Source: a virus. Taken from it: 64,000 nt of DNA. Under the pieces are notes generated by a model, which had not been told where the DNA came from, did no database searches, and worked only from the letters and a program-made list of their open reading frames with translations. The stretch covers positions 13,098 through 77,097 of IMG/VR virus record IMGVR_UViG_3300028558_000024. One strand, written 5' to 3'. This document shows, piece after piece, positions 1 through 64,000 of the stretch (the stretch's first letter is position 1; each line of letters begins with the position of its first letter). The translations under genes were made by a program, and so were the position numbers.

Positions 1-154
1 ATGAAATCTGCGAAGAAAATGACTTTTCAATTCTAATGCACAGAGAGCACGACGGCGCCGATCTACTCTGTGAACCCGATCAAGACGATTGCGAGGAATG
101 GCTAAAGCAGCTTGTTATCGCGATGGAAATTGTTGACATTCAGAAGGATAAACC

Positions 155-481
155 ATGAGCTATGACGACATCGAAAGACGCGAAGAAGTGCTTGAAAAGT
201 ATTCGAAAAACATGGAGGGGCATCAATTCACCTATGTTCAGCATGACAATGCAACATTGACTCAGGTTTGCACACAATGCTGGGCGGTTAAAGGAACTCA
301 CTCGGCTTGGGCGATGTGCTCAAAGAAGAATGTTTGGCCCGAACTTCGATACAAAGCAGCGCTTAGAGAACTTGAGGGGCTGAGGGCGAAGCGATCAGAA
401 ATCAATGCCGAGATTCACGAAAAGCTAATGGAAATCGACCAACACAAACGGGAAATGGAGGCGTTGAAAGTTGAAGAGTAA
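155..481 (+). CDS. hypothetical phage protein with C-terminal coiled coil
   Basis: AAGGA RBS before ATG; tightly packed with neighbouring ORFs. Confidence 0.6.
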   Translation: MSYDDIERREEVLEKYSKNMEGHQFTYVQHDNATLTQVCTQCWAVKGTHSAWAMCSKKNVWPELRYKAALRELEGLRAKRSEINAEIHEKLMEIDQHKREMEALKVEE

Positions 482-671
482 GAAACCAGAATGGAAAACA
501 AAAACAACCATCAATAACGCTATGGCTCGCAATGAAGAGACTCGGCAGCACTTGAAGGCTGAGTTGTGGAAAGTGATTGAAGAAAAGACCCGTGATACGG
601 ACGCGGAAACAATGAACGACCTTTCTGATGCGTTGGCATGGCGTGTTATGAGCTATTTCGGCTATATGTAA
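471..671 (+). CDS. hypothetical protein
   Basis: overlaps upstream stop; GGAGG upstream of TTG start. Confidence 0.5.
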   Translation: MKSKKPEWKTKTTINNAMARNEETRQHLKAELWKVIEEKTRDTDAETMNDLSDALAWRVMSYFGYM

Positions 672-682
672 GGAGAGAAAAA

Positions 683-958
683 ATGACACTACAACTCAAC
701 CCAGCTAAAGAAAACATCCCCCTGTCTGCTAGAGAAACTTTGGAATTTCTTGAAAAACAGGGGTTTAAAGTTGAGCTTGAATATTGCAGGGAAAGCGCAT
801 ACAGCGCAACAATCAAAGACAAAAACGGAGCTTGTCTTGCAACAGCCGGCGGGGCAAAAATTGGGAAAGCAATCTCGTCGGCTTACGGATCGTTTGTGAG
901 AACTGCAGCTTATCAGGCGAATTGGGCCGGTCCACAAAAAGGGAAGGTGATTGGGTGA
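683..958 (+). CDS. hypothetical protein
   Basis: AAGGAG RBS, ATG at 683. Confidence 0.6.
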   Translation: MTLQLNPAKENIPLSARETLEFLEKQGFKVELEYCRESAYSATIKDKNGACLATAGGAKIGKAISSAYGSFVRTAAYQANWAGPQKGKVIG

Positions 959-1599
959 TTTCTTGCCATTTGATTGTTGGCGATTATAGGCTTTCGGGTA
1001 ATATCGAAAATGATACTGAATGCTCCGTGAACATTTTTGATTTTGAGACTTATCCTATGTCGGCAGCAGTGGCGGCAGTTTGCTGCGAGAAATTCAACAA
1101 GATAATTGATGAAGGGCCCGAGCGTGAGATCTCTCTTTTCTTTCCCAGGAAAAGACAAAAGCAGACCTTTCATGGAAGGCTATTGATAGCTTGTTTGCCG
1201 GATGCAAAAAGCCACCAAGGCGATCAAAAATTGCGTGTTAGGTTTCGGGTCGACAAATTTATCGCGCATACGGTTTGAGGTTGAGATGTTCACGCAAGAA
1301 GAAATCATTCTCCTTAACGGGCTGCTTTGTCATCCAAATCGCGGATGGCATCACGCGCACGAAATCATGTATGAGGTGCTGTGCTTGGAGAAAACAGACC
1401 ACTACCGAGCAATAGCCCGAGTGAAGATTGGCGCAATTACAAAAAAAGATCCGAATCTGATTGAAGCTAAGACTCAAGAAGGACCGTGGCGAGTAAACCG
1501 CAAATATCTTCTTGATTCGTATTTGCAGCGGCCAGTGGCTAACGATAAACCAAAAACAGAGTCTAGTTATGTAGAACAACTTGAAGCGGCGGGGATGAT

Positions 1600-1875
1600 A
1601 TGACCAACGAAGAAGAAAAAGCAATGAGAATGAACCAATACCGCCACTTCAAAACTGTTGAAGAGTTTGAGGATTTTGCATGGGGCGAATGGCACCGGTT
1701 GCGGTCTGTTCTGCTGAAACCAAAAGAAGAACTGTCGAACTGCGGGAAAAGATACTTGATGGCTCAACTGAATATGGTCGAGTATTTCCTTGGCGCTGAT
1801 TCAAGCTGTGAGCAGTGGCCTTATGAAAAAATTGCCAAATCAATTCGGTGCGTGAAAGGTAGGAAGGTGTATTGA
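1600..1875 (+). CDS. hypothetical protein
   Basis: ATGA overlap with upstream ORF. Confidence 0.55.
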   Translation: MTNEEEKAMRMNQYRHFKTVEEFEDFAWGEWHRLRSVLLKPKEELSNCGKRYLMAQLNMVEYFLGADSSCEQWPYEKIAKSIRCVKGRKVY

Positions 1876-1876
1876 T

Positions 1877-2182
1877 ATGAATAACGACCTTCGAAAGAAA
1901 CGAATTGAAGAGATAAAAGGGCGACTAGATCGAGTTGAGTGCAATGCCGCAGTGAATGCTTTCCCTGTCGGTGACATGAAGTGGACAATCCAAGAATTAC
2001 GGTGGCTGCTCGGCTTAACTGAACGCTTTGAAAAAATCCGTGAAACCTTCCGGCACATTCAAACAAATTGCGGCTCCGATCTTTGCAGCGGTCACGATGT
2101 TTGCTGCGAAGACTGCCCGGACGATAGGTTTACTGATGCGCTAGAGGAATATTTGCTTTACATGGAAGGGGCTGAAGGATGA
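1877..2182 (+). CDS. hypothetical Cys-rich protein
   Basis: operon packing. Confidence 0.55.
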   Translation: MNNDLRKKRIEEIKGRLDRVECNAAVNAFPVGDMKWTIQELRWLLGLTERFEKIRETFRHIQTNCGSDLCSGHDVCCEDCPDDRFTDALEEYLLYMEGAEG

Positions 2183-2487
2183 GCTACTTATCGGAAATTG
2201 TCGTCATCTGCGACAACGGTCACGCTTACAATGACCTCAACAACGTCGAGCTTATTTATCAGTGGCTTCAACAGCAAGAACACTACGTTGAACACGTGAG
2301 TATGCAGAAGAATGACGGAGATTTGGCGATTTCCTATTTCTTCGGAAGAATCAACAATCTCGACACTGATGCACTAATTGAGTACATCAAAAGCCTGCCG
2401 CGATGGTCGGATCAGTTATCGGTGCTAGTCAATAAAGACGGCGGGCATGTTGAGCAAGTGATTGGGTACCACAAACGAAATGACTGA
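2179..2487 (+). CDS. hypothetical protein
   Basis: ATGA overlap; GAAGG RBS. Confidence 0.6.
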   Translation: MSYLSEIVVICDNGHAYNDLNNVELIYQWLQQQEHYVEHVSMQKNDGDLAISYFFGRINNLDTDALIEYIKSLPRWSDQLSVLVNKDGGHVEQVIGYHKRND

Positions 2488-2914
2488 GAAGAAACAAATG
2501 AACGAGTGTATTTGCACTGCAATGGACGGCAGAGGAAGAAGCCCTTGCGGCGTTCGATGCCCTGCACACCCATTAACGAAAATGTGTATTGACTGCAAAG
2601 AGAAGGAAATTAGCGACTCACCCGATAGGTGTTGGCCATGCCAATCAAAATGGAACGACGCAAACCGTCCGAAATCTTGCAAGCACATAAACAAGGCTTA
2701 CGTCTCAATAATCGACTCGTTCCACGCTTTAGAAAGAATGGCGACAAGCCTTAATCCAGACCCGATCATCTCAAAACGAGTCAAGTTCGAAGTCGCACCT
2801 GGTCAAACTAAAGAAGAATACGATGAGCAAGCAAAGAAGCTCAGAGAGGTTTGGCATTGGGTAATTGAAAAAATGCATGTCGAGTACAAACATCACAATT
2901 GGTTTGAGGAATAA
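2462..2914 (+). CDS. hypothetical Zn-finger-like protein (start uncertain)
   Basis: several CxxC/CxC motifs; TAATG coupling to next gene. Confidence 0.5.
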   Translation: MGTTNEMTEKKQMNECICTAMDGRGRSPCGVRCPAHPLTKMCIDCKEKEISDSPDRCWPCQSKWNDANRPKSCKHINKAYVSIIDSFHALERMATSLNPDPIISKRVKFEVAPGQTKEEYDEQAKKLREVWHWVIEKMHVEYKHHNWFEE

Positions 2915-3333
2915 TGGGAACGAATTATTACTTACTGAAAGACGTTTGCAAGCATTGCGGCCGTGGCGATGACAAAATCCACTTGGGAAAATGTTCTTCC
3001 GGCTGGGCGTTCACCTTTCGTGGCTACAGAGAAAACGATCCGAATAATGGAATTGATGGCGTGAAAGTCGAATGCATTGAAGACTGGCTCAACCTGATTA
3101 GACACACTCCGAATTCAAAGATCGTTGATGAATACGGCAGAGAAGAAAACCAAGAAGACTTCATAACATCGGCTGTATATCACGGCTTTAACTACGAAAA
3201 GCGAACTGGACGAAAGGCGCTTCAACACGCCGAATATTCTCACAACCAGAAAGACCCGATGTTTAGGCGCCATGCGCTAGAAACAGATGAAATGATCGGC
3301 GGTCACAGTTTTACTTTTGTGGAGTTCAGCTAA
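2914..3333 (+). CDS. conserved phage hypothetical protein (MGTNYY...CxxCG...HLGKxSxGW type)
   Basis: N-terminal motif pattern recalled from phage hypotheticals; GAGG RBS. Confidence 0.6.
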   Translation: MGTNYYLLKDVCKHCGRGDDKIHLGKCSSGWAFTFRGYRENDPNNGIDGVKVECIEDWLNLIRHTPNSKIVDEYGREENQEDFITSAVYHGFNYEKRTGRKALQHAEYSHNQKDPMFRRHALETDEMIGGHSFTFVEFS

Positions 3334-3624
3334 TGCCTTGTAAATCAGTCTGTAAAACCTGCAATGGAATCGGACAGTTTATTTGCGAGTGCAACATTTG
3401 CACGAATGAAATTTTTGCCGATGAAAAGACACCACATGACGGACCATGCACGGATTGCAAAGGAACGGGATACGAGAAAGAATGAGCATGTTTGACTACG
3501 CCTGCTCGGAATGCAAATTCTGCACATTCCACTGTAAATGTGATGAAACTGGTGAATGGATTAAATATCCAGATGAAGAACCTTGCCCCGATTGTGACGA
3601 CGAAGCGGAGAAGCATTTGCACTA

Positions 3625-4179
3625 ATGGTTAGAGTCTCAGCCGGTCCCGATTCAAAACAGGACTACCAAACCGATCCGAAATTCATTGAAGCAGCCGAAG
3701 CCAGATTCGGGCCGATCAGCTTTGATTTGGCTGCGCATAGCTTCAACACTCAACACGAGAAATACTTTTGTGCCCCTGAGCTCCGGTTTGAAAATCCTCT
3801 CGCCTATGGCGTCGATGCCTTCGCACATGACTGGGGCGAACTCAGCCAAACCCTGAAAGCTGGCACTCTCATGTGGCTAAATTGCGAGTTCAACGACTGC
3901 GACAGTTGGGCCTACAAGTGCCGACAATCAGCCCCATATCTAAAACACGGAGTAAGAATCGGACTACTGACCCCGGCGGCCGTCGGGGCAAAATGGTACA
4001 TTGAAAATGTCCACCAAAGAGGCTACAACACCATTCTGGACGGCCGGTTGACCTTCGTCGGACAAGAACACCCATTCCCCAAAGACTGCCAATTCACAAT
4101 TTATTCACGCGACGACATGAAAGGCTATGAGATTTGGCCGTGGCGCGATGAGCTTTTAAAGCGGAAGCAATTGTGTTAG
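3625..4179 (+). CDS. phage Dam-like N6-adenine DNA methyltransferase with atypical motif IV (NCEF)
   Basis: QT-P...DLAA...N...YF...DAF..DW...WLN and late GRLTF...PFP match the phage Dam family layout; NPPY position reads NCEF. Confidence 0.7.
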   Translation: MVRVSAGPDSKQDYQTDPKFIEAAEARFGPISFDLAAHSFNTQHEKYFCAPELRFENPLAYGVDAFAHDWGELSQTLKAGTLMWLNCEFNDCDSWAYKCRQSAPYLKHGVRIGLLTPAAVGAKWYIENVHQRGYNTILDGRLTFVGQEHPFPKDCQFTIYSRDDMKGYEIWPWRDELLKRKQLC

Positions 4180-4359
4180 AGAATAGACCTTAGTCAATAT
4201 ACATGAGACTTTCGGCAGAAAGCATGGACAGAACACCGAGAACCGCATATATAGCGGGATACCGGACGAAAAACTTTTAGTAGCGCTTTTTTAAAAAGCC
4301 GTTTACGATCATAAAACTAAAAGATTAGCCGAATAACCCCCAAACTTTGTCCCGCGCCA

Positions 4360-6822
4360 ATGTCACGACGCGGAAGGAAACTTGTGTCGAAAGCTGCCGA
4401 GATTGCCCTTTTCTATACACCTGATGCTGAGATAGATTCGGAAGGCAATTACAAAATCAACTGTCCCAACCCTGGACACCCCGACAATAATCCCAGCTGC
4501 ATAGTAAAGGACCGCGACAACGGCGGTGTCGCTGTTTGGTGTTTCGTCTGCCGAGATTCCCCGGCCATTCTTGCTGGTATGAAAGCTGATGGAATTTATG
4601 GAGCGCCCAAAGACCAGGGTGCAACAAGAAGAAAGATGTCGCCAAATAATCCTGCACCTATAGCGGCTCCGGTGGCACAAAAGAAAAAGAAGGAAATAAA
4701 GTATCGCGATGAACTTCCCCAAAACCACGAAGGCAGTTTTGAATATAAGCGGAAAGGCGAAATCGCCTATGTAAAACAGCGCTATACAATCAAGGGCGAG
4801 AGAGTCTTTGGTTATTGGACCTTCGACAAAGAGAAGAATCAGTGGAAAAACACCCGAGAAGGTGTCGAGCCTATTATTTGGCAAATCGACAAAATTGAAG
4901 AAGCTGCAGCCCAGCAAGAACCGATCTTCATAGTTGAAGGCGAAAAGGATGTTCTAACAATTGAAAGAATCTCCGAAGGTGTCTTGTTTGCAACAACAAG
5001 CGACACGTCAAGTTTCTGGCCTGAACAGCACACTGAAGCCCTAAAGGGTGCATCTTGTGTTTACATCATTCCAGACAATGACAAAGCCGGTGAAAAACAC
5101 CTAAATGTTGTCGGCGCAAAACTTGTTGAGGCTGGATTTGAGACGAAAGTCATTAGACTGCCTGGCGTCAAAGACAAGGGTGATATTACAGACTGGATAG
5201 AAGAGAACGGCAAAACCTTTGAAGATCTTGTCTATGCAATGGAGGCGGCGACGCCTTTTGAACTGCCGCAAGCGGTGGAAGAACCTCAATTGAACTTCGC
5301 GTCACTAGAAACATCCGCTAAAGAAAAGCTACCACCAATAACTAAAGATGAACTCCGGGCGAAAAGAGAACAAAAACGAAACGGCGGACTAGATCTGCTG
5401 GACCTCGGAGATTCGCCGGCGGGCGACATCGCAAACGGGAAAAGGCTAATTCGTTTTGCCGACGGGAATCTCAAATGGGCGACCGAGGGCATTTGGTGTC
5501 GATACCAAGACGGCATCTGGCGGCAAACTGATGACAGGCAGGTTGAAGTGAGTGGAATGGCTCAGCAAGTAATGCCGCTTATAACAAAGGAAGCCGAAGC
5601 CTTAGAAGGCATTGCCGATCATGCGCTGCAAAAAGAAATGGTGAAATGGGCCAAGGAATGCAACACGCATTTGGTTCGAGTTAAAGCCATGGTCGAAGCC
5701 GCGAAACCTCATGCTATGTGCTCGATTAAGGATTTCGACAATGAGAAACATATCGTCAACCTCAAAAATGTGCTGGTTGATCTAAGAACCGGAAAGGCGA
5801 TGCCGCACGACAGAGCGCGGATGAATATGAAGCAGATCGGCATTAATTACAATCCGAATGCTGATTCTCCGGATTGGCGCGAATTCATTGAGCAAATTAC
5901 CAACGGTGATTATGAAAAAGCTGCTTTCATTCAAAAGATGGCCGGATATTCATTAACCGGCGAAACCAAAGAGCAAAAGGCGATATTTCTGCACGGGCCG
6001 GGCGGGAACGGTAAAGGCATCCTGGTCAATACCTTGCTTAAGGTCAATCAGGGGTACGGTACGATGGCGCGGAAAGAGATGTTTATGCAAACGCATTTGA
6101 AAGACCATTCGGATAATGCGTCGGTACTGCTGGGCAAGCGATTCGTCTCCATTAGTGAAATTGAACAGAAAGACAGGATCAATCAAGGCTTCTTTAAAGA
6201 CGTGACCGGAGGCGACAGGGTTCGTGGCCGGTTGATGCGCTGTGAATCGTTTGAGTATTTCCCTGAAGCGAAGTTATGGTTCTCGACCAACTTCCTGCCT
6301 GGAATCGACGATTCTTCGGAATCGGTCTGGAGAAGAATTCTTGTTGTGAACCTTGATCAAATCTTCGACAATCCAGATGTAAATTTAGCCGATCGCCTAT
6401 CCACTCCCGAAAACCTTGAGGGTATTTTGAAATGGATAATTGATGGTGCGGGAGCCTGGTACAGAGAAGGTCTATGTCCGCCACGAATAATTATTGATGA
6501 CACCAAAGCATATAGAGGCGATCAAGATCGACTCGGTAATTATTTGGCTGAGTGTGTCGAATTCGGGCCTTATGAATGCACAACCAAGGATTTCTTTGAA
6601 GATTGGTCCATTTACTGTAAGGCGGGTAATTTCCATCCCGGACAACTCATGCCTTTCGGCAAGAATTTAAAGAACCGCGTTTTGCGTGAGAAATTGGCAG
6701 TTGAGCCAAAAAAATGGACTAATGGGAATGGTTTCTCTGGGATGATTCCGACTCGAGTCAAAGAAAGAGAAGCCAGTGGGAACTATTTGGGCAAGCGCAC
6801 AGAGAAAGAAGACGAAGATTAG
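4360..6822 (+). CDS. primase-helicase: Zn-binding + TOPRIM + P4/D5 SF3 helicase + C-terminal winged helix
   Basis: CP..H.D..PS..C..C; IVEGEKD and PDNDKAG (TOPRIM); GPGGNGKG Walker A; TGGD and STNFLP SF3 motifs. Confidence 0.92.
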   Translation: MSRRGRKLVSKAAEIALFYTPDAEIDSEGNYKINCPNPGHPDNNPSCIVKDRDNGGVAVWCFVCRDSPAILAGMKADGIYGAPKDQGATRRKMSPNNPAPIAAPVAQKKKKEIKYRDELPQNHEGSFEYKRKGEIAYVKQRYTIKGERVFGYWTFDKEKNQWKNTREGVEPIIWQIDKIEEAAAQQEPIFIVEGEKDVLTIERISEGVLFATTSDTSSFWPEQHTEALKGASCVYIIPDNDKAGEKHLNVVGAKLVEAGFETKVIRLPGVKDKGDITDWIEENGKTFEDLVYAMEAATPFELPQAVEEPQLNFASLETSAKEKLPPITKDELRAKREQKRNGGLDLLDLGDSPAGDIANGKRLIRFADGNLKWATEGIWCRYQDGIWRQTDDRQVEVSGMAQQVMPLITKEAEALEGIADHALQKEMVKWAKECNTHLVRVKAMVEAAKPHAMCSIKDFDNEKHIVNLKNVLVDLRTGKAMPHDRARMNMKQIGINYNPNADSPDWREFIEQITNGDYEKAAFIQKMAGYSLTGETKEQKAIFLHGPGGNGKGILVNTLLKVNQGYGTMARKEMFMQTHLKDHSDNASVLLGKRFVSISEIEQKDRINQGFFKDVTGGDRVRGRLMRCESFEYFPEAKLWFSTNFLPGIDDSSESVWRRILVVNLDQIFDNPDVNLADRLSTPENLEGILKWIIDGAGAWYREGLCPPRIIIDDTKAYRGDQDRLGNYLAECVEFGPYECTTKDFFEDWSIYCKAGNFHPGQLMPFGKNLKNRVLREKLAVEPKKWTNGNGFSGMIPTRVKEREASGNYLGKRTEKEDED

Positions 6823-6865
6823 TTTTGCCGCTTGAGTTGAATGAAATTACGCTGCTCTTAATTCC

Positions 6866-7414
6866 ATGAGAGCCGTAAAAATGTCATTTGATTACAAATC
6901 AGACCCCCGCTTTGAAAAACTCGTCGGCTATGTGCTGAAAAGCGAAGGCGGATTTGTTAATGACCCGCACGACAAAGGCGGGCCAACCAAGTGCGGCATC
7001 GCTCTTAACTTCAACAATCTAATTTGCCGGCAATTCGGTATCGTCGACGCTAATACAATGCGCGACATAATGACGCCTGAAATTGCCAAGAAAATCTATT
7101 TCCACAAATACTGGACATCAGTCGGCTGTGAAAGAATTGCGTCAGATCGGCTGGCATATATCCATTTTGATTGTGCCGTAAATTGTGGCGTTGGCGCTGC
7201 ATCATCGGTCCTGATTCATTTGACCAATGGAAACAAATTGCCTTATTTCGAGGCTGAAGGCAAAAACGCTGCATTGTGGGAACAAGCGTTCAAAGAATAT
7301 GACGAGGCCCGGCGAAGATATTACAATCGATGCCGCGACAAAGACCGCTACCTGAAAGGCTGGTTGAATCGGTTGGCATTTGTTGAGAAAGTTGCCAAAA
7401 CGTTGCCGGATTAA
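6866..7414 (+). CDS. glycoside hydrolase family 108 lysozyme (endolysin)
   Basis: EGGFVNDPHDKGGPTKCGI; FDCAVNCG; C-terminal GWLNR. Confidence 0.9.
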   Translation: MRAVKMSFDYKSDPRFEKLVGYVLKSEGGFVNDPHDKGGPTKCGIALNFNNLICRQFGIVDANTMRDIMTPEIAKKIYFHKYWTSVGCERIASDRLAYIHFDCAVNCGVGAASSVLIHLTNGNKLPYFEAEGKNAALWEQAFKEYDEARRRYYNRCRDKDRYLKGWLNRLAFVEKVAKTLPD

Positions 7415-7614
7415 CCGGCAACCTGCAACATGGAAGCGGCGAAAGCTTCATGATCAAACTTAGGCTTAAGCGGGCTTAGTGTGCTGAGAGCAAATTCGAC
7501 AAGTTCGTCTTCTGTCCACAAATACGGGCGAGACAAGGGGCTCAAAACAGATATTGCCTGCCTTGTAATGGCGGCGATTTGCTTCTTCTGTTCGGCTGAA
7601 AGTTCATTGTTCAT
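7411..7614 (-). CDS. hypothetical protein
   Basis: last gene of minus-strand block, converges on lysozyme. Confidence 0.45.
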   Translation of the reverse strand: MNNELSAEQKKQIAAITRQAISVLSPLSRPYLWTEDELVEFALSTLSPLKPKFDHEAFAASMLQVAG

Positions 7615-7894
7615 CTAGCTATTCTACTACGACAACAAGGCCTGTAAATCCGACGCCAAAGACAACAAAGGCCCATCGACTGGACGACGATTTTTTAAAA
7701 TGTGCCGCCGATTACGACGAATCTCACATCCAGTCGCATCAACAAGAGAAGTATTGCGGTTGGAAATTGAGTGAACGTACAAAACAGTTTCGGAATCGAT
7801 TGAAATGCGATCCAGGAAACTATCGGCACAGCACGGACAAAGGCGTTTAACGAGAGTGCTCATATGCTGGTATTGTGCCCGGTGGCAGCCGGAT

Positions 7895-8185
7895 TTAGTC
7901 GTCAAAAATGGGATCTGCCATTCTTGCCACAATTGTCAAAATCGGGCCTTGTTCATCAACAAACGGATAGATTCCGTAGATTTCATAACCTCGGTCTTCC
8001 ATCTTGTTAAGGTCGGCTTTTAGCTGGTCACCGGGACGCGAATGATCGCAAGCCCAATACCACCGCTCTGTCTTGTAATAATCGGAGCCGTCAGTCGTTA
8101 ATTCGAAAACGCCTTGCTTGGCCAATGGCAGTTCCGTCATAGCGCGGCGGCGAGAAAACAATGAATCGTAGTCTGTATCTGGCAT
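7895..8185 (-). CDS. hypothetical protein
   Basis: AAGGAAGG RBS before ATG at 8185. Confidence 0.55.
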   Translation of the reverse strand: MPDTDYDSLFSRRRAMTELPLAKQGVFELTTDGSDYYKTERWYWACDHSRPGDQLKADLNKMEDRGYEIYGIYPFVDEQGPILTIVARMADPIFDD

Positions 8186-8189
8186 AGCC

Positions 8190-8726
8190 TTACCTTCCTT
8201 TTTGAGATTCGAAGAAACCGTCAAAGGCCTCTTTCATATACCGATAAACCAAAACCTCAAGATCGTCGACTGGATAGCCGGATTTCGACATGTCATCCAA
8301 TTGCTTAAGCTTAGATTTGAGGAAAGAACCAAACTGCGGCATTTTGTCGTCGAGCTCTAATTGGACGATCTTGACTTGCTTTGGAGACTTATTTACCTTA
8401 ATAAACCGCTTTTGTATTCCGATCCGATGTTGATGCTCGTGGCGAAATTTTGCGGACAAGGTGGCCTTTTGTAGCGAATCAACATGAAAGCGATATGAGA
8501 CACCCAAGCGGTCACGAATCTTTTCCTCGACAAGCGATGCAACAATCTTTCCAAAAAGCTGCATAGAAGGAATTTCAATTTCTTGCACGAGGCACCATTT
8601 TTCAAATCCTTTGAACAATTCGCCCGCACGCATCGTAATTGCAAGCCTACATTCCCGATTCGCCCGCCCATACTCGATTATGTAGATGTAGATCGCGCAA
8701 GTGCTGCAATCCGTTGTATTTTCCAT
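8190..8726 (-). CDS. stand-alone winged-helix protein resembling the P4/D5 primase C-terminal origin-binding domain
   Basis: ELFKGFEKWC....IPSMQLFGKIV...KIR..LGVSY pattern; GGAG RBS before ATG at 8726. Confidence 0.55.
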   Translation of the reverse strand: MENTTDCSTCAIYIYIIEYGRANRECRLAITMRAGELFKGFEKWCLVQEIEIPSMQLFGKIVASLVEEKIRDRLGVSYRFHVDSLQKATLSAKFRHEHQHRIGIQKRFIKVNKSPKQVKIVQLELDDKMPQFGSFLKSKLKQLDDMSKSGYPVDDLEVLVYRYMKEAFDGFFESQKGR

Positions 8727-8915
8727 TAATCCCAAACTCCGCAATGCCGTTGCTCTATGTAGGCTGTGACCATAACAAGATCGGTCATGTGCCTTCAACA
8801 TACATCAAGAACACGAAATGCAATCACTAAATAGACTCTCATTCTTCGCTGAATTTCAAAGGACAAAAAAGCATCAAATCGCTGAAATGCCCAAAGTTCG
8901 TTCGGCGACCAAGTC

Positions 8916-9196
8916 TGCCTCCATATGCCTCCATACCATTTGCTTAGTTAAAACACTGAACTGCGCCGACTCTTACTAAAATATGGAGGCATGGAGGCAG
9001 CTTTCTTTATCTCTGAAATACAAGTGTCTTGTATAAGTGTCTAGCCGTACTACTCTCTTTGTCTTCTTTTTCTTTTATTGTATAAATCAAGAAAATGCCT
9101 CCATTGCCTCCATTAAGTCTGAAAAAGCAACAAACACCATAGATTCGGGATGGAGGCAAAAATCAAATGCCTCCATTTTGCCTCCATTGCCTCCAC
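8916..9196. repeat. iteron array, 10 x TGCCTCCAT in both orientations; candidate replication origin
   Basis: + copies at 8916, 8926, 9096, 9105, 9168, 9179, 9188 (last TGCCTCCAC); - copies at 8983, 8991, 9150; AT-rich spacer 9001-9095. Confidence 0.8.
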
Positions 9197-9323
9197 AAGA
9201 ATTAAATGACTCGCAAGTCAGTTATGTAACCCTGTTGCATATACGTTTTTAATGAGTCTAAATCGCAATAAAAACAGGCGAGTCATCCCCGCCCGTGGTG
9301 ATTGGTAGTCGATTGGATATGCT

Positions 9324-9908
9324 TTAGGCGTTCCGCTTCGAAATCGCCAAGACCGTGTTGGGGCTGATGTGCAATTCAGCGGCGATCCAGCGGTAGCTGC
9401 GACCTTCCGAAATCAATTCCATCACGCGTTTGTCGTTGGTTGTCGTGGTTCCGCTTGGACGGCCGAGGGTTTTGCCTTTGCGCTTCGCTTCTTCGAGTCC
9501 CGACATTACGCGTTCGCGAATCAAATCCTTTTCAAATTCGGCGAAGGCACCCATAACCGTTGCAATCATCTTGCCTTGTGCGGTCGACAGATCGAACGTC
9601 ATGCCAGTTTGGGCAATCAAACTCACGCCAACCGATTGCAATGCGCTGAGCGTTTCAATTAGGTCGATTGTTGAGCGTCCCCAACGGGACATCTCTGTGA
9701 CGAGGACAACATCAATCTTTCTAGCTTGTGCAAGGTCCAATACTTTCTTGCGTTCTGCGCGGTCCCGCTTGCCGCCAGATGCCTTTTCAGTGTAGATGCC
9801 TATTACTTCATAGCCTGCCTTGGCTGCATATTGCTGTAGGTCTGCTATTTGGCGTGCGCAGTCCTGGTCTTTGGTTGAGACTCTGGCATAGATTGCTGCT
9901 TGTACCAA
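9324..9908 (-). CDS. small serine recombinase (resolvase/invertase) with C-terminal HTH
   Basis: YARVST catalytic Ser; EKASG; SRWGRS; AEFEKDLIRER; GRP hinge; HTH. Confidence 0.95.
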   Translation of the reverse strand: MVQAAIYARVSTKDQDCARQIADLQQYAAKAGYEVIGIYTEKASGGKRDRAERKKVLDLAQARKIDVVLVTEMSRWGRSTIDLIETLSALQSVGVSLIAQTGMTFDLSTAQGKMIATVMGAFAEFEKDLIRERVMSGLEEAKRKGKTLGRPSGTTTTNDKRVMELISEGRSYRWIAAELHISPNTVLAISKRNA

Positions 9909-9962
9909 TTAATCCCCCTCGACCTGTATGGCTGGTCATGCCCGTCCGTTGGTATGGATATA

Positions 9963-9996
9963 GTGTAACTCCAAAACAGATGTTTTATAGTTACAC
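9963..9996. promoter_or_regulatory. imperfect palindrome upstream of resolvase, candidate res/crossover site
   Basis: GTGTAACT-CC-AAAACA-GA-TGTTTT-AT-AGTTACAC with 2-nt centre. Confidence 0.55.
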
Positions 9997-10350
9997 CTCA
10001 TGCAATTAACCTTTGCATCAACTGCGCATCGCACCAACAATCAATACATGGACACAGAGCAACCCCTCAATCCATCAATAGATAGAACGACCGCAGCACC
10101 GAACAAGGACTGCGCCTGGTGTGCTGGTATGGGCGGATATAGGGCACAGCCCTGCATCTGCCAATGCCTCAATCCATGCTGCAATCCATTAAGTGATAGC
10201 GATGTGGACAGAGCAACAGCCCGAGAAGCCGCACTAGACGTGCTCTTCGGCGATAAGAAAGTTTAGGGGGCACCCCCTAAATGGAGGGACGAACCTCCGA
10301 GCGGCGTTACCCCCTCCCTCAAATTTTCCAATTTTTTTGGAGTATATACA

Positions 10351-10575
10351 TTGCATATACGTATTAACACTTTCCTGATCGCCTCAGTTTTCCTGCTTTC
10401 CTCGCTGTTTGTTGCCCCTCTACCGTCCGAAGCGAAAGGTCTTGGACGTAAATTACTCGGCGCCCCTTTTTGGGCTGTTGGTTTTGTCGCGACTCTTGTT
10501 GCTGATGTGACGTTGGTTCCTTTGAAGGACGGCGCGTTGCATTACGTTCGCAAGCCTGCGGTTCGGGGGTGGTAG
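10351..10575 (+). CDS. small membrane/exported protein
   Basis: signal-like N-terminus plus second hydrophobic segment; GGAG RBS. Confidence 0.5.
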   Translation: MHIRINTFLIASVFLLSSLFVAPLPSEAKGLGRKLLGAPFWAVGFVATLVADVTLVPLKDGALHYVRKPAVRGW

Positions 10576-11583
10576 TGATGGACGCCATTCTCAACGCCCT
10601 TCGCAATTCCGAATCACCTGCTGTTTTAGAGAAGATGGTTCTTTTCTTCTTTTACGACCAGGTGCTTGTAATGGATCGTCCTGCTGATAAGGCGATGGAA
10701 ATTGCAAAGAAAGAGACTGAGATATTTATGCAATCGCTTGAATTGCTCGATGCTGAGCCGCTGCCGGTTCCAACTGAGCATCATTGCGGTTTAGATCCTT
10801 GTCCAACTGCGGGGTGTTCTGAGTAATGGCTAACGAAATCTGTTTTACCGTTCCTGGCTGGCTTGTGATTTTGATTGCAACCGGATGCGCTTTGACTGTT
10901 CAGGCGTTGGTTATGACTTTACTTGTCCATTTTAGTGTCATCGACTGCATTATGGTGACTGGCAAGAAGCCGCGGGGCTGGGTTAAGACTTGGCTTTCGC
11001 ACAAAGCGAGAGGTGGCAGCGAATGATTCCCTCTTCCCGCACCCTTTTCGCCATAATCAATTTCCTCGAAGGTCAGTTGGACTTTTGGAACGGTTGTTAT
11101 GCTTTGGTTTCAATGCTTCTCGGCGCCGTAATTTTCGCCCCAATTTTCCTCCCGATCATTGTTTTGCATTGGCTTTGCTGCCGTCTTTTGGTTGAAGTTG
11201 AGAGGCGTTGCTGTGACTGATTCTTCTCAATATGGCTTTGCATGTTTTGACATGCGCACTGAATTGCAGAAACGCAAAGAATGGGCGGTGATGTTTTTGT
11301 CTGGCGAGAAAGAGTTTTGTAAGGAGAATTTGTCGGTCGGCGACATGAAACTCTACGAGGAACAAGCCCGGAACGTTTTGAAATTCACAGTCGCGGAAGA
11401 GACTTTGCGGACTATGTTGGATCGAGGCGTTGAACTTTCTTCGAATTTGGCCACTGTTTCAATTGCCATCGCCGATCAAATGGTTTCAATCTTTCCCGTG
11501 ACATCTCCGAAACCTTCGCCGAATATGGTCACAGTTGTTATGAATCCGCCTCAGCCTCCGACGCCACAAGTGGAGAAAACGCC

Positions 11584-11919
11584 ATGACATTTGATTCTTG
11601 TTTGAATATCCGGCCAGTTCCTGGCGAAACTTACTCGATGGTTTACGGGTTGTTGCCTTGCCCGTTTTGCGGCGATAACAATCAACTCCTAAAAACTCAA
11701 AACGACGGGAAGAACTGTTACTACTATTTGTCGTGCCGTTTGCATTCATGTTTATTGGGTCGAACTCGCGCGCACCGTTCAAAGGACAAGCTTTTTCGAA
11801 CTTGGAATAACAGAATTTCCAAGGCTACTCCAGCGGTTCAAACATACAAACCGGAACCGGCTTTTTCACCATTGCAATCGTTTGCTTTGTGGTTCCGTGA
11901 ATTTTTCTTAGGTAAATAA
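11584..11919 (+). CDS. Lar (restriction alleviation)-like Zn-finger protein
   Basis: LLPCPFCG...C...C...WNNR pattern. Confidence 0.6.
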   Translation: MTFDSCLNIRPVPGETYSMVYGLLPCPFCGDNNQLLKTQNDGKNCYYYLSCRLHSCLLGRTRAHRSKDKLFRTWNNRISKATPAVQTYKPEPAFSPLQSFALWFREFFLGK

Positions 11920-12257
11920 TGCTGCGCAATTATACTTTCAGGCGTTTTTCTTTAATAACCATTGCCGTAATTATACTTAGCTTTAATTACCGTTCCGGGG
12001 CAAATGCCGACGATTCTCCCAAACCCTGCTGCCCATCAATTCACGAAGAGTTCTCGATTTTTCGCGCTGAAACAACTGATCGGGTGGATGATTTGGAGCG
12101 GAAAAACCGGTTATTGACCGATCAGGTCGATACTTTGTGCTTGGATTTTGAACGACTCAAATCAAAACTTAGCCCAAAGCCGAAGCGCTACCACATCAAA
12201 GCAACCGATCATAATTGCGACAGAGTTGGTGGTAAGGCTGTGAAATCGACATATTAA
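11919..12257 (+). CDS. exported coiled-coil protein
   Basis: signal-like N-terminus (ANA), heptad region. Confidence 0.5.
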   Translation: MLRNYTFRRFSLITIAVIILSFNYRSGANADDSPKPCCPSIHEEFSIFRAETTDRVDDLERKNRLLTDQVDTLCLDFERLKSKLSPKPKRYHIKATDHNCDRVGGKAVKSTY

Positions 12258-12711
12258 CCCGATATGTCGAAGAATCCGGAGTAGATCGACATGTTATTAC
12301 TCGTTGACGATTTCTGGTTCGGTGTTTTATGTGGCTCAGGCGGCTTGTCCTTGTTTTTGTTGATTTGTTTAGCGTTAGTTTTTGATTTTGGAGTTTTAGA
12401 ATAATTATGCATATTCCCGAATTTTGGCAAGGTGTTCTATCCGTGATCGGCATTGAAGTTCTTTTAGTGGCAATCGGTTACGGCGTTTTGTGCTGGATGA
12501 TGCAGGGGTTAGCTGGCTAGTTTTATGAACAAAGGCACCCTCAAAAAACTCAACGAGATTTTGGAGCTTGCGGCGGACAATATCTTTTCCTTGCTAGATT
12601 CTGCGCAGTCTCTCAAGATTGAAATTGCAATTCCAGACGAAGAGACTGATAGGACGTTTTATAACTGCTATGAATTTTTCTCAGAACCCAATGAAATCAA
12701 GGCGGAAACCA

Positions 12712-13149
12712 ATGAAAAAGGTACTCACGCTGGCTCTGGTTGCTGCGGTTTCCATGAATGCATTTACAATGGCGCCGGCTGAAGCCTTTCCTTCCTTCAA
12801 AAAAGTCGCAAAAGGCATTTTTCGCGCAGTTGAATTGCCTTTGATGGTTGGACTTGGTGGCGTTCTCGGAATAACTGTCGGCGCAATTGCAGGCGGCGGC
12901 ATGGGCATAACTGCTGGTGCAATGGCCTGGTATGACGTCGGCGAGCAGGATAAACAGCTTGAGGCTGCCAAAGAAAACGCTGCGAAGATGTTGGAAGATC
13001 TCAAAAATCATGTTCCAACCCCAGAAGAGCAAAAGCGCAGCGACGAAATGGATGCGCTTATGAAAGAAGGCGAGAGATTGTTGAAGGAATTCGACACTCT
13101 CAACGCAAAACCCTCCGCTCTCCCCGATCCCGTAGAGGTAAAACCCTAA
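12712..13149 (+). CDS. signal-peptide, glycine-zipper membrane protein with coiled coil
   Basis: MKKVLTLALVAAV...APAEA; GxxxG repeats. Confidence 0.6.
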   Translation: MKKVLTLALVAAVSMNAFTMAPAEAFPSFKKVAKGIFRAVELPLMVGLGGVLGITVGAIAGGGMGITAGAMAWYDVGEQDKQLEAAKENAAKMLEDLKNHVPTPEEQKRSDEMDALMKEGERLLKEFDTLNAKPSALPDPVEVKP

Positions 13150-13533
13150 ATGACCGCATTTGATCAAGCTTTGTTTTTACTCTCGGCCCGCTGCAAAAAA
13201 ATCGAAGAAGATTTGGGGGTTTGCGTCTCTCAAGTTGTCTTAGAATGCGACAAAAAAGATGGCGCAGGGACTGTGCGCAAACTTTACAGCAAATTCGATG
13301 GCAATTTCGTTGATATGAGCCGTCACGAAGAATCCGTCGCCGAGACTCCAAACCCCGAACCTGGACCCGAAGTCGTTTTGCAAAACGATCAAATCTTCGC
13401 ACCTCCGGCTTTGCCCGATGAAGCTCCTGTCGAAAGAGTCGAGGTTTTACCGCCTATTGTTGAAGAAATTCCAGTCGAAGCTTTGCCGGCAGACGATGAA
13501 TCCCAATCCTCTCAGTCGAAGAAGAAAAAATGA
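13150..13533 (+). CDS. hypothetical acidic, Pro-rich protein
   Basis: operon packing. Confidence 0.55.
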   Translation: MTAFDQALFLLSARCKKIEEDLGVCVSQVVLECDKKDGAGTVRKLYSKFDGNFVDMSRHEESVAETPNPEPGPEVVLQNDQIFAPPALPDEAPVERVEVLPPIVEEIPVEALPADDESQSSQSKKKK

Positions 13534-14216
13534 CCTATTCCCTCGAAATCTCATTAGCTGCACTTTCAAAACTGCAGTCTATTGTTGAATGTCAAAAAGC
13601 TGATCAAGAGTTGTTGGCTCGAGTCTTGACGGATGCTGTCGAACATTTTGAACGGAATCGAAAAATTCCGGCGCGCAGGACTGATGTCAAACTCTTTACA
13701 CCGCCTCCAGTCGCCGGATTTCATCGTGTGCCGGTTTTAGAACCAATTGCCGACAAACCTGAGCCAATTTCTTCTGCGCCCGCGCAAGTGCCAGATGATG
13801 TCATTGTCGATGCCTGCAAAGCAATAACCGAAAAACTCGCCAAAGTTCATAAGCTTATGGATGAGCCCAAGAAGCCGGAAGAAGAAGAAGAAGAAGAAGC
13901 TTGCAAAATAAAGGATGCTGGTTTTAGAGAGTGGGAAATTAGCAAAACAGGAAAGGTTGTTGAAAAAGAAACTTCGATAAACCAAAAACCACGGAATGAC
14001 GGCTTAATGACCGGAGGGATGCTCAAACCATGCGTCAAATGCGACAAAGTCAAACCAAGCAGATGGATGGAAAGGGAAGCGAAAAAGCCCTATGCCTATT
14101 CCGGCTGGTGTTTGAATTGTTCATTCCAGCGCGATCAAATCGACGAACCGAAGAATAAAGACGGCACCCCGCGAAAGCAAATGTGTCCAGCGCCCAAACA
14201 AGGCGTTGAATTTTAG
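13530..14216 (+). CDS. hypothetical protein with C-terminal CxxC..CxxC
   Basis: ATGA overlap; Zn ribbon motif. Confidence 0.6.
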   Translation: MTYSLEISLAALSKLQSIVECQKADQELLARVLTDAVEHFERNRKIPARRTDVKLFTPPPVAGFHRVPVLEPIADKPEPISSAPAQVPDDVIVDACKAITEKLAKVHKLMDEPKKPEEEEEEEACKIKDAGFREWEISKTGKVVEKETSINQKPRNDGLMTGGMLKPCVKCDKVKPSRWMEREAKKPYAYSGWCLNCSFQRDQIDEPKNKDGTPRKQMCPAPKQGVEF

Positions 14217-14337
14217 AAAATGAGGCAATTTTCACCGTTTCCCGCTGAGAATCTTGTTTGTTGTACTTTCGTCGGCATTGTGCAAATATTTTAGAGACAG
14301 TCAGCGATAAGTCCTCCCTACCAAAACAGCCAACCTG

Positions 14338-14374
14338 AGCCGTTTTCATTACGAAGACGGCTTTTGTTGTTTTT
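14338..14374 (+). terminator. intrinsic terminator
   Basis: AGCCGTTTTC-ATTAC-GAAGACGGCT followed by T-rich tract. Confidence 0.7.
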
Positions 14375-14445
14375 CAAATTCCCCGCACGATTTCGAAATT
14401 TCACGTATCGTATTATTTGGTTACGGAATCTTTGGAGGGTCTTAA

Positions 14446-15159
14446 ATGCTTCGAAACTGCACGTCTTGCGGTCTTAGCCGAGATCCCCTGATTTGGTTCT
14501 CCGAAGAAAACCCTGATAATTGCCGAGAATGTCTTTTTAAAACCGATCGCTTTAGTGCAACGACAATCGCCTTTGTCGGCGCCATGATTGTTGCGGCTTC
14601 CACTTCGCGCCGGACGACTGAATATGACCCAACCTGGTTAAGTCGAACAGCCGTCCAAGTCAAAAAGGCTATTCGGAAAGTTGCCGAGACTGTTTCTCCA
14701 ATTGTCGCGGCTGAAAGTCGCCCCAAGGATGAACCGCCTGTTGGTGAGCAGAAATGGCTCTTAAGAAAACCCGAGAAGTGCGCCAATTGCAATCAAGGGA
14801 ATATGCTGTTTTCTGAGCACTCGACCGATCTAAATCTTGAATGCTGGAGTAATCTTTGCAAAGTATGTCTTTTGATCATGAACCGATATTTAGACAACTT
14901 GGCAAAACAGGCAGCCATGAAGGTTGACGATAAAAAGCGCGTCGAGGCGATTACTTTTAAAGCTATTGAAAAAACCCGCGTGGAAACCTATCAGATCCGC
15001 TGCATGTCTTGTAAAATCCCCCGCGATCCAACAAAAGTCGCTGTGGTCGGCGCGGTTTGCGAATTTTGCATAGACGAAACTCGGGCTTATGATTTTTGGG
15101 AAGTTCACGAAGCGCATATGAAGCACCAAAAGCACAACCCGACAATGAGGATGATGTGA
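14446..15159 (+). CDS. hypothetical protein with three Zn-ribbon-like CxxC pairs
   Basis: GGAGG RBS; six CxxC motifs. Confidence 0.6.
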   Translation: MLRNCTSCGLSRDPLIWFSEENPDNCRECLFKTDRFSATTIAFVGAMIVAASTSRRTTEYDPTWLSRTAVQVKKAIRKVAETVSPIVAAESRPKDEPPVGEQKWLLRKPEKCANCNQGNMLFSEHSTDLNLECWSNLCKVCLLIMNRYLDNLAKQAAMKVDDKKRVEAITFKAIEKTRVETYQIRCMSCKIPRDPTKVAVVGAVCEFCIDETRAYDFWEVHEAHMKHQKHNPTMRMM

Positions 15160-15422
15160 TGGTTGAAATGAGAATTTTCCACTGCCGCGATCATGCCTTT
15201 GGCGGACAAGTTTCGGAATTTGCCAATCATATTGAACAGCGCCCGCTTGCAATTAACGAATTTGGCGAATGCGGCACGAGATTTATTAATGGTGACATCG
15301 GCCGACTTTTAGATCACGATTGTCGCAAACCCGCTGTCGAAGAAATTTTGTTGAAGAAGGTCAGGATAGACGGGGATATGTACTCAGTAGATCCTGAAGA
15401 CTACATGTTGGAGAGGTAGATT

Positions 15423-16694
15423 TTGAAGAAAGAAGTATTGGGCGAACATCTAGCAATCAAGCCACGTTTAGTGAGTGAGCTTATTCCCTATGCCAGAAAC
15501 GCGAAAAATCACCCCGAGGAACAAATTTCCAAAATTGCTGCCAGTATAAAAGAATTTGGCTTCAATAATCCCGTTGCTGTCGATGGTGATAACGGCATAA
15601 TCGCCGGCCATGGCCGTGTTATGGCAGCGCAGAAACTTGGACTTAAAACTGTTCCGACCGTTGAACTGTCGCACTTATCCGAGACGCAAAAACGCGCATA
15701 TATCATCGCTGATAATAAGACCGCAGAATCAGACTGGCTGGGCGAAATGCTCTCTCTGGAAATGAAAGAACTCGCTCTTGAAGACGATTTTGACATGTCT
15801 CTTTTAGGATTCGACAAAGACGAATTAGGCGAATTCCTCAACTACAAAACCTCTGAATTGCCGGCAGGTGGATTGACTGATGAAGACGAAGAGCCGCCAC
15901 CGCCTGAAGATCCAGTTACAAAACTGGGGGATGTTTGGATTCTCGGAAATCACCGTCTAATGTGTGGTGATTCAACGCAAATCGATCAGGTTGAAGTTTT
16001 GCTCGACGGCGAAAAGGCTGACATCACCTTTACAGATCCGCCCTATGGCGTTGCATATACCGGAGGCGCCAAGAAGCGAGAAGCATTAGCCAACGATGAG
16101 CGGGGCACCGTTATTTATGACGAAGTGCTCCCAGTGATAGCTTTGGTAACGAAGAAGGGCGCACCACTTTACCTTTGGTATGCTGATGTGGTATTAGCAG
16201 CCGCAGCCGCAGCCGCAGCCGCAGCCGGTTACGAAATTAAGGCTCAAATTGCTTGGGTAAAAAATAATGCTCAATTCGTCACGTCGGCGCATTACAAGGG
16301 CAAGCACGAGCTTTGTATGTATGCTCACCAGAAAGGCGAGCGGGCTCCTTGGTATGGTCCGAACAATGAAGTCACCGTTTGGAATGTTGATCGCGCAAAC
16401 AAGAACGAATATCACCCGACGCAAAAGCCTGTTGCCCTTTCAGAAAAGGCATTAACCAATTCTTCGAAGACTGGCGATATTGTCTTAGATCTTTTTGGCG
16501 GATCTGGCTCAACAATGATCGGAGCTGAAAAGATTGGCCGTCATGCTCGCCTTATGGAATTGCAGCCAACCTATTGCGACGTCATCGTCAAACGATGGCA
16601 AGAATTCACCGGCAAACAAGCCACCCTCGAACTTGATGGATTGACGTTTAATCAGTACTCGAAAGAGAGAAAGTCTTTGTCTAAAAAGGCTTAA
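15423..16694 (+). CDS. ParB-N domain fused to N4/N6 DNA methyltransferase (beta class)
   Basis: IAGHGR (ParB-N); TDPPY; HPTQKP; DLFGGSGST; typical position upstream of terS. Confidence 0.93.
   Translation: MKKEVLGEHLAIKPRLVSELIPYARNAKNHPEEQISKIAASIKEFGFNNPVAVDGDNGIIAGHGRVMAAQKLGLKTVPTVELSHLSETQKRAYIIADNKTAESDWLGEMLSLEMKELALEDDFDMSLLGFDKDELGEFLNYKTSELPAGGLTDEDEEPPPPEDPVTKLGDVWILGNHRLMCGDSTQIDQVEVLLDGEKADITFTDPPYGVAYTGGAKKREALANDERGTVIYDEVLPVIALVTKKGAPLYLWYADVVLAAAAAAAAAAGYEIKAQIAWVKNNAQFVTSAHYKGKHELCMYAHQKGERAPWYGPNNEVTVWNVDRANKNEYHPTQKPVALSEKALTNSSKTGDIVLDLFGGSGSTMIGAEKIGRHARLMELQPTYCDVIVKRWQEFTGKQATLELDGLTFNQYSKERKSLSKKA
16197..16226 (+). repeat. (GCAGCC)5 in-frame microsatellite encoding Ala10
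   Basis: direct reading of sequence. Confidence 0.9.
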
Positions 16695-16897
16695 CCCTTA
16701 ATAATCTAGTTGCGGAGCCATGTTTGGACTTAGCGCCAGTCCGAGCGCAACTCCGCGCCAACTTCTAAATATCTGCCGAACTTAACGCAGATCCCTTGGC
16801 TCTAATTCGTCGGTGAGATCGCCGGATTGGGGATTCAAGGCGTTTGCTTTGTCAATTAACCTTTGCATCAAATTAAATTGTCGGCAAATTATGAGTT

Positions 16898-17473
16898 ATG
16901 CCGAAGAAGAAACTCCCTGCAAAAACATTGGAAGGCACGATTGCTCGAGAGTCGAAGAAATCGTCCGACGTCTTTAATCCAGAGACTCTAACCGCGATCC
17001 AAGTCCTTGCCGCGTGCTGTTTCACGGACAAGGAAATTGCTTTAGAGCTTGGAATGAGCGTTCAAAAGCTGGCCGAGAACAAGAAAAAATATCAAGCGTT
17101 TGCCGAAGCCGTTGAACTTGGTCGAATGAAGGCAAAGAAAAAATGGGGTAAAGCCTTACTTCGAAAAATCGATGAAGGCGATATGCAGGCGATCAAATTC
17201 TACGGAACTCACGTTTTGAAGATGTCGGCGCCAAGGGCGGACGAAGACGCCGGGAAAGGAAGCACGACAAATATTGTCGTTTTCTCCCCTGAAGACATGC
17301 AAAAAGACGCTTGGCAAAAAATGGTTGAAGAAGCGAAGAAGCGCGCAACTGAAGCAGAGCCACAGCCAGAAGAAGAAAAGCCGGAATGGATGCAAGGCGA
17401 CAACGTCATTGATCTGCCGGCAATAACTTTAAACCCAGCATCAAGGGAGATTCCGCAAAGTGGAACTTCCTAA
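16898..17473 (+). CDS. terS: terminase small subunit (putative)
   Basis: HTH-like TDKEIALELG; F.EA.E.GR..AK; overlaps terL start. Confidence 0.7.
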   Translation: MPKKKLPAKTLEGTIARESKKSSDVFNPETLTAIQVLAACCFTDKEIALELGMSVQKLAENKKKYQAFAEAVELGRMKAKKKWGKALLRKIDEGDMQAIKFYGTHVLKMSAPRADEDAGKGSTTNIVVFSPEDMQKDAWQKMVEEAKKRATEAEPQPEEEKPEWMQGDNVIDLPAITLNPASREIPQSGTS

Positions 17474-19952
17474 GATCGATTCATCAAATGTGGCGCCATT
17501 TGAAGTAAAGCCGCAGCCAGGCCCGCAACTGTTTTTAGTTACCTGTCCCTACCAGGACATCTTTTTTGGCGGCCAGCGTGGTGGCGGGAAAGCTCAAACG
17601 CTTGACTCTGTGGTGCATACGCCGTTTGGACCGAAACGAATGGGCGACATAAAGTTGGGCGATCAGGTCTGCAATCCCGAGGGTGGAATCGCCAATGTAA
17701 TCGCAATTCATCCTCAACCAAAGCAGCAAATCTACAAAGTAACTATGGCTGACGGTGCGACGACTCGCGTCACCGGTGGGCACATTTGGCTTTCGCGGAT
17801 TGTCGGGCAGAAACTCAAAGCGAAAAGGCGATGGATGCACGTTTCTCGTTATTTGTATGAGGGAAGAGATTATCTCAACTGGAAGCTCTTCACGACGCTT
17901 CAACTTAAGGAATGGATCGCCAAAGGACCAGCGAGCCACAACAGCAGACTGCCAGTCTTGCCTTTGCCACAACCGTTGACCTATACCGTGAGTGGACGGA
18001 ACCCCGCCAAAATTGATCCTTACATTCTTGGTTTGATCATTGGAGATGGGCATTGCGGTGACACCGGTATTGGCATCACTTCTGCCGATAAAGAGATTGG
18101 AGACATGCTACTCCAACTGGGCTTTGTTGAAAACCGGAAGCCCGGAAATGCAGCATCAACCTATTTAGCTCGAGGGGAAATATTTCAAACCTTAAGAACA
18201 GCCCTTCAGCAGCTCGATCTGTACGGCTGTAAATCCAATAGCAAATTCATCCCCCGCCAGTTTCTCTACGGTTCAATTGAAAACAGGTGGGAGTTACTTC
18301 GTGGGTTGATGGATTCGGACGGTTCGGCAACTCCAGAGGGCAAGTTGAATTACTCGTCGGTGAGCAAACGCTTAGCCGACGAAGTCCGCACTTTGATTGA
18401 AGGACTCGGTGGCTGGGCGACCATATGGGAGAAGCCAGGAAAATATAGAAACGAAGAAGGCGAAATAGTTGAATGCCAGATTTCTTACAACCTTTACATT
18501 AAGCTTCAAGACCACAGTCAAGCATTTCGGCTTAAACGAAAGAAGGAGAGAGCGGCCAAGTATTCATTCAATGGTGGCGCTGATCAATGGCGCAAAATTG
18601 TCTCCATTGAAGAAGACGGCTTTGAAGAAGCTCAGTGCATAACAGTCGATCATCCGAACGGGCTTTACCTCACAGATAATTGCATTGTCACCCACAACAG
18701 TTTCGCAGTTCTTCTCGACTTTATTTATCATGCTGCAAAATACGGCGAACACGCTGTCGGCTTGATTGTTCGTGAATCGTATAAAGAGCTTCAGGATTTC
18801 AATGAAAAGAAAGCCATGCCAATTCTGTTTCGGCTTGGCTGGGATTGGAACGTTGGACGACAGACATGGTATGCGCCCAACGGGGCCACTCTTCGCATGG
18901 GGCACATGGCGACTCAAAAGGACGCAAATAAGCTCCTTGGCGCCGAGCTAACCTGGTTTGCTGTTGAAGAAATTGGTAATTTTCCAAACGACAACATCGA
19001 CAAGCCGGAGCCCGGATCTAACGTCGGACTCGACATGATTCGCGGATCGATGAGATCGGCTCACGGTGTACCTGTTCGCTTCCTTTGTACTGGAAATCCA
19101 GGCGGAATTGGGCATCGCTGGATCAAAGCGCGGTACGTTGATCCGGCTCCGCCGATGACACCTTTTAAAGACGAAGAAACAGGTCAGTGGCGCGTTTTCA
19201 TACCTTCTTCAACAAAAGATAATCCGATTTTGATGGAAAGCGATCCCGAGTACGTGGATCGTTTGCGTGCCGTCGGATCGAAAGCCCTGCAAAAGGCATG
19301 GATCGAAGGCGACTGGGAAATTTCACTCAAAGGCGAGATTTTTGAACGCCCCTGGTTCGGCTGGTACGACTGGAATCCGGAAGACGCGATTATGCCTCGC
19401 ATTGGCATTGGCTCCAAGTGTCCGCCGATTCATGGCCGATTTTCATCATGGGATACGGGCTGCAAAGTCGAAGAGGTTCATTCTAAGACAGCCGGACTTA
19501 CCTGGGCGACTTCCGTCAATGAAATTTTCATTCTCGATATGTTTAACAAGCGAGTTCAATTTCCTGTACTCGTCGATACAGTCAAGATGTCTTCTCGAAA
19601 ATGGAGACCAGAAGCAATTTGGGTCGAGGAAAGATCTTCCGGCATTCAATTGGTTCAAACATTGCGCACTGGAACACAACTCCCAATCAAGCCAGTTCAG
19701 GTCACCCGTGACAAAGAGAGCCGAGCTCATGCCGTCAGCGCCGGATTGACGACAGGAAAAGTACTTTTGCCCTCCAAGTGTCCATGGGCTTACGATTTGT
19801 TGGAAGAGCTTTGCGCATATCCACAAAAAGGCGAAAGCGATTTAGTCGACGCTTTCACTTTGGGAATGTCTCAGATTTCTTATTCCGAAGAAAGAATCAA
19901 GAAATTCAGGAATAGCGCAGGATACCGAAACCGCTCAATTTACGGAAGATAG
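17460..19952 (+). CDS. terL: terminase large subunit containing an intein
   Basis: GGQRGGGK/S Walker A split by intein; VEE Walker B; TGNPGG; SWD nuclease motif; DLVDA. Confidence 0.93.
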   Translation: MELPKIDSSNVAPFEVKPQPGPQLFLVTCPYQDIFFGGQRGGGKAQTLDSVVHTPFGPKRMGDIKLGDQVCNPEGGIANVIAIHPQPKQQIYKVTMADGATTRVTGGHIWLSRIVGQKLKAKRRWMHVSRYLYEGRDYLNWKLFTTLQLKEWIAKGPASHNSRLPVLPLPQPLTYTVSGRNPAKIDPYILGLIIGDGHCGDTGIGITSADKEIGDMLLQLGFVENRKPGNAASTYLARGEIFQTLRTALQQLDLYGCKSNSKFIPRQFLYGSIENRWELLRGLMDSDGSATPEGKLNYSSVSKRLADEVRTLIEGLGGWATIWEKPGKYRNEEGEIVECQISYNLYIKLQDHSQAFRLKRKKERAAKYSFNGGADQWRKIVSIEEDGFEEAQCITVDHPNGLYLTDNCIVTHNSFAVLLDFIYHAAKYGEHAVGLIVRESYKELQDFNEKKAMPILFRLGWDWNVGRQTWYAPNGATLRMGHMATQKDANKLLGAELTWFAVEEIGNFPNDNIDKPEPGSNVGLDMIRGSMRSAHGVPVRFLCTGNPGGIGHRWIKARYVDPAPPMTPFKDEETGQWRVFIPSSTKDNPILMESDPEYVDRLRAVGSKALQKAWIEGDWEISLKGEIFERPWFGWYDWNPEDAIMPRIGIGSKCPPIHGRFSSWDTGCKVEEVHSKTAGLTWATSVNEIFILDMFNKRVQFPVLVDTVKMSSRKWRPEAIWVEERSSGIQLVQTLRTGTQLPIKPVQVTRDKESRAHAVSAGLTTGKVLLPSKCPWAYDLLEELCAYPQKGESDLVDAFTLGMSQISYSEERIKKFRNSAGYRNRSIYGR
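17592..18698 (+). mobile_element. class 3 intein with LAGLIDADG homing endonuclease (369 aa)
   Basis: starts Ala (AQTLDS), ends VTHN/S; TGGHIW, AQCITV, VTHN give the WCT triad; LGLIIGDG and LRGLMDSDG motifs. Confidence 0.9.
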
Positions 19953-21596
19953 ATGCTCAAGTATTTGCAAGAAACACTCAAGAACGACAGACCGGCTTGG
20001 CAAAATGCTGATGATCGCTTTTGTGATTTAGATTTACGCGATAAGTTTCTTTCCTCTCAAGCTTACGACCACCTGAAACACAACTTTTCGCAGGAAGAGG
20101 ATAGCAATCAGGATTTCATACCTATATATAAGCGTCGGCCTTCAGTTATCTACCCTTATGCTTCGGCAATTTCGGCTCTCGTTGCTCGCAAAACCTTTGG
20201 CGGACGTCATGCGCCCAGATTGACTCACGATAAAGACGAAGTTCGAATGAAGGTTGAAAGGCTTCTCCAAGAGGCCAAGTTTAGCCGACTCATGATCCAA
20301 ATAGCCAAATGGGCGTCTGTTGGTTCGATGGGCGTTACGTACAAAATTTTAGGCGAAGGCGACAAAGGCAAAATCATTGCAACGCCATGGAGAGCGAAAT
20401 ATTGCACTCCCAGATATGACAAGATGCAGAATTTGAAGTCTTTGCGGATTGCCTATCCGACCTGCGGTTATGAGTTTTTGGCTCGAGGCTGGGACAAAGA
20501 CATTAAAGGCGATCCAATTATTGCAACCGGAAATTATTGGCGGATTGTCGATCAGACTAAAGAGTACGAACGTTCTTATACGCCAATTTTCGAAAGTATG
20601 TGGAAGCCGTCTGATGGCGATAGTCTTTTGCAATTCAATGAGAAGGAAGACGAGGTCAAACACAATCTCGGCATTGTTCAAGCGCATTGGTTCACCAATT
20701 CAACAACCGGCTCACTTCCAGACGGCGAATGCTTGTTTGGTGCCGCTCTTCCCATTTGCATAGATATTGACTTCACTTTATCTTCGCTTGGCCGGGCCAT
20801 CAGATACAACGCCTCGCCCCAGGTCGTCACAATTGGCGAAATGGTTGACGGCAATGGCGGAGCAGCCGAGGACGGCAAGCCCAAGGCTCGTTCACCACAT
20901 ATGATGCTGATGTTTTACGCCGGCGAGAAAGACGCGGGCGGCGGAACCGTTAATGCTGGCGATGCCAAACTTCTTGAAATGACCGGGGAAGGCATCAAAA
21001 TTGGTTTGGAGTATGTCCAGTTTCTACGGAAATTGGCCCAAGAATCAACTGCAGCGATCGTAAAAGATCCCGATCATGCCGGAACATTGATCACCGGGGC
21101 TGCCATGGATTCTTTTGATGATAACTTCATCGACCTTATCCAAGATCTTCGCTGCTGCCTTGGCGATGACGGGACATTGCAACTCACTCGCCAAATGTGT
21201 CTTGTTGCAATTGCAGCCAAACACCCAATCATGGCGGGCGTTAACGTCGAGGATATTGACGGTCTTAAATATCAATGGCCCAAAGTTCACGAGCTGACGC
21301 CTCAAGACCTACAACAACTTGTCGCTTCTTTTGTTCAAGCAATTACCGGGCCGACTGCCAAGGGCGCCATGGGCGGCTTGGTTCAGTTACCGGGCTGGAA
21401 GCCTCTAATCGATCCCGAGGACGCCCGTAATTACATCTACGACAATTGCGATTTTCCAGTTGAGTCGACTGACTATATAGAGGATGGGATTTTACCTGAC
21501 GGCGAGAAGGATGACGGCAAAACCGCCATAGACACGCCTGATGAGTCTGATGTTTTGCCACCAAATGAAAAATTGAAAAAAGGAGTTACAGGCTAA
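19953..21596 (+). CDS. portal protein
   Basis: 547 aa directly after terL; size and synteny. Confidence 0.75.
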   Translation: MLKYLQETLKNDRPAWQNADDRFCDLDLRDKFLSSQAYDHLKHNFSQEEDSNQDFIPIYKRRPSVIYPYASAISALVARKTFGGRHAPRLTHDKDEVRMKVERLLQEAKFSRLMIQIAKWASVGSMGVTYKILGEGDKGKIIATPWRAKYCTPRYDKMQNLKSLRIAYPTCGYEFLARGWDKDIKGDPIIATGNYWRIVDQTKEYERSYTPIFESMWKPSDGDSLLQFNEKEDEVKHNLGIVQAHWFTNSTTGSLPDGECLFGAALPICIDIDFTLSSLGRAIRYNASPQVVTIGEMVDGNGGAAEDGKPKARSPHMMLMFYAGEKDAGGGTVNAGDAKLLEMTGEGIKIGLEYVQFLRKLAQESTAAIVKDPDHAGTLITGAAMDSFDDNFIDLIQDLRCCLGDDGTLQLTRQMCLVAIAAKHPIMAGVNVEDIDGLKYQWPKVHELTPQDLQQLVASFVQAITGPTAKGAMGGLVQLPGWKPLIDPEDARNYIYDNCDFPVESTDYIEDGILPDGEKDDGKTAIDTPDESDVLPPNEKLKKGVTG

Positions 21597-21949
21597 TGGC
21601 TAATGGCGACAGTATTTATTTAGTCAACGGTGTTGCGCCGACAACCTATAAAGGTTGGAAAGCGCTTGACGCATCGAGTGCAACCTCTGGCGATTCGGGC
21701 TGGCTTGATCCGTTGCCCTATTCGAAATTTTCGCTTGAAGTGACGGGAATCGCTGCCGGCGACAAAGTCAAACTCTGGGGCACGAATAAAGAATTTCCGC
21801 TGTCGAGTGATGCGGGCCAATTGATTGGCGCCGAATTGACAGCAAATGGATATACGCAATTCACCGGCTCTTATGCCAGATTGCGTGTTACACAGAGCGC
21901 TAATGCTGGCGGTGGTTCTGTCACTGCCGTTTTATTGGCGACAAAATAA
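21596..21949 (+). CDS. small beta-rich virion protein, paralog of 37746-38099
   Basis: 117 aa; DSGWL...V.L.GTN...RLRV pattern. Confidence 0.55.
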   Translation: MANGDSIYLVNGVAPTTYKGWKALDASSATSGDSGWLDPLPYSKFSLEVTGIAAGDKVKLWGTNKEFPLSSDAGQLIGAELTANGYTQFTGSYARLRVTQSANAGGGSVTAVLLATK

Positions 21950-21966
21950 GGAGAATCAAACCAACC

Positions 21967-22638
21967 ATGTCAGACGAAACCCCTAAAAACGTCGAAGACC
22001 CCAAGCAAGAAGATCCGTCCAAAAACCAAGATCCTCCAAAGAAGGAAGATAAATCCGCTGGCGACGACAAGCGAAAAGCTTGGAGTACGGACGATTATGA
22101 ACATGAACTGTCGAAAGTTCGAGGCGAAGCAGCCGAAAAGAGAAAAGCTCTTAGCGACTTGCAAAAGAAACTCGATGCTCACGAAGAAGAAAAGAGCAAA
22201 GCTGAAACAGACCGACTGAAAGCTGAAGGCAAATTCAAAGAAGCTGCCGAGAAAGCCGAGAAGGATCTCCAAGACTACAAGAAGATAGCCGAACAACGCG
22301 CAATCAAAGCTGAAGCGAAAGCCGCGGCAATTGCTGCCGGCATGAATCCCAATGCGGCCAAGTTTCTTGATACGACAAATGTCAAATATGACGATGCCGG
22401 AGAGCTTTCCGGAATCGAAGAAGCCATTGCTCAAATGAAGAAGGATCTGCCTGAAGTTTTCAAAAAGGAATCCGACACTTCCAAAGACGTAAAACCAACT
22501 GGCTCGGAGAAAGATGATCCGCCTCCCGCCAAAAAGGGAACAACTCCAACCGCAATGGCAACTGACTCGAAAGGCAATTTCCTGATCTCCGACAAAGATC
22601 TCGATAAAGCGATCAAGGAAATGGCCAAAAAAATATAG
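21967..22638 (+). CDS. capsid scaffolding protein
   Basis: charged coiled coil (LSKVRGEAAEKR), directly upstream of capsid gene. Confidence 0.75.
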   Translation: MSDETPKNVEDPKQEDPSKNQDPPKKEDKSAGDDKRKAWSTDDYEHELSKVRGEAAEKRKALSDLQKKLDAHEEEKSKAETDRLKAEGKFKEAAEKAEKDLQDYKKIAEQRAIKAEAKAAAIAAGMNPNAAKFLDTTNVKYDDAGELSGIEEAIAQMKKDLPEVFKKESDTSKDVKPTGSEKDDPPPAKKGTTPTAMATDSKGNFLISDKDLDKAIKEMAKKI

Positions 22639-22810
22639 TTGACAAAAGTCAAAGCAGCTATCAATGATTGTGGAGTAGGTCAGGCACCTACTCCAATCTT
22701 TTTAGAGCCAGGCGCTCCGTGCGGGTTGTAACCGCAACGTAAATCTCTCAAAAACTAGTCCGGGCCAGGCGCCCTCAGTGTCACACAAGACTAAGAGGGG
22801 TTTCCTTATA

Positions 22811-24193
22811 ATGTCCGGCAATTTCCAAAATCTTCCAACAGCTCTGCAAGTAGTCATTCAACAAGGATGGCTTGAACGCAAAATTAGAGCCGCATTGCAA
22901 AACAAACTTGCATATCGCGCTCTCGTAGAAAAAGAAACTTTCCCAACTAGAATTGGCGAAGCTTTCAAAAGAACTCGCACAGCGATGTTGCCGGCTGTCG
23001 TTAAGAAGCTCGTTCCGTCGGATATGTCCAACGCAGCTTCTTTGACCAATGGACAAACCGCGCAAACCGCTCCTGGCTATGAACAATGGGACGTAACTCT
23101 TGAAGAGCACGGCACTTTCCTTGGCTTGAACCGCAAGCAAGACAAGGTTTCTCTCGTCAATAACTACTTGAGAAATGCTGGCTTGCTGGCCAATCAATCA
23201 GCCAAGTCTCAAGAACACATGGCTCGCAATCCCTTGTTTGGCGCTTATCTGAGTGGAAACAGCTATGTTGTAACAGCATTGGGTGCAGGCACAAGCACGA
23301 CCGCGCTCGTTAATGACATTCGCGGCTTCGACACTGTTTTGATTGCAAACGGCACTCTGGCAGCTACAAGCGTTTCAAATCCTTTGACTTGTTATGCAAC
23401 CAAGCCGGATAACACCGTTGTCACTCTTTCGGTGACGGGCGTTGTCGCAGAAGGTACAAATCACAGCTCTGCTTCTCAGCTCTCTTCGGACGGCGTTGAA
23501 CAGGGCGGAATCTCCGGCACTTTGACTTTTGCTGATGCTGGCGGCACTTTGCCGGACGGTACAGTTATCAAAGCAATCCATGGTTCAACCATTTTGCGCC
23601 CGAAAGGCAAAACTCGCACTTCAGCCTTGCTGGGCGGCGACATGCTGACTCTCTCATTGCTTTTGGATGCAAAGCTTGCACTGGAAAACAATGGCGTTTC
23701 CGGAGCAATTGATTGCGTTCTTGATCCTTCTTCATTGCGTCAACTGTATGCCGATCCTGAATTCCAGAATCTTCACACTGGCGGCAGAGCTGATACTGAA
23801 ATGAATACTGGCATGATTTCAGCAATTCTCGGAATCAATTTCCGCACAACTACTGAAGCATTCCAGCAACCGGCATTCTCCGGAACCGGCGCTCACAACA
23901 TTCCTGTTGCTGTCCGTAGACCAATTCTTGTCAGCGAAGGCTGCATTGTTGAATCGACTTTCGAAGCCGATACTGAACAGGAAGATCAAACCATCCATAA
24001 CATCGTCACCGTTGACGGCGTTAATTTCATCGACAGACCATCCTTGGACGTTTTCGCTCAAAACGTCACACAGGCATGGGAATGGACCGGTTGTTACAGT
24101 GTTCCACAAGACCAATCGATGACAGCGGCGATTATGCCGACTGCATCCGGCGCCCGCTACAAGCGCGCTGTGGTTATCGAGCACGCAGGCTAA
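22811..24193 (+). CDS. major capsid protein
   Basis: 460 aa after scaffold; AGAGGGG RBS; followed by strong hairpin. Confidence 0.75.
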   Translation: MSGNFQNLPTALQVVIQQGWLERKIRAALQNKLAYRALVEKETFPTRIGEAFKRTRTAMLPAVVKKLVPSDMSNAASLTNGQTAQTAPGYEQWDVTLEEHGTFLGLNRKQDKVSLVNNYLRNAGLLANQSAKSQEHMARNPLFGAYLSGNSYVVTALGAGTSTTALVNDIRGFDTVLIANGTLAATSVSNPLTCYATKPDNTVVTLSVTGVVAEGTNHSSASQLSSDGVEQGGISGTLTFADAGGTLPDGTVIKAIHGSTILRPKGKTRTSALLGGDMLTLSLLLDAKLALENNGVSGAIDCVLDPSSLRQLYADPEFQNLHTGGRADTEMNTGMISAILGINFRTTTEAFQQPAFSGTGAHNIPVAVRRPILVSEGCIVESTFEADTEQEDQTIHNIVTVDGVNFIDRPSLDVFAQNVTQAWEWTGCYSVPQDQSMTAAIMPTASGARYKRAVVIEHAG

Positions 24194-24210
24194 GCCTTTC
24201 GGCGAGGGGA

Positions 24211-24238
24211 GTGAGCGGACCCGAAAGGGTCCGCTTAC
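24211..24238 (+). terminator. stable GAAA-tetraloop hairpin after capsid gene (stabiliser or weak terminator; no U tract)
   Basis: GTGAGCGGACCC-GAAA-GGGTCCGCTTAC. Confidence 0.55.
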
Positions 24239-24270
24239 ATAATTAAGAGTTTTCTGGAGAACAAAAAACA

Positions 24271-25446
24271 ATGTCGCTGAATCCTAATGCAAGACTTCTG
24301 CCTGCTTTGAACGCTTCAACTATGGTCAATGGGCAAGTCGTTCCACTTTCTCCTTCTGATCAACTTGCATCGGACGCGAGACTTTTGGCGACCGCGACAA
24401 TAACCGTCGGGGGTTCAATTACGAACCTCGACAAATTGCGAGTAAGGATTAAATCAGGCGCTCTTGAGATTGATGTAACTGCCGCCATGACGGGCGGTGA
24501 CACTACCACTACCGCAGCGGCCAAAGTTGCAGCCGCAATCAATGCAAATGCGACTTTGCGAGATCTTGGTTATGCAGCTTCTTCGGCTGCAGCTATCGTA
24601 ACTTTGACCGGTTATGGACCAATTCCAATGATTGTCGCTCTCGATTCATGGGCCGAGTCGGCTGGTTTGACTTTGACGTGCGGCGGGACGGTCACTTCCG
24701 GCGAAATGGAAATCGTCAAATTCGTTTCTGATTTGCTTCCGCTTGGATACAAATATGTCAAGGTTCTTTCAGCTTCGACAACTACTGCGCGCGCAACCGC
24801 AATCAAAAACGCTATTAATGCTGATGTTGATCTTGCCAATGCCGCCATTACTGCAACATCTTCTTCGGCTATTGTCACAATCGACTTGAGTGCAGTTGAT
24901 TCTGACGTCACCGTGACTTCTTATGCATGGCAACCTTCGGCAACCGTTACTGTCGGCGGCACGCCTGCTGATGGCAATGCGCCTATTTTGGTTTTCACTG
25001 CAACTGGCTTGCCTGGTGGAGATACCACGATCAACTATACCGTTTCGGGATCACCGACGACAACTCAAGTCGCAACTGCCTTGGCGGGCGTCATTAACGC
25101 AAATTCTGAACTTATTGCAGCAGGTATCACAGCCAGCCCATCAGGAGCTGTCGTGACCGTGACCTTGCCCGACAATATTGGCGGCATCGTTCTTTCCAGA
25201 ACAAATGACACCACGACTTACACTTTGAGCGCTGGTCCGACTGAAACTATTGTCAAAGCCGCCGAAGCAACTGAAACTATGACAATTTCACAGGTTTTCA
25301 CGGGCGGAGGCGGCCCGATTCTGCCAACCGCAGATTTCCAATACATGTACAACGGACAACCCCTGTCTTTCAGAGCTGGCTTCCCCGCGGAAGTTACAAG
25401 TGACCTTTTGACAATGCTTCTGAGGGACGCACAACAGATCTCTTAA
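24271..25446 (+). CDS. virion structural/decoration protein with three internal repeats
   Basis: Thr/Ala/Gly-rich; TTT..A..(L/I)...IN...A..S.A.VT repeated three times. Confidence 0.6.
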   Translation: MSLNPNARLLPALNASTMVNGQVVPLSPSDQLASDARLLATATITVGGSITNLDKLRVRIKSGALEIDVTAAMTGGDTTTTAAAKVAAAINANATLRDLGYAASSAAAIVTLTGYGPIPMIVALDSWAESAGLTLTCGGTVTSGEMEIVKFVSDLLPLGYKYVKVLSASTTTARATAIKNAINADVDLANAAITATSSSAIVTIDLSAVDSDVTVTSYAWQPSATVTVGGTPADGNAPILVFTATGLPGGDTTINYTVSGSPTTTQVATALAGVINANSELIAAGITASPSGAVVTVTLPDNIGGIVLSRTNDTTTYTLSAGPTETIVKAAEATETMTISQVFTGGGGPILPTADFQYMYNGQPLSFRAGFPAEVTSDLLTMLLRDAQQIS

Positions 25447-25461
25447 GGAGTTCATTCCAAA

Positions 25462-25785
25462 ATGGCAACCAATCCCCCCGCCGAAACAACAACCTCAACC
25501 AAAACAGCCGCTCAAGAAAAACTTGAAGAATTGAAGCGGAATGCAATTGCAAAAAACCAACCGGCCGCAGCCGACAAAATTGAAGCCTACAGAATTTCAG
25601 CAGATTGCAGAACTGCTTTGCACGGTTCGATTGTTTCTTACAAGAAAGACGACATTGTTTCCGATCCTGGAATGATCGTTCAATTGAAAGCGCAAGGAAT
25701 AGACATGCTTCCGATTGAAGCGGCTTTCCATGAATGCCCAAATTGCAAATCCAGGTTCGCGGCGGCCACAGCAGAAAGGAAGTAA
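25462..25785 (+). CDS. hypothetical head-module protein with C-terminal Zn ribbon
   Basis: AAGGAG RBS; CPNC motif. Confidence 0.55.
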   Translation: MATNPPAETTTSTKTAAQEKLEELKRNAIAKNQPAAADKIEAYRISADCRTALHGSIVSYKKDDIVSDPGMIVQLKAQGIDMLPIEAAFHECPNCKSRFAAATAERK

Positions 25786-26571
25786 ATGCTCACCGACATG
25801 GAACGAGTCGCAATCAGAAGTCACCTCGGGTATCCGCCCGTTGGTGCTCCGCAGATTGCGCCGGGCCGCGTCGGGCGTTATTTGCTCACGAATATCGATC
25901 TTTCCGTTTATGACGACTCTTTCAATGCTTTGGAGTTTCGTTTAAACCGTTTGCGTGCAGCAGAAGAAGTCCTTTTAACTGGCGCTGCATATGGGGCAAT
26001 TTATTTCGGAAACCTTCAGCCGTTCACGACAGCTGATTCAATCACGATAACGATTACTCAAGGGACGGCGATTGATAAGGAATTGACTTACACCGCCTTA
26101 AATGGCGAGAAGCTCATTCCGTTCATGACAAGGATTTCAACAGCAATCAATCAAGACGTTGATTTGACGGCCGCCGGCTTTACTGGCTCCTTCCCAAATG
26201 ACGGCTCAATGAGTGAATTCGCGATCTTTGCTCCCGTGGAATTTGAAATTGCTATCACCACGACCGGCAATATGCTGGCTACTTTGAGCGGCTTTGGCAA
26301 GCTGCCGAATATGCACTTTGATTCTTGTTGCGATTCGGGCGAAGTCGTTTATGGACTGATCAATATCTGTGATGCTTTGGAAAATGCGATTGCAGGCTCA
26401 TCTAAACAACTTGGCTTTGCCAGAACAGGCGATGTCTACTTTAATGGCCGTGTTTTGAGAGAAAGAGAAAAACTCTACCAAAGATATAGGAAGCGTTTGG
26501 CCGAATTTCTGAAAGTGCCATTCTTTGCAAGTAGCACGGGCGGCGGTGGGGCTGGAAGGTTTGTCTGCTAA
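25786..26571 (+). CDS. head-tail adaptor (putative)
   Basis: MLTD.ER..IR.HLGYP start; RE..Y..YR.RLA.FL end; synteny. Confidence 0.6.
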   Translation: MLTDMERVAIRSHLGYPPVGAPQIAPGRVGRYLLTNIDLSVYDDSFNALEFRLNRLRAAEEVLLTGAAYGAIYFGNLQPFTTADSITITITQGTAIDKELTYTALNGEKLIPFMTRISTAINQDVDLTAAGFTGSFPNDGSMSEFAIFAPVEFEIAITTTGNMLATLSGFGKLPNMHFDSCCDSGEVVYGLINICDALENAIAGSSKQLGFARTGDVYFNGRVLREREKLYQRYRKRLAEFLKVPFFASSTGGGGAGRFVC

Positions 26572-27359
26572 TGTGCAATTCAATGGCGCGAGAGATACAA
26601 GCGCTCAGGAATTGCGCTAAAGGTCTGGAAGCCTCAATGAGTGGGGTTCCTTTTGACGTTTATCGCCTCAAATCGACGGTGAGCGGAGACTTCATCCAGG
26701 ACGCAACCCGGATCGCTCAAAACGTCATGATTTCCTATACGGTGAAAACCTCTAAGGATGTCGAAGGTTCGATGGAAGTCCCGAAATGGCAGGAGCTTGT
26801 TGTTTATGCAGTCACAGGCAATTTTGCGCAATTTCATGTCGGTGACGTGTTTGTCTGCCGTGACACTGTTGCTGGGGATAACCATATACGGTTACCGGGT
26901 ACGCGAGAACTTAACGCATTTGCGCTGGCCTCGGACGCCTTTCTAAAACTGTCGCTCGGAGCTCGGATAAACACCCAAATTTCAATCAGTCGTCAGTCAA
27001 AGACAACCAATGATGAAGGATTCTTTGATCCGACGGCTAAAAATTCCCAAGTTCTCAAAATCAACAACGGCCGCTGTCAGTTGATGCCTTCCGAATCGAA
27101 GCCGCACATAATACCGGCCGGGCTTGTAGCTGCACGCGGAACCTATGGTGAAAGAGACTTTGACGGCGTTCCCGCAATGGAAAGGAAGTCTTCTTGGATT
27201 TGCTTCGTTCCGCCTTTGCCGGGATTGAAATTTAGAGAAGGCGATCGCATCCAAGGACAAGACGGAGCCCTTTATAAAGTTGTCGTCGCATATACGGAAG
27301 AGGTTGGCTTTATTGGTTCTCAGTTGTTTTTAGAACGCGAAAACGCGCAACCCGGTTAA
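26571..27359 (+). CDS. head closure/neck protein (putative)
   Basis: synteny; GDRI...G..Y.V motif. Confidence 0.55.
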   Translation: MCNSMAREIQALRNCAKGLEASMSGVPFDVYRLKSTVSGDFIQDATRIAQNVMISYTVKTSKDVEGSMEVPKWQELVVYAVTGNFAQFHVGDVFVCRDTVAGDNHIRLPGTRELNAFALASDAFLKLSLGARINTQISISRQSKTTNDEGFFDPTAKNSQVLKINNGRCQLMPSESKPHIIPAGLVAARGTYGERDFDGVPAMERKSSWICFVPPLPGLKFREGDRIQGQDGALYKVVVAYTEEVGFIGSQLFLERENAQPG

Positions 27360-27364
27360 ACGAA

Positions 27365-28255
27365 ATGGCGACAGTAACTCAAATCATGCAAAAAGTTAAG
27401 GCCGTCATCGAGGCGGCTGTCGCTGATTTGTTGATTGACGGGAATCCGGCCGACATAACCGTCGGACTTGGCTGGCCGGATGTTGAAAGATTGCAAGATG
27501 TCGCCCGCGGCAAGATGTTGATCTCGGTCCATGAGCGCTTAACTGGAAAGGTTCCGCGCAGGTACTTGAACCAAACCCAGCAATTCACCCCGCTTCCTTG
27601 CGGAATCGCGGCTGTTTTGTCAAATGATGTAATCGGCCCGACTGGCTCAGAAACTTTGACTTTGTCATTCTCGGTCGGCTCAAGTGCCGTCAACCAATAT
27701 GACGGCGTCGGACTTGGCGCGGCATTTGGTTTTCTCGAGTCTGGCGCGACTGTGATTGCGAGCACCGGCAATTCTCTTCATGACGTTGCATCGGCGTTGG
27801 CAACAAACATTAATGCGACCGATGTTTTGTCTGATTGGATTTCCGCCTCGGCAACTGGCGCTGTCGTTACTTTGACAAATCTCTTATCCGCGCCTTTGAA
27901 AATTGCCAAAGGCGTCGGGAACAGAACTATCAGAACGAAGGAAACCGGCAGAGAACAAGCCGATCTTCAAATAACGCTCTGGGCCGACTCACAAAAGTCG
28001 CGTTATTCCATTGGGGATATCATCCAACCTCTTTTGAACGACCTTGAAGATCAAGGAAGAGTCCAAATCAATGCCGGCGACCACGCAAACTTTGGCTATA
28101 ACGGCTCAATGAATAATGATGCCGACGTCCAAAAAAACACTTATCGAAGGGAATTTTTGCTTAGTGCTGAATATTCAGTTAGAAAAACAGACTTCGCATA
28201 CCCTGTCTTGGCTCAAATTCACACTTATAACAATCCAAGAAATCCCGCGACTTAA
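27365..28255 (+). CDS. tail terminator/neck protein (putative)
   Basis: synteny before sheath; QITLWA...R motif; YRREF. Confidence 0.55.
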   Translation: MATVTQIMQKVKAVIEAAVADLLIDGNPADITVGLGWPDVERLQDVARGKMLISVHERLTGKVPRRYLNQTQQFTPLPCGIAAVLSNDVIGPTGSETLTLSFSVGSSAVNQYDGVGLGAAFGFLESGATVIASTGNSLHDVASALATNINATDVLSDWISASATGAVVTLTNLLSAPLKIAKGVGNRTIRTKETGREQADLQITLWADSQKSRYSIGDIIQPLLNDLEDQGRVQINAGDHANFGYNGSMNNDADVQKNTYRREFLLSAEYSVRKTDFAYPVLAQIHTYNNPRNPAT

Positions 28256-28345
28256 CTTGACGCGCCAAAACTTTGTTTTGCATCGCCCAAAATCTCCGCT
28301 TACGTTTGATATCGAGGGCAGAGATATCAGTTTGGAGATCCGCAA

Positions 28346-29920
28346 GTGGCACAGATTATTCAGTCGAGTTCTTTCAATCCGATCAATCTTCGGGCAAACG
28401 GTCTTTATATCGTTCGCCGTCCACCTTCGGGATTTAAAGCCGCAGTCGCAACCGATGTAATTGGATTTGTCGGTGGAGCTGATTGGGGTAAACGAAATCA
28501 ACCAACTCTAGTTGGTGATGTGCGAGCTTACGGCCGCGCATTCGGCCCCTTGAATGCAGCGTCTTTGACTGATGTTCATGACATGGCGATTGCAATCAAT
28601 GTCGCCTTCTCCCAATCCGCTGGCGGAAGCCCTATAGAGGCGCTCTGTGTTGCCGTAGATGACGGCACGGCTGATTATGCAACGATTGCCCTTGTTGACA
28701 CTTCCGGCTCTCCTAAAGCCGGTGGATCGCTCACCGCAAGATGCGTCGGGACTGCTGGTAACGCAATTACCGTCAATTTTGCAGCTGGCACAGTCACCAA
28801 TACCGTAAACGTCAAGATTTTTGCCTTCGATGGCGCCGATTCTGAAATTTACGAAAACCTTCCTTCTGCCGGAGCTGGTGTTTTCTGGGCTTCCTTGAAA
28901 CAAGCCGTCAATTTCGGAAATACTTTGCGTCCACCTTCTAAGCTCGTTCGCTTCGTTGACGGAGTTGACGTTGCAACCGCAATCACTCCAGCGCTTGGCA
29001 CCTTTGATTTGACCGGTGGATTGTCTGGCCGTTCCGGAATCGACTCAGCCGACTTGCTTGGTTCTGATTCCTCAGTTCCAAAAACCGGCGCCTATTCGTT
29101 GCGTTCGCAAGATCCTTCTCCGTCTGTCGTTGTCCTTTGCGGCAACTATGACAATACAATCTATTCAAGCCTTAAGACTCTCGCTGAGTCCGAAGGCTGG
29201 ATTCAATTGCTCGATTTTAGCGCTGGTACTTCAAGCGCAACTGCAAAGGCTAACAAGAAAACCTATGCCGTTGACTCGTTCAACGTCGGCTATTGCTGGA
29301 ACCAAACCTACATTTACGACTCAGTCAACGGACTCACCAGGCTTCTGCCGGCGTCTTACACGATTGGCGGCAGGATTGTTTCATTGCAACCTCAAGAGTC
29401 CTGCGGAAACAAGGAAGTCTTCGGTATTGTCGGAACAGAAAGAAACGATCCTTCAACTGGCGATGTTCCATTCAGTGAATCGGAAGAAGGAGATTTGGAG
29501 CAATCGGGAATCCTCTTCATCAAGAGAGGTATTCCACGCAATGCCAACATCTTTGGGATCAAGCACGGGATGTCATCGCTCACTGGTTTCAATACTTCAA
29601 ACCTTGCGCATACCCGCATAATCACATTCTTGTTTAAGACCGTTGAGTCTGCTGTCGGCCAGTTTGTCGAAGAAATTCAAACCACTGATGTCGATGATCA
29701 AACCCGTTTGGGCGTCGAAACGGCTGTTAATTCAGTTCTGATCGAAGCTCAGAAAAATAGACTGGTCGATCAATTCAAGGTCCAATGCGATCTCGACAAC
29801 AACAGCCCAGCAACAATCGCCGCTGGTCAACTCAACTACAAGACCGAGATCCGCCCAATTGGACATGCCCGATTCATCATCTGGGATTTCACCTATGACG
29901 TGAACGCCCAGGTCGCCTAA
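28346..29920 (+). CDS. contractile tail sheath protein
   Basis: GLYI..P; G.ADWG..N.P; C-terminal F.V.CD..NN....I..G.L. Confidence 0.9.
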   Translation: MAQIIQSSSFNPINLRANGLYIVRRPPSGFKAAVATDVIGFVGGADWGKRNQPTLVGDVRAYGRAFGPLNAASLTDVHDMAIAINVAFSQSAGGSPIEALCVAVDDGTADYATIALVDTSGSPKAGGSLTARCVGTAGNAITVNFAAGTVTNTVNVKIFAFDGADSEIYENLPSAGAGVFWASLKQAVNFGNTLRPPSKLVRFVDGVDVATAITPALGTFDLTGGLSGRSGIDSADLLGSDSSVPKTGAYSLRSQDPSPSVVVLCGNYDNTIYSSLKTLAESEGWIQLLDFSAGTSSATAKANKKTYAVDSFNVGYCWNQTYIYDSVNGLTRLLPASYTIGGRIVSLQPQESCGNKEVFGIVGTERNDPSTGDVPFSESEEGDLEQSGILFIKRGIPRNANIFGIKHGMSSLTGFNTSNLAHTRIITFLFKTVESAVGQFVEEIQTTDVDDQTRLGVETAVNSVLIEAQKNRLVDQFKVQCDLDNNSPATIAAGQLNYKTEIRPIGHARFIIWDFTYDVNAQVA

Positions 29921-29979
29921 TCAATCCCATCACAACCAGCCGAAAGCCAGTCAGGAAGCCAGAAAGGAGATAACCGCAA

Positions 29980-30438
29980 ATGTCGGATCAAGTGATTCAA
30001 GACTTTAACATCGGAAAAGACGCGACAGTAATGTTCAAGTTTCCGAGTGGGCAAGTTATCTCCGGCGTTCAGCTGGCGCACATCGAATCGGTCAGCGTTA
30101 AGCGTCTCCAAAAGATGACCGAAAAGACGCCGATGACAAACAATGGCGATACTCTTCGTCGCTCTCATCCGCAAGGATACGAGCTGACAATGAAATGCAC
30201 CCGTTATAACGGCAACTTGACTGAAGTTTTCACTCAGATGGATGAGAACTACAGAAACAGCGGATTGCCACAACGTTTTGATGTAAACATCACCGTTAGA
30301 AACCCTGATGGCACCTTGAATCAAGGCACATTCACCAATTGCGTTTTTGAAAACTTCGGCTTCGGCGACTTCGAAGGAATCGATGCCGTCAGTCAAGACG
30401 TGAGCATGAAGGCTCAAAGATACGTAAAAACAAAATAG
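29980..30438 (+). CDS. tail tube protein
   Basis: 152 aa after sheath; AAAGGAG RBS. Confidence 0.75.
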   Translation: MSDQVIQDFNIGKDATVMFKFPSGQVISGVQLAHIESVSVKRLQKMTEKTPMTNNGDTLRRSHPQGYELTMKCTRYNGNLTEVFTQMDENYRNSGLPQRFDVNITVRNPDGTLNQGTFTNCVFENFGFGDFEGIDAVSQDVSMKAQRYVKTK

Positions 30439-30446
30439 AGGACTGA

Positions 30447-30986
30447 ATGTCAGACAAAGAACCCCCCGCCGGCAGTTATGACCGGAATGTAAAACGCTCT
30501 GTAAAAGTCGAAAGAAGAAAAGACAATTTTGCGCAGGCAACGGAAAGAGAAGCGGCCCAAAGGGAGCAACTCGAAAACCAAGAAGCGGCCGCAAATCAAG
30601 TCATGGACGCGCTTGCTGCTGGCTCCATTCAGCCGCAGGAGCCTCCGCAATTGACTCGCGAGCGCAGAAGAGATCCCGTCGAATTTCAAATACCAAACGG
30701 ACTGACTATTCAGATGGCGCCTCCTAGAGAAGCCATTCAATTTCGCATTGCCAAAATCTACAAGCAAGAGCTCAATGTGGATCAGTCGGTAATTTATGCA
30801 AAAGCTATTTTGCATATTACGAAGATCAACAACGAATTTATTTCACCTCCGACAGACCGAATACAGCTTGAGCTTATCGCTAACAGGCTTGAGACAGACG
30901 GGCTCGAAATGGTTGCAAACAAAATGATTGAGCATTTTATGGGCATCGATTTAGATGCTCTTAAAAAAAATATGCTCGGATTTTGA
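30447..30986 (+). CDS. tail assembly chaperone
   Basis: between tube and tape measure; ends in an A8 run. Confidence 0.65.
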   Translation: MSDKEPPAGSYDRNVKRSVKVERRKDNFAQATEREAAQREQLENQEAAANQVMDALAAGSIQPQEPPQLTRERRRDPVEFQIPNGLTIQMAPPREAIQFRIAKIYKQELNVDQSVIYAKAILHITKINNEFISPPTDRIQLELIANRLETDGLEMVANKMIEHFMGIDLDALKKNMLGF

Positions 30987-31146
30987 CCATTACGAAATAG
31001 TCTTTCTAGTTCGCAATGGACTCGACTATCAAGAGGCGCTTAATATGCATCCAATGGAGCGTCGAGCATGGTTCTATCAGCTTGCCATGATGGATGGAAA
31101 TGAAGTGAACTGGGAGACGGGAAGAGTTTCGAAAAGGAAGAAGTAA
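30955..31146 (+). CDS. chaperone extension ORF, likely reached by frameshift
   Basis: overlaps chaperone end at CTTAAAAAAAAT; lies in +1/-2 frame. Confidence 0.55.
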   Translation: MLLKKICSDFDHYEIVFLVRNGLDYQEALNMHPMERRAWFYQLAMMDGNEVNWETGRVSKRKK

Positions 31147-31670
31147 TGTCAAAAACATTCGACAGCTTCTTCCTCGCATCACAGCACTGGAAGACCCGCG
31201 TTAAGCCAGCCGTTAAAAGAAACCTTCAGGGCAGCCTGCAAATGCTCGCTCAGGGCGTTCAAAAGCGTGCAATTGATTCTGTCGGACATTACCAACCGGC
31301 AATTTCGCCTTTCCCGGAATGGGCACCCTTAGCGCCCGCGACAATTGCGCGAAAAATGCGGGGAAGAAGAGGCCGCGGCTGGGGATTGAATGGCAATCCA
31401 GATTCTCCGCTTTATCGCACTGGCGAATTTAGAAAGCACATTTTCTATCGAATCAATCAGCGAGATTTGACCGCGACAATCGGAACGACAAAGGATTACA
31501 TCGTCAATACGGAACTCGGAACGTCGCGAATGCCACCAAGACCCGTGTTTGGTCCGGCCGCTATGCGAGAAGTTCCTTTGCAGCTTTCAAGCATTCAAGC
31601 CAATATGGTTATGGGTTTATTCGGTACTTTCGCAAACGGCAAAGCAACCGGTATTTTCATTGGTGACTAA
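31146..31670 (+). CDS. virion morphogenesis / HK97 gp10-like tail completion protein
   Basis: WAPLAPATI.RK; PL.RTG; ELGTSRMPPRP. Confidence 0.75.
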   Translation: MSKTFDSFFLASQHWKTRVKPAVKRNLQGSLQMLAQGVQKRAIDSVGHYQPAISPFPEWAPLAPATIARKMRGRRGRGWGLNGNPDSPLYRTGEFRKHIFYRINQRDLTATIGTTKDYIVNTELGTSRMPPRPVFGPAAMREVPLQLSSIQANMVMGLFGTFANGKATGIFIGD

Positions 31671-33677
31671 ATGCTCAATCTTTTCAAAGTCGGTGTAACT
31701 GTCCAGCTTCTTGATCGCGTTTCAGGAGGTCTTGATTCCATTGGGACGGCTTTAGATCGGGCACAAAAACATACTGGCGCTTATCAGGATTCATTAAAGG
31801 GCTTGCAGGCGCATATAGACAAGCTGAGCGCTATCAAATCTATCGGCGAAATGGGCTTTCACGATAGCGTCGGAATGCTTGATGCGATGATCGATCCGGC
31901 CAAGGAATATACATCCCAGATTATCCGAATGAATATGGCCGGTCTTGAGCACGAAACGATCGCCAAAAACATTGGCACAGCATGGGAAGTCGCCGGGAAA
32001 GTGATGACGACGACTGCAACGGATAACCTGAAAACGCTTTCGGAGCTTTATGGTGTTATCACAGAGAAAGGCGGAACCATGGAAGAAGCTCGAAATCTTC
32101 TTCCGCGCTTTCAAGAAATGAAAATGGTTTTGATGGCTGGCTCAGAGCATCCAATTGAAGGGCTTAGAGTAGAGGGACTTGCTTATGATGCTGTAAAAGC
32201 CGCTGAAATGGTTGGAAAAACCGGACAAGAAGGCATCGTTCACATGGCCGACATGATGGAAAAGGTCATGATTGCATCCGGTGGCAAAATCACTCCAACT
32301 GACTATCAAAACTTTTTCAAATATGCCGGACAGGCGAAGATGAGCCTTTCCGAGAACGAACTTTTTGGAGTTCTCCCGGAATTGATGATTGAAATGAAAT
32401 CACGAGGCGGCGGCTCAGGCGGCTCAGGCGGACCCGGAACCATGTATGCCTCATTATTCTCGACGCTCGTCCAGGGCACCATGAGCAAAGCAACGGCAGG
32501 ACATCTTCAGGAACTCGGTCTGATGAGCGGCGAAATGCTTAAAACAACGACGACCGGAACAGTCGCGGAAGGGCTTACATGGAAGGATGTCGCGGGCACA
32601 GATCCAAGCAAATGGATCATGCAGAAGCTTATCCCAGCAATCATGGCAAAGCATCCTGATCTTGAAGGCAACGAAGTTGGAATGGCGATGGAAATTGCCA
32701 AAGTCATGAAGGGCCCGAGGAAAACCACGGCCTTGATTGGTGAAATCTTCAACAAGGAAACAGCGGGCATTATTGCGAAGTTTCGCGAAAACCGTGAGCG
32801 TGTTTTGCCGCACGATCAACTTGTCGAACAAGCCAAGACTAGCCCGCGCGTTCTTGATGCGTCATTTGCTGCGCAGTGGGAAAGCTTGATGACTGTTTTC
32901 GGCAATGAAATTATGCCGTTCTTCACTCCAATGGTTCGCGAATTGACGGCAGGTTTAAAAGGCGTTGCGGCATTCATGCGCGATCACAAATGGGTTGCTC
33001 AAATGTCAGTGATGGGAGTTGCTTTAGGCGGTCTTGGAATGGGAATCCTTGCCCTCGGTGCAACCGCTGGGCTGACGGCAATTGCATTCGCTCCGTTAAT
33101 GGCATTTTTGCCTGAAATTGGATTTGCGGCTGGGATTGCCGCAGCCGGAGTAACTTGGCTTGGCGCAACTTTCCTGTATTTACAAAAAGCGACCGCGAAT
33201 ATTGGCAATGGCATAGCCAGTGGTGTCGAATTAGCAAAAACTGCTTGGACAAACTTTGGACAGTTTGCCATGGAAACAATCGCGACGATTATTGAGCAGG
33301 GCGGTATTCAAATTGCTGGGCTTGTTTCGCTTTTCGATCAAAACAAAGGCGCGGAGATCTATGCAGCCAGCACAAATATGGCGCAAGGCCTTCGCGATTC
33401 CACTATGTTTGGCAGCCCAAAAACCGGGCCGTACTTGTCCGAAATTCGCGACGAGCAATGGCAAAACGGAAATGGAATAGATGGACAGAATATGCATCAC
33501 AAGCATGAAGTCAATATTGCAGCAGGTGCAATCAATGTCGTCGCTCAAGCTGGACAAAGCGCTGAAGAAATCGCCCAAAAAGTAATTGAAGAAATCAACA
33601 AGGCGATTCTCAAGGGCATCCAAACCAGCGGCCCTGGAATTGGCATCATGAGCAGCCCTGTCTTTGGTGGCACTTAA
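31671..33677 (+). CDS. tape measure protein
   Basis: 668 aa, helical with hydrophobic Gly/Ala segments; synteny. Confidence 0.8.
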   Translation: MLNLFKVGVTVQLLDRVSGGLDSIGTALDRAQKHTGAYQDSLKGLQAHIDKLSAIKSIGEMGFHDSVGMLDAMIDPAKEYTSQIIRMNMAGLEHETIAKNIGTAWEVAGKVMTTTATDNLKTLSELYGVITEKGGTMEEARNLLPRFQEMKMVLMAGSEHPIEGLRVEGLAYDAVKAAEMVGKTGQEGIVHMADMMEKVMIASGGKITPTDYQNFFKYAGQAKMSLSENELFGVLPELMIEMKSRGGGSGGSGGPGTMYASLFSTLVQGTMSKATAGHLQELGLMSGEMLKTTTTGTVAEGLTWKDVAGTDPSKWIMQKLIPAIMAKHPDLEGNEVGMAMEIAKVMKGPRKTTALIGEIFNKETAGIIAKFRENRERVLPHDQLVEQAKTSPRVLDASFAAQWESLMTVFGNEIMPFFTPMVRELTAGLKGVAAFMRDHKWVAQMSVMGVALGGLGMGILALGATAGLTAIAFAPLMAFLPEIGFAAGIAAAGVTWLGATFLYLQKATANIGNGIASGVELAKTAWTNFGQFAMETIATIIEQGGIQIAGLVSLFDQNKGAEIYAASTNMAQGLRDSTMFGSPKTGPYLSEIRDEQWQNGNGIDGQNMHHKHEVNIAAGAINVVAQAGQSAEEIAQKVIEEINKAILKGIQTSGPGIGIMSSPVFGGT

Positions 33678-34651
33678 TGGTTGGCGGCAACATATTTCCA
33701 GGTGGAGGCTTTGCAGTTCCTGCTGGGACGCCCGCAAATTCGGCAAACAGTTCAAGCAGTGGCGAAGATCCGCTCAAGCTTGGCGGGCTGACAATTGAGA
33801 ATTTTGCCGCACCCGACGAATTAGCGATCGGCTTGCAAAAGGCCTTTTGTATCCACGATTTCCCTGGCGGTGAAAGAGAACTTCAAATCTGGGGCGAGTT
33901 TTATAAGTCGATTACATGGACCGGGCTTTTGCTTGGTTCGGATGCCGAAGACAGGGCTCATCAGCTCGAGACTTTCATGAAGCGCAAATCAAGCAAGGTG
34001 CTTGAATGGCGCGGTTACCGTTTAGATGTCGAGATTGTCGATTTCGTCGCTAAAATTCTTTGGCGCAATGAGATTGAATATACAATCGAAGTCGTTCCCT
34101 ATAGAGTTCAGAATGCCGCTGGTGGCAACCAATTCAACTCACCCGAAGCGATTCTTGATGCGAGTTTTGCGCAAGCCTCTGAAGCGGCTGGAGGACAAAG
34201 CCCTCCCTTTGAATTGCAGGCTGCCAAAGAACAAATCGACGATCTTCAGGATTTGGTCGAACAAAACTTGAAAGAATCCAATGGGAAAGTTTCAGACATT
34301 GATCCTTCAATAAGACTTTTTCTGGCAACCCAAGCCGCGACGATCAATTCGGGGCTTTTCAATATCATGCAATCCTCGGGGCCGGTGATTTCCTCGAAAG
34401 CTGCCGACCTGCGGACATATATGCAAGTCGTTCAAAACACGCTTAACGCGCCCGAGAAGCAATACAAAATGGTTCGTTATATAAATCCAAATCTCCTTAA
34501 AATTGCATCCGCTGAATATGGTGACGCCTCTTTATGGACCGTTATTAGGGACGCAAACGGTTTAGTCGATCAAGTTCTTGTCGGCGAATATGTTTTGAAG
34601 ATTCCCTTGAATCCAACCACCGCTCAAACAACGACACAGCCGGTTTTCTAA
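33677..34651 (+). CDS. tail tube initiator / baseplate protein with C-terminal LysM-like domain
   Basis: LLKIASAEYGDASLWTVIRDANGL...LKIP. Confidence 0.7.
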   Translation: MVGGNIFPGGGFAVPAGTPANSANSSSSGEDPLKLGGLTIENFAAPDELAIGLQKAFCIHDFPGGERELQIWGEFYKSITWTGLLLGSDAEDRAHQLETFMKRKSSKVLEWRGYRLDVEIVDFVAKILWRNEIEYTIEVVPYRVQNAAGGNQFNSPEAILDASFAQASEAAGGQSPPFELQAAKEQIDDLQDLVEQNLKESNGKVSDIDPSIRLFLATQAATINSGLFNIMQSSGPVISSKAADLRTYMQVVQNTLNAPEKQYKMVRYINPNLLKIASAEYGDASLWTVIRDANGLVDQVLVGEYVLKIPLNPTTAQTTTQPVF

Positions 34652-34655
34652 ATAA

Positions 34656-35909
34656 ATGGGCGACATCAAAACCTACGAAACGACTGTGCTGATTGATAAG
34701 CAGGAAGTTCCATGCAAGGGCTGGAATATAACCGGGGGCGCCTTTGGCTCGGTTGGCACTGTCAGGCTTACGACGACATGCGAAATGCTCGACGCTGCCG
34801 GCGTTGATTTAGTTGGACTGGTCGATGCTTCAAAAATCATTCCCATTGACGTTTTCATTGATATTGATGGCAAGAAAACCCAGATTTTTGGCGGCTTTTA
34901 TGATGACAATGATGGCGAATGGCCGCAGGAAGAAATAACTCTCAACGGCCGCGACTGGGCAGGCCTTTTGATGGATAAGAAATCCTGCATTGCCGGGGAG
35001 ACGAAGACTGTCGAACGCATCGTGACAGAACTTTGCCAATTTAGCGGCATAACTCCACAAATCACCGGAAATGCTGATGTAAAGCCAGGAACAGATTTAA
35101 ACGGCGCCAATATTTTGACAATGGGTCCGCAAGAGCATTGGTCAGTCATCCAAAAACTGGCCCAGTTCCTTGGCTATGAAGTGACGGTCCTTCCGCAAAA
35201 GATCCTTGTGTTTGGCCCGCCCGATTTGAATCCACCGCAAAGGACTTTCCACTATAAAGCCGATCCGGGTTCGAAGCCTGATTTGATCAAGCTGTTAAAA
35301 CTCCATACCAAAAACAATAATCGCCGGAATAAGACTTTCAGAGTTGTTGTAACGAGCTGGGACCAACAAAGAGTCGCTAGATCAACCGGACAAGCCGTTG
35401 TCCTTGGCGATGACGTTTCAAATACTGGGCTTGGCAAATCAACCTACAATCCTTCAACCGGTCAGATTCAGACTTCCATTTCGACAGGCGGAAGCATTCC
35501 AGCTGGCATTTATGGTGGTTCAAGTGGTCCAATTGTTTCCAATACCATTGACGACAAGCTGAAAGACAAGCCAATCTTCAGATTCAACAGATCGGGACTT
35601 TCCCCGGCTCAAGCCCAGAAAGAGGCGGACTCAATCGCTCAAGATCTTGCAAAGCGAGAATTTGTCATTACTGGCGTCATCTCGGGAATGCCGGAAATAA
35701 AAGCACATGATCGCCTGACGATTGAAGATCATGAAAAGGGATTGCTTAAACCATTTGCGAGCCGGGGCTATAGCATTGTCGGCTTTGAGCATTCATTCTC
35801 GATGAATGAAAGAAACACCGAGTACACGACAAAGTTTTCAGCAGTGGCAATTCCACCGGGCATCTCCGATGATGTTTCTGCAACCTTCGCTAATTGGTCG
35901 ACGACTTAA
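34656..35909 (+). CDS. baseplate hub (P2 gpD / Mu gp44-like)
   Basis: LNGRD..G.L.D; W..IQ.LA...G; synteny. Confidence 0.75.
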   Translation: MGDIKTYETTVLIDKQEVPCKGWNITGGAFGSVGTVRLTTTCEMLDAAGVDLVGLVDASKIIPIDVFIDIDGKKTQIFGGFYDDNDGEWPQEEITLNGRDWAGLLMDKKSCIAGETKTVERIVTELCQFSGITPQITGNADVKPGTDLNGANILTMGPQEHWSVIQKLAQFLGYEVTVLPQKILVFGPPDLNPPQRTFHYKADPGSKPDLIKLLKLHTKNNNRRNKTFRVVVTSWDQQRVARSTGQAVVLGDDVSNTGLGKSTYNPSTGQIQTSISTGGSIPAGIYGGSSGPIVSNTIDDKLKDKPIFRFNRSGLSPAQAQKEADSIAQDLAKREFVITGVISGMPEIKAHDRLTIEDHEKGLLKPFASRGYSIVGFEHSFSMNERNTEYTTKFSAVAIPPGISDDVSATFANWSTT

Positions 35910-37718
35910 ATGCTTTCACATCACGAATTTGTCCACTTAATCAAACAAGTCTGCGCGCAGCAAATGCAGGATATTCGCGCGGTCAGAATTGGACATATTT
36001 CGTCTTATGACAAGGCCACAAATCACGTCCGAGTCGTTATGCCTGATTTGACCGATCAAAACGGCGTGCCGATTGTTTCTCCTTGGATGCCTTTAGGCGT
36101 TCCAATGGTCGGAGCTGGGTTTGGAATGCTCTATTATCCGCACGGCGGAGCAACTCCAGATAATCCGGCTATTGGTGAGCAAGTCACTGTCCTACTTTTG
36201 GAAAGAGATTCTGGCTTTTCATTCTCGGCCAGTATGCACTATACAAGCATTCAGCCACCGCCGACGCCGACTGATTTCCAGCCCGGAGAGTTTTTAATCC
36301 GGCATGAGTCAAGCGCGTTTGTCCGCATGTACAAAAATGGCGATATTGGTATAAGCGCTGCAAATGACATGTTTTTGCTCGCCGCCAATGATGTGACGGT
36401 AGCGGCGGGCCGCGATCTCAATCTTTCAGCCCAAAGAGACATCATTGCTCTTGCCGGTCAAAATATAACCGGAGAAGCCGATAAGGAAAGTATCCAATTC
36501 ACGGCCAAAAAGAACTTCACCGTTCAGGCTGAGCGAAATATCTCAATGGCGGCGGAAGAAGATTTCAATGCACTTGCATCAAAAGACATGAGCTTAACCG
36601 CTCAGGAAAATCTCGATGCAAATGCCAAGAAGGTTTCAATTCAGGCATCAGACGACGCGAGCCTGTTGGCTACAAAGACAATCACTATCGCAGGCGGAAC
36701 GTCTGTCACGACAAGCGCCAGAACGGTAACAATCGACGCCGATACAACAGCTCGGATTCAAGGCGGACAACACGCTTATTTAACAGCGGCGGCCGTCAAT
36801 ATCTATGCTGCCAAAGATCTGGGTCCGTCCATTTCAACAACTCTTTCAACTAGGACAAGGCCAGCCACCCAAGAGGCTATTTCCGATATCAAGATAAACG
36901 GAAAGTCGGTAAGCATTTTGCGCGGAGCCGTTGCCCGCATCTTCAATCAAAACGATGTCGCTGCCGGCAATCAAAAAGGCATTCCAATTATGAATGGTCC
37001 GGCAAATGCTGAGATCATTCTAGGTGGTCGAACTGTCACAACTCAAAATCCTGCTTTTAGCGAAGCGAAAGACGGTGAGGTTATCGTTGATGCAGACAAT
37101 TTCATCAAACTCAACTCAAAGAAAAAGATCGACATAATTGCAAAAACCAATCTGAAAATCGACTCGCAAGATGCTGTCATCAATTCAAGCCGGACAATGG
37201 CTATTTCTTCTCCAAGTATCAAAATTCGCGCCATAAACCAGACCGACTCAGATTTGACCTTGCTTGGAAGCCGAATAAATATCTCAACAAGCTCAGATTT
37301 CACCGATACCGCATACAAGCAAATTGGAATTACCACTCCGACAGATGGCGATATGCTTTTAACAAGTGGCGGCAAACTGACAGCGGTCATTGCTGACGAG
37401 ATTGATATTTCATCGACAAATGATTGCTCGATTCATACAACTGGCGGCGGGAATTTGTTCCTCGGCCTTGCGCAAGCAGGACCAATTACAATCGATTGCA
37501 ATAATACGATGTCGATTTTGAGCGCGTCAGGTGTTGCCACGACATTGATTGGCGGACAAGGCATCAATACCTTCAAGAAGCTCATGACAGAGGATTTCCT
37601 GGATCTTTACAATGCTCACGAGCATAGCGGTATATTCCCAGGCAGCGGAAATTCTGGCGCACCTTTGACGCCGGGAACCGCAGATGTGTATTGCACTCAC
37701 GTCTTGGAGGCTGCTTAA
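35910..37718 (+). CDS. baseplate central spike (gpV/gp5-like) with long beta-helix
   Basis: OB-fold N-terminus (G.ISSYD...VRV, SPWMP, GEQV); 8-aa beta repeats; C-terminal HEH metal motif. Confidence 0.8.
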   Translation: MLSHHEFVHLIKQVCAQQMQDIRAVRIGHISSYDKATNHVRVVMPDLTDQNGVPIVSPWMPLGVPMVGAGFGMLYYPHGGATPDNPAIGEQVTVLLLERDSGFSFSASMHYTSIQPPPTPTDFQPGEFLIRHESSAFVRMYKNGDIGISAANDMFLLAANDVTVAAGRDLNLSAQRDIIALAGQNITGEADKESIQFTAKKNFTVQAERNISMAAEEDFNALASKDMSLTAQENLDANAKKVSIQASDDASLLATKTITIAGGTSVTTSARTVTIDADTTARIQGGQHAYLTAAAVNIYAAKDLGPSISTTLSTRTRPATQEAISDIKINGKSVSILRGAVARIFNQNDVAAGNQKGIPIMNGPANAEIILGGRTVTTQNPAFSEAKDGEVIVDADNFIKLNSKKKIDIIAKTNLKIDSQDAVINSSRTMAISSPSIKIRAINQTDSDLTLLGSRINISTSSDFTDTAYKQIGITTPTDGDMLLTSGGKLTAVIADEIDISSTNDCSIHTTGGGNLFLGLAQAGPITIDCNNTMSILSASGVATTLIGGQGINTFKKLMTEDFLDLYNAHEHSGIFPGSGNSGAPLTPGTADVYCTHVLEAA

Positions 37719-37745
37719 TTGATTTAGGCAATTGGAGATCTAAAA

Positions 37746-38099
37746 GTGGCAAACGGCGAAGTATTAGACACACTCTCTTCCGGCGCAGAGGAATGGCAGC
37801 TCATTAGATTTCTTGATGAGGTCAGCGCAGCGGCAGACTCTGATTGGCTTGAAGCGCATATATTCCGCGACGGAACGCTTGATGTTAAGACTTCTGGCTC
37901 GCCGACATTCTCAATCAGCGTCCAAGGCTGCAATGATGATGGGAAGCCGAGCATAAACTATATCGGTCCCAACTTGATTTCGGCAATAACCGCAATCGGT
38001 ATCTACGACCTGGCCAAGCTGCCCGTTCGCTGGATAAGAGTCAAGACAACTTATTCCGGCTCCGGAACAATCTCCGTTAACGGAAATCTCTGCACTTAA
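37746..38099 (+). CDS. small beta-rich virion protein, paralog of 21596-21949
   Basis: 117 aa; DSDWL...VQGCND...RWIRV. Confidence 0.55.
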   Translation: MANGEVLDTLSSGAEEWQLIRFLDEVSAAADSDWLEAHIFRDGTLDVKTSGSPTFSISVQGCNDDGKPSINYIGPNLISAITAIGIYDLAKLPVRWIRVKTTYSGSGTISVNGNLCT

Positions 38100-38515
38100 T
38101 GACGACTTTCGCCCTTGATACAAACGGCGATTTGATCCGCACCGATAGCGGCTCATATTTGCTTGTTGACGGGCTTAATGAAATCACGGAACGCATAATC
38201 CGGCGAGCAGTTACAAATCCTTCTGGAGTCTCGGCAACAGGTCAGGCAATTGCCGGAGATTACATTTATCACCCAGATTATGGTCTTGGCTTGGCCGCTT
38301 ATGTCGAGGGAGTCACAACTTCCGATATTTTCCAGAAGCTGAGTAGCATCATCAGGCAAGCAGTTCTTGAAGATATTGGCACGGACAAGAATTTTGAGCC
38401 GGAAGTCATTGCAGTCGAGCAGACCTTTGACACTCTTTCCATTGGTACAAAGTTTCGCACCGTCAACGGCGAGCAGGGCGATTTTACTTTGGATTTCCAA
38501 CTCCCCTCCCCATAA
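38099..38515 (+). CDS. baseplate wedge gp25/gp46-like protein
   Basis: GDL...G.....G...I.RR..T; HPDYGLGL. Confidence 0.75.
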   Translation: MTTFALDTNGDLIRTDSGSYLLVDGLNEITERIIRRAVTNPSGVSATGQAIAGDYIYHPDYGLGLAAYVEGVTTSDIFQKLSSIIRQAVLEDIGTDKNFEPEVIAVEQTFDTLSIGTKFRTVNGEQGDFTLDFQLPSP

Positions 38516-38548
38516 GCTGAATTTAGCTTTTGCGGGGAGACTGGGCAT

Positions 38549-39703
38549 TTGGCGATCGTTGTCAAAACACATGCGAAGTTCGTTTCGGACATGGCCGCAT
38601 CTTGGGCGGCGGATCTTGGCATTGAGCCGTCATTGCCTGAAGGCGATCCGGTTCTTGCGTGGTTTGAAAGTGTCGCATCCCAATTAGAAAACGTTCTCGG
38701 GCAAATTCAGGTTATTAACGCCTTTGCAAGAGCCTCAACCGCAAATGGCGCTGATTTGGACAGTTTCTTTGACGGCGACTTTGGTTTTCCGCGACTGCAG
38801 CCGCAGAAAGCAAACGGAATCGTCACCTTCTCTTTGAGAAGTATTAGAAATACCGCGACTGTCATCAATTTGGGCTCCCTTGTTCAAAACGCCGATGGAA
38901 GCCAAGTTTTTGAAGTTATCGCAGATACAAATATTGCGGGTTGGTCTTCCGAGCAAAATGCATATCTCATCCCGTCCGGGCAGCTCTCAGTAGATGCCCG
39001 CGTCAGGGCTTTACTAGCGGGCAGTGGCGGCGACCTCCAACCCGGTAAAGTGATTTCCATAATCACAGGCAATGCCGACGCAGTAACAAACGAAAACGCC
39101 TTCTCGGGCGGCACAGACGTTGAGACTGATGCAGATTATAGAAAACGCTTCCCGCTTTGGATAAATTCACGGTCGAAAGCGACGAGAGATGCGATTTTTG
39201 AAGCCGTTATTGAATTGGTTCCAAACGTCAAACTCGTCGAGAACCGCAGACCTCCAACCGAGGATGTTCCCGATGGTCCCGAAGAAGAAGCATATTTCAC
39301 CGTCATTATTGACGACGGCACGGGCGATCCGCCTGATTCATTGATAACTCTCGTCACTCAAGCAGTCGAGGCAGTTCGCGGTTTTACGATTGAATTTTCG
39401 GTAATTAAGCCGCAAGCCGAAGATCTTCAAGTTGCCATGACAATCAACGTCGATCCTGATTTTGAGGAAGGCACTGTCTCGGGCAATGTTAGAACGGCCC
39501 TTTTTGAATATGTGAATGGTCTTGAAATTGGCAAATCGCTTTATCTATCAAAACTCATTACAGTCGCGTCAAATGTTGAAGGTGTCTTAAATGTTGAGGC
39601 TGAGTCAACAACTGTAAACACCCTTGAGCAAGACTTTGTGGCAACGCAATTCCAAGTTTTGAGACTTGCCGAAGAAGATTTGGCCGTTACGGTTGATTCA
39701 TAA
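38549..39703 (+). CDS. baseplate J-like protein
   Basis: A.GADLD; A.G.VTF; GG.D.ETD..YR.R. Confidence 0.9.
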   Translation: MAIVVKTHAKFVSDMAASWAADLGIEPSLPEGDPVLAWFESVASQLENVLGQIQVINAFARASTANGADLDSFFDGDFGFPRLQPQKANGIVTFSLRSIRNTATVINLGSLVQNADGSQVFEVIADTNIAGWSSEQNAYLIPSGQLSVDARVRALLAGSGGDLQPGKVISIITGNADAVTNENAFSGGTDVETDADYRKRFPLWINSRSKATRDAIFEAVIELVPNVKLVENRRPPTEDVPDGPEEEAYFTVIIDDGTGDPPDSLITLVTQAVEAVRGFTIEFSVIKPQAEDLQVAMTINVDPDFEEGTVSGNVRTALFEYVNGLEIGKSLYLSKLITVASNVEGVLNVEAESTTVNTLEQDFVATQFQVLRLAEEDLAVTVDS

Positions 39704-41079
39704 TGACTTCTGAAAGATCGACCAATCTCCCGACTATTGATGCGGATGCATGGGCAGTCCGTATTCTCGACGTTTTCCCTGAAGCATGGTCAAACAGTGC
39801 TTCGCGGAATCCCGGCGGCGAAATTTACGCCTTGATGAAAGCAGTCGGAGAAGAATTAGACATCTTCAACAAGAATCTTCAGTATGTTTTGGATGCTTCA
39901 AGAATAAGCACCGCAACAGATGAGGCGCTTGATCGAGTTGCGCAGGACTATTACGGCCCGACAGCAGTTGCAAAACAGGAAATTATCCGAGCGCCTGGTG
40001 AGGATGACGACACTTTCCGCGCCCGTATCAAAGCCAGTCTTCTCCTGCCTTTAGGCACAAGAGCCGCAATCATTGAACTCATAACTAGACTGACCGGTCA
40101 AGCTCCAAGAGTCATGGAACCATGGAATCTCAACGATACGGCCGCTTGGGATGCCTTTAGTTATTGGGATATTGACACGGTCGACAACCCTTCAAGGTAC
40201 GCCGATCCTTCTTTGCGCGGACAAGGTTTTGTCGAGTCACCTTTGCCCAATTTCCAGGGCGATGGCATCCCCAATCCGCTTTGGTGTTACGACGAAGGCG
40301 CTTGTTATGACACCTTTTCGGCATACTGGCTTGATGCTAGTTCGACATGGTTTTTGAATATCAAGAAGTTGGACGATCTTCTAAACAAGACGAAAGTCTT
40401 TGGAACGAGGATTTGGCGCAGATATTTAAGTCAACCTCTAACGTCTTGGGCTCTTGGTGGTTCAAAAGGGGTTGTTGAAGACGCTTTGTTTACGGAGATT
40501 GAGGTATTTCCTCAATTTGCCAATACCTTCTCGGTAATTGCCTCAGCTAATTGGAACACGTCAATTGATGTTGATTACATATCCAACAGCAAATTCAGGC
40601 TGACTTTCGGAACTCCGCCTCCGCCTGGCGGCGGTTCAGTTGATTGGCTTGCGGCTCCTGTCACTGTGCCGGGATTTGCCACTATTCCGATGAATATTGG
40701 ACAGACCGAAATGGATATTACCGTTGTTCCGGAATTGCTTGGCCGCAATTTGTTTGTCTCTCCAAACTGGAACTCGAGCTTTTGGATGACTGCGACAGAT
40801 GTCGAGAATAAATCAGTTGAGTTTGATGTTCCTGCGCCGAATTTCGGACAAGTTTCGACGGTTCTTATAGCTCAAGACAAGAGCGGTTTTGAAAGCGTTG
40901 AGCCCGGAACGGTTGAGACAATCGTCAATTTGGATGCGAAGACACCCTATCAGGCTTTTGTAATTCCTTCATGGAACACAATTTGCGAGATAGACAAGTC
41001 CGACGATCACATCACAGTCAAATATTCGACGCCACCAACAGAAGCAGGAATTATCTTTTGGGGCTTCCACGACGTCTAA
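39703..41079 (+). CDS. baseplate wedge / gpI-like protein with C-terminal extension
   Basis: TAT..ALD..A.D..G...R..GE.DD.FR.RI...L...GT..AI. Confidence 0.7.
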   Translation: MTSERSTNLPTIDADAWAVRILDVFPEAWSNSASRNPGGEIYALMKAVGEELDIFNKNLQYVLDASRISTATDEALDRVAQDYYGPTAVAKQEIIRAPGEDDDTFRARIKASLLLPLGTRAAIIELITRLTGQAPRVMEPWNLNDTAAWDAFSYWDIDTVDNPSRYADPSLRGQGFVESPLPNFQGDGIPNPLWCYDEGACYDTFSAYWLDASSTWFLNIKKLDDLLNKTKVFGTRIWRRYLSQPLTSWALGGSKGVVEDALFTEIEVFPQFANTFSVIASANWNTSIDVDYISNSKFRLTFGTPPPPGGGSVDWLAAPVTVPGFATIPMNIGQTEMDITVVPELLGRNLFVSPNWNSSFWMTATDVENKSVEFDVPAPNFGQVSTVLIAQDKSGFESVEPGTVETIVNLDAKTPYQAFVIPSWNTICEIDKSDDHITVKYSTPPTEAGIIFWGFHDV

Positions 41080-41146
41080 AGTTAGTTTTGCCTTGAGACA
41101 AACCCGCCAATACGCTTGATCCAGAATCTCTGGAGTAAAAGAAAGC

Positions 41147-42403
41147 GTGGACCGGCCAAAAATCTATTCGCAGGCTAATATCCGAATCTTCGATCATGCC
41201 AAAGGTTGGCAAGACATGCTCAAAGGCTTCGGTGGACTTGCAGAAGATCTTTTTGGCGGCACCGTCACGATCATTACAAAGTTTGTTGCGACCCAACAGA
41301 GTCCGGCTTCGCTAATCATCAATCTCACCGAAGGCAGGACTTACCAGCTTTCTGCAATAGATGGAACGGCTTACTCTTCACTGCCCGCCAATTCGGAAAT
41401 CATATATCAACAAGGTTATGCACCGGCTCAAACGCTCACCTTTAACACCTCTGGATTGACTTCCGGGCAATCAAAATATGCCCTTGTCGTTTGCAGATTT
41501 ACTCAACCCGACGAAATAAGGCCCGACGATCCTACAGACGGTGTCTTGGCTTTCTTTAACGCAGCAAATCCGGCCCAACCTCTTCAAGGCCCTGGAAATT
41601 CTGGCGCAGCGTTAACAACTGTCCGCAAAGGATTGGCAGAAGTTTCTATCGTTTATGGAACGGCGGCCACAACGGGAACTCAAACACCACCGCCAGTACC
41701 GGCCGGCTACGTACCAATGTATTTGGTTTCTATAGCCTTTGGACAAACCGCAATCACAACAGGACAGATTGAAGTTTCCGGTCCCGACGCTCACCCCAGC
41801 GCCGAAGTAGCACCGTTTGCCGGTGGACTTTATAGCCACCGGCATACAGGTGTTGTCGGGCAAGCCCATCAAATCGATCTCGAGTCAGAGGTGACAGGCG
41901 TTTTGCCTTTTGATAATTTGCTGATGACTTCAAATGCCTCGGCCGGAAAGATTCCAAACTTAAGACTTGGAACTGGCGATCCAAATGGCACTTTGGCAGG
42001 CGGAGTTGGTGACGAGTACTTCCAAACTTCAACAAACGTTCTTTGGTTTTGCGTAACAGCCGGCAGCTCATCGACTGCTGTTTGGTCGCCGTCCGGTCCT
42101 GTCGCTCCGCAGATTTACAGCTCTTTCCCTCTGGTTTTAACGCAAACGAGCGGAACGTCCGGGCTGAACATGTCGGCTGATGGAAATATCACTCTGCCTG
42201 ATACGGCCTTGGCATGGGAACTCAAAATCGCCCGCACCGATTCAAACACTGGAGTCATTGGCACGCTGATTCCTCATGCTGGCGATAGTTTCCTGAGTGG
42301 CGCCTCTTCTCTGACGATAGATTCCGGCGATGTTTGGCATCTTCAATCGATTGTCGGCGCGAACAAAATCTTAGTTTTGAGTCAATTCAAAGGTGGAGTG
42401 TAA
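41147..42403 (+). CDS. tail fibre (proximal) protein
   Basis: follows baseplate genes; G.GDPNG..AG..GD.Y module. Confidence 0.65.
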   Translation: MDRPKIYSQANIRIFDHAKGWQDMLKGFGGLAEDLFGGTVTIITKFVATQQSPASLIINLTEGRTYQLSAIDGTAYSSLPANSEIIYQQGYAPAQTLTFNTSGLTSGQSKYALVVCRFTQPDEIRPDDPTDGVLAFFNAANPAQPLQGPGNSGAALTTVRKGLAEVSIVYGTAATTGTQTPPPVPAGYVPMYLVSIAFGQTAITTGQIEVSGPDAHPSAEVAPFAGGLYSHRHTGVVGQAHQIDLESEVTGVLPFDNLLMTSNASAGKIPNLRLGTGDPNGTLAGGVGDEYFQTSTNVLWFCVTAGSSSTAVWSPSGPVAPQIYSSFPLVLTQTSGTSGLNMSADGNITLPDTALAWELKIARTDSNTGVIGTLIPHAGDSFLSGASSLTIDSGDVWHLQSIVGANKILVLSQFKGGV

Positions 42404-43527
42404 TGTTTAGGAAATTTCTTGCGCCCTTGATGGTCGCGCTTATTTTGTCGTCAACACTTTCGGCCTCCGCCGAATACCGATCAAGGTCTGTCGATTTTGG
42501 CGGTGACGGAAGATTGGGCAATGTGGCCATTTCTTCGAACACTTCCGAAACTTCGACGGTGCAAAAGAATTATGCCGGTCTGACGGTAAACAATTCGATT
42601 ACTTATAGCCTCAAACATGGCTCGGTAATTAATTGCGTTAATACGCTGACGGTTAATGGAACCCTTCTTGTTCTGGCTGGATTCCCTGGCGGAGCAGCCA
42701 GCACTGGACGTCTTGCAACGTCTGGAGCTGGCGCTGGCGGCGGTCAGGCTCCGGCTGTTTCTAACAAAAATAATTCCGGTTCAGGCGGCGGCGGCAATGG
42801 TGGCAATGGTGGAAACGGAGGCAACAATACCTCTGGCACTTCTCCCAGCAATGGCGGCCGCGCAATTGGCGGTCCTGACTGGACGTATGGCGGCGGCGGT
42901 GGCGCCGGACAGGCTGATTCATCATCCGATCTTGGAACTGTTGGCGGGGACGGTGCCGGATCTCTCCGGGTACTTGCAGTTAGATCTATTTCAATTCCTT
43001 CCGGTGGTCTAATTAAGGCCAATGGCGGAAATGGAACTTCCGGCTCTTTAAATACGACCGGATCAGGCGGTGGCGCAGGTGGACAAATTCTTCTCTATTC
43101 GCTCACTTCCATTGTCAACAATGGTGGCATCGAGGCGAAAGGCGGCAACGGTGGAAACGGCGTCGGCTCTGGTAACGCAGGCGGAGGTGGTGGCGGAGGC
43201 GGCGTGGTCCTTCAATTTGCTCCCGTGACGAGCGGCAGCGGCACGATTACGCTGACCGGTGGAGCGCCGGGGACTGGTCAAACGCAAATGACCTCGGGCG
43301 GAACTGGCGTCTCAATCACTATCAATGATTATCCGAATTTGCCTTTGATCGGCGAAGTTGATTTCCGTATGGGCGAGATCTGCAAAATGGCTCGCAAAAA
43401 TGGTGGCAGCATTGTCATAAATGATATCGAGCCCTTCCTGGCTGCATTGCCTCAGCCTGATACTTTCCACGGCTCACGCGATTTGATGCCTTTGGCTATT
43501 TTGAATCGGAGAAAATATGCTGCGTAA
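42403..43527 (+). CDS. glycine-rich adhesin/tail-tip-like protein with Sec-type signal peptide
   Basis: MFRKFLAPLMVALILSSTLSASA; GGxGG polyglycine blocks. Confidence 0.6.
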   Translation: MFRKFLAPLMVALILSSTLSASAEYRSRSVDFGGDGRLGNVAISSNTSETSTVQKNYAGLTVNNSITYSLKHGSVINCVNTLTVNGTLLVLAGFPGGAASTGRLATSGAGAGGGQAPAVSNKNNSGSGGGGNGGNGGNGGNNTSGTSPSNGGRAIGGPDWTYGGGGGAGQADSSSDLGTVGGDGAGSLRVLAVRSISIPSGGLIKANGGNGTSGSLNTTGSGGGAGGQILLYSLTSIVNNGGIEAKGGNGGNGVGSGNAGGGGGGGGVVLQFAPVTSGSGTITLTGGAPGTGQTQMTSGGTGVSITINDYPNLPLIGEVDFRMGEICKMARKNGGSIVINDIEPFLAALPQPDTFHGSRDLMPLAILNRRKYAA

Positions 43528-45646
43528 AAGCCTTTTACTGGCTGCAATTCTTTCATTTTTGACTGCACCTCAAGCGGCCAAGGCGGATGATGTCGGCTTG
43601 TTTTTCCGCAAGCCTGCCGATGTTGGTGCGCCCGTTGTAAATAAAACAATGGTCGTTGATCCGACTGACGGAGCGCTCAAAGTTTATGGCTCGCTTGGAT
43701 GGGCAAATAAGACTTTGCCTCAAGCCGCCCTCGACGCTTCGACAGCTCCGACAATCAATGACGATTCAGGCGATGGATACTCAATTGGTTCTTTCTGGTT
43801 TGATTCAGTTTCCGGTCAATTCTATGTCTGCACGGATGCAACTCTTGGAGCCGCTTCCTGGGCGCTCATTACGTCGGGAACCGTTTCGCCGACTGATTTA
43901 ACTAATGCGACAAAAACGAAGCTTACAACCGCCGACATCTTCTCCGATTTCAAAGTTTCCGGATTTGGTTCCACAGATCCTGGCGCAGTTTTAGCAATGA
44001 CAACTCCTTCCGGCGTTGCCTATGCTGGCGGAGTGCGTGTTTCGTATGGCTCAAATGCTCACACTTACACCGCTTCAAAAGATACCTATGACTATCTGCA
44101 AAGCGACGGAACGACCAATCATATTGCCGTAAACAATGGCGCATCAGCTCCAACCGGTCAGCCCGGATTGTTGCTTCAAAAGGTTGTCACGAATGGGACC
44201 GAAATAACTGCAGTCACAACGCTTGCACCGGCAACTCCAACTTTCAGCGTCGGCACGGCCACTTTAAGCACCGACGCTCTTGGTCTTGGACAAGCAAATA
44301 CGCTTTATGCGCCGATTTCTTTTACGACTTCAAAAACTCAGGCTTATGTTTATTGCGTCCAGGACAGCGCCGACGGCGTTCCAAACTTCCGTCTTTTGAC
44401 CAATGGTCATTTGCCTGTCGTTAACGTCGCTCATGGTGGCATGGGAACTGCTGTAACGCCAAATGCGCTCGGTCTTTATTATTCCAATGGAACAACTGGC
44501 GCTCTTGTTTCTGCGCCGGCAGCTGCTTTCTCTATTCCAATCACAAACTCAGGAAATACGGGCTGGGAATATATCACCAAAGACGATCTAGCCACTTACA
44601 TTGGCGGTGGTGGAGGAGGCGGCGGTTCAGATGAATCTTTCTTCGGCGGCGGAGGTACTGAGACTGGCTTGACCCAGGGCACAGGCACATTTATACATCC
44701 ATTCACTACCGACAACACTACATTTTTGATCGATACGGGAAATACCGTCGACTATGCAAGTGGCACTGTTATTAATGCCAATTCGACAATAACCGTTACC
44801 GGAACCCTGAATGTAACTGCCTCAGCTGCGGGCGGCGTTGGAACTTCAGACAAATCCTCAATGGAGCCAGGCGGCGGAGTTAACGGTGGACACGTTGGCC
44901 GAGTTGTTGATGTTGCAGCTGGCGGCGGCGGCGGTGGCTGTGGTGGTCACGGTGGGAACGGTGGATCGGTAACGTCGGGCACGATTGGTGGACTTGGAGG
45001 GCAGGCATTTGCTGAAGGCGATGCTTATTTGCTCCGTGGTCTAACCGGCTCTGGTGGCGCGGCTGGTGAAGCCGGTACAGGCGCTGGAGGTGACGGCGGA
45101 AAAGGCGGCGGCTTCCTTGCTCTTAATGCCGTAGGTTCAATCCTTGTCGACGGCGTCATAAATGCAAAAGGCGCCAATGGCTCGGCTGGAACTACCCAAG
45201 CAGGCGGCGGCGGAGCTGGATCGGGTGGAGTGGTTGAAATTGCAAGCCAAGCGTCAATTACAATTACCGGAACCGTCAATGTATCGGGCGGCAATGGCGG
45301 TGCTGGTGCCGGTTCAACCGACGGCGGCGGCGGAGCTGGCGGTGGCGGAATAGTGATTTTGATTGCTCCTTCTGTCGATTTTTCAGGCGGCACAATTACT
45401 TTGTCACACGGAACAGCCGGAACTCACGGCACTCAAACGGCCAGCGCCGGAACCGACGGCTTCATTCTAGAGATTGATGTGACTCCAAACGAGCCGATCA
45501 ATTTGATTCATGGTTCTGGCGGGGCTTTCTTGCTTGATGAGGCTCGCAAAGAGCGACTTGCGACAGGTGCAAAAATCATTCGCTGGGACGCGGCCAAATA
45601 TCACGCCTTAATGAAGAAAGCTTTGACGATGCGTTCGGCTGGCTAG
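43517..45646 (+). CDS. glycine-rich fibre/adhesin-like protein with Sec-type signal peptide
   Basis: MLRKSLLLAAILSFLTAPQAAKA; APT..DD...GY..GS.W fibre module; Gly-rich C-terminus paralogous to upstream gene. Confidence 0.6.
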   Translation: MLRKSLLLAAILSFLTAPQAAKADDVGLFFRKPADVGAPVVNKTMVVDPTDGALKVYGSLGWANKTLPQAALDASTAPTINDDSGDGYSIGSFWFDSVSGQFYVCTDATLGAASWALITSGTVSPTDLTNATKTKLTTADIFSDFKVSGFGSTDPGAVLAMTTPSGVAYAGGVRVSYGSNAHTYTASKDTYDYLQSDGTTNHIAVNNGASAPTGQPGLLLQKVVTNGTEITAVTTLAPATPTFSVGTATLSTDALGLGQANTLYAPISFTTSKTQAYVYCVQDSADGVPNFRLLTNGHLPVVNVAHGGMGTAVTPNALGLYYSNGTTGALVSAPAAAFSIPITNSGNTGWEYITKDDLATYIGGGGGGGGSDESFFGGGGTETGLTQGTGTFIHPFTTDNTTFLIDTGNTVDYASGTVINANSTITVTGTLNVTASAAGGVGTSDKSSMEPGGGVNGGHVGRVVDVAAGGGGGGCGGHGGNGGSVTSGTIGGLGGQAFAEGDAYLLRGLTGSGGAAGEAGTGAGGDGGKGGGFLALNAVGSILVDGVINAKGANGSAGTTQAGGGGAGSGGVVEIASQASITITGTVNVSGGNGGAGAGSTDGGGGAGGGGIVILIAPSVDFSGGTITLSHGTAGTHGTQTASAGTDGFILEIDVTPNEPINLIHGSGGAFLLDEARKERLATGAKIIRWDAAKYHALMKKALTMRSAG

Positions 45647-45701
45647 ATAGTAGATCTATCAAACCCCTCTATCGTCGAAACCCAAATTTTTCGGAGTTAT
45701 C

Positions 45702-46034
45702 ATGTCCTTCCCATTCCAAAATCTTTTCACTGAAAAAGCTTCAGCCGCACTTGTCGGCGCCGTTACCGATGCCGCTAAAGGCATTGACGAAAACCATGAT
45801 GGTATTCCAGACATCGAGCAAGGTCAAACCGCGTTTGGGAAAATCGTCGGCGGAGCCACCAAGGCAATCAATGCATCCGGCTTTCTGGCATTCATTGCCG
45901 TTATTGCCGATGCAGCTTCAAAGCTCGATGTGCCGGCAGCCAAAGAAGGCTTTGAGCAGGCAATTGAAGGCGCACACGAAGTTTATGCAATCGTGACAGG
46001 CGTTATCGCGAAGTTTAACCCGCCGAAAGTATAA
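45702..46034 (+). CDS. hypothetical protein (lysis region?) with DxNxDGxPD motif
   Basis: GGAG RBS; DENHDGIPD. Confidence 0.5.
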   Translation: MSFPFQNLFTEKASAALVGAVTDAAKGIDENHDGIPDIEQGQTAFGKIVGGATKAINASGFLAFIAVIADAASKLDVPAAKEGFEQAIEGAHEVYAIVTGVIAKFNPPKV

Positions 46035-46067
46035 AAGGAATCAAGGGGCCAACTGGAGACATGGGGA

Positions 46068-46442
46068 TTGAAAGACAATGACGTTAACAATGATCCTTTG
46101 CGGAATCGTGTTATTTCTGATGCGTCCGGTCCTCACGTTATTGGACACCAGCCAAGCGCGTCATCACACGAATCCCTCGCCCGCTTTGAGGCCATTCACG
46201 AAGAAGTCCAAAGTGTCAAAGACAGCGTAAAAAGCGACAATTTGATTGTTTGGACAAAGCAATTCTGCACAATTCTGGGCGGAATCAGCTTTCTTTACCT
46301 CATAACGATTGATGCGCTATTCCAATGGAACAAAACGCCCTACAACACCCCTGAAATGGCTTGGGTGATTACGGTCGCCCTAGTGAGCGGAAATGTATTC
46401 GATCTTTTGGCGCAGTATATACAAAGACTCCGCGGTAAATGA
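46068..46442 (+). CDS. putative holin (2 TM segments)
   Basis: two hydrophobic segments, basic C-terminus, end of tail module. Confidence 0.5.
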   Translation: MKDNDVNNDPLRNRVISDASGPHVIGHQPSASSHESLARFEAIHEEVQSVKDSVKSDNLIVWTKQFCTILGGISFLYLITIDALFQWNKTPYNTPEMAWVITVALVSGNVFDLLAQYIQRLRGK

Positions 46443-46561
46443 GAGTCTATTCACCGATTGCCTTGGGCACTTCTGACGCATAATGAATGCATTCGAACGC
46501 AACTGAATGCGTCTGTATGGAAATGAATAGGAGCGGCACCCCTTGCGGGCGCTGATTTTTT

Positions 46562-46849
46562 GTGCCTAGAAAAGCATTAGACCCTGGAGACAAATTTCTT
46601 GATGCCGTGCAAGCGGCCGAGTTGATTGGCTTTAGCCGAAATACTTTTATAAAGATGGTCATGGAAGGAGAATTTCCCGTTCCTTATATGAAGATCGGGA
46701 ACAAATACCGCTTCAGAAGAAAGGACATGGAGGCTGTCATCGATACCTTGACTGTAAATGGAAGCTTCGATCCTTCATTGACGATAAAGCCTCCGGTTGT
46801 ATCGGAAGAAGAAGCTGACGAGATTTTGGGCACCGATGAAGACGATTAA
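46562..46849 (+). CDS. excisionase-like HTH DNA-binding protein
   Basis: L...QAAELIGFSRNT...G..P..KIG..YRF. Confidence 0.8.
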   Translation: MPRKALDPGDKFLDAVQAAELIGFSRNTFIKMVMEGEFPVPYMKIGNKYRFRRKDMEAVIDTLTVNGSFDPSLTIKPPVVSEEEADEILGTDEDD

Positions 46850-47073
46850 TTGGGCGTGGACGCGGAGAGAAGAACCCGAACTCATTCGCGATACTTATCC
46901 TCTCGTTATAGCGCAGTGTGTTTTTTTGCTTCCCGGCGAATTGTTTCTCTTTCGAAACACCGCAGAAGAAGCTGACTGGACAAGACGATATCCAGACCCG
47001 AAGAAAAGAAAAGTAGCCAGATTGGCCGAACGTTTTAGATCAGCAGGAATGAAAGTCGAGGACAGCACAGAAA

Positions 47074-47337
47074 ATGCCCAATGAATCACCGATGCTCTCA
47101 GACGCCATAACAAATGCGACCGTTACTTTGACCGAGCGGCAATGGTCGACGGTTGTATCGGCTCTTCGTTTTTACACAGGGCTGCTGGTGAATCCTGAGA
47201 ACAAAAGCGACTTCGCTGCGGTTGCCGACATTGATCCATCTTCGCTTTATCGATCGCTTTGCATTCAACTTGGATTGGTCAACGAAGACAGCAATATCAA
47301 ATTGAAAGACCCATACACCGGAGATGTTATCGAATGA
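47074..47337 (+). CDS. hypothetical protein
   Basis: operon packing. Confidence 0.5.
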   Translation: MPNESPMLSDAITNATVTLTERQWSTVVSALRFYTGLLVNPENKSDFAAVADIDPSSLYRSLCIQLGLVNEDSNIKLKDPYTGDVIE

Positions 47338-47425
47338 TCGAAGCAGCTTTGATGGTACTTGCGGCGTTTGCAATCTCAGCAATATCGCAGTGGTTTTACG
47401 AGAATTTTGAAGAGGGACAAGACTG

Positions 47426-47758
47426 ATGGGAGTAGCTAGAGAATACGAAGTACGGCGACTCGTTCAAGACGAATGCGCCAAATACATAAACGGCGACAAG
47501 CACCATAAGATCGTCACGCCTGGTCAAAAATTGATTGCACTCGGAGCGACGATAAACAAACTCGGCACAATTATTAGTCATCAAAGAAGAACCATTCGAG
47601 CACAAAGAGAAACGATCAGAGGGCTTGAATTGGCTATATCAAAAGACCCTGATTATCTCCGCATTTTTGAGCAGAATCGTGGGCAAATGGCTGAATTCAT
47701 AAAAGCTTTTGTCGAGTGCAAAATACCAGAGCCGCCGGAACCCAAAGAAACAACATGA
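47426..47758 (+). CDS. hypothetical coiled-coil protein
   Basis: GAGGG RBS; operon packing. Confidence 0.5.
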   Translation: MGVAREYEVRRLVQDECAKYINGDKHHKIVTPGQKLIALGATINKLGTIISHQRRTIRAQRETIRGLELAISKDPDYLRIFEQNRGQMAEFIKAFVECKIPEPPEPKETT

Positions 47759-48221
47759 CCTTCAAATTTACGCCGCATACAAATCCGCCGAAGAAAGGCG
47801 ACATTTTTCACATCGTTCAAACCTTCGCCGGCAAAACGACAATTGAACACGCGACTGTCAAAACCGTGCATATGAGCAAATTCCTCTGCATGAGAAGGTT
47901 TGCAGGACGCACCTCGCAAATCGGCTTTTACAAAGATCCGAATGCGGATGGAAGCCACACAATAAGCGGCGGAATCCCTTACGTTTCAAATGCGCGCGCA
48001 TGGCCCGACAGCAAAAAGGAAATGGCATTGGCCGAGTTTTACAGAAGAGGTGGAAAAGACAATGCCTGATTTTGTCGTTTACCGAACCAGAACAATCAAA
48101 GAATGCGCCAATGTAAACGCTTCGGACGAGGATGAGGCCGAAGAGAAAGCTGATGATCTTGGTGATGAAAGCTGGGCAGAGCAAGACGAAGATGTCCGTA
48201 TAGACAGGGTTTTTCTAGCCG

Positions 48222-49466
48222 ATGAACATGAAGCGGAAAGAGATTTTGACTGTGAATGAACTTGAAACAAAACAAACCGAGTTAACCGACGAGCAAAAAG
48301 CCGCAGTCGAGTACATTCGCGCCAATGCATGGAAAGGGCTTGTTGCTTTGGCGGGTCCGGCTGGAAGTGGAAAAACTACGGTCATTAAAAGTCTCGTAGA
48401 TGTGCTTAGGCAGCCGGTCTTGGCGAGTGCCATGACAAATAAGGCCGCTTGCGTTTTAAGAAAAAAGGGTATCGATGCCGTTACTTTCCATCAAGCTTGC
48501 ATGGCGCCAATCTTCAAACCGCCACTCCATGATATTGCGCGTTTTCTCAATGAAGCTGACGAGAAGAAAGTTAAATACCCCGAAGAGTTGAAGGCTGAAT
48601 ATTCAGAAGAGGAATTATTCAAAGCTCTTTTGGCGACTCGCAGAACGGGCATCAACTCTGGAATGCGGGCGCTCGGAATCACGAATATTTTTTCGTATAT
48701 TTCGGGATGGATTGCCGCTGGAAAGAAAGAGGGAACGCTTATTGTCGACGAAGCTTCGATGCTCGGCGACAGAGAGCTAGAGATTGCGCAAGAAGTATTC
48801 GACTGTGTAATCTTGATCGGAGATACGCACCAGCTGCCACCCGTCAAGAGTTCTCCCGTCTTCTGGGAAGTTGAAAATCGTATTGAATTGACAAAGATTC
48901 ACCGCCAGGCCGAAGGTTCGCAGCCTCTTCAGATCGCAACGAAAATCAGAATGGGGCAAATGGTGCCGATGTCGCCACGCAAGAACATTGATTATGAATT
49001 GTGCAAAGCTGGTATGCCGGTAATTTGCTGGAAAAATGTGACGAGAACCAGGCTAACCAACGAGATCCGAAAAGCGCTTGGCTATGAGGGCTTACCGCCA
49101 CAAGAAGGCGAGTATTTGATTTGTCGAAACACGCAGGATAAAGACGCGAAGCTTCGAGGACTTTTCAATAATTCAATTTGGCGAGTCGTAAATTCAATCG
49201 ACTGGGTCTGCACCTTGGAGAGTGATGACGGCGAAATCCTGAACGGTGAGCACGTCTTTGATGAAGACGCTCAAGTCGGAGATGGAGTTCCGTATCGGTT
49301 TGCTTATTGTCTAACAGCTCATTCGAGCCAGGGTTCGGAGTGGGAAAGCATCCAAATTCACGCGCCGGACGCGTCGGCTGTGCTGAATTTCAAGAAAGAC
49401 GAAGGCGCAAAATGGCTTTATACCGCCGTTACACGAGCAAAGGGGGAATTGCGATGGGTAATTTAG
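48222..49466 (+). CDS. SF1B RecD/Dda-like DNA helicase (start probably GTG 48252)
   Basis: GPAGSGKT; IVDEASM; GD.HQLPPV; HRQ; TAHSSQGSE; LYTAVTRA. Confidence 0.92.
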   Translation: MNMKRKEILTVNELETKQTELTDEQKAAVEYIRANAWKGLVALAGPAGSGKTTVIKSLVDVLRQPVLASAMTNKAACVLRKKGIDAVTFHQACMAPIFKPPLHDIARFLNEADEKKVKYPEELKAEYSEEELFKALLATRRTGINSGMRALGITNIFSYISGWIAAGKKEGTLIVDEASMLGDRELEIAQEVFDCVILIGDTHQLPPVKSSPVFWEVENRIELTKIHRQAEGSQPLQIATKIRMGQMVPMSPRKNIDYELCKAGMPVICWKNVTRTRLTNEIRKALGYEGLPPQEGEYLICRNTQDKDAKLRGLFNNSIWRVVNSIDWVCTLESDDGEILNGEHVFDEDAQVGDGVPYRFAYCLTAHSSQGSEWESIQIHAPDASAVLNFKKDEGAKWLYTAVTRAKGELRWVI

Positions 49467-49614
49467 AATCCGAAAATCATCGTTTGACCTGTCTCGTTTG
49501 CATCGAAACCGGAAGCTGCAAAACCCGACGGGAGATTGAGGCGGAAGAGGGAACGCGGTCGGTAGTTGTCGCCTATTGCGGCGATGAGCATCAAATGCAA
49601 GCACTTCGCAAAAT

Positions 49615-49962
49615 TTGGGAGAACGAATAATGTGGGCAGGTCCAGGAATGCCGGGGTGTGAAGGCGTTGAAACTCAAGAACAGAAGCCGCTCTCCTTGCG
49701 ATTGAGAATTGCCGCTCAATATTTTGCCGAATGTTATTTTGGCAAATTATATGATGCGACCACAGAGCATCGCATGAAGACTGAGGCGGCTGTTAAGGTC
49801 TTCGAGAAACTACTTAAAGAGGTCGAAGATATTCAGGAGAAAAACAATCGACGCCTTCAAATGCTGATGCGAATTCGCAATATCGCATATGAAAAGCATC
49901 AGCCGGATCGGTGGGCTATCTATGATGTTCGCGCTGAATTTAGGGGCTCGACTCCGTTATGA
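49615..49962 (+). CDS. hypothetical protein
   Basis: operon packing. Confidence 0.5.
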   Translation: MGERIMWAGPGMPGCEGVETQEQKPLSLRLRIAAQYFAECYFGKLYDATTEHRMKTEAAVKVFEKLLKEVEDIQEKNNRRLQMLMRIRNIAYEKHQPDRWAIYDVRAEFRGSTPL

Positions 49963-50155
49963 AGTGGCTCAAAAAACTCCTTAACGCTGGTTATCGCGTC
50001 GACACCCTCCCAAATCAAAACGGTGATGGGCGGTTTATTGTGAGAGTTTGGCTCTATTTTGGGCCAGATATTATGAATCGGAAAGTCGTTTTCGACGACT
50101 GCGAATGGGATGTTGAATCAATGTATCAAGCGGCTTGTCAGAGGCTGGGGGTTAA

Positions 50156-50962
50156 GTGAAATACAGAAGTTGCATCCGATACCCCGGAGGCAAACAACGG
50201 CACTTAAAATACCTAGTCCCTTTGATGCCCAAAGGAGTCTTTGAGATGCGTGACGTTCTGTGCGGTGGAGCTTCGGTTTCACTAGCAGCGGCAAAAGAAG
50301 GCATCGCCAAACGTTACTGGCTCAACGACCTTTTCTATCCGGTTTTCAATTTCTGGCATATCGTGAGCAGACTCGGGCAAGAGCTTGTGAACGAAGTTTT
50401 CTTCATTCACGAATTGACTGACGAAAAACTGAGGGAAAGAGTCTTAGAAGGCAAAGAAAGACTACTCGCAAACAAGCCATACGACTCACTTCTTATGGCA
50501 ACTGATTTCTTTATCCTCAATCGCTGCAGCTTTTCAGGTTCAACTCTTTGCGGCGGATTGAAAGGAAAGATTCGCGAACGTTTCAACCTAAGCAACATCA
50601 CCCGAATTCTCGATTGCTATGTCGTTATGAAGGATTTCGGATTCACGGGCGTCGACTTTTCAACAGTTATTCAAAAGGGTGGCACGGAATCTTTCCTGTT
50701 TTGCGATCCGCCATATATCTCCGCTTCCAAGCTTTACGGCAATGGTGGTGATCTACACGACGACTTCGATCACCTTAAACTAGCGGAGTTGCTTCACGAA
50801 ACCGATCACAAATTCATGTTGACCTATGACGATCATTATCTGATTCGGCGCTGGTATGGCGGATTCAACATCCGCGAACTTGGCGTCACAAACTCAATGG
50901 ACAACTGCGGAAAGAGCGGGAAGCCGAAGAGAGTAAAGGAATTGGTAATTACGAATTACTGA
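50156..50962 (+). CDS. D12-class N6-adenine DNA methyltransferase
   Basis: RYPGGK; D..CGGASV; ND; NR.SFSG; DPPY; E..ITNY. Confidence 0.92.
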   Translation: MKYRSCIRYPGGKQRHLKYLVPLMPKGVFEMRDVLCGGASVSLAAAKEGIAKRYWLNDLFYPVFNFWHIVSRLGQELVNEVFFIHELTDEKLRERVLEGKERLLANKPYDSLLMATDFFILNRCSFSGSTLCGGLKGKIRERFNLSNITRILDCYVVMKDFGFTGVDFSTVIQKGGTESFLFCDPPYISASKLYGNGGDLHDDFDHLKLAELLHETDHKFMLTYDDHYLIRRWYGGFNIRELGVTNSMDNCGKSGKPKRVKELVITNY

Positions 50963-51007
50963 TGGAACGAACGATTGTTAGAAACCCAAACTGAAGGAAA
51001 AACTAAA

Positions 51008-51757
51008 ATGTCAATAAAACAACTAAACCAATTGATCGCTCTGGAAAAAGGCGTAAAGCAACGGACATACAAAGAGATTGACGCAGCATATGACTTGCTG
51101 CGAAAACCGGAAGTACTCAATGGATTTGCAAAGGAATACCAGCCGCTTGAGGAAAACGGACAAAGCTTGCCGTCCGAATCGAAGAAAGTTCAGATAACGT
51201 CCGGTGAACTCTTTGAAATTATCAAAGATCAGATGATCGAATACCTCAATATTGAAACCAGCAAGGATTTTACGAATGCTTCTGCAACCGGTGACATCAT
51301 CGCCAATGGTGTCGAGATCCAAAAGGGCGTTCCGGTTACAACATTGCTGGCATTGGAGAAACAACTTCTTGATCTGAGAACCAGTATTGAAAAAGCTGTA
51401 ACGCTTGATCCTTCGCAAGACTGGAAGTTCGACAAAGCTACTGGCTGCCAACGAACAGAACCGGTAAGAAAAGCTCGCACCAACAAGGTTCCAAAGGTAA
51501 TTACGTTGGCACCCGCTACAGACAAGCACCCCGCCCAAACACAGCTCCTTCAAGAAGATGTGATCGCAGGCTATTGGGTGCAAACGGAAATTTCTGGAGC
51601 ACTTGAAGCACCGACAAAACGCAACTACATTGAAAGAGTGAATGATCTTCTTGATGCAGTGAAAGCCGCACGGGAACAAGCAAACAGCACGGAAATTAAA
51701 AGGTTCGAATTCGCTGAGAAGATGTTGAATTACGTCTTCGCTGGTGATAAAGTCTAA
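51008..51757 (+). CDS. uncharacterised helical protein (LNQLIALEKGVK type) directly upstream of a tRNA-mimic RNA
   Basis: GAAGGA RBS; motifs Y.P..E.G..LP.E.K.VQ, VP...LL.LEKQL, A.ATDKHPAQ, SGA, AVK.ARE.AN. Confidence 0.8.
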   Translation: MSIKQLNQLIALEKGVKQRTYKEIDAAYDLLRKPEVLNGFAKEYQPLEENGQSLPSESKKVQITSGELFEIIKDQMIEYLNIETSKDFTNASATGDIIANGVEIQKGVPVTTLLALEKQLLDLRTSIEKAVTLDPSQDWKFDKATGCQRTEPVRKARTNKVPKVITLAPATDKHPAQTQLLQEDVIAGYWVQTEISGALEAPTKRNYIERVNDLLDAVKAAREQANSTEIKRFEFAEKMLNYVFAGDKV

Positions 51758-51759
51758 GT

Positions 51760-52187
51760 ACGGAAACGAAGTTCAAACTTAAATTCAAGATGAAAGCGAA
51801 GTCGGTTTGATGCAGGTGCGAATCCTGCTCGGGGCTCCAATATGCCCCGGTAGCCCAACAGTCGAGGCGACCGACGAGCAAAAAGAAAATCAACTTATTT
51901 CCTAAGTTGATTGCTGAAAGCAAGGTGTCTCAAGCACCACTGCAAATCACTGGAAGATTTCGGTTCAAATCCGAACTCGGGCGCCATGCCTGGGTAGCTT
52001 AATGGCAGAGCATCCTTTCTTAGACCTAAAGCAGTGGTTTAAACGTCGTCACCACGCGAAGAAAACAGCATAAAAGCATATAGCTCAATAGTAGAGCGAT
52101 TGACTTGTAATCAATTTGTTCTGGGTGCGATTCCCAGTATGCAAAATAAATACCGGGGGCGTCTCAGGCTACGAGGCGCCTCCACCA
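51760..52187 (+). ncRNA. large structured RNA built from tRNA-like modules (boundaries approximate)
   Basis: permuted T-acceptor-D modules at 51801-51875 and 51952-52015; cloverleaf 52076-52142; minihelix-ACCA 52155-52187; enclosing helix 51936-43/52031-38. Confidence 0.75.
52076..52142 (+). tRNA. tRNA-Thr(TGT)-like cloverleaf with 5-bp acceptor stem and no CCA
   Basis: GCATA-TA-GCTC/GAGC D arm, ATTGA-CTTGTAA-TCAAT, CTGGG-TGCGATT-CCCAG, TATGC. Confidence 0.65.
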
Positions 52188-52201
52188 TTTAGTAATTACT
52201 T

Positions 52202-52230
52202 TTGCCATAAACGACTTCACGCGGTAACTT
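52202..52230 (+). promoter_or_regulatory. sigma70-like promoter for downstream tRNA-Met mimic
   Basis: TTGCCA-17 nt-TAACTT, 5 nt before element start. Confidence 0.5.
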
Positions 52231-52235
52231 CTAGT

Positions 52236-52299
52236 CAGCCAAGCGTGGAGGGGCTCAGCCTCATAACCTGAGCCCGAGCGTTCGAATCGTCCTTGGTTG
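52236..52299 (+). ncRNA. D-armless tRNA-Met(CAT)-like RNA
   Basis: CAGCCAAG/CTTGGTTG closing stem; GGGCTCAG/CTGAGCCC stem with CTCATAA loop; TTCGAAT T loop. Confidence 0.55.
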
Positions 52300-52349
52300 T
52301 CGAGAAATCGGGTAGCGGTCCCAGCCGAGCCTGCACCGACTTAGTCAAT

Positions 52350-52390
52350 AAAACACTTCATCGCCTGCACGGGATGAGGTGTTTTTGTTT
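52350..52390 (+). terminator. intrinsic, possibly bidirectional terminator
   Basis: AAAACACTTCATC...GATGAGGTGTTTTTGTTT. Confidence 0.65.
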
Positions 52391-52646
52391 TGCGGCGAAA
52401 AACTTACTTTTGCAATCCTCCTGGGCCCAAAACAAAATCAAATTACCCCCCAAACCGAAAGACGTTATTGCAGGTAAGAGATTTTGAAAACTGAAGTATC
52501 AGGAAAAGTTGTCGAGCATGAATTGACTGCAAAGGTCATCAGAGCAGACGGAACGATTGAGAAGGAAATTCTCGTCGGGTACTTCGGACCACATTTGAGA
52601 AAACACCTTATCTGCATTTGGAATAACCTCTTGAGGGCTATTAAGA

Positions 52647-53072
52647 ATGGCAGACGTACTAACTAACGCCGGACTGGCGATTGTAACCAACCGCATAATC
52701 GGCTCCGGCACGGAACCGAAATATGCCTCATGGGGCACGGCGGCCGGTACTGCTGCTGTCGGCAACACGACTCTCTTTACCGAGGCCATGTCGACTCAAA
52801 ACGACGGCTCCTCGCACAACAACCGAGTATCTGGCACCTCTTCAAGAGTTACAGGATCACAGACAAACGACACCTATCAAGTAGTGGCTACCTTGACTGC
52901 TGATGCTGGCAAAACAATCACAAACGCTGGTTTGTTTGACTCTGACGGATTGGCCGCTGACCTCGTGACTGCTCCGGCAGGCGGCAATTTGTTCGTCAAA
53001 TCCGACTTCACCGGCATTGCCTTAAATACCGGCGATGCAATTCAGTTCACCTTCAAGACCCGCTTCAGTTAA
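52647..53072 (+). CDS. tail-fibre/collar-like structural protein
   Basis: LTNAG...GT......T.L..E...I.NAGLFD pattern of fibre N-terminal domains. Confidence 0.6.
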   Translation: MADVLTNAGLAIVTNRIIGSGTEPKYASWGTAAGTAAVGNTTLFTEAMSTQNDGSSHNNRVSGTSSRVTGSQTNDTYQVVATLTADAGKTITNAGLFDSDGLAADLVTAPAGGNLFVKSDFTGIALNTGDAIQFTFKTRFS

Positions 53073-53087
53073 GGATTATTCGCTCAA

Positions 53088-53501
53088 ATGACATTAGGCG
53101 ACACAACCGAAAACGACATCGTTAAGTACATATTCAATTCCGTTTCGATGCCCAACTATGGCTCGGGCGATTTGTATGTGAGTTTGCATACGGCCGATCC
53201 TGGTGAAGCCGGAAACCAGCAAACAAGCGAGGCGACATATACAAGTTATGCCCGAGTTTTGGTGACTCGCACTGGGACCGGTTCTTGGACTGTATCGGCA
53301 AACCAGGCGTCGAATACTGCGGCGGTAACTTTCCCGACAGCGACAGGCGGATCAAACGTCATAACGCACGTCGCAATCGGAACAGTGATCAGCGCGACTG
53401 GACAGATTATTGGCTCGGCTGCATTGCAAGCGCCGATAACGGTCGTCAACGGAATCGCGCCGAAATTCGCTATTGGCCAATTGATCTTCAATCTGGACTA
53501 A
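53088..53501 (+). CDS. phage fibre-associated structural protein
   Basis: LYVSLHTADPGEAG...E..Y..YARV...N...V.FP.ATG. Confidence 0.65.
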   Translation: MTLGDTTENDIVKYIFNSVSMPNYGSGDLYVSLHTADPGEAGNQQTSEATYTSYARVLVTRTGTGSWTVSANQASNTAAVTFPTATGGSNVITHVAIGTVISATGQIIGSAALQAPITVVNGIAPKFAIGQLIFNLD

Positions 53502-53510
53502 AGGAGTCTC

Positions 53511-54365
53511 ATGGGTTTCAGTAGTTTGGATGACATGATCAGCGAGATCTCATCCGGAAAGTATCAGCACACAAGATTCCAGAAAGTCTCATCAAACGGA
53601 GCCACTTCGGCCGCCGGCAGATGGCATGAATGGTTCACGGCAACTGGTATTCCTGCGGCTGGCTCTTTCACTGGAACAGCTGGGGTGGCGACTCAGATGA
53701 CTCGCACCACGACAGGTGCAATGGATGTTAACGCTGATGTCTCGACTGATACGCGGCATTTGCTTTCGGGTTCGATGTGGACGGCCTCTTCGGTAATCAC
53801 TCCGGCGACGGCAATCCTGGTCGATATGCTTTTGTATTACCCTGCCTGTGTTGTCACCGGCACTCCGACCACATTAGATAACACTGCTACTCTTCCTAGA
53901 TATACAAACGGGAAAGGCGTCATGTGCATCATTGCTGTGCAAACGGCTCTCGGTGCGGCTTCACCTGCTTTGACGTTGACCTACACCGATGACTCGTCAA
54001 ACACTGGTAACGCCTCGAGCGCAATGACATCTCCGGCTAACTCGGCTCCAATTTCGACAATGTTTGCCGCTGGAACCGGCGCTCCATTTTTGCCTCTGCT
54101 TGCTGGCGATGTCGGCATCAAAAAGATCGAATCTTATACTTTGGCATCCGGCACAACCGGCACCGCAGCTTTTATTCTCGTTAAGCCTCTAGCCGAATTT
54201 CCTATCGTCGCACAATACGTGCCAGGCGAAAGAGAATTTGTGACGCAGTTGCCGGCATTGCCTCAGATTGTCGACGGAGCTTGCCTTGGCTGGTTGACCT
54301 TACTCGGCGGCGCGATGACAACTTCGCAAGCAATTAGCGGACACATTAACTTCGCATGGGGTTAA
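53511..54365 (+). CDS. structural protein, paralog 1 of 5
   Basis: MGF..LDD; LVD.LLYYP; LPRYT.G.GV; KPL; P.I.DGACL; ends WG. Confidence 0.7.
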   Translation: MGFSSLDDMISEISSGKYQHTRFQKVSSNGATSAAGRWHEWFTATGIPAAGSFTGTAGVATQMTRTTTGAMDVNADVSTDTRHLLSGSMWTASSVITPATAILVDMLLYYPACVVTGTPTTLDNTATLPRYTNGKGVMCIIAVQTALGAASPALTLTYTDDSSNTGNASSAMTSPANSAPISTMFAAGTGAPFLPLLAGDVGIKKIESYTLASGTTGTAAFILVKPLAEFPIVAQYVPGEREFVTQLPALPQIVDGACLGWLTLLGGAMTTSQAISGHINFAWG

Positions 54366-54368
54366 ACT

Positions 54369-55256
54369 ATGTCGCTGGTTGGATTCAACGACTTAATCAC
54401 CTCTTTGACGGGTGGCAAAAGCTACTCTTCTTTCTATCAGAAGACTATCTTTAATCCGGCTTCTTCCGCTGCTGGACGTTGGCATGAAACTGCGTCAGCT
54501 TATGGCATTCCCGGTACTGGTGGCGGCGTTGGAGTTTGGTCCGGAACTGCCGGCGTTGCAACTTCCTGCATAAATGCCCGCAATGGTACGCAGCCTTGGC
54601 TTGATGCTGGTCCGGCTGTAACGACTGATACTAAAATTCTGACCTCGGCTTCGATGATTACGAACGTCTCGACGCTGCCTCCTGCTTCGGCGATCCTTGT
54701 CGATGTCCTGCTCTATTATCCAAACCTCGTTTTAACAACGACACCGACAACCCTGAATAATTCGACGACCTTGCCTCGCAATACCGGTGGTACTGGGGTG
54801 ATGGCTTTTGCCGCGATTCAGACCGTTGGGACTGCTGGCGCGGCCGCGATTAAATTGACCTATACCGATGACAGTTCGAATACGGGAAATGTCTGCGCTC
54901 AGTCGTTAATTCTTCCGGCTGCAACTGCTCCTGTTTCGAGTTGCTTCCACTGGCAAGCGGCCGGACTGGGAGTCTTTACCGATCTTCTGACGACCGATAA
55001 AGGCATCAAGAAAATCGACTCTTATTCGATCTCTGTTAATGGCGACGGTAAGGGCGTTATCGTCCTTTGTAAGCCATTGTTGCATATACCTTTGGCTGCG
55101 CAGTATGTTCTTTCGGAGCGCGATTATGTTATGCAAATGCCTCCCGGTCCAATCATTCATGATGATGCATGTTTGATGTGGCTTATCTCGATGGGCGGCA
55201 CGGTCACAGCGGCTTCCGCCGATATATTCGGCGAACTGAATTTTGCTTGGAGTTAA
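54369..55256 (+). CDS. structural protein, paralog 2 of 5
   Basis: same motifs; ends FAWS. Confidence 0.7.
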   Translation: MSLVGFNDLITSLTGGKSYSSFYQKTIFNPASSAAGRWHETASAYGIPGTGGGVGVWSGTAGVATSCINARNGTQPWLDAGPAVTTDTKILTSASMITNVSTLPPASAILVDVLLYYPNLVLTTTPTTLNNSTTLPRNTGGTGVMAFAAIQTVGTAGAAAIKLTYTDDSSNTGNVCAQSLILPAATAPVSSCFHWQAAGLGVFTDLLTTDKGIKKIDSYSISVNGDGKGVIVLCKPLLHIPLAAQYVLSERDYVMQMPPGPIIHDDACLMWLISMGGTVTAASADIFGELNFAWS

Positions 55257-55259
55257 CTA

Positions 55260-56120
55260 ATGGGTTTCACTGATGCAGCCGATCTGAAGACTGAGATTTA
55301 TACAAATGGAAAATTGTATACCGCTCGTTATAAGAAAACATGGCCCAATGGTGCCGGTACGGCGGGCAGGTTCTATGAGCTTTTCACATCAACTGGTATG
55401 CCCGGCACGGGAACCTTTGCCGGATCGGCCGGTATTGGAACTGTCCCGACAAGCGCGACGACCGGCGCTCTTGATATTGGTCCGAACGTCTCAACGGATA
55501 CAAAGCACATTCTTTCAGCAAACATGAGAGTCCCGGCGGCCACAATGGTTCCGGGATGCATGATTTTGGTCGACATCGTCATTTATTATCCGGCCTGCAC
55601 TATCAATGGATCGCCTGCAACTCCAACGACATTGGATAATACAGCGACAATCTCGCGCTATACAGATGGGCTCGATCTGAAATGCTTTGTCGCAATTCAG
55701 GCAACCGCAACCGGCACGGCCTCGATTGTCTTGACTGGTAAAGATGCAGCAAATAACACGATCACGCACACAACTGCCGTCACAAATGCCGCGACGGGCG
55801 TTTCTCTTTTGTGCTCTGACGTTGGCTCCGGAAGCCTACCATTTGTAGCATTCACGTCAGGCACGTCAGGTCCGGTCAAGATCACCAGCTATACCTCAAC
55901 CGGCGCGACCGGTGGAACTGTTGCGATCGTGATTTGCAAACCGATCCTGGTTTTGCCTGTGCCTGACTCAACTTTCTGGGTTGAACGTGATTACCTCACA
56001 ATGTACTCGAAATTGCCACAAATAAAAGACAATGCCTGTCTTGCATGGCTGGCTTTTCCAGGTGGCGCATTGGCGAATAACACCATATTTAGTGGCGAGA
56101 TTCAAATGGGTTGGGGTTAA
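55260..56120 (+). CDS. structural protein, paralog 3 of 5
   Basis: same motifs; ends GWG. Confidence 0.7.
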   Translation: MGFTDAADLKTEIYTNGKLYTARYKKTWPNGAGTAGRFYELFTSTGMPGTGTFAGSAGIGTVPTSATTGALDIGPNVSTDTKHILSANMRVPAATMVPGCMILVDIVIYYPACTINGSPATPTTLDNTATISRYTDGLDLKCFVAIQATATGTASIVLTGKDAANNTITHTTAVTNAATGVSLLCSDVGSGSLPFVAFTSGTSGPVKITSYTSTGATGGTVAIVICKPILVLPVPDSTFWVERDYLTMYSKLPQIKDNACLAWLAFPGGALANNTIFSGEIQMGWG

Positions 56121-57005
56121 ATGTCAATCGCAAGTTTGAACGATATCAATTCCGCTATTGCCGCAGGAAGGCTCGCCTCTAGCTATTTCACGCTTACTGT
56201 CGGAAGTGGAAGCAATGGCAGCATACTGGATACCTTCATCCGATCAAGCGGTAGTATTCCGGCTGGGCCAGTTTCAGGCACCCTTCCTGGCACCGCGAAA
56301 GTTGCGGTAGCAATGGATCGCACTACGCCTGGAGCATTAGACCTAAATGCAAATGTGTCGTCATCTGTTAGACAGGTTCTTTCTGTAGATATCAACGCAG
56401 TTAACAGCAATATCGGAACGACAGCCATTCTCGTTGATATGCTTCTATATTACCCTTCCTGCCCTTCAAGCAATGGCTCGATGACGAACACCGCAACTTT
56501 GCCGAGATATACGGACGGGAAAGGGGTAATGGGCTATGTCGCATATAACACGGCCGGGGCAACACCTGGGGCCAGCGCATGGGTTCGTTTAGACAAAACG
56601 AATGACTTAAACAACACGGGCGGATTTGATGCGAGTGGCGAGCATGGAATCATCTCTGATGGATTGGGTAGCGTTCACCCCTTTCAGACTGGCGGTGTTT
56701 CCGGCGGAAACACAAACGGATGCTGGTTCGCTTCTGTAGGTGCGGGCGCAACCGGAATCAAGCAGGTAAATTCCTATACCGTGGGAAGCAATTTTGGTGG
56801 CACTTTCAATGTGATTTTGTGTAAGCCTCTACTGCATGTAAATATTGGACAAGAGGGTTGCGCTATTAAAAAATTTGGAATAGGTGAAGCTCCCATAATT
56901 CAGGATGGCGCCTGTCTTAATTGGCTCTTTTATTCGCCACAAACCTCTGGCACATGGCCTTTCACTTTTCGCGCTACAGGGAGCATTAGATATATATGGG
57001 GTTAA
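56121..57005 (+). CDS. structural protein, paralog 4 of 5
   Basis: same motifs; ends IWG. Confidence 0.7.
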   Translation: MSIASLNDINSAIAAGRLASSYFTLTVGSGSNGSILDTFIRSSGSIPAGPVSGTLPGTAKVAVAMDRTTPGALDLNANVSSSVRQVLSVDINAVNSNIGTTAILVDMLLYYPSCPSSNGSMTNTATLPRYTDGKGVMGYVAYNTAGATPGASAWVRLDKTNDLNNTGGFDASGEHGIISDGLGSVHPFQTGGVSGGNTNGCWFASVGAGATGIKQVNSYTVGSNFGGTFNVILCKPLLHVNIGQEGCAIKKFGIGEAPIIQDGACLNWLFYSPQTSGTWPFTFRATGSIRYIWG

Positions 57006-57451
57006 TAGTAAACGGCACAGAATATTCTCAGTTTAGAGAGCAATTCCAGGGTGGAAACTGGAATTTCGGTAATAATGTCGGTCCCATAAAAACCAGCACG
57101 GCGGCTAATTGTAGCGGTTTAAGCAAATCCTTTTATCCCCGCGCCGGCTTTATCCAAGAGATTCCGATTCCTTCGGGTGACTATACCCAAAATCAATGCG
57201 TCTCCTTGCCGGTTAAGAACTTCTCAGGGCTCTATGCTTTAGGACAGGCTGCAGCAGGCACCATTTCTGGTGCTGGAACGATCACTGCAATTCTGACTAG
57301 AATCTTCACCGGCGTCATCTCGTTCATGTATGCAGTAGTAAGCGGGAAAGCCGGCGGCACTTCGACCGCTATCGCTTCAATGACGGTGAATATGAATGCA
57401 GTTGTCTCAAGCACGGCAACAATCACAGCAACGGCAACGGCGGATCAGTAA
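56996..57451 (+). CDS. short partner protein (MGLIVNG), resembling the N-terminus of 58305-60770
   Basis: start codon embedded in the WG-stop codons of paralog 4. Confidence 0.6.
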   Translation: MGLIVNGTEYSQFREQFQGGNWNFGNNVGPIKTSTAANCSGLSKSFYPRAGFIQEIPIPSGDYTQNQCVSLPVKNFSGLYALGQAAAGTISGAGTITAILTRIFTGVISFMYAVVSGKAGGTSTAIASMTVNMNAVVSSTATITATATADQ

Positions 57452-58314
57452 TGGGATTCAGCGGAGTCGATGATCTGAAAAGCGAGATTGCTGCAGGTAA
57501 ATCGTCTTGCAGTTATTTCCTTCATGCGTCGGCCCAAGTTGGCACCTTTCCCGCCTTCTACAATACTTTCATTCGCACATCTGGAGTCCCGGCGCCAAAT
57601 ACTTTGACCGGGACCGCCGGAGTCGCCACATCTTTAGACCGCACGTCAACCGGAGCGATCGCTTTGAATGCGAATGTCTCAACCGACACAAGGCATGTGA
57701 TCTCCGTTTCTATCGCGCCATTTTTAACGGCGGGAAACCCTTATCAAGCCATTCTTGTCGATATGTTGCTTTATTATCCGAGCGTTGTGCTGACTGGAAC
57801 ACCAACGACATTAGATAATACCGTGACACTTCCTCGCTATACGAATGGCAAAGGAGTGATGGGCTTCTTTTGCGGACAAGTCGCTGGCGCTGGCGCCGTC
57901 CAAATCACCCCGACCTATACCGATGACGGCGGAAACGCTGGCAATGCCGGCGGAGCCTTGGCGACTTCGGACTGCTCTGTTATTACCGAGGTCTATCATG
58001 CCGAGAATGACACTTCTGCTTTTCGCGCCAGTCCATTCATTCCGCTCGCAGCCGGCGACATAGGTATTAAGAAGATCGAGTCATACACAATTGGCACCGG
58101 GCAGGCGACAGCAACAGGCGCATTTTTTCTTTGCAAGCCGATCCTCGAGTTGCACTTCCAGAGCCATCTCGGAATTGAAAAGAATTTCGTCACCGACACT
58201 CTGACGCTCCCACAAATTCAAGATGGTGCTTGTTTGACATGGCTGATTGGGGGAGGATCAGCTACAGTAGCCAGCTTCAAATTCAGCGGGAGCATTAAGT
58301 ACGCATGGGGCTAG
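57451..58314 (+). CDS. structural protein, paralog 5 of 5
   Basis: same motifs; ends AWG. Confidence 0.7.
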   Translation: MGFSGVDDLKSEIAAGKSSCSYFLHASAQVGTFPAFYNTFIRTSGVPAPNTLTGTAGVATSLDRTSTGAIALNANVSTDTRHVISVSIAPFLTAGNPYQAILVDMLLYYPSVVLTGTPTTLDNTVTLPRYTNGKGVMGFFCGQVAGAGAVQITPTYTDDGGNAGNAGGALATSDCSVITEVYHAENDTSAFRASPFIPLAAGDIGIKKIESYTIGTGQATATGAFFLCKPILELHFQSHLGIEKNFVTDTLTLPQIQDGACLTWLIGGGSATVASFKFSGSIKYAWG

Positions 58315-60770
58315 TAATTAATGGCCACAGATTAAGCGGGCTCCGACAGCGCTGGAATGGCGGCACGGGGGCAACTACTTCTATTGGCGTCGAGCAGGGC
58401 TATGGCCTTCCTGGGCGCATATTCTTTCGCCACGGGTTCAATGAAGGCGAAGGCATTCCGGCTGAGACGCATTTCTCGAGCGTTCTCTATTTACCATTAA
58501 GACCCGGCTACGTAATCGGCACAGTCTCAGGAACCGGCACGATCACGGCGACGATGATCGGTGAAGGGCCGCTTTATGCGACGATCTCCGGGCAAAGCAC
58601 TTTAACGGTTGAAGGCTATACCGATGCAACGCCTCTTTATGACGCGGCAATCTCCGCGACGATTTATGGAACTGGCTCAGTAGTCGGTAATGCGACTATC
58701 GCGCTTCAACAGCAATATATTTCCGCGACAGTGAGCGGCAAAGGTTCAGTTATTGGGCAGCCGCCAATCCCGATCAGGGTTGCGCTCAGCTATTTGTCGG
58801 CTGCGGTCGTCACTCTCACCAAATTCCGAATCATCCATGTAATCTTGAGCTATTTGTCCAGCGCGGCTCGCACTTGCCTGAAGATGCCGAAAGTCATCAA
58901 GTCGATTACTTCTAGTCATGCTCTCACCCTCACGAGAAAGATCTACAAGACGATCTCATACCTTGAAACCTGCGTTTACACGCTCACGAAGCTGATAAGG
59001 CCGACGAAAAGCTACCTGTCAAGCCATGCTCAGTCGTGCCTGAAAGTGGCGAAGTTGATAAAATCCTTCACAGCGAGCCATGCATATTCTGTCACCCGAA
59101 AAATCTACAAAACGCTTTCATACTTGGAAGCGGCATCGCAGAGCATTCTCAAATCCTGCCGGCGAACCCTTTCTTATACGGGCTCCCATGCTCAGACGCT
59201 TACGAAGAAGCTCGTCCGCACCTGGACCTATACCTGCTCGAATGCGCAAACGCGGATTAAGAAGATCTACGCCACAAAAACCTATGTCTCAACAGCGATT
59301 CAAACAATTGCGAAGCTGCTTCCGCGCACAAAAGCCTATACATCAAGCCATGCTCAGACATTTATCAAACTGATTAAGCCGACTAAAAACTATGTGAGCA
59401 GCCATGCTCTGACGCTGATCAGAAAGATCTATGCGAAAAAGAATTATGTCTCGACGGCCGTCCAATCAATCGTCACGGATTTCATCTCGGGCACAATCCA
59501 CAAGACGCTTAATTACGTTGCGGGAAGCACTGTCACGACGCGGAAATTTGTCGAAGTCATCAAATCCTATACAGAGTCATGCGTTTACACTCTGACGAAG
59601 TTGCTTCCGCGCACTAAGACATATGTTCCAAGCCATGCTCAGACATTCATAAAGAAGATCGAGCCGACAAAATCGTATTTGAGCGGCCACGCTTTGACGT
59701 TGACGAAAAAAATCTATGCGACAAAAAGCTATCTTTCAACATGCGTTTACACGCTAAGAAAGCTGATCTATCTGATTAAGTCGTACACCTCTACGGCTCA
59801 CCAGACCTTCTTCGATCTGTTTGTTTACCTGCGGACCTTCAACTATGTCGGCGGTCACGCGCAAACACTGATCAAGAAAGTCAAAGCAACGAAGAATTAT
59901 GTCTCCGGATCGGCTGTGACTTTGCGGCGATTGTGCTTGAAAACAATCTCTTATGTCGGCTCTCACGCACAAAGTCTGATCAAGAAAGTTAAAGCGACGA
60001 AATCCTACACCGCGGCAAGCACCGTCACACACACAATTCTGCACGTCGTTTTGTTGACTTTGACTTACCTGTCAAGCCATGCCCAATCGCTGACAAAGAA
60101 GGTATTCGCTACGAAGTCCTATATTTCGAGCCATGCACAAACTCTGACGAAGCTCACAAAGGCGACAAAGTCTTATTTCTCAAGCCACGCTCAAAGCCTC
60201 ATAAAAAAGGTCAAGGCGACGAAAGCCTATACCGTCGCGCACAACTGCTCCCTGGCAGCCTCACAGGTGGCAACACGAGTCTTCAATTATGTTGCTGGAT
60301 CGGCAATAACAATCCGGAAGCAAATTGATGCGACGAAAAACTATGTCGCCTCGAGTCATTTGACGATCAGGAAATTCATCTCTCTGACAAAAGTGATCGT
60401 ATCTCATTGCCTCTACTCAATAATCAAGCAAGCCGAAACGACCATAACGGTCTCGGTGAATATCCTCGCTCACGGCGCGGTCAGCCTAACAAAGTCAATT
60501 CACAAAACTCTCAGCTTTGCCGGCAGCATTAATTCAACTCTGCAAAAGCTGATCAAGAAAACAAGAAATTTCCTCGCCGTCTGCAATTACTTCATTGTGC
60601 GCCAAGGTCTAGCACTCGACCTTAAGTTCTATATCGTCGCGGCCGTAAAGCTCAGAACAATCATGTCGGAAAAAATTCGTATTGGCGCCCCCGAGGCAAA
60701 AGACCGCATTATAGAGTCAATCAAGAATCGGCTTTTCATCTCAGGAGAAAGGGACCGCAGTGACGACTAA
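58305..60770 (+). CDS. long fibre-like protein with basic 18-aa repeats
   Basis: SHAQ(T/S)L.KK..ATKSY.S repeated over about 550 aa. Confidence 0.7.
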   Translation: MGLVINGHRLSGLRQRWNGGTGATTSIGVEQGYGLPGRIFFRHGFNEGEGIPAETHFSSVLYLPLRPGYVIGTVSGTGTITATMIGEGPLYATISGQSTLTVEGYTDATPLYDAAISATIYGTGSVVGNATIALQQQYISATVSGKGSVIGQPPIPIRVALSYLSAAVVTLTKFRIIHVILSYLSSAARTCLKMPKVIKSITSSHALTLTRKIYKTISYLETCVYTLTKLIRPTKSYLSSHAQSCLKVAKLIKSFTASHAYSVTRKIYKTLSYLEAASQSILKSCRRTLSYTGSHAQTLTKKLVRTWTYTCSNAQTRIKKIYATKTYVSTAIQTIAKLLPRTKAYTSSHAQTFIKLIKPTKNYVSSHALTLIRKIYAKKNYVSTAVQSIVTDFISGTIHKTLNYVAGSTVTTRKFVEVIKSYTESCVYTLTKLLPRTKTYVPSHAQTFIKKIEPTKSYLSGHALTLTKKIYATKSYLSTCVYTLRKLIYLIKSYTSTAHQTFFDLFVYLRTFNYVGGHAQTLIKKVKATKNYVSGSAVTLRRLCLKTISYVGSHAQSLIKKVKATKSYTAASTVTHTILHVVLLTLTYLSSHAQSLTKKVFATKSYISSHAQTLTKLTKATKSYFSSHAQSLIKKVKATKAYTVAHNCSLAASQVATRVFNYVAGSAITIRKQIDATKNYVASSHLTIRKFISLTKVIVSHCLYSIIKQAETTITVSVNILAHGAVSLTKSIHKTLSFAGSINSTLQKLIKKTRNFLAVCNYFIVRQGLALDLKFYIVAAVKLRTIMSEKIRIGAPEAKDRIIESIKNRLFISGERDRSDD

Positions 60771-61062
60771 AATCTTCAGCTCAAAAGAACCAGACGAAAT
60801 CGACACTTTTACATGCGATTTTGAAAACCGCCTTGATGCCGAAACAATCTCTACCGCGACCGTCATTTGCGAAGTCGTCCAGGGCGTTGACGCATCAGCC
60901 GCAGCAATGTGTTCGGGAGACCCCGTCATTGCAGGCTCACAAGTCCGGCAATTGGTCAGGAATGGTCTTAACGGGAATATCTACAAATTGACCTACACGG
61001 CCATAACGTCGGGCTCAAGAGAGTTGATTGAAACTTTGAAGATTCCGGTTATTGATGAGTAA
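60760..61062 (+). CDS. fibre adaptor-like small structural protein
   Basis: K.P.E.....DF...L..ETI...G..G..Y.L....TS..R pattern. Confidence 0.6.
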   Translation: MTTKIFSSKEPDEIDTFTCDFENRLDAETISTATVICEVVQGVDASAAAMCSGDPVIAGSQVRQLVRNGLNGNIYKLTYTAITSGSRELIETLKIPVIDE

Positions 61063-61500
61063 TCAATTGGCGGGATCAGTCAGCCCGAGTTGAGCCTTGC
61101 TCATGAGTCGCCCATTTTGGAAAGTGGCATTCATGTTTGCGATGCCAATACCCTTCCATGTATACATTTCGGTCCCACAGCCTGCGATGTTATTTTCGGA
61201 CATCAGAGAGCCCTTCTTGCCGATGATTTGGCAAACCTCTTCATATGACATTCCATTTTCCAATTTATTGAATTCAGCAAGGGTGACGGCCGATTTTGAT
61301 TCTTCAGCCATCTTGGTTGCAACCGTGCCACAGAGAGCCACGCAGCCGCCGAATGATAAGACGACGAAAATGCCGACAACTAGAAAAACCGTCTTCCAAA
61401 AGGAGCGCCCTAGACTTTTACCGCAATGCTTGCAGACTTTTGCAGCCGCCTGAATAGGCTCGGCGCAATGAGGGCAATTCTTCATGTCGTTCTCGGGCAT
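61063..61500 (-). CDS. Zn-ribbon + TM + BLIP/DUF3862-like exported domain (moron, possible superinfection exclusion)
   Basis: CPHC..CKHC; one TM; GMSYEEV..IIG...Y.W...F.NG.L..KAQ.GL. Confidence 0.7.
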   Translation of the reverse strand: MPENDMKNCPHCAEPIQAAAKVCKHCGKSLGRSFWKTVFLVVGIFVVLSFGGCVALCGTVATKMAEESKSAVTLAEFNKLENGMSYEEVCQIIGKKGSLMSENNIAGCGTEMYTWKGIGIANMNATFQNGRLMSKAQLGLTDPAN

Positions 61501-61679
61501 GTCGAAATTATACCCATCGGATATGTATTTGATCTCATATCAGGGAAAACCCTAGTTTCCAAACCTTCACCAGTGGATAAGATGGAAAGTCTGGGAACCC
61601 CGGTGTCCCAGCAGACTTTGATACTTCATAAAAATTGACGATCTGTATGGCAACATACCCCTGTCGGGTATTGGTTGAC

Positions 61680-61694
61680 ACAACAGAGTGTTGT
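61680..61694. promoter_or_regulatory. palindromic operator 1, upstream of integrase
   Basis: ACAACA-GAG-TGTTGT. Confidence 0.6.
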
Positions 61695-61740
61695 ATTGTC
61701 CGATTGAATACGTTTTGGATATACAAATAGGGGTGACTCC

Positions 61741-62664
61741 ATGGGAAATGCATACATGGCGGCAGATCTTCGCGTGCCTACTTTGATGGACGTTTGGCTG
61801 GATTACAAAAGGACGCGGAAGCTAAAACCCGCAACCGAAGCCGATTACAGCAAAAGACTCAGACAGTTGAGTGATTGGTGGGAGACGCCAATCAACGAAA
61901 TTTCAAAAGGTTTGATTTGTGATCGGCACCAAACTCTCACAGAAAGAAGTCCAAGCCATGCCAATCTGGTATTCAAGGTTCTACGGGCCTTGATGACATA
62001 TGCCGAAATTAAATACGAAGACCGAGAAGGCGCGCCACTTTTGAAAAGCAATCCCGTAAAATCGCTGTCCAGCTTGCGGGCGTGGAACAAAATCAAGCGG
62101 CGGAAAACGATCATCGGAAAGCATCAAATGAAGGCATGGTTTGAAGCCGTCTACAGCCTTGAGAATGTCGTGGTGCGTGATTTCCTTCTGACTCTTCTTC
62201 TGACAGGACTACGCCGGCAGGAAGCGGCATTGCTGACGTGGGACCGCATTGATCTGATTGGTCGCCGGATTCTCATTCCCGATACAAAAAACGGAGACGA
62301 TCACGAACTTCCGATTCCCAACTACTTATATAGAGTCCTTTCCGAGCGAAACCTTGGCAAGCGAAGCTCAAATCCCTACGTTTTTCCTGGAAGGGTGGCC
62401 GGGAAATCACTGTGCAATAGCAACAAGTCCTATCAGCACGTGATTGAAAGATCGGGCGTCCAGTTCTGTTTGCACGATTTGAGACGCGGATTTGCCACGA
62501 CAGCCAGAAGCGCCGGGATAGACAAGGACTATATTAAGCGCCTCTTAAATCACAAGAGCCAAGACGTGACGGACGGCTACATCATCATGTCAGTAGAAGA
62601 TCTCCGCAAACCTATGCAGCTCATAGAAGATTGCATATTGGAGGCTGCTGGGTTAGGATTTTAA
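61741..62664 (+). CDS. int: tyrosine integrase
   Basis: TGLRRQE (R), TKNG (K), HDLRR, LNH, TDGY catalytic residues. Confidence 0.95.
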   Translation: MGNAYMAADLRVPTLMDVWLDYKRTRKLKPATEADYSKRLRQLSDWWETPINEISKGLICDRHQTLTERSPSHANLVFKVLRALMTYAEIKYEDREGAPLLKSNPVKSLSSLRAWNKIKRRKTIIGKHQMKAWFEAVYSLENVVVRDFLLTLLLTGLRRQEAALLTWDRIDLIGRRILIPDTKNGDDHELPIPNYLYRVLSERNLGKRSSNPYVFPGRVAGKSLCNSNKSYQHVIERSGVQFCLHDLRRGFATTARSAGIDKDYIKRLLNHKSQDVTDGYIIMSVEDLRKPMQLIEDCILEAAGLGF

Positions 62665-62706
62665 GTAACTAGAGGTCACCCTCGCTTAGGCAATGGTGGC
62701 CGCTGA

Positions 62707-62745
62707 TCCCGAGTAGCGCAGTGGTAGCGCAGGTGACTGTTAATC
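62707..62745 (+). pseudogene. 5' half of tRNA-Asn(GTT); candidate attP core
   Basis: TCCCGAG-TA-GCGC-AGTGGTA-GCGC-A-GGTGA-CTGTTAA-TC, then similarity stops; 42 nt after int stop. Confidence 0.7.
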
Positions 62746-62802
62746 GGGTCAGCGGATGCATCAAGACCAGCGAAGAATCCAGCTTTAACGCGGGTGACTG
62801 CC

Positions 62803-63060
62803 ATGAAACGAGTTCGAACCAAACCTATAGATCCGTTTATCCAATGGCTTATGGATGAGCGGGGGTTTAAGCATTTAAGCGAGGCGGCGGCGGATGTTCA
62901 AATCAATCCGAATGCACTCACTGTATATGCGGACAGGGGTGTTCAAAACTTCAAGGCGATGCTCCGGCTTGCGAGGCAATTCAAGGTACCTATAGAAAAG
63001 GTACCGGTATACCTATCTACCTATATAGAAACGCTCAATGAAGCGGATCTAACGCCGTAG
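62803..63060 (+). CDS. XRE/Cro-like HTH regulator
   Basis: M.ERG...LSEAA..V.I...AL..Y..RG...F..M.RLA..F.VP.E. Confidence 0.6.
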   Translation: MKRVRTKPIDPFIQWLMDERGFKHLSEAAADVQINPNALTVYADRGVQNFKAMLRLARQFKVPIEKVPVYLSTYIETLNEADLTP

Positions 63061-63085
63061 TCACCCCGAATTTAGTTGCGGTGAC

Positions 63086-63100
63086 ACAACACTCTGTTGT
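63086..63100. promoter_or_regulatory. palindromic operator 2, between putative -35 TTGCGG and -10 TATTAT
   Basis: ACAACA-CTC-TGTTGT. Confidence 0.6.
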
Positions 63101-63476
63101 ATTATTTCCGAGTTGAAAGCGTAACGCGTTAACACGCACCACATACGGTGCATATACCGCAAAAGCGTTATAGACAAAAGGCATCTAATGAAACACTAAC
63201 AGTTGGCTCGCAGAGCCAATTGTAGTGCCGTGGAAATACAAATAATCGCTCGACGGAAGTCGCGAAATCCCGGAAAGGGGCCCTAAACCAGCCCCGTTCC
63301 ACGGTTTTTTGATGCGTTCAAGGGTTGTGCTTAGGCGCAGCCCTGGTAAGCGCGGGCTTAGAGCAAAAGAAAAAAACGCCTTGACTCACATCGTCCGGGA
63401 AGTGCCTCGTGGCACGCGGAAATTAAGTGGTTAGGTTCCACCCGGACGATCTGAGTTTAAGGACTTTGGAGAAATT

Positions 63477-64000
63477 ATGCCCCGTAAGAAAAAAGCTGAC
63501 ACAAAGGAAGAGGCACCTGTCGCGGAAGAATTCATTCCCGATGCCTTCGTAATTCGAACCACGACGAGCGATGGAAAAGCTTATGGCGGTTTCCAATGGC
63601 CGATGACTGTCGGAACTGTTGTTGAATGCCCTGACTGGAAGCCAATCGCCGCTTGTGGCTACGGATTCCACGGCAACCTTGACGGAGTTGGTGACTGGGG
63701 ACTCTTGAGCGGCGCTCACGATGCGCTTTGGTGGATCGTTGGTGTTAAACGCTCCGAGTGTATTGATTTGTCCGGCAAGGTCAAATTCCCTCGCGGCAAA
63801 ATCATCTATATAGGTAGCATCAACGGTGCTCTTTGTCAGATCACAAAAGAATGGCGCCGAATAGTTGATGAAGCTTGCAAGGCTGCGACGGAGTCGCAGG
63901 CGAAGCAAGACTTCGCACATGCATCGACAGCCGGACAAGAGGCACATGCATCGACAGCCGGACAAGAGGCACATGCATCGACAGCCGGACAAGAGGCACA
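63477..64000 (+). CDS. phage protein (GGFQWP...CGYGFHG type) with C-terminal 9-aa repeats; truncated by window end and absent from the ORF track
   Basis: GGAG RBS, ATG at 63477, open to window end: MPRKKKADTK...GGFQWPMTVG...AHASTAGQE repeats. Confidence 0.75.
   Translation, partial: MPRKKKADTKEEAPVAEEFIPDAFVIRTTTSDGKAYGGFQWPMTVGTVVECPDWKPIAACGYGFHGNLDGVGDWGLLSGAHDALWWIVGVKRSECIDLSGKVKFPRGKIIYIGSINGALCQITKEWRRIVDEACKAATESQAKQDFAHASTAGQEAHASTAGQEAHASTAGQEA
63915..64000 (+). repeat. 27-bp perfect tandem repeat, at least 3 copies
   Basis: GCACATGCATCGACAGCCGGACAAGAG x3 plus a partial copy. Confidence 0.9.

What the first reader, a model, noticed from the sequence alone, without database searches (positions are those of the whole stretch)
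51008..52187. Candidate new ribonucleoprotein system: uncharacterised helical protein plus ~430-nt multi-tRNA-mimic RNA
Seen: a structured non-coding region starts 3 nt after the stop of a 249-aa protein, with no obvious promoter or terminator between them. It contains a periodic AAR tract, two circularly permuted tRNA modules, a 10-bp hairpin (AATCAACTTA/TAAGTTGATT), a long-range helix enclosing module 2 (ACCACTGC/GCAGTGGT), a third tRNA cloverleaf with a shortened acceptor stem and a CCA-ended minihelix. None is a complete, normal tRNA gene. Known: tRNA-mimic domains occur in YrlA Y RNAs (with Ro60) and in tmRNA (with SmpB), but I see no Ro60/TROVE or SmpB gene in the window. Inference: the protein and RNA form one co-transcribed unit presenting several tRNA elbows, for example as a decoy against host tRNA-targeting defence nucleases or as a translation modulator. 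I recall this protein's N-terminal motif from uncharacterised bacterial and phage proteins, but have not verified that.
Basis: partly seen in the sequence, partly recalled or inferred. Interest (0 to 1): 0.95.

Follow-up and report, generated by a model that had tools for sequence, protein, structure and literature searches.

The report
Double tRNA-mimic RNA beside DUF7873
Right after a phage gene of unknown function (DUF7873) lies a roughly 430-base folded RNA carrying two anticodon-less tRNA look-alikes plus a third, near-complete one. This gene-RNA pair recurs in many phages and bacteria without the Ro60 protein that normally partners such RNAs, so it is probably an undescribed RNA-protein system.

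Summary
Window 51755-52187 is a structured non-coding RNA that starts at the stop codon of a DUF7873 gene (51008-51757).

It has:
- a 5' domain: helix P1, a six-base-periodic tract and tRNA-like module 1
- a 3' domain: three stacked helices enclosing module 2
- a tRNA-Thr(UGU)-like cloverleaf with only five acceptor pairs
- a terminal hairpin with a GGCUA loop

The same RNA follows DUF7873 in 161 of 164 usable loci.
- In two even samples of 151 genomes each, all 14 DUF7873 carriers had the RNA within 1 kb. One of the 288 non-carriers had a comparable match, at a contig edge.
- Nearly every helix shows compensatory changes.
- Rfam holds no matching family. YrlA scores 29.6 bits against a cut-off of 69.
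- No Ro60, SmpB or RtcB is in the phage record.
- The protein model is confident but matches no known fold.

Transcription, protein-RNA binding and function remain untested, and the decoy idea is unsupported speculation. I found no publication on DUF7873. This scan has already reported the same pair in about 190 other genomes.

New here:
- the appended short-acceptor cloverleaf recurs in several other family members
- the "CCA minihelix" is the family's conserved terminal hairpin
- the 10-bp local hairpin competes with the conserved helix P1

The parts
51008..51757 (+). DUF7873 protein gene (249 aa from ATG 51008; a database copy is called 8 residues shorter)
   Evidence: Pfam PF25283 E 8e-81, 271.7 bits. 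1116 homologues at E<=1e-5, mostly about 244 aa. AlphaFold model pLDDT 86.9 with no known-fold match.
51755..51917 (+). RNA 5' domain: P1, six-base-periodic tract, tRNA-like module 1, conserved linker
   Evidence: Model R2, 59.7 bits, full length 1-157. Family covariation 89.8% paired, 30 of 31 pairs with compensatory change. Rfam YrlA 29.6 bits on 51787-51899, below the cut-off of 69.
51762..51773 (+). 5' strands of P1 (GGAAA 51762-51766) and P1b (AAGTT 51769-51773). They pair with TTTCC 51898-51902 and AACTT 51892-51896.
   Evidence: R2 alignment of the window. P1 pairs show GC/AU/UA/CG exchanges across about 90 sequences.
51769..51800 (+). A-rich tract with a 6-nt period (AAGTTC AAACTT AAATTC AAGATG AAAGCG)
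   Evidence: Lag-6 identity is 0.45 here. The family mean is 0.42 against about 0.24 at other lags, and lag 6 is the best lag in 66% of 111 sequences.
51801..51875 (+). tRNA-like module 1: closing stem GTCGGT/ACCGAC, T arm, 7-bp acceptor capped by TCCAATAT, D arm; no anticodon arm
   Evidence: Sequence; MFE fold recovers it; R1 and R2 partial hits.
51888..51912 (+). Local 10-bp hairpin AATCAACTTA/TAAGTTGATT. It is not seen in the family consensus or the relatives inspected by eye, and it is mutually exclusive with P1/P1b.
   Evidence: Present in the MFE fold. Not part of the family consensus, where this stretch is the conserved ...TCAGAYTMTCGCTCCAG... linker that pairs with the 5' end.
51912..52070 (+). 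RNA 3' domain. P-a TGCTG/CAGCA (51912-16/52066-70), P-b GGTGTC/GTCACC (51924-29/52048-53) and P-c ACCACTGC/GCAGTGGT (51936-43/52031-38) enclose module 2. Module 2 has a T arm 51959-75, an acceptor 51976-82/51988-94 capped by GCCAT, and a D arm 51997-52011. Conserved single-stranded motifs are CTTAGACCTAAA (52019-30) and TTAAACG (52039-45).
   Evidence: Model R1, 69.6 bits, full length with filters off. Family: 96.1% of cells paired, all 41 pairs with compensatory change, slid controls 39-51%. On a plain MAFFT alignment 31 of 36 pairs are compensatory.
52074..52145 (+). Third module: tRNA-Thr(UGU)-like cloverleaf with a 5-bp acceptor (GCATA/TATGC under two A-A mismatches), T loop TGCGATT, no CCA
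   Evidence: ARAGORN. Rfam tRNA 56.8 bits, model positions 3-68 only. It is the only tRNA-scoring sequence in the 77-kb record. Comparable modules sit at the same place in L021, L128, L131, L143 and L156, and by eye in L014, L023 and L161.
52155..52187 (+). Terminal hairpin (11 bp, loop AGGCTAC) followed by ACCA, then TTT. Probably the family's 3' end or terminator.
   Evidence: A hairpin of at least 8 bp with a GG[ACT][TC]A loop follows the 3' domain in 102 of 149 loci, at a median of 6 nt. The tails often read CACCATTTT.
52202..52391 (+). Further tRNA-like element (7-bp closing stem, 8-bp arm with a CTCATAA loop, TTCGAAT loop) and a strong hairpin plus T-run at 52354-52391. Whether it belongs to the unit is uncertain.
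   Evidence: Sequence and fold. No relative in any of the roughly 190 fetched loci (nhmmer). It lies outside the family RNA.

Best explanation
The window holds one member of a widespread, so far undescribed two-part module: the DUF7873 protein gene and, directly behind it, a structured RNA of about 330-430 nt.

Shown:
- The RNA is a conserved family with a fixed architecture. A 5' domain is closed by helix P1 and contains six-base repeats and an anticodon-less tRNA 'top half' (T arm, loop-capped acceptor, D arm). A 3' domain has three stacked helices around a second top half. A terminal hairpin with a GGMUA loop follows.
- The gene and the RNA co-occur almost without exception, and they do so independently of Ro60.

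Inferred:
- The RNA is made as the 3' part of the DUF7873 transcript, or on its own where the two are unlinked.
- It acts in trans together with DUF7873 as a ribonucleoprotein.
- Its two tRNA elbows and acceptor mimics engage factors that recognise the upper half of tRNA, such as RNase P, the CCA-adding enzyme, tRNA-modifying enzymes or acceptor-end-targeting toxins. It would work as a Y-RNA-like scaffold or sponge in which DUF7873 takes the place of Ro60.
- In this phage a third, full cloverleaf with a Thr anticodon loop but a too-short acceptor is added to the same RNA, probably as a non-decoding display of an anticodon arm.
For: RNA family and structure:
- R2 and R1 hit the window at 51755-51917 and 51912-52070.
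- 3' domain: all 41 pairs have compensatory changes; 96% of cells are paired against 39-51% when the partners are slid.
- On a structure-blind MAFFT alignment 31 of 36 pairs are compensatory.
- 5' domain: 30 of 31 pairs are compensatory, including P1.
- Fold z-score is -3.8.

Linkage:
- The near-full RNA lies on the same strand, at a median of 51 nt after DUF7873, in 155 of 167 loci. Six more have a one-module form and three are cut contigs.
- Phage homologues at 27-31% identity (Rhizobium, Klebsiella jumbo, Ralstonia RSL1, Vibrio) also carry 1-2 modules downstream.
- In even samples of 151 Actinomycetes-class and 151 Myxococcota-phylum genomes, 5 of 5 and 9 of 9 DUF7873 carriers have the RNA within 1 kb. 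Among 288 non-carriers there is one comparable hit, at a contig edge.
- No other gene family recurs in the neighbourhood.

Trans action:
- Herpetosiphon keeps one gene and one RNA 1.8 Mb apart.
- L147 and G280 have the RNA on the opposite strand.

Independence from Ro60:
- The phage record has no TROVE.
- 3 of 5 carrier genomes have none, and in the other two it is not adjacent.
Against: - There is no transcript evidence: no RNA run holds the sequence.
- No binding test could be run, because the complex predictor was unavailable.
- DUF7873 is mildly acidic to neutral (median pI 6.2 in 18 members), not the basic profile typical of many RNA binders. Its model matches no RNA-binding fold.
- The acceptor ends are loop-capped, and NCCA at the loop start is present in only 47-55% of distinct sequences, so access for end-recognising enzymes is uncertain.
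- Weak orphan RNA-like hits (43-55 bits) exist without DUF7873 nearby.
- Pair counts on model-fitted alignments lean towards the model.
Confidence: 0.6

Rival explanations
1. The RNA is a cis-acting 3' UTR of the DUF7873 mRNA: a tRNA-like cap that stabilises or regulates that one message, with no RNP and no trans target.
For: It begins at the stop codon here and a median of 51 nt after the gene in the family. No promoter-like site lies between them.
Against: Gene and RNA are 1.8 Mb apart in Herpetosiphon, yet both are kept. The RNA is on the opposite strand in L147 and G280. An ORF and a terminator-like hairpin (read by eye) separate them in PA-SR01. An RNA of over 300 nt with about 70 covarying pairs and conserved loops is far more than a stabiliser needs.
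Confidence: 0.12
2. It is an ordinary YrlA-type Y RNA that works with a Ro60/Rsr protein encoded elsewhere, by the host in the case of phages. DUF7873 is only a neighbour.
For: Module 1 aligns end to end with Rfam YrlA at 29.6 bits (E 3e-4), and relatives score 31-37 bits. Phage YrlA RNAs next to Ro60 are known (PMC4201824).
Against: All scores lie far below the cut-off of 69. No TROVE is in the record. Three of five carrier genomes lack TROVE entirely. Co-occurrence is with DUF7873, in 14 of 14 carriers.
Confidence: 0.08
3. The gene-RNA pair is a selfish or conflict module of the toxin-antitoxin or defence/counter-defence type, with an RNA partner neutralising or guiding the protein. The tRNA mimicry is only the RNA's structural scaffold.
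For: The distribution is patchy: 5 of 151 and 9 of 151 species. The pair is an autonomous two-part unit with no conserved neighbours. It is present in both phages and chromosomes.
Against: There is no PADLOC, NCBIfam or PHROG match and no recognisable nuclease or toxin motif. The gene order is opposite to type III toxin-antitoxin loci (my own knowledge of ToxIN-type loci).
Confidence: 0.12
4. The modules are decayed or rearranged tRNA genes, or attachment-site debris of a phage tRNA cluster, without a function of their own.
For: They lie in or beside tRNA arrays in many phages. The window phage has an integrase.
Against: The architecture is the same across at least Actinomycetota, Myxococcota, Acidobacteriota, Chloroflexota, Deinococcota, cyanophages and proteobacterial phages, with compensatory changes in every helix.
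Confidence: 0.02

Closest known systems
YrlA (Y RNA-like A, Rfam RF02553), partner of bacterial and phage Ro60/Rsr (Chen et al. 2014, PMC4201824; Wang et al. 2018, bioRxiv 10.1101/312249)
   Same: A tRNA-like domain built in the same order: T arm, acceptor-like stem closed by a loop, D arm. It is set on a stem formed by the flanking strands. Module 1 aligns over the whole Rfam model.
   Different: It scores 29.6 bits against a cut-off of 69. It has two modules in one RNA plus further conserved helices, six-base repeats and a terminal hairpin. It has no Ro60 next to it, and often none in the genome. Its constant partner is DUF7873.
[quoted passage not shown]
   Same: A tRNA-like RNA proposed to work with a protein other than Ro60.
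   Different: b7a-tRNA is described as strongly resembling a full tRNA and sits in RtcB repair operons. Here the heads lack anticodon arms, the partner is DUF7873 (Pfam finds no other domain), and no RtcB is in the record. I could not read the 2016 paper itself.
Two-piece (circularly permuted) tmRNA with SmpB
   Same: The gene order of the tRNA-like part is permuted: T arm and 3' acceptor strand with CCA come before the 5' acceptor strand. NCCA often follows the 3' acceptor strand.
   Different: ARAGORN finds no tmRNA. No Rfam tmRNA or tmRNA_permuted match was listed for 51600-52500 at E <= 10. No tag reading frame was identified, and no SmpB is in the record.
Standard tRNA genes (RF00005), for the third module
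   Same: Cloverleaf with D, anticodon (UGU) and T arms; 56.8 bits; called by ARAGORN.
   Different: Only 5 acceptor pairs, G in place of the near-universal U55 in the T loop, and embedded between the RNA's 3' domain and its terminal hairpin.

Membership tests
Pfam DUF7873 (PF25283) | Whole-protein score above the curated cut-off of 27 bits | tested here: met
   271.7 bits, residues 4-245 on profile positions 2-243 of 244
YrlA / bacterial Y RNA (Rfam RF02553) | Score at or above the Rfam gathering score (69 bits) | tested here: not met
   29.6 bits in the window; 31-37 bits in three phage relatives
YrlA / bacterial Y RNA (Rfam RF02553) | tRNA-like domain: T arm, loop-closed acceptor-like stem, D arm | tested here: met
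   Both modules have it, with covariation in all three stems
YrlA / bacterial Y RNA (Rfam RF02553) | Encoded within a few kb of a Ro60/Rsr (TROVE) gene, the criterion of Chen et al. 2014 (PMC4201824) | tested here: not met
   No TROVE in the 77-kb record. Three of five carrier genomes lack TROVE, and in the other two it is not adjacent. No recurrent neighbour family in 160 loci.
YrlA / bacterial Y RNA (Rfam RF02553) | Binds Ro60 through a conserved helix formed by the 5' and 3' ends | not testable with these tools
   A closing helix P1 exists, but binding cannot be computed here
tRNA (RF00005), third module 52074-52145 | Score above the gathering score, and a cloverleaf called by ARAGORN | tested here: met
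   56.8 bits against 29; tRNA-Thr(tgt)
tRNA (RF00005), third module 52074-52145 | Seven-pair acceptor stem and canonical T loop (U54-U55-C56) | tested here: not met
   AAGCATA/TATGCAA gives 5 pairs plus two A-A mismatches. The T loop is TGCGATT. Rfam aligns only model positions 3-68.
tmRNA, standard or permuted, with SmpB | tmRNA detected by ARAGORN or Rfam, a tag reading frame, and smpB | tested here: not met
   ARAGORN finds none. Rfam lists no tmRNA family for 51600-52500 at E <= 10. No SmpB in the record.
Circularly permuted tRNA genes (algal or archaeal type) | 3' half before 5' half, with the break and joining helix in a complete tRNA that includes an anticodon arm | tested here: not met
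   The order is permuted, but modules 1 and 2 have no anticodon arm. A closing stem leads on into the rest of the RNA.
Cas7 / RAMP backbone proteins (considered for DUF7873 because of the 6-nt repeats) | Significant structural or sequence similarity to a RAMP/RRM fold | tested here: inconclusive
   Only weak Foldseek rows: Cascade Cas7, Csm3 and a phage RAMP protein at E 0.014-0.08 and TM 0.11-0.14. None among the 50 rows shown by VIA-align. No PADLOC hit.

The most novel reading that the evidence does not exclude
DUF7873 and its RNA form a new, horizontally mobile class of Ro60-independent ribonucleoprotein. A protein of novel fold assembles on the RNA, possibly in register with the six-base repeats. 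It uses two capped tRNA top halves, and in some members an extra short-acceptor cloverleaf, to capture or redirect tRNA-processing enzymes or tRNA-targeting enzymes during phage-host conflict. A sharper variant is that RNase P opens the NCCA-containing caps, as in two-piece tmRNA, producing a multi-piece RNA with free CCA ends.
Probability: 0.3. Interest if true: 0.9.

Novelty: new variant of a known kind. Interest (0 to 1): 0.75.

Why it matters
Large conserved bacterial and phage RNAs with a dedicated protein partner are rare, and each one characterised so far (tmRNA-SmpB, Y RNA-Ro60, 6S RNA, CRISPR RNAs) revealed new biology.

This pair has several features that make it worth study:
- It is found in many phyla and in cultured, tractable phages of Gordonia, Arthrobacter, Rhizobium, Klebsiella, Ralstonia and Vibrio.
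- It often sits inside phage tRNA clusters.
- It has no annotation or Rfam family, and I found no paper naming DUF7873.
- It would extend tRNA mimicry by Y-like RNAs beyond Ro60.
- It gives a concrete, testable handle on what phage tRNA-region 'gaps' encode.
- It also matters for annotation. The 350-700-nt unannotated gaps after DUF7873 in deposited phage genomes, and small ORFs called inside them (for example Ziko genes 125-126), are most likely this RNA.

Tried and rejected
- Expression: the look-up of sequencing runs listed 24 DNA holders (rhizosphere metagenomes) and no RNA holder, so there is no evidence either way.
- Natural variation: read laying on four runs gave only identical contig pieces, so there were no natural variants to test the window-specific helices.
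- Fold searches: Foldseek against PDB and BFVD gave nothing at E <= 0.001. VIA-align's best rows are generic helical bundles at Z 7-9. The ESM Atlas gave only DUF7873 itself (TM 0.91), then unnamed or DUF6847 clusters at TM 0.35-0.45. A PDB profile search gave nothing.
- Cas7-like reading: the weak Foldseek rows to Cas7/RAMP proteins are noted as a lead only.
- Other libraries: PHROGs, PADLOC and NCBIfam gave no family.
- Literature: 'DUF7873' appears in 0 papers. Searches on YrlA with phage, and on tRNA-like phage RNAs, found only the Ro60-linked work. Burroughs & Aravind 2016 and Sim et al. 2020 are not held.
- My first crude column-pair scan on the nhmmer alignment found only the tRNA-like stems and one long-range helix. 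The other helices needed a group alignment and covariance models.
- Rejected readings: tmRNA, functional permuted tRNA genes and tRNA-gene debris (see the membership tests and rivals).
- The weak orphan R1 hits (48-52 bits) lie next to no Ro60 or DUF7873 gene, and their neighbours are unrelated. I left them unexplained.
Full report
**What the window is.** The window is part of a 77-kb IMG/VR virus record that CheckV rates 68% complete. It encodes primase, large terminase, major head, tail sheath, baseplate proteins and an integrase, so it is a temperate contractile-tailed phage. Its DNA is held by rhizosphere metagenomes. The finding lies between a helicase/Dam-methylase cluster and a block of fibre-like genes.

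**Observation.**
- The ORF 51008-51757 is a full-length DUF7873 protein (PF25283, 271.7 bits).
- Rfam finds only a tRNA (52076-52142, 56.8 bits) above threshold, plus a sub-threshold YrlA match on 51787-51899 (29.6 bits against a cut-off of 69).
- ARAGORN calls one tRNA-Thr(UGU) at 52074-52145 and no tmRNA.
- The 436-nt stretch folds better than all 100 dinucleotide shuffles (z = -3.8).

**The same RNA elsewhere.**
- tblastn found DUF7873 in 75 deposited phages of Arthrobacter, Gordonia, Rhodococcus, cyanobacteria, Rhizobium, Klebsiella/Serratia (jumbo), Ralstonia and Vibrio.
- In all nine that I opened, a stretch of about 350-700 nt with no annotation, or only short hypothetical ORFs, follows the gene, usually in or beside a tRNA array.
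- By eye these stretches repeat the window's layout.
- I fetched 80 loci from species-representative bacterial genomes and 80 from viral contigs and built an nhmmer profile from five seeds.
- A near-full-length match lies on the gene's strand, at a median of 51 nt after it, in 155 of 167 loci. Six more have a one-module version at the same place.
- Three contigs end too early. One locus has the RNA on the opposite strand. Two Herpetosiphon loci have none nearby.
- Clustering of all neighbouring ORFs found no other recurrent family. The next cluster after DUF7873 (apart from one made of spurious antisense ORFs overlapping the DUF7873 gene in GC-rich genomes) occurs in 7 loci.

**An unbiased linkage test.** I built a covariance model of the 3' domain (R1). 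I searched even samples of 151 genomes of one class (around a Nonomuraea carrier) and 151 of one phylum (around a Myxococcus carrier) with both R1 and PF25283.
- DUF7873 occurs in 5 and 9 genomes. In all 14 a full-length R1 match (73-153 bits) lies within 1 kb: 13 downstream on the same strand and 1 convergent.
- Among the 288 other genomes the only comparable match (62.6 bits) starts 221 nt from a contig end. A handful of weak or partial matches at 43-55 bits remain.
- An earlier check recorded in this scan's notes put the pairing at 17.8% of genes 'by word patterns'. My model-based counts do not agree with that low figure.
- In Herpetosiphon aurantiacus the single gene (3.008 Mb) and the single RNA (1.172 Mb, 128 bits) are unlinked but both retained. 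This argues that the RNA acts in trans.

**Structure.**
- On a plain MAFFT alignment of 23 diverse 3' domains, RNAalifold predicts three stacked long-range helices (P-a, P-b, P-c) around a T arm, a 7-bp loop-capped acceptor and a D arm. 31 of 36 pairs show compensatory changes.
- After adding a short inner stem (P-d) and realigning 129 distinct sequences to R1, 96.1% of cells pair and all 41 pairs have double changes. The covariation score is 0.50, against 0.06-0.09 when the partners are slid.
- For the 5' domain I specified helices P1 and P1b (the very 5' end with the conserved ...TCAGAYTMTCGCTCC... stretch after module 1), the closing stem of module 1 and its three tRNA-like stems. On MAFFT alone 89% of cells pair, with 18 of 31 pairs compensatory.
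- On 135 sequences realigned to R2, 89.8% pair and 30 of 31 pairs are compensatory. P1 shows GC, AU, UA and CG exchanges.
- Model-fitted alignments lean towards the model, which is why I quote the MAFFT-only counts as well.

**Further family features.**
- The roughly 45 nt between P1 and module 1 has a six-base period, with AAGCTG-like units. Identity is 0.42 at lag 6 and 0.36 at lag 12, against about 0.24 elsewhere. Lag 6 is the best lag in 66% of 111 sequences.
- The loops capping the acceptors start with N-CCA in 47% of distinct sequences for module 1 and 55% for module 2. That is far above chance but not universal.
- Conserved unpaired motifs flank module 2...AGACTRA... and TTAAACG.
- A long GC-rich hairpin with a GG(A/C/U)(U/C)A loop follows the 3' domain in 102 of 149 loci, at a median of 6 nt. 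It is often tailed by CACCAUUUU, and in AT-rich phages directly by a U run. I read it as the 3' end or terminator with a conserved loop.

**The window's copy.**
- R2 aligns 51755-51917 and R1 aligns 51912-52070, both full length.
- P1 is GGAAA/TTTCC and P1b is AAGTT/AACTT.
It is therefore a window-specific alternative fold and not a family element.
P-d is weak here (GGA/TCC).
- The Thr cloverleaf sits between the 3' domain and the terminal hairpin. It has five acceptor pairs and the T loop TGCGATT. It is the only tRNA-scoring sequence in the whole record.
- ARAGORN finds a tRNA at the same position in five other loci. By eye three more loci carry cloverleaves there with 5-bp acceptors. The appended third module is thus a recurrent option of the family.
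- The terminal hairpin (52155-52183, loop AGGCUAC) fits the family consensus.
- The element at 52202-52391 has no relative in the fetched loci.

**The protein.**
- DUF7873 is about 244 aa and strongly conserved, with 65% mean column identity and 45 invariant columns among 18 diverse members.
- The AlphaFold model is confident (pLDDT 86.9). It has four long helices packed against a sheet with one long hairpin.
- No solved or predicted viral structure matches at a meaningful level, and no profile library names it.
- Weak Foldseek rows to Cas7/RAMP proteins are intriguing next to a six-base repeat, but at TM 0.11-0.14 they are only a lead.
- The protein is not basic (median pI 6.2).

**Comparison with the known.** The modules are built like the tRNA-like domain of YrlA (PMC4201824; 10.1101/312249). 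Even so, the RNA fails the Rfam threshold, is not next to Ro60, and occurs in genomes without any TROVE gene. No SmpB or RtcB is in the record. The nearest published idea of a Ro-independent tRNA-like partner RNA is the Band-7-associated tRNA, cited in 10.1101/312249. 'DUF7873' appears in no paper of the library.

**Earlier notes of this scan.** The notes describe the same pair in roughly 190 genomes. My results agree with them. They add the unbiased co-occurrence counts, the P1 covariation, the recurrent third module and the terminal-hairpin consensus.

**Verdict.** This is a real, conserved and apparently undescribed RNA family, tightly coupled to an uncharacterised protein. It is best read as a Y-RNA-like ribonucleoprotein without Ro60. 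Transcription, binding and function are inferences that await experiment.

Noticed in passing
window 52202-52391: After the terminal hairpin lies another tRNA-like element, then a strong hairpin plus T-run at 52354-52391. The element has a 7-bp closing stem AGCCAAG/CTTGGTT, no D arm, an 8-bp arm with a CTCATAA (initiator-like CAU) loop, and a TTCGAAT loop. It has no relative in about 190 fetched DUF7873 loci, so it is not part of the family RNA. It may be read through from the RNA.
   Followed up: partly
L004 (Gordonia phage Ziko) 4720-5188; L002 (Racecar) 5145-5354: Short hypothetical ORFs annotated just after DUF7873 in deposited phage genomes. Ziko genes 125-126 overlap the conserved RNA and are probably not protein-coding. 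Racecar gene 146 starts inside the terminal hairpin.
   Followed up: partly
L084 (Herpetosiphon aurantiacus) about 4870-5300: Here DUF7873 is followed by an ORF that looks like an ADP-ribosylglycohydrolase (read by eye, not tested) instead of the RNA. The RNA sits alone 1.8 Mb away, between a chloride-channel gene and a glycosyltransferase gene (L192).
   Followed up: partly
G003:C62:13577-13716, G303:C2:641110-641249, G279:C3:5593-5731, G033:C4:644300-644452, G096:C1:2941468-2941619: Second, weaker matches to the 3'-domain model (48-53 bits) occur without DUF7873 nearby. Three of them are at what may be one conserved locus in related Myxococcota genomes, and one (G096) lies beside a DDE transposase in a genome with no DUF7873. 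They may be orphan or diverged copies.
   Followed up: partly
L003 (Gordonia phage Phendrix) 2063-2591: Rfam finds a tmRNA (89 bits) inside the phage's tRNA array, about 1.4 kb upstream of DUF7873. It is not annotated in the record.
   Followed up: no
L005 (Pseudanabaena phage PA-SR01) 6763-6942: A sub-threshold match to permuted tmRNA (31.9 bits against a cut-off of 47) lies about 1.2 kb downstream of the double tRNA-mimic RNA.
   Followed up: no
window 53511-58314: Five paralogous ORFs of 284-295 aa in a row have no PHROG or Pfam match. They come after a Gp80-like fibre protein (PF23140), downstream of the RNA.
   Followed up: no

What the first reader, a model, noticed from the sequence alone, without database searches (positions are those of the whole stretch)
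51801..51875. Circularly permuted tRNA module 1 (T arm, closed acceptor, D arm)
Seen: GTCGGT, T arm GCAGG-TGCGAAT-CCTGC, acceptor 3' strand TCGGGGC + TCCA, linker ATAT, acceptor 5' strand GCCCCGG, TA, D arm GCC...GGC, then ACCGAC pairing back to GTCGGT. The 3' half precedes the 5' half, there is no anticodon loop, and a discriminator-CCA is kept inside the acceptor loop. Known: this is the YrlA topology. Inference: RNase P/Z-type cleavage in the loop could expose a CCA end and make a two-piece RNA, as in permuted tmRNA.
Basis: partly seen in the sequence, partly recalled or inferred. Interest (0 to 1): 0.85.

Follow-up and report, generated by a model that had tools for sequence, protein, structure and literature searches.

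The report
Phage tRNA-mimic RNA beside DUF7873
The flagged 75 bases really do fold like a transfer RNA turned inside out with no anticodon loop. They are the first of two such domains in a conserved non-coding RNA that follows one unknown protein gene (DUF7873) in hundreds of phages and bacteria, mostly without Ro60, the protein partner of the only known RNAs of this shape.

Summary

It is not chance. A covariance model built only from bacterial relatives scores it 62.8 bits, and its only other hit in the 64 kb is the sister module at 51955-52012. The reordered halves are called a tRNA by ARAGORN.

The YrlA reading is only partly right:
- The topology matches, but the Rfam YrlA score is 29.6 bits against a threshold of 69.
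- The 77-kb contig has no Ro60/TROVE, RtcB or Band-7 gene.
- The module lies 43 nt after a DUF7873 gene.

The unit "DUF7873, then module 1, then module 2" recurs in:
- 50 of 50 untruncated IMG/VR loci;
- 73 of 80 bacterial loci;
- 30 of 30 Myxococcota loci;
- the cultured phages Phendrix and Mimi, where it is unannotated.

Ro60 is absent from 11 of 13 near-complete phage records and from 20 of 40 bacterial genomes that carry DUF7873.

A 7-bp acceptor stem, G at +1 and an encoded NCCA (46% of 192 modules) fit opening by RNase P, as shown for M. smegmatis YrlA. No processing, binding or expression was shown here.

This scan has already found the same cassette on other DNA in more than 100 genomes. 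I found it neither in Rfam nor in the papers searched.

The parts
50975..51757 (+). DUF7873 gene (260 aa), the conserved partner gene directly upstream of the RNA
   Evidence: Pfam PF25283 at 271.5 bits. No PHROG, NCBIfam or PDB sequence match. AlphaFold model has pLDDT 88 but no fold match in PDB or BFVD.
51769..51804 (+). Six direct hexamer repeats (AAGTTC AAACTT AAATTC AAGATG AAAGCG AAGTCG) leading into module 1
   Evidence: Read. In the family, the flank upstream of module 1 shows period-6 autocorrelation (0.36 at lag 6 and 0.34 at lag 12, against about 0.25). The gene control shows period 3.
51801..51807 (+). Closing stem, 5' strand (takes the place of the anticodon stem)
   Evidence: Pairs with 51869-51875 in the minimum-energy fold.
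51812..51828 (+). T arm (5-bp stem, 7-nt loop TGCGAAT)
   Evidence: Fold. Model alignments. The T stem covaries in the family.
51829..51835 (+). Acceptor stem, 3' strand
   Evidence: Pairs 7 of 7 (one G-U) with 51844-51850. All 7 pairs covary in 133 distinct bacterial modules, 99% paired.
51836..51839 (+). Discriminator T73 and encoded CCA inside the acceptor loop
   Evidence: NCCA stands at this exact position in 88 of 192 non-redundant family modules, against 1.6% expected by chance.
51840..51843 (+). Linker ATAT. The predicted RNase P site lies between 51843 and 51844.
   Evidence: Inference from the 7-bp acceptor stem, G at +1 and U at -1, and from the M. smegmatis YrlA precedent.
51844..51850 (+). 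Acceptor stem, 5' strand (G1 at 51844)
51853..51868 (+). D arm of the module-1 type (TAGCCCAA...GAGGC)
   Evidence: Fold. The same D-arm type is seen in first modules of other loci.
51869..51875 (+). Closing stem, 3' strand
51888..51910 (+). Hairpin between the two modules (9-10 bp, loop TTTCC)
   Evidence: Folds.
51924..52053 (+). Module 2 with its Y-RNA-like base. Stem A is GGTG 51924-51927 pairing with CACC 52050-52053. The internal loop is TCTCAAGCA on the 5' side and TTTAAACGTCG (52038-52048) on the 3' side. Stem B is 51937-51943 pairing with 52031-52037. The tRNA-like core is 51955-52012, with G-CCA at 51983-51986 and G1 at 51988.
   Evidence: R1 scores it 56.0 bits and R2 54.7 bits. The flanking motifs ATCGA(N) and TTAAACG are conserved around second modules.

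Best explanation
Module 1 is the first of two tRNA-shaped domains of one structured non-coding RNA of about 300 nt (roughly 51760-52053). This RNA starts just after the stop codon of a DUF7873 gene. The gene-plus-RNA unit is a self-contained cassette conserved in many phages and bacteria.

The domain copies the T arm, D arm and 7-bp acceptor stem of a tRNA. It has no anticodon arm, so it cannot decode. It acts as a tRNA mimic.

Most likely course of events:
1. The RNA is transcribed together with DUF7873 and, in this phage, with the downstream tRNA-Thr cluster.
2. The module folds into the tRNA L-shape.
3. RNase P cuts between 51843 and 51844.
4. 3' exonucleases trim ATAT back to the encoded CCA at 51839. 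This leaves a nicked, two-piece tRNA-like body held together by the acceptor and closing stems.
5. This body is presented to proteins that recognise tRNA. It probably works as part of a particle with DUF7873 rather than with Ro60.

Shown here: the fold, family membership, covariation, the linkage to DUF7873, and the lack of dependence on a Ro60 gene. Inferred: co-transcription, RNase P cleavage and CCA exposure (my odds about 0.5), and DUF7873 binding the RNA (about 0.3). The downstream target is unknown.
For: Fold and significance:
- Searches support the fold and show it is not chance.

Family and linkage:
- DUF7873 lies upstream in the window, in L001 and in L199.
- In 51 IMG/VR DUF7873 loci, model hits that overlap no tRNA gene have a median acceptor complementarity of 7 of 7, against 2.4-3.2 at junctions between tandem tRNA genes. 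Every untruncated locus has at least one module, and most have two, at +40 to +350 nt on the gene's strand.
- 73 of the 80 best bacterial loci have modules.
- 30 of 30 loci from an even sample of Myxococcota have both modules.
- Gordonia phage Phendrix and Arthrobacter phage Mimi carry both modules in an unannotated gap after the gene.
- DUF7873 is the only conserved gene within 1.5-2.5 kb.
- In Herpetosiphon the gene and a free-standing two-module RNA are both kept but lie 1.8 Mb apart.

Covariation:
- The structure is 96% paired, and 14 of 16 pairs show changes on both sides. The score is 0.67, against 0.20 for shuffles and at most 0.15 for slid partners.

Independence from Ro60:
- The contig has no TROVE gene.
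- 32 of 35 DUF7873 viral records lack it, including 11 of 13 that are at least 90% complete.
- 20 of 40 bacterial genomes lack it, and it is never adjacent.
- One Nocardia genome has both a closed-tetraloop YrlA next to rsr and a DUF7873-linked pair.

Fit to an RNase P substrate:
- 7-bp stem, G at +1 in 86%, U at -1 in 46%, NCCA in 46%.
- Precedent in M. smegmatis YrlA.
Against: - There are no transcript, end-mapping, cleavage or binding data for any family member. No RNA run holds this stretch.
- DUF7873 has no recognisable RNA-binding fold and no structural relative.
- Gene adjacency alone does not show binding. An earlier check within this scan priced the protein-RNA particle reading at 22 in 100.
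- CCA is missing from 54% of modules (CTC or CTT instead), so an encoded CCA end is not essential to the family.
- Permuted NCCA modules also occur in complete phage genomes that have neither DUF7873 nor Ro60 (L147, L002). They also occur next to Ro60 in phages without DUF7873 shown (L133). The module can therefore work in other settings.
- This copy has G at the U55 position and no GG in the D loop, so its elbow may be atypical.
Confidence: 0.6

Rival explanations
1. It is an ordinary YrlA-type Y RNA. The phage supplies the RNA and uses the host's (or a not-yet-sequenced phage) Ro60/Rsr, tethering it to PNPase or another nuclease as in the RYPER complex.
For: - YrlA is the only Rfam family besides tRNA that aligns here.
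- A near-match to the GNCGAAN0-1G motif (AGCGAAG, 51794-51800) stands just 5' of the closing stem. Module 2 sits in a stem / CGAA-like internal loop / stem base (motif).
- Permuted NCCA modules lie next to phage Ro60 genes in two contigs.
- Ro60 lies 1-10 kb from DUF7873 in 3 of 35 viral records.
- The contig is only 68% complete.
Against: - The score of 29.6 bits is far below the gathering score of 69.
- 11 of 13 near-complete DUF7873 phage records and 20 of 40 bacterial genomes have no TROVE gene at all, and where present it is never adjacent in bacteria.
- CGAA occurs within 55 nt upstream in only 13 of 69 modules, and here it is part of the hexamer repeat.
- A Nocardia genome keeps a separate closed-loop YrlA beside rsr in addition to the DUF7873-linked pair.
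Confidence: 0.15
2. It is a cis-acting processing and stability signal. A tRNA-like structure recruits RNase P to cut the DUF7873 mRNA away from the downstream tRNA cluster and shape its 3' end, as with MALAT1/mascRNA or mitochondrial tRNA punctuation, and it has no function in trans.
For: - It always lies directly after the DUF7873 stop codon on the same strand.
- No promoter-like site is found between gene and RNA in the window.
- In phages it often sits inside tRNA clusters, which RNase P processes.
Against: - A plain tRNA would serve as punctuation. The permuted order, the second module, the conserved internal-loop motifs and the hexamer repeats are far more than a cleavage signal needs.
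- In Herpetosiphon the two-module RNA stands alone with its own terminator, 1.8 Mb from the gene.
- Cutting inside the acceptor loop would leave the T-arm half attached to the mRNA.
Confidence: 0.1
3. It is a decoy or sponge for enzymes that attack or modify the tRNA acceptor end or elbow (toxins, defence nucleases, nucleotidyltransferases). It protects real tRNAs during infection and needs no dedicated protein partner.
For: - The acceptor, T and D features and the NCCA are kept while the anticodon is dispensed with.
- It sits among phage tRNA genes.
- NCCA modules occur in phages that have neither DUF7873 nor Ro60.
Against: - Single, highly conserved chromosomal copies in Myxococcota lie in non-phage neighbourhoods, which argues for a cellular role.
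- The tight linkage to DUF7873 would be left unexplained.
- No target enzyme is identified.
Confidence: 0.1
4. It is a circularly permuted tRNA gene that matures into a real decoding tRNA through a circular intermediate, as in Cyanidioschyzon or Thermofilum. Alternatively it is a decayed junction between two tandem tRNA genes.
For: - The 3' half precedes the 5' half.
- ARAGORN accepts the reordered sequence when a 7-nt loop is supplied from the flanks.
Against: - There is no anticodon loop. The closing stem runs straight into conserved non-tRNA flanks.
- The anticodon that ARAGORN reports changes with the arbitrary join.
- Bacteria are not known to have the splicing endonuclease this pathway needs (10.1101/312249).
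- Real tandem-tRNA junctions show 2.4-3.2 of 7 acceptor complementarity, against 6.5 of 7 here.
- Strong covariation excludes decay.
Confidence: 0.03

Closest known systems
YrlA (Y RNA-like A; Rfam RF02553), the Ro60/Rsr-bound tRNA mimic of bacteria and some phages (Chen et al. 2014, PMC4201824; Wang et al. 2018, 10.1101/312249)
   Same: - The arm order is the same (T arm, loop-closed acceptor stem, D arm), with no anticodon loop and with 5' and 3' ends pairing where the anticodon stem would be.
- It often occurs as two RNAs in tandem.
- Like M. smegmatis YrlA it has a 7-bp acceptor stem, which in that species is cut by RNase P and then given CCA.
   Different: - It scores 29.6 bits against a gathering score of 69.
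- It is not encoded next to rsr, and most carriers have no Ro60 gene.
- It is linked to DUF7873 instead.
- The acceptor loop is longer and carries an encoded NCCA in about half of the members, whereas a canonical rsr-adjacent YrlA in Nocardia has a closed tetraloop.
- Module 1 has a short closing stem flanked by hexamer repeats rather than a long Ro-binding stem.
Phage Y RNA-like RNAs beside phage Ro60 (mycobacteriophages, CcrColossus, Bacillus phage G; Thermus phage phiLo Yrl1/Yrl2, PMC12135203)
   Same: They are phage-encoded and occur in tandem. They have a stem / CGAA-bearing internal loop / stem base, like the base of module 2.
   Different: Those RNAs were found through their neighbouring Ro60 gene and were shown to bind it. 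Here no Ro60 gene is present, and the neighbour is DUF7873.
[quoted passage not shown] The 2016 paper itself was not held, so I could not read it.
   Same: It rests on the same idea: a tRNA-like RNA that works with a protein partner other than Ro60.
   Different: b7a-tRNA is said to resemble an authentic tRNA and to sit with a Band-7 protein and RtcB. The window's contig has neither, DUF7873 is not a Band-7 protein by Pfam, and the RNA here is permuted and lacks an anticodon.
Circularly permuted tRNA genes of Cyanidioschyzon merolae and Thermofilum, and two-piece (permuted) tmRNA
   Same: The 3' half is encoded before the 5' half. In tmRNA, processing gives two base-paired pieces with a CCA end.
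   Different: - No anticodon arm is restored.
- Module 1 has no G3:U70 alanine identity pair.
- There is no tag reading frame.
- ARAGORN finds no tmRNA.

Membership tests
YrlA (Rfam RF02553) | tRNA-like domain in the order T arm, loop-closed acceptor stem, D arm, with no anticodon loop | tested here: met
   Minimum-energy fold. Full-length alignment to the YrlA model over the tRNA-like part.
YrlA (Rfam RF02553) | Score at or above Rfam's gathering threshold (69 bits) | tested here: not met
   29.6 bits, with non-standard pairs marked in both outer helices. Relatives score 27.8-40.7 bits.
YrlA (Rfam RF02553) | GNCGAAN0-1G (CGAA) Ro-binding motif near the 5' end, within a stem formed by the 5' and 3' ends | tested here: inconclusive
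   AGCGAAG at 51794-51800 has one mismatch, but it is the fifth hexamer repeat and no long stem encloses it. CGAA is found upstream of only 13 of 69 family modules. Module 2 has the related loop (TCAAG here, ATCGA in most relatives).
YrlA (Rfam RF02553) | Encoded next to rsr (Ro60/TROVE) | tested here: not met
   The 77-kb contig has no TROVE match. It is absent from 32 of 35 DUF7873 viral records and 20 of 40 bacterial genomes.
YrlA (Rfam RF02553) | Bound by Ro60/Rsr | not testable with these tools
   This needs a pull-down or gel-shift experiment.
DUF7873-linked double tRNA-mimic RNA (unnamed; not in Rfam) | Lies directly downstream of a DUF7873 gene on the same strand | tested here: met
   The gene ends at 51757 and the module starts at 51801.
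DUF7873-linked double tRNA-mimic RNA (unnamed; not in Rfam) | Matches a covariance model built from other members only | tested here: met
   R2 was built from 141 bacterial modules. It scores module 1 at 62.8 bits and module 2 at 54.7 bits, with no other hit in the window.
DUF7873-linked double tRNA-mimic RNA (unnamed; not in Rfam) | Two permuted modules in tandem about 150 nt apart, the first with a GCCC-type D arm and the second with a GCTC/GCTT-type D arm | tested here: met
   The model cores start at 51808 and 51955. D arms as.
DUF7873-linked double tRNA-mimic RNA (unnamed; not in Rfam) | Period-6 repeats 5' of module 1, and a TTAAACG-type motif 3' of module 2 | tested here: met
   Six hexamers at 51769-51804 and TTTAAACGTCG at 52038-52048.
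Circularly permuted tRNA gene (matures into a decoding tRNA) | A complete anticodon arm is restored when the ends are joined | tested here: not met
   No anticodon loop is encoded. ARAGORN's anticodon depends on which flank bases are borrowed for the join.
Two-piece tmRNA | Alanine identity (G3:U70) and a tag-peptide reading frame | tested here: not met
   Position 3:70 is C:G. ARAGORN finds no tmRNA in the window.
Band-7-associated tRNA system | Neighbouring Band-7/SPFH protein and RtcB ligase | tested here: not met
   The contig has no PF01145 or PF01139 match.

The most novel reading that the evidence does not exclude
DUF7873 and the double tRNA-mimic RNA form an undescribed ribonucleoprotein that does not depend on Ro60 and is shared by phages and at least seven bacterial phyla. 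RNase P opens the acceptor loops, so each domain becomes a two-piece, CCA-ended, anticodon-less tRNA body. The hexamer repeats beside module 1 are the protein's landing sites. The exposed acceptor ends engage tRNA enzymes (the CCA-adding enzyme, a synthetase, EF-Tu or a tRNA-targeting toxin).
Probability: 0.27. Interest if true: 0.85.

Novelty: new variant of a known kind. Interest (0 to 1): 0.7.

Why it matters
tRNA mimicry by a non-coding RNA in bacteria is so far tied to two systems, tmRNA and the Ro60/YrlA particles.

This cassette shows the same inside-out tRNA design travelling with a different protein of unknown fold. It is seen in phage tRNA clusters and as single conserved chromosomal copies in Actinomycetota, Myxococcota, Chloroflexota and other phyla. 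At least 590 species-representative genomes carry the gene.

It is unannotated even in cultured, easily handled phages (Gordonia phage Phendrix, Arthrobacter phage Mimi) and in Myxococcus. Its function can therefore be tested directly.

If RNase P really opens the acceptor loop at an encoded CCA, this would be a natural split tRNA body made by a route not described for bacteria outside M. smegmatis YrlA.

For genome annotation, it explains a recurrent gene-free gap after DUF7873. It also warns that models of this RNA score junctions between tandem tRNA genes at 28-53 bits, so a pairing check is needed.

Tried and rejected
- **IMG/VR pattern scans:** They returned mostly junctions between tandem tRNA genes. 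Only a filter for acceptor complementarity pulled out true modules, so these scans give no frequency.
- **Model R1 on its own does not discriminate:** it scores tandem tRNA junctions at 28-53 bits. I therefore counted only hits that overlap no ARAGORN tRNA and have at least 6 of 7 acceptor pairs.
- **Alignment A1 was selected for acceptor pairing:** its acceptor covariation is partly circular. I rely on A5 and R2 instead.
- **DUF7873 function:** no PHROG, NCBIfam or PDB sequence match. Foldseek against PDB and BFVD gave nothing at E <= 0.001; the weak Cas7/RAMP-like rows have TM 0.1 and mean nothing. The protein atlas returned only its own family. The VIA-align libraries were not available.
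- **Expression:** no RNA holder is listed for this stretch, so no reads were laid.
- **Literature:** no paper contains "DUF7873". Searches for permuted tRNA in phages and for tRNA-like RNAs in actinobacteriophages found nothing on this cassette. Burroughs and Aravind 2016 and two Wolin-lab reviews were not held.
- **Reordering module 2:** ARAGORN made no call, because my join kept the long base. This says nothing about module 2.
- **No complex-prediction job was sent:** the tool takes no RNA chain, and I make no protein-protein claim.

Full report
**1. What is in the sequence**

The window is part of a 77-kb IMG/VR viral contig, judged 68% complete. It is a temperate tailed phage: it has an integrase, a terminase, a Dda-like helicase and DNA methylases.

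Between the stop of a 260-aa ORF (50975-51757) and the next ORF (52647) lies about 890 nt without genes.

- closing stem 51801-51807 with 51869-51875
- T arm 51812-51828
- acceptor 3' strand 51829-51835
- T-CCA 51836-51839
- linker ATAT 51840-51843
- acceptor 5' strand 51844-51850
- D arm 51853-51868

The fold energy is -33.1 kcal/mol, with z = -3.1 and 1 of 200 shuffles folding as well.

A second module of the same design follows at 51955-52012, with G-CCA, a one-base linker and G1 at 51988. After it come a standard tRNA-Thr(UGU), further tRNA-like pieces and a terminator-like hairpin.

**2.

Rfam's YrlA model aligns over 51787-51899, but at only 29.6 bits against a gathering score of 69. The tRNA-like core matches well and the outer helices match poorly.

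I built a model (R2) solely from 141 modules found in bacterial genomes. It scores module 1 at 62.8 bits (E 1e-13) and module 2 at 54.7 bits, and hits nothing else in the 64 kb.

I also joined the halves in tRNA order inside a script. ARAGORN called a full-length tRNA in 4 of 4 joins that leave a 7-nt loop. The anticodon it reports depends on the arbitrary join, so it means nothing.

**3. What it belongs to**

The upstream ORF is Pfam DUF7873 at 271.5 bits.

A relative with 42% identity (L001) has the same arrangement, including T-CCA in the acceptor loop.

Pattern scans of IMG/VR, filtered for complementary acceptor strands, gave further permuted modules where ARAGORN calls no tRNA. One of them again lies directly after a DUF7873 gene.

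With a DUF7873 alignment I fetched 51 viral loci and searched them with a first model, R1. R1 also scores junctions of tandem tRNA genes at 28-53 bits, so I applied a filter. Hits that overlap no ARAGORN tRNA have a median of 7 of 7 acceptor pairs (n = 94). Hits that span tRNA junctions have 2.4-3.2. After filtering:
- There are 85 modules in 51 of 52 sources, which is every untruncated locus.
- They lie at +40 to +350 nt on the gene's strand, and most loci have two.

Of the best 80 loci, 73 have modules and 68 have two.

In an even sample of 301 Myxococcota genomes, 34 have one copy of the gene. All 30 loci examined have both modules.

Among cultured phages the gene is present in Gordonia, Arthrobacter, Rhodococcus, Rhizobium, Vibrio, Klebsiella, Serratia, Ralstonia and cyanobacterial phages, and is always annotated as hypothetical. 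In Phendrix and Mimi both modules sit in an unannotated gap of 400-500 nt after the gene, amid tRNA genes.

DUF7873 is the only conserved gene within 1.5-2.5 kb of the cassette.

**4. Structure support**

On 133 distinct bacterial modules:
- 96% of cells form standard pairs.
- The acceptor helix is 99% paired, and all seven of its pairs show changes on both sides.
- The covariation score is 0.67, against 0.20 for shuffles and at most 0.15 for slid partners.

That alignment was fitted to the model, which favours the structure. Even so, the margin is large, and the T-stem and acceptor pair types are diverse.

**5. Beyond the core**

Flanks are conserved too.

Second modules sit on two stems separated by an internal loop, with ATCGA(N) on the 5' side and TTAAACG(C/T)C on the 3' side. 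They are preceded by CTGAGCATTGCC. This is a Y-RNA-like base carrying the CGAA-type motif used to recognise Ro-binding RNAs. The window has TCAAG and TTTAAACGTCG (52038-52048).

First modules have only a short closing stem. They are flanked on both sides by direct hexamer repeats. Autocorrelation is 0.36 at lag 6 and 0.34 at lag 12, against about 0.25, while the gene control shows period 3. The window has six such hexamers at 51769-51804.

The near-match to the Ro motif in front of module 1 (AGCGAAG) is one of these hexamers. CGAA is found upstream of only 13 of 69 modules. I do not count it as a Ro site.

**6. Relation to Ro60**

The contig has no TROVE, RtcB or Band-7 gene.

Of 35 DUF7873 viral records, 3 have TROVE. 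Of the 13 that are at least 90% complete, 2 have it. Where present it lies 1-10 kb from DUF7873.

Of 40 bacterial genomes with DUF7873, 20 have TROVE, and it is never adjacent.

One Nocardia genome carries two separate systems: a closed-tetraloop YrlA right upstream of rsr, and a DUF7873-linked pair elsewhere.

On the other hand, permuted NCCA modules do lie beside phage Ro60 genes in two contigs. They also occur in complete phage genomes that have neither protein.

The inside-out tRNA module is therefore a building block used in several settings. The window's copy belongs to the DUF7873 setting.

In Herpetosiphon the gene is followed by an ADP-ribosylglycohydrolase gene. A free-standing two-module RNA with its own terminator lies 1.8 Mb away. 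Both are kept although unlinked, and the RNA can be its own transcription unit.

**7. How it probably works**

Shown: a conserved tRNA-shaped fold without an anticodon, and genetic linkage to DUF7873.

Inferred: opening by RNase P. The grounds are these:
- The acceptor stem has 7 bp, which is the feature that makes M. smegmatis YrlA an RNase P substrate in vivo and in vitro. That RNA is then nibbled back and given CCA.
- In 192 non-redundant modules, +1 is G in 86% and -1 is U in 46%, against 27% U elsewhere in the linker.
- Positions 74-76 are CCA in 46%, against 1.6% expected by chance. CTC (16%) and CTT (9%) are the main alternatives.
- N73 is A in 45%, U in 36%, G in 16% and C in 2%.

Because over half of the modules lack CCA, an encoded CCA is helpful but not essential. 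The CCA-adding enzyme could supply it.

What the opened or closed mimic then does is unknown. DUF7873 gives no help: the model is confident (pLDDT 88) but has no fold relative.

My odds:
- conserved structured RNA domain of this family: 0.9
- RNase P processing: about 0.5
- physical DUF7873-RNA particle: about 0.3

**8. Comparison with what is known, and novelty**

The closest known thing is YrlA. The design is the same, but partner, context, loop and base differ.

The idea of a tRNA-like RNA with a partner other than Ro60 is in print for Band-7/b7a-tRNA (reported in 10.1101/312249). That system is a different protein and an unpermuted RNA.

I found the cassette neither in Rfam nor in the papers searched.

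After I had reached the DUF7873 link on my own, the scan's notebook showed that the same cassette had been reported from more than 100 other genomes. A later check there priced the protein-RNA particle reading at 22 in 100. My linkage counts (50 of 50, 73 of 80, 30 of 30) support the pairing as a rule among the loci I sampled.

I class it as a new variant of a known kind.

Noticed in passing
window 52155-52187: An 11-bp hairpin with a 7-nt loop is followed by ACCA. Its third pair is G:U (52157 with 52181) and the discriminator is A. This is the alanine identity set of tRNA-Ala and tmRNA on a minihelix. It folds at -21.8 kcal/mol with z = -4.0.
   Followed up: partly
window 52238-52300: A tRNA-like piece without a D arm. 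It has a 7-8 bp closing stem, an 8-bp stem bearing a CTCATAA loop (CAT anticodon-like), and a TTCGAAT T loop with an imperfect stem. ARAGORN and Rfam do not call it, and its fold is not better than shuffles (z = -0.4).
   Followed up: partly
window 17460-19952: The 830-aa terminase large subunit carries LAGLIDADG and Hom_end domains in its middle. This suggests an intein or an inserted homing endonuclease.
   Followed up: no
L001 3570-3720: In the related phage, the first module has a 19-bp acceptor-like stem enclosing about 50 nt. It is followed by a Leu-type D arm and what looks like a complete anticodon-type hairpin with an 8-nt loop. A Leu-type D arm (TGGCGAAATTGGCAGACGC) marks the first module in a whole subgroup of loci.
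   Followed up: partly
L404 (Herpetosiphon aurantiacus, 1.172 Mb) and L403: DUF7873 and the two-module RNA are unlinked in this genome. The RNA has its own 5' hairpin (GCGCAAGAGCGC), hexamer repeats and a terminator. The gene is followed instead by an ADP-ribosylglycohydrolase gene.
   Followed up: partly
L405 (Nocardia sp., second contig, about 33.0 kb): A canonical YrlA with a 6-bp acceptor stem closed by a tetraloop lies 0.3-0.8 kb upstream of rsr. It is in the same genome as a DUF7873-linked pair whose RNA sits 2.5 kb from the gene.
   Followed up: partly
window 51812-51868: This copy of module 1 has G at the U55 position of the T loop (TGCGAAT) and no GG in its D loop (AACAGTCGA). Both sides of the usual elbow contact are therefore changed. 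L262 shares the TGC T loop.
   Followed up: no

What the first reader, a model, noticed from the sequence alone, without database searches (positions are those of the whole stretch)
51936..52038. Second, sequence-distinct permuted tRNA module nested in a long helix
Seen: T arm TTCGG-TTCAAAT-CCGAA, CTCGGGC-GCCA-T-GCCTGGG acceptor hairpin (again NCCA in the loop), D arm GCTT-AATGGCA-GAGC, closed by GGA/TCC and by the 8-bp ACCACTGC/GCAGTGGT helix. It has the same topology as module 1 but different stems, so it is not a recent duplication. Inference: the permuted fold is under selection, not a by-product of tRNA-array decay.
Basis: partly seen in the sequence, partly recalled or inferred. Interest (0 to 1): 0.8.

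Follow-up and report, generated by a model that had tools for sequence, protein, structure and literature searches.

The report
Second tRNA-mimic domain, DUF7873-linked RNA
The "second permuted tRNA module" is real: it is the second tRNA-shaped domain of a roughly 300-base non-coding RNA that follows a gene of unknown function (DUF7873) in many phages and bacteria, usually with no Ro60, the only protein known to partner RNAs of this shape.

Summary
The conserved element is larger than described: about 51910-52070.

A covariance model of this domain, called B here, scores 107 bits on the window. It finds one full-length copy after DUF7873 in 69 phage loci and 75 of 79 bacterial loci. In 99 sequences, 96% of pair cells are paired (59% shuffled, about 41% slid), and 29 of 30 pairs show compensatory changes. 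The fold is therefore under selection and is not decay of a tRNA array.

Module 1 is the sister domain A of the same intergenic unit.

The closest known class is YrlA, the tRNA-like Y RNAs of Ro60. Membership fails:
- Module 2 has no Rfam match.
- It has no GNCGAA motif.
- Ro60 is missing from 25 of 31 near-complete carrier phage genomes.
- Where Ro60 is present, it has its own adjacent YrlA-like RNAs.

In 101 Mycobacteriales genomes, the same six carry both the RNA and DUF7873.

I infer an RNA-protein unit with DUF7873. I also infer RNase P cleavage in the acceptor loop, from the 7-bp stem, G1-C72, U-1 and NCCA in 55% of loops. No expression or binding data exist.

This scan has noted the same cassette before in other genomes. 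I found no paper on it.

The parts
50975..51757 (+). DUF7873 gene (PF25283), the constant upstream neighbour and candidate protein partner. The true start may lie 11-19 codons further in.
   Evidence: Pfam E 1e-80. Homologues are followed by the RNA in 69 phage and 75 of 79 bacterial loci. The database forms are shorter.
51770..51909 (+). tRNA-like core 51801-51875: T arm 51812-51828, acceptor hairpin 51829-51850 with loop TCCAATAT, TA, D arm 51853-51868, closing helix GTCGGT/ACCGAC. Flanking rod strands align with conserved blocks of the family.
   Evidence: Rfam YrlA 29.6 bits, below the gathering score. R1 gives 44.8 bits over the core only. Fold z-score -4.0. Family alignment.
51910..52070 (+). 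Domain B, the full extent of the finding's module 2, including the outer helices.
   Evidence: The R1 covariance model matches 51910-52063 full length at 107.4 bits, E 2e-20. The outermost helix TGCTG 51912-51916 / CAGCA 52066-52070 was read by analogy with relatives.
51924..51927 (+). Helix P1, 5' strand GGTG. It pairs with CACC 52050-52053.
   Evidence: The P1 columns covary (7 of 7 pairs, 92% paired).
51928..51935 (+). 5' side of the conserved internal loop. Family consensus is aUCnA; here it is TCTCAAGC.
   Evidence: Consensus of 99 sequences. Invariant T and C.
51936..51943 (+). Helix P2, 5' strand ACCACTGC. It pairs with GCAGTGGT 52031-52038.
   Evidence: P2 covaries (7 of 7 pairs, 94% paired).
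51952..51958 (+). P3 5' strand GGA (anticodon-stem analogue, pairs with TCC 52013-52015), followed by the 4-nt linker AGAT (variable-loop analogue).
   Evidence: P3 averages 5.2 bp in 55 relatives against 2.9 in shuffled partners. The linker consensus is AGAY.
51959..51975 (+). T arm: 5-bp stem and the canonical loop TTCAAAT.
   Evidence: G53-C61 is invariant in 99 of 99 sequences, and the other pairs covary.
51976..51994 (+). Closed 7-bp acceptor hairpin. The loop GCCAT reads as discriminator G, then CCA, then one U. The predicted RNase P site is between 51987 and 51988.
   Evidence: Acceptor pairs are 99% paired with 7 of 7 covarying. NCCA starts 30 of 55 B loops, G1-C72 is present in 52 of 55, and U-1 in 40 of 55. 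The cleavage itself is inferred.
51995..52012 (+). U8-A9, the D arm (GCTT / AATGGCA / GAGC) and the position-26 analogue A.
   Evidence: U8, A14, R15, G18, G19 and A21 are conserved in the consensus. The D stem covaries.
52013..52030 (+). P3 3' strand followed by the conserved 3' joining strand. The family motif AnnUnA lies just before P2'.
52039..52048 (+). 3' side of the conserved internal loop. Family consensus is uuaAaYGY; here it is TTAAACGTCG.
52074..52145 (+). tRNA-Thr(UGU) gene on the same strand, starting right after domain B. It has no encoded CCA.
   Evidence: ARAGORN and Rfam, 56.8 bits. The same arrangement occurs in L010, L049 and L004. The missing CCA is shown.
52352..52391 (+). 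Intrinsic terminator (11-bp stem, 10-nt loop, T-run). It is the likely end of the unit DUF7873 - A - B - tRNA-Thr.
   Evidence: Seen in the fold. The pattern scanner missed it because its loop limit is 8 nt.

Best explanation
Module 2 is domain B of a two-domain, roughly 300-nt structured non-coding RNA. The order on the + strand is domain A, domain B, then tRNA-Thr. The RNA lies directly downstream of a DUF7873 gene, and no promoter-like site separates them.

Shown:
- Domain B is a tRNA with the anticodon loop opened and the acceptor end closed. The 5-bp T arm, 7-bp acceptor hairpin, U8-A9, D arm and a short anticodon-stem analogue form the tRNA-like core.
- All nucleotides needed for the L-shaped elbow are kept.
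- The two ends continue as an irregular rod (P2, a conserved internal loop, P1, P0).
- The fold is maintained by compensatory substitutions across phages and several bacterial phyla.
- The RNA and DUF7873 co-occur one to one.

Inferred:
- The RNA works with the DUF7873 protein as an RNA-protein unit. The conserved internal loop (aUCnA opposite uuaAaYGY) is the likeliest protein site, and the two tRNA-like heads are presented to tRNA-recognising enzymes.
- RNase P cuts the acceptor loop between U-1 and G+1 (51987/51988). The upstream piece is trimmed to its encoded CCA, giving a base-paired multi-piece RNA with tRNA-like ends, as shown experimentally for Mycobacterium smegmatis YrlA.
- The system does not depend on Ro60.
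- Its biological role is most likely in tRNA or RNA-damage conflicts between phage and host. That role is not established.
For: Structure:
- Helices are as read and folded.
- MAFFT plus RNAalifold on 33 phage sequences gives 29 of 30 pairs with compensatory changes.
- The model-based alignment of 99 sequences has 96.0% paired cells, against 59.3% shuffled (0 of 500 shuffles reach it) and 38-44% slid.
- P3 is supported against shuffled partners.
- The elbow nucleotides are conserved.

Family:
- R1 scores 107.4 bits on the window.
- There is a sharp score gap. B domains give 55-140 bits full length. A domains, Ro60-adjacent RNAs and tRNAs give 53 bits or less, mostly over the core only.
- There is exactly one strong copy per genome, at the DUF7873 locus, in 29 of 30 phage genomes.

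Link to DUF7873:
- 69 phage loci and 75 of 79 bacterial loci have B after the gene.
- No other conserved neighbour gene exists.
- In 101 Mycobacteriales genomes the same 6 have both and 95 have neither.
- In Herpetosiphon, A plus B sit together 1.8 Mb from DUF7873, so the RNA is a gene in its own right and acts in trans.

Ro60 independence:
- No TROVE on this contig.
- TROVE is found in 6 of 31 genomes that are at least 90% complete.
- Where present, TROVE has separate adjacent YrlA-like RNAs.

Processing:
- NCCA starts 28 of 55 A loops and 30 of 55 B loops (chance 1.6%).
- G1-C72 is present in 52 of 55 and U-1 in 40 of 55.
- Loop length runs from 5 nt to 89 nt in the paired set and up to about 118 nt in one relative, L028, as expected of an excised spacer.
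- The precedent is in PMC4201824 and 10.1101/312249.
Against: - There are no RNA data. No RNA run holds this sequence, so the transcript, its ends, cleavage and CCA status are unobserved.
- No binding evidence exists. DUF7873 is mildly acidic to neutral (pI 5.5 here, family median 6.2) and has no recognisable RNA-binding fold or any structural relative.
- The 5-nt loop here leaves only one leader nucleotide for RNase P, which may be a poor substrate.
- About 45% of loops lack CCA.
- NCCA tracks only weakly whether neighbouring tRNA genes encode CCA: 17 of 22 against 8 of 14.
- Co-occurrence counts are not phylogenetically independent.
- An earlier in-scan check rated the protein-binding reading at only 22 in 100.
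Confidence: 0.6

Rival explanations
1. It is a classical Y RNA (YrlA or YrlB) that binds a Ro60/Rsr protein supplied by the phage, on the unsampled 32% of the genome, or by the host. It would tether Ro60 to an effector such as PNPase.
For: - The topology is the same as YrlA, and module 1 and relatives get sub-threshold YrlA hits of 20-45 bits.
- TROVE occurs in 6 of 31 near-complete carrier phages, which I judge high for phages. No background rate was measured here.
- The contig is only 68% complete.
Against: - 25 of 31 near-complete carrier genomes have no TROVE.
- In the five TROVE-positive genomes where YrlA-like matches could be placed, TROVE has its own adjacent YrlA-like RNAs, distinct from the DUF7873 pair. 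Those score 53 bits or less on the B model.
- Module 2 has no GNCGAA motif and no Rfam YrlA match at E up to 10.
- The RNA co-occurs perfectly with DUF7873 instead.
Confidence: 0.07
2. The RNA is the antagonist rather than the cofactor of DUF7873. It would be a tRNA-shaped decoy or type III-like RNA antitoxin that sequesters a tRNA-directed protein, or a phage decoy for host enzymes that attack tRNA acceptor ends.
For: - It is a self-contained two-gene module with a patchy, mobile-element-like spread: 6 of 101 Mycobacteriales, many phages, several phyla.
- One genome keeps an intact RNA (106 bits) beside a DUF7873 remnant with a stop codon.
- It sits in phage tRNA clusters.
- No enzyme fold is recognisable in the protein, so a toxin role is not excluded.
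Against: - There is no evidence of toxicity.
- The gene order (protein then RNA, no repeats) differs from known type III systems.
- The elaborate conserved rods and the two distinct heads are more than a simple decoy needs.
- This reading shares with the best explanation the claim that the RNA and protein interact.
Confidence: 0.15
3. It is a true circularly permuted tRNA gene, or a two-piece tmRNA-like gene, whose halves are rejoined or assembled into a translating tRNA.
For: - The 3' half precedes the 5' half.
- NCCA lies directly before the 5' acceptor strand.
- The acceptor stem is 7 bp and the T and D arms are canonical.
- The spacer length is variable, as in permuted tRNA and permuted tmRNA genes.
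Against: - No anticodon loop can be formed. The strands leaving the anticodon-stem analogue carry conserved family motifs and run into helices P2, P1 and P0, which covary.
- ARAGORN, which detects permuted tmRNA, finds nothing.
- There is no tag frame and no G3-U70.
- No BHB splicing endonuclease of the kind that processes known permuted tRNAs is known in bacteria (general knowledge; review PMC3978253 listed).
Confidence: 0.03
4. It is a cis-acting 3' UTR element of the DUF7873 mRNA, acting in stability or autoregulation, rather than a trans-acting RNA.
For: It lies immediately after the stop codon with no promoter-like site between, and it is nearly always on the same strand and adjacent.
Against: - In three Herpetosiphon genomes no B domain lies within the ~1.5 kb fetched downstream of DUF7873.
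- In H. aurantiacus the A plus B unit lies 1.8 Mb away, between unrelated genes.
- About 300 nt with two tRNA-like domains is far more than known 3' UTR stabilisers.
Confidence: 0.08
5. It is a chance resemblance or a decayed tRNA dimer: the T arm of one dead tRNA next to the D arm of another.
For: Phage tRNA arrays are nearby. Chen et al. warn that dimeric tRNAs can score as false YrlA hits.
Against: The two acceptor strands pair with each other. All helices are conserved by covariation in 99 loci from phages and bacteria. The position relative to DUF7873 is fixed.
Confidence: 0.01

Closest known systems
YrlA (Y RNA-like A; Rfam RF02553; Chen et al. 2014, PMC4201824; crystal structure in Wang et al. 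2018, 10.1101/312249)
   Same: - The connectivity is identical: rod, short anticodon-stem analogue, T arm, loop-closed acceptor stem, D arm, rod.
- The tRNA elbow nucleotides are kept.
- It often occurs as two RNAs in tandem and near tRNA genes.
- It is found in bacteria and phages.
- The papers already describe it as resembling a circularly permuted tRNA with a closed acceptor stem.
   Different: - It does not reach the Rfam gathering score. Module 2 has no match at all, and module 1 gets 29.6 of 69 bits.
- It lacks the GNCGAAN0-1G Ro60 motif.
- It is not encoded next to Ro60. Its constant neighbour is DUF7873.
- T and D stem sequences covary freely here, whereas they are sequence-conserved in YrlA.
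- The acceptor stem is always 7 bp, with G1-C72, U-1 and frequent NCCA. [quoted passage not shown]
Mycobacterium smegmatis YrlA (the RNase P-cleaved, CCA-tailed form; PMC4201824)
   Same: It has a 7-bp acceptor stem. Cleavage at the tRNA +1 position and a CCA 3' end give a two-piece tRNA-like RNA. This is the direct precedent for the processing proposed here.
   Different: There the CA is added after cleavage, and the RNA is bound by Rsr. Here CCA is usually genome-encoded in the loop and no Rsr is involved. Processing here is only predicted.
Circularly permuted tRNA genes of Cyanidioschyzon merolae and other algae and archaea (review PMC3978253)
   Same: The 3' half lies upstream of the 5' half, and a spacer separates the acceptor 3' end from the +1 position.
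   Different: Those genes yield complete tRNAs with an anticodon loop, through a BHB-dependent circular intermediate. This RNA has no anticodon loop. Its ends form conserved helices, and it occurs in bacteria and phages, where no such endonuclease is known (general knowledge).
Two-piece (permuted) tmRNA of alpha-proteobacteria and cyanobacteria
   Same: The tRNA-like domain is permuted, and an excised intervening segment lies between the CCA and the 5' acceptor strand.
   Different: This RNA has no tag reading frame, no pseudoknots, no G3-U70 alanine identity, and it is not detected by ARAGORN.

Membership tests
YrlA (Rfam RF02553) | Match to the Rfam covariance model at or above the gathering score (69 bits) | tested here: not met
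   Module 2 has no match, even at E up to 10. Module 1 scores 29.6 bits. Relatives score 20-45 bits.
YrlA (Rfam RF02553) | tRNA-like domain in the order T arm, closed acceptor stem-loop, D arm, closed by an anticodon-stem analogue | tested here: met
YrlA (Rfam RF02553) | Ro60-binding module with GNCGAAN0-1G on the 5' strand (PMC4201824) | tested here: not met
   There is no CGAA anywhere in 51900-51958. The family consensus at the corresponding place is aUCnA, which shares at most the CGA core.
YrlA (Rfam RF02553) | Encoded next to a Ro60/Rsr (TROVE) gene | tested here: not met
   There is no TROVE on the 77-kb contig. TROVE is absent from 25 of 31 near-complete carrier genomes. Where present it is usually over 10 kb away, and in the five genomes where matches could be placed it has its own adjacent RNAs.
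YrlA (Rfam RF02553) | Bound by Ro60 in vivo | not testable with these tools
   This needs immunoprecipitation.
DUF7873-associated double tRNA-mimic RNA (unpublished; defined here and in earlier notes of this scan) | Full-length match to the domain-B covariance model R1 | tested here: met
   107.4 bits, model positions 1-157, at window 51910-52063. The window sequence was in the seed, but 36 non-seed phage and 75 bacterial loci score 55-126 bits.
DUF7873-associated double tRNA-mimic RNA (unpublished; defined here and in earlier notes of this scan) | Lies 150-400 nt downstream of a DUF7873 gene on the same strand, preceded by a domain A | tested here: met
   DUF7873 ends at 51757. The domain A core is 51801-51875 and domain B starts at 51910.
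DUF7873-associated double tRNA-mimic RNA (unpublished; defined here and in earlier notes of this scan) | Conserved single-stranded motifs: aUCnA (5' side), uuaAaYGY (3' side), and AnnUnA before P2' | tested here: met
   The window has TCTCAAGC, TTAAACGTCG and ACCTAA at the aligned positions.
Canonical tRNA gene | Cloverleaf with anticodon arm, detected by ARAGORN or Rfam RF00005 | tested here: not met
   Only tRNA-Thr 52074-52145 is called in the window.
Circularly permuted tRNA gene | A complete 7-nt anticodon loop is restored when the transcript ends are joined | tested here: not met
   The strands beyond the anticodon-stem analogue carry conserved non-anticodon motifs and continue into the covarying helices P2, P1 and P0.
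Circularly permuted tRNA gene | Bulge-helix-bulge motif at the junction of the ends | not tested
   No dedicated BHB search was run. The helices found (8 bp, large asymmetric loops) do not look like a 3-4-3 BHB.
Two-piece tmRNA | Tag-peptide reading frame and alanine identity pair G3-U70 | tested here: not met
   ARAGORN finds no tmRNA. Position 3-70 is C-G in module 2.

The most novel reading that the evidence does not exclude
DUF7873 and the double tRNA-mimic RNA form a Ro60-independent ribonucleoprotein, a second and unrelated family that uses YrlA-like RNAs. Both acceptor loops are opened by RNase P, giving a three-piece RNA with two genuine CCA-3' ends of different identity (discriminator A on domain A, U or G on domain B). 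These ends can be recognised, and possibly charged or modified, by tRNA enzymes. Phages carry the unit inside their tRNA clusters to protect or repair the tRNA pool during infection.
Probability: 0.25. Interest if true: 0.88.

Novelty: new variant of a known kind. Interest (0 to 1): 0.7.

Why it matters
tRNA-shaped Y RNAs have so far been understood only as partners of Ro60. The factor that reads their tRNA-like head is still unknown.

This RNA has the same architecture but differs in several ways:
- It has two heads and tRNA-grade acceptor stems that carry CCA.
- Its constant companion is an uncharacterised 245-residue protein.
- It spreads through phage tRNA clusters and several bacterial phyla.

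If the pairing is functional, it defines a new RNA-protein system built on tRNA mimicry and assigns a function to DUF7873. It also offers tractable hosts for asking what tRNA mimicry is for: Myxococcus xanthus, Streptomyces, Nocardia and Herpetosiphon.

For annotation, it explains a recurrent "broken tRNA" signal in phage genomes.

Tried and rejected
Searches that found nothing:
- DNA similarity search of 51760-52400 against cultured phages matched only the tRNA-Thr.
- A single-protein locus search found one relative. The profile search was needed.
- Expression: no RNA holder is listed among the public runs. Four DNA runs laid on the region showed a single difference, G>T at 51792 in one low-depth contig, so there are no strain-level compensatory changes to use.
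- Promoter scan: no sigma-70-like site in 50900-52700. The scanner also missed the terminator because of its loop limit.
- DUF7873 fold: the AlphaFold model is good (pLDDT 90). Foldseek against PDB and BFVD gave no convincing match; the best hits were weak (3kdq, PUR-alpha-like). The profile against PDB sequences gave nothing. The Atlas returned only its own family. PHROGs gave nothing.
- Literature: no paper contains "DUF7873".

Tests that were inconclusive or negative:
- Does NCCA in the loops simply follow whether neighbouring tRNA genes encode CCA? The trend is weak (17 of 22 against 8 of 14), so inconclusive.
- Conserved neighbour genes other than DUF7873: none in phage loci or bacterial loci.

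Readings considered and rejected, for the reasons given under rivals: canonical tRNA, permuted tRNA gene, tmRNA and tRNA-dimer artefact.

Tools and sources that were unavailable:
- The pdb_via and pdb_via_wide libraries were not available.
- Burroughs and Aravind 2016, named in an earlier scan note as the nearest idea in print, is not held and could not be checked.

Full report
**Observation**

The window is part of a 77-kb IMG/VR viral contig that is 68% complete. It has myovirus-type genes: sheath, baseplate J, and a terminase carrying a LAGLIDADG intein.

- T arm 51959-51975, with the canonical loop TTCAAAT.
- A closed 7-bp acceptor hairpin 51976-51994, whose 5-nt loop reads G-CCA-U.
- U8-A9.
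- D arm 51997-52011.
- GGA/TCC.
- The 8-bp helix 51936-51943 / 52031-52038.

The minimum-energy fold reproduces them with a modest z-score of -2.3. ARAGORN and Rfam see only the neighbouring tRNA-Thr(UGU) at 52074-52145. At relaxed thresholds, module 1 (51787-51899) gets a sub-threshold match to YrlA (29.6 bits; gathering score 69). Module 2 gets none.

**Homologous loci**

The gene ending 45 nt before the modules (50975-51757) is a DUF7873 protein (PF25283, E 1e-80). A profile of its homologues retrieved 80 viral loci and 80 bacterial loci out of more than 572 hits.

The bacterial loci include:
- Nocardia, Nonomuraea and Streptomyces
- Myxococcus and Kofleriaceae
- Pyrinomonadaceae
- Herpetosiphon and other Chloroflexota
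- Deinococcales, Planctomycetota and Abditibacterium

I ran a strict pattern scan: T arm, then a 7-bp self-complementary acceptor hairpin, then 2 nt, then a D arm. It found two such modules about 150 nt apart, directly downstream of DUF7873 on the same strand, in nearly every locus with enough sequence. It found very few elsewhere. The window's modules 1 and 2 are the A and B members of this pair.

**Structure and selection**

Of 30 pairs, 29 show compensatory changes.

I built covariance model R1 from that alignment.
- It scores 107.4 bits on window 51910-52063.
- It finds a full-length B in 69 phage loci at 55-140 bits.
- It finds a full-length B in 75 of 79 bacterial loci.
- A domains, Ro60-adjacent RNAs and tRNAs reach at most 53 bits, mostly over the tRNA-like core only.

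On 99 aligned B domains, 96.0% of pair cells are standard pairs. Shuffled partners give 59.3% (0 of 500 shuffles reach the observed value), and partners slid by 1-3 columns give 38-44%. This alignment is fitted to the model. The MAFFT result is the independent check.

The anticodon-stem analogue (P3) averages 5.2 bp, against 2.9 for shuffled partners. In this window it is short: 3 bp in the family register, or 5 bp in an alternative register.

The consensus keeps the full set of tRNA elbow and core contacts: U8, A14, R15, G18, G19, A21, a Y48 analogue, G53-C61 and the loop UUCRA.

The consensus also shows family-specific single-stranded motifs, all present in the window:
- aUCnA between P1 and P2 on the 5' side.
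- uuaAaYGY on the 3' side.
- AnnUnA before P2'.

The element therefore runs from about 51910 to 52070, not 51936 to 52038.

**Two domains, one unit**

Domains A and B differ consistently:

| Feature | Domain A | Domain B |
|---|---|---|
| Discriminator | mostly A | mostly U or G |
| Positions 8-9 | UG or UA | UA |
| D loop | larger | 7 nt |

In the window their cores are 56% identical.

The 3' rod strand of A abuts the outermost helix of B. No promoter-like site lies between DUF7873 and the tRNA. A terminator follows at 52352-52391.

In Herpetosiphon aurantiacus, A and B sit together in the same order between a glycosyltransferase gene and a CLC channel gene. They are 1.8 Mb from the single DUF7873 gene. 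So A plus B behave as one RNA gene that can function in trans.

**Partner**

No protein family other than DUF7873 is conserved near the RNA, in phage loci or bacterial loci.
- In 29 of 30 phage genomes there is exactly one strong B copy, at the DUF7873 locus.
- In a sample of 101 Mycobacteriales genomes, the same six have both B and DUF7873, and 95 have neither.
- The naive probability of that overlap is about 8e-10. It is not corrected for relatedness.
- One of the six keeps an intact RNA beside a DUF7873 remnant.

Ro60 is not the partner.
- There is no TROVE on this contig.
- TROVE is found in only 6 of 31 carrier genomes that are at least 90% complete.
- In the five TROVE-positive genomes where YrlA-like matches could be placed, separate YrlA-like RNAs lie next to the TROVE gene. 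Those RNAs lack the B-specific features.

DUF7873 itself models confidently (pLDDT 90). It has no structural or sequence relative of known function and is not basic. The claim that the protein binds this RNA rests on genomic association only.

**Processing**

The acceptor hairpins look like RNase P substrates:
- The acceptor stem is always 7 bp on a 5-bp T stem.
- G1-C72 is present in 52 of 55 B domains.
- U is at -1 in 40 of 55.
- NCCA follows the 3' acceptor strand directly in 28 of 55 A and 30 of 55 B domains. Chance is 1.6%.
- The rest of the loop varies from 1 nt to more than 100 nt and often forms its own hairpin.

This is the pattern of an excised spacer. The precedent is M. smegmatis YrlA. 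It also has a 7-bp acceptor stem, is cut by RNase P in vitro, and is found in vivo as two halves with a CCA tail (PMC4201824; 10.1101/312249).

In this phage the loop is the minimal G-CCA-U, and the adjacent tRNA-Thr gene encodes no CCA. The link between loop CCA and CCA-encoding tRNA neighbours is weak overall. Cleavage here is a prediction.

**Context**

More than half of the phage loci lie within same-strand tRNA clusters. A tRNA often starts a few nucleotides after B, as here. RNase P processing of that tRNA would then define the 3' end of the RNA.

**Comparison with known systems**

The architecture is that of YrlA-type Y RNAs, which the literature already describes as circularly permuted tRNAs with closed acceptor stems. 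Membership fails on the Rfam score, the Ro60 motif and Ro60 linkage. Permuted tRNA genes, two-piece tmRNA and tRNA-dimer artefacts are excluded by the absence of an anticodon loop or tag frame and by the covarying rod helices.

I found no paper mentioning DUF7873. Earlier notes of this scan describe the same cassette in many other genomes. My results reproduce them independently and add three points:
- TROVE has its own RNAs.
- Co-occurrence in Mycobacteriales is perfect in the sample searched.
- The Herpetosiphon RNA is unlinked from the protein gene.

**Limits**

- No RNA data exist for this sequence.
- The look-up of encoding contigs and the VIA-align libraries were unavailable.
- Burroughs and Aravind 2016 could not be read.

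**Verdict**

The element is a new, Ro60-independent variant of the YrlA-like tRNA-mimic class. Its partnership with DUF7873 and its RNase P processing are inferred, not shown.

Noticed in passing
window 52229-52345 (+): A degenerate tRNA-like element downstream of tRNA-Thr. It has acceptor-like strands CAGCCAA/TTGGTTG, an 8-bp stem with a 9-nt loop containing CTCATAA (a CAU anticodon-like loop), a weak T arm with loop TTCGAAT, and no proper D arm. ARAGORN and Rfam do not call it.
   Followed up: partly
window 52155-52183 (+): A strong 11-bp GC-rich hairpin directly after tRNA-Thr, inside the same transcription unit. Its function is unknown.
   Followed up: no
window 51889-51911 and 51779-51791 (+): The 3' flank of domain A can form a 10-bp hairpin (ATCAACTT..AAGTTGAT). 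Each arm can alternatively pair with the near-palindromic AAGTTCAAACTT in the 5' flank. Relatives have the same near-palindrome (AAGCTCAAGCTT). This may be an alternative-structure switch in the A rod.
   Followed up: partly
window 17460-19952 (+): The large terminase gene is interrupted by a LAGLIDADG / homing-endonuclease (intein-like) insertion.
   Followed up: no
L086-L090 (phage genomes G043, G040, G001, G051, G028): Phage TROVE/Ro60 genes are flanked by two or three YrlA-like RNAs of their own. None reaches the Rfam YrlA gathering score (best 42.9 bits), so the Rfam model is too narrow for phage Y RNAs.
   Followed up: partly
L173 and L174 (Herpetosiphon aurantiacus DSM 785): The A plus B RNA lies 1.8 Mb from DUF7873, between a glycosyltransferase gene and a CLC channel gene. 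DUF7873 is followed instead by an ADP-ribosylglycohydrolase gene.
   Followed up: partly
G102:C9:34220-34674 (a Mycobacteriales genome): An intact domain B (106 bits) sits next to a DUF7873 remnant: only 35 residues match, with a TAG stop. The RNA is kept after the protein gene decayed.
   Followed up: no
window 52074-52150 (+): The tRNA-Thr(UGU) gene has no encoded CCA, while both tRNA-mimic loops in the same unit carry NCCA.
   Followed up: partly
window 50156-50962 and 15423-16694 (+): The phage carries two DNA methyltransferases: a D12-class Dam-like enzyme just upstream of DUF7873, and a ParB-N-fused N6/N4 methylase.
   Followed up: no
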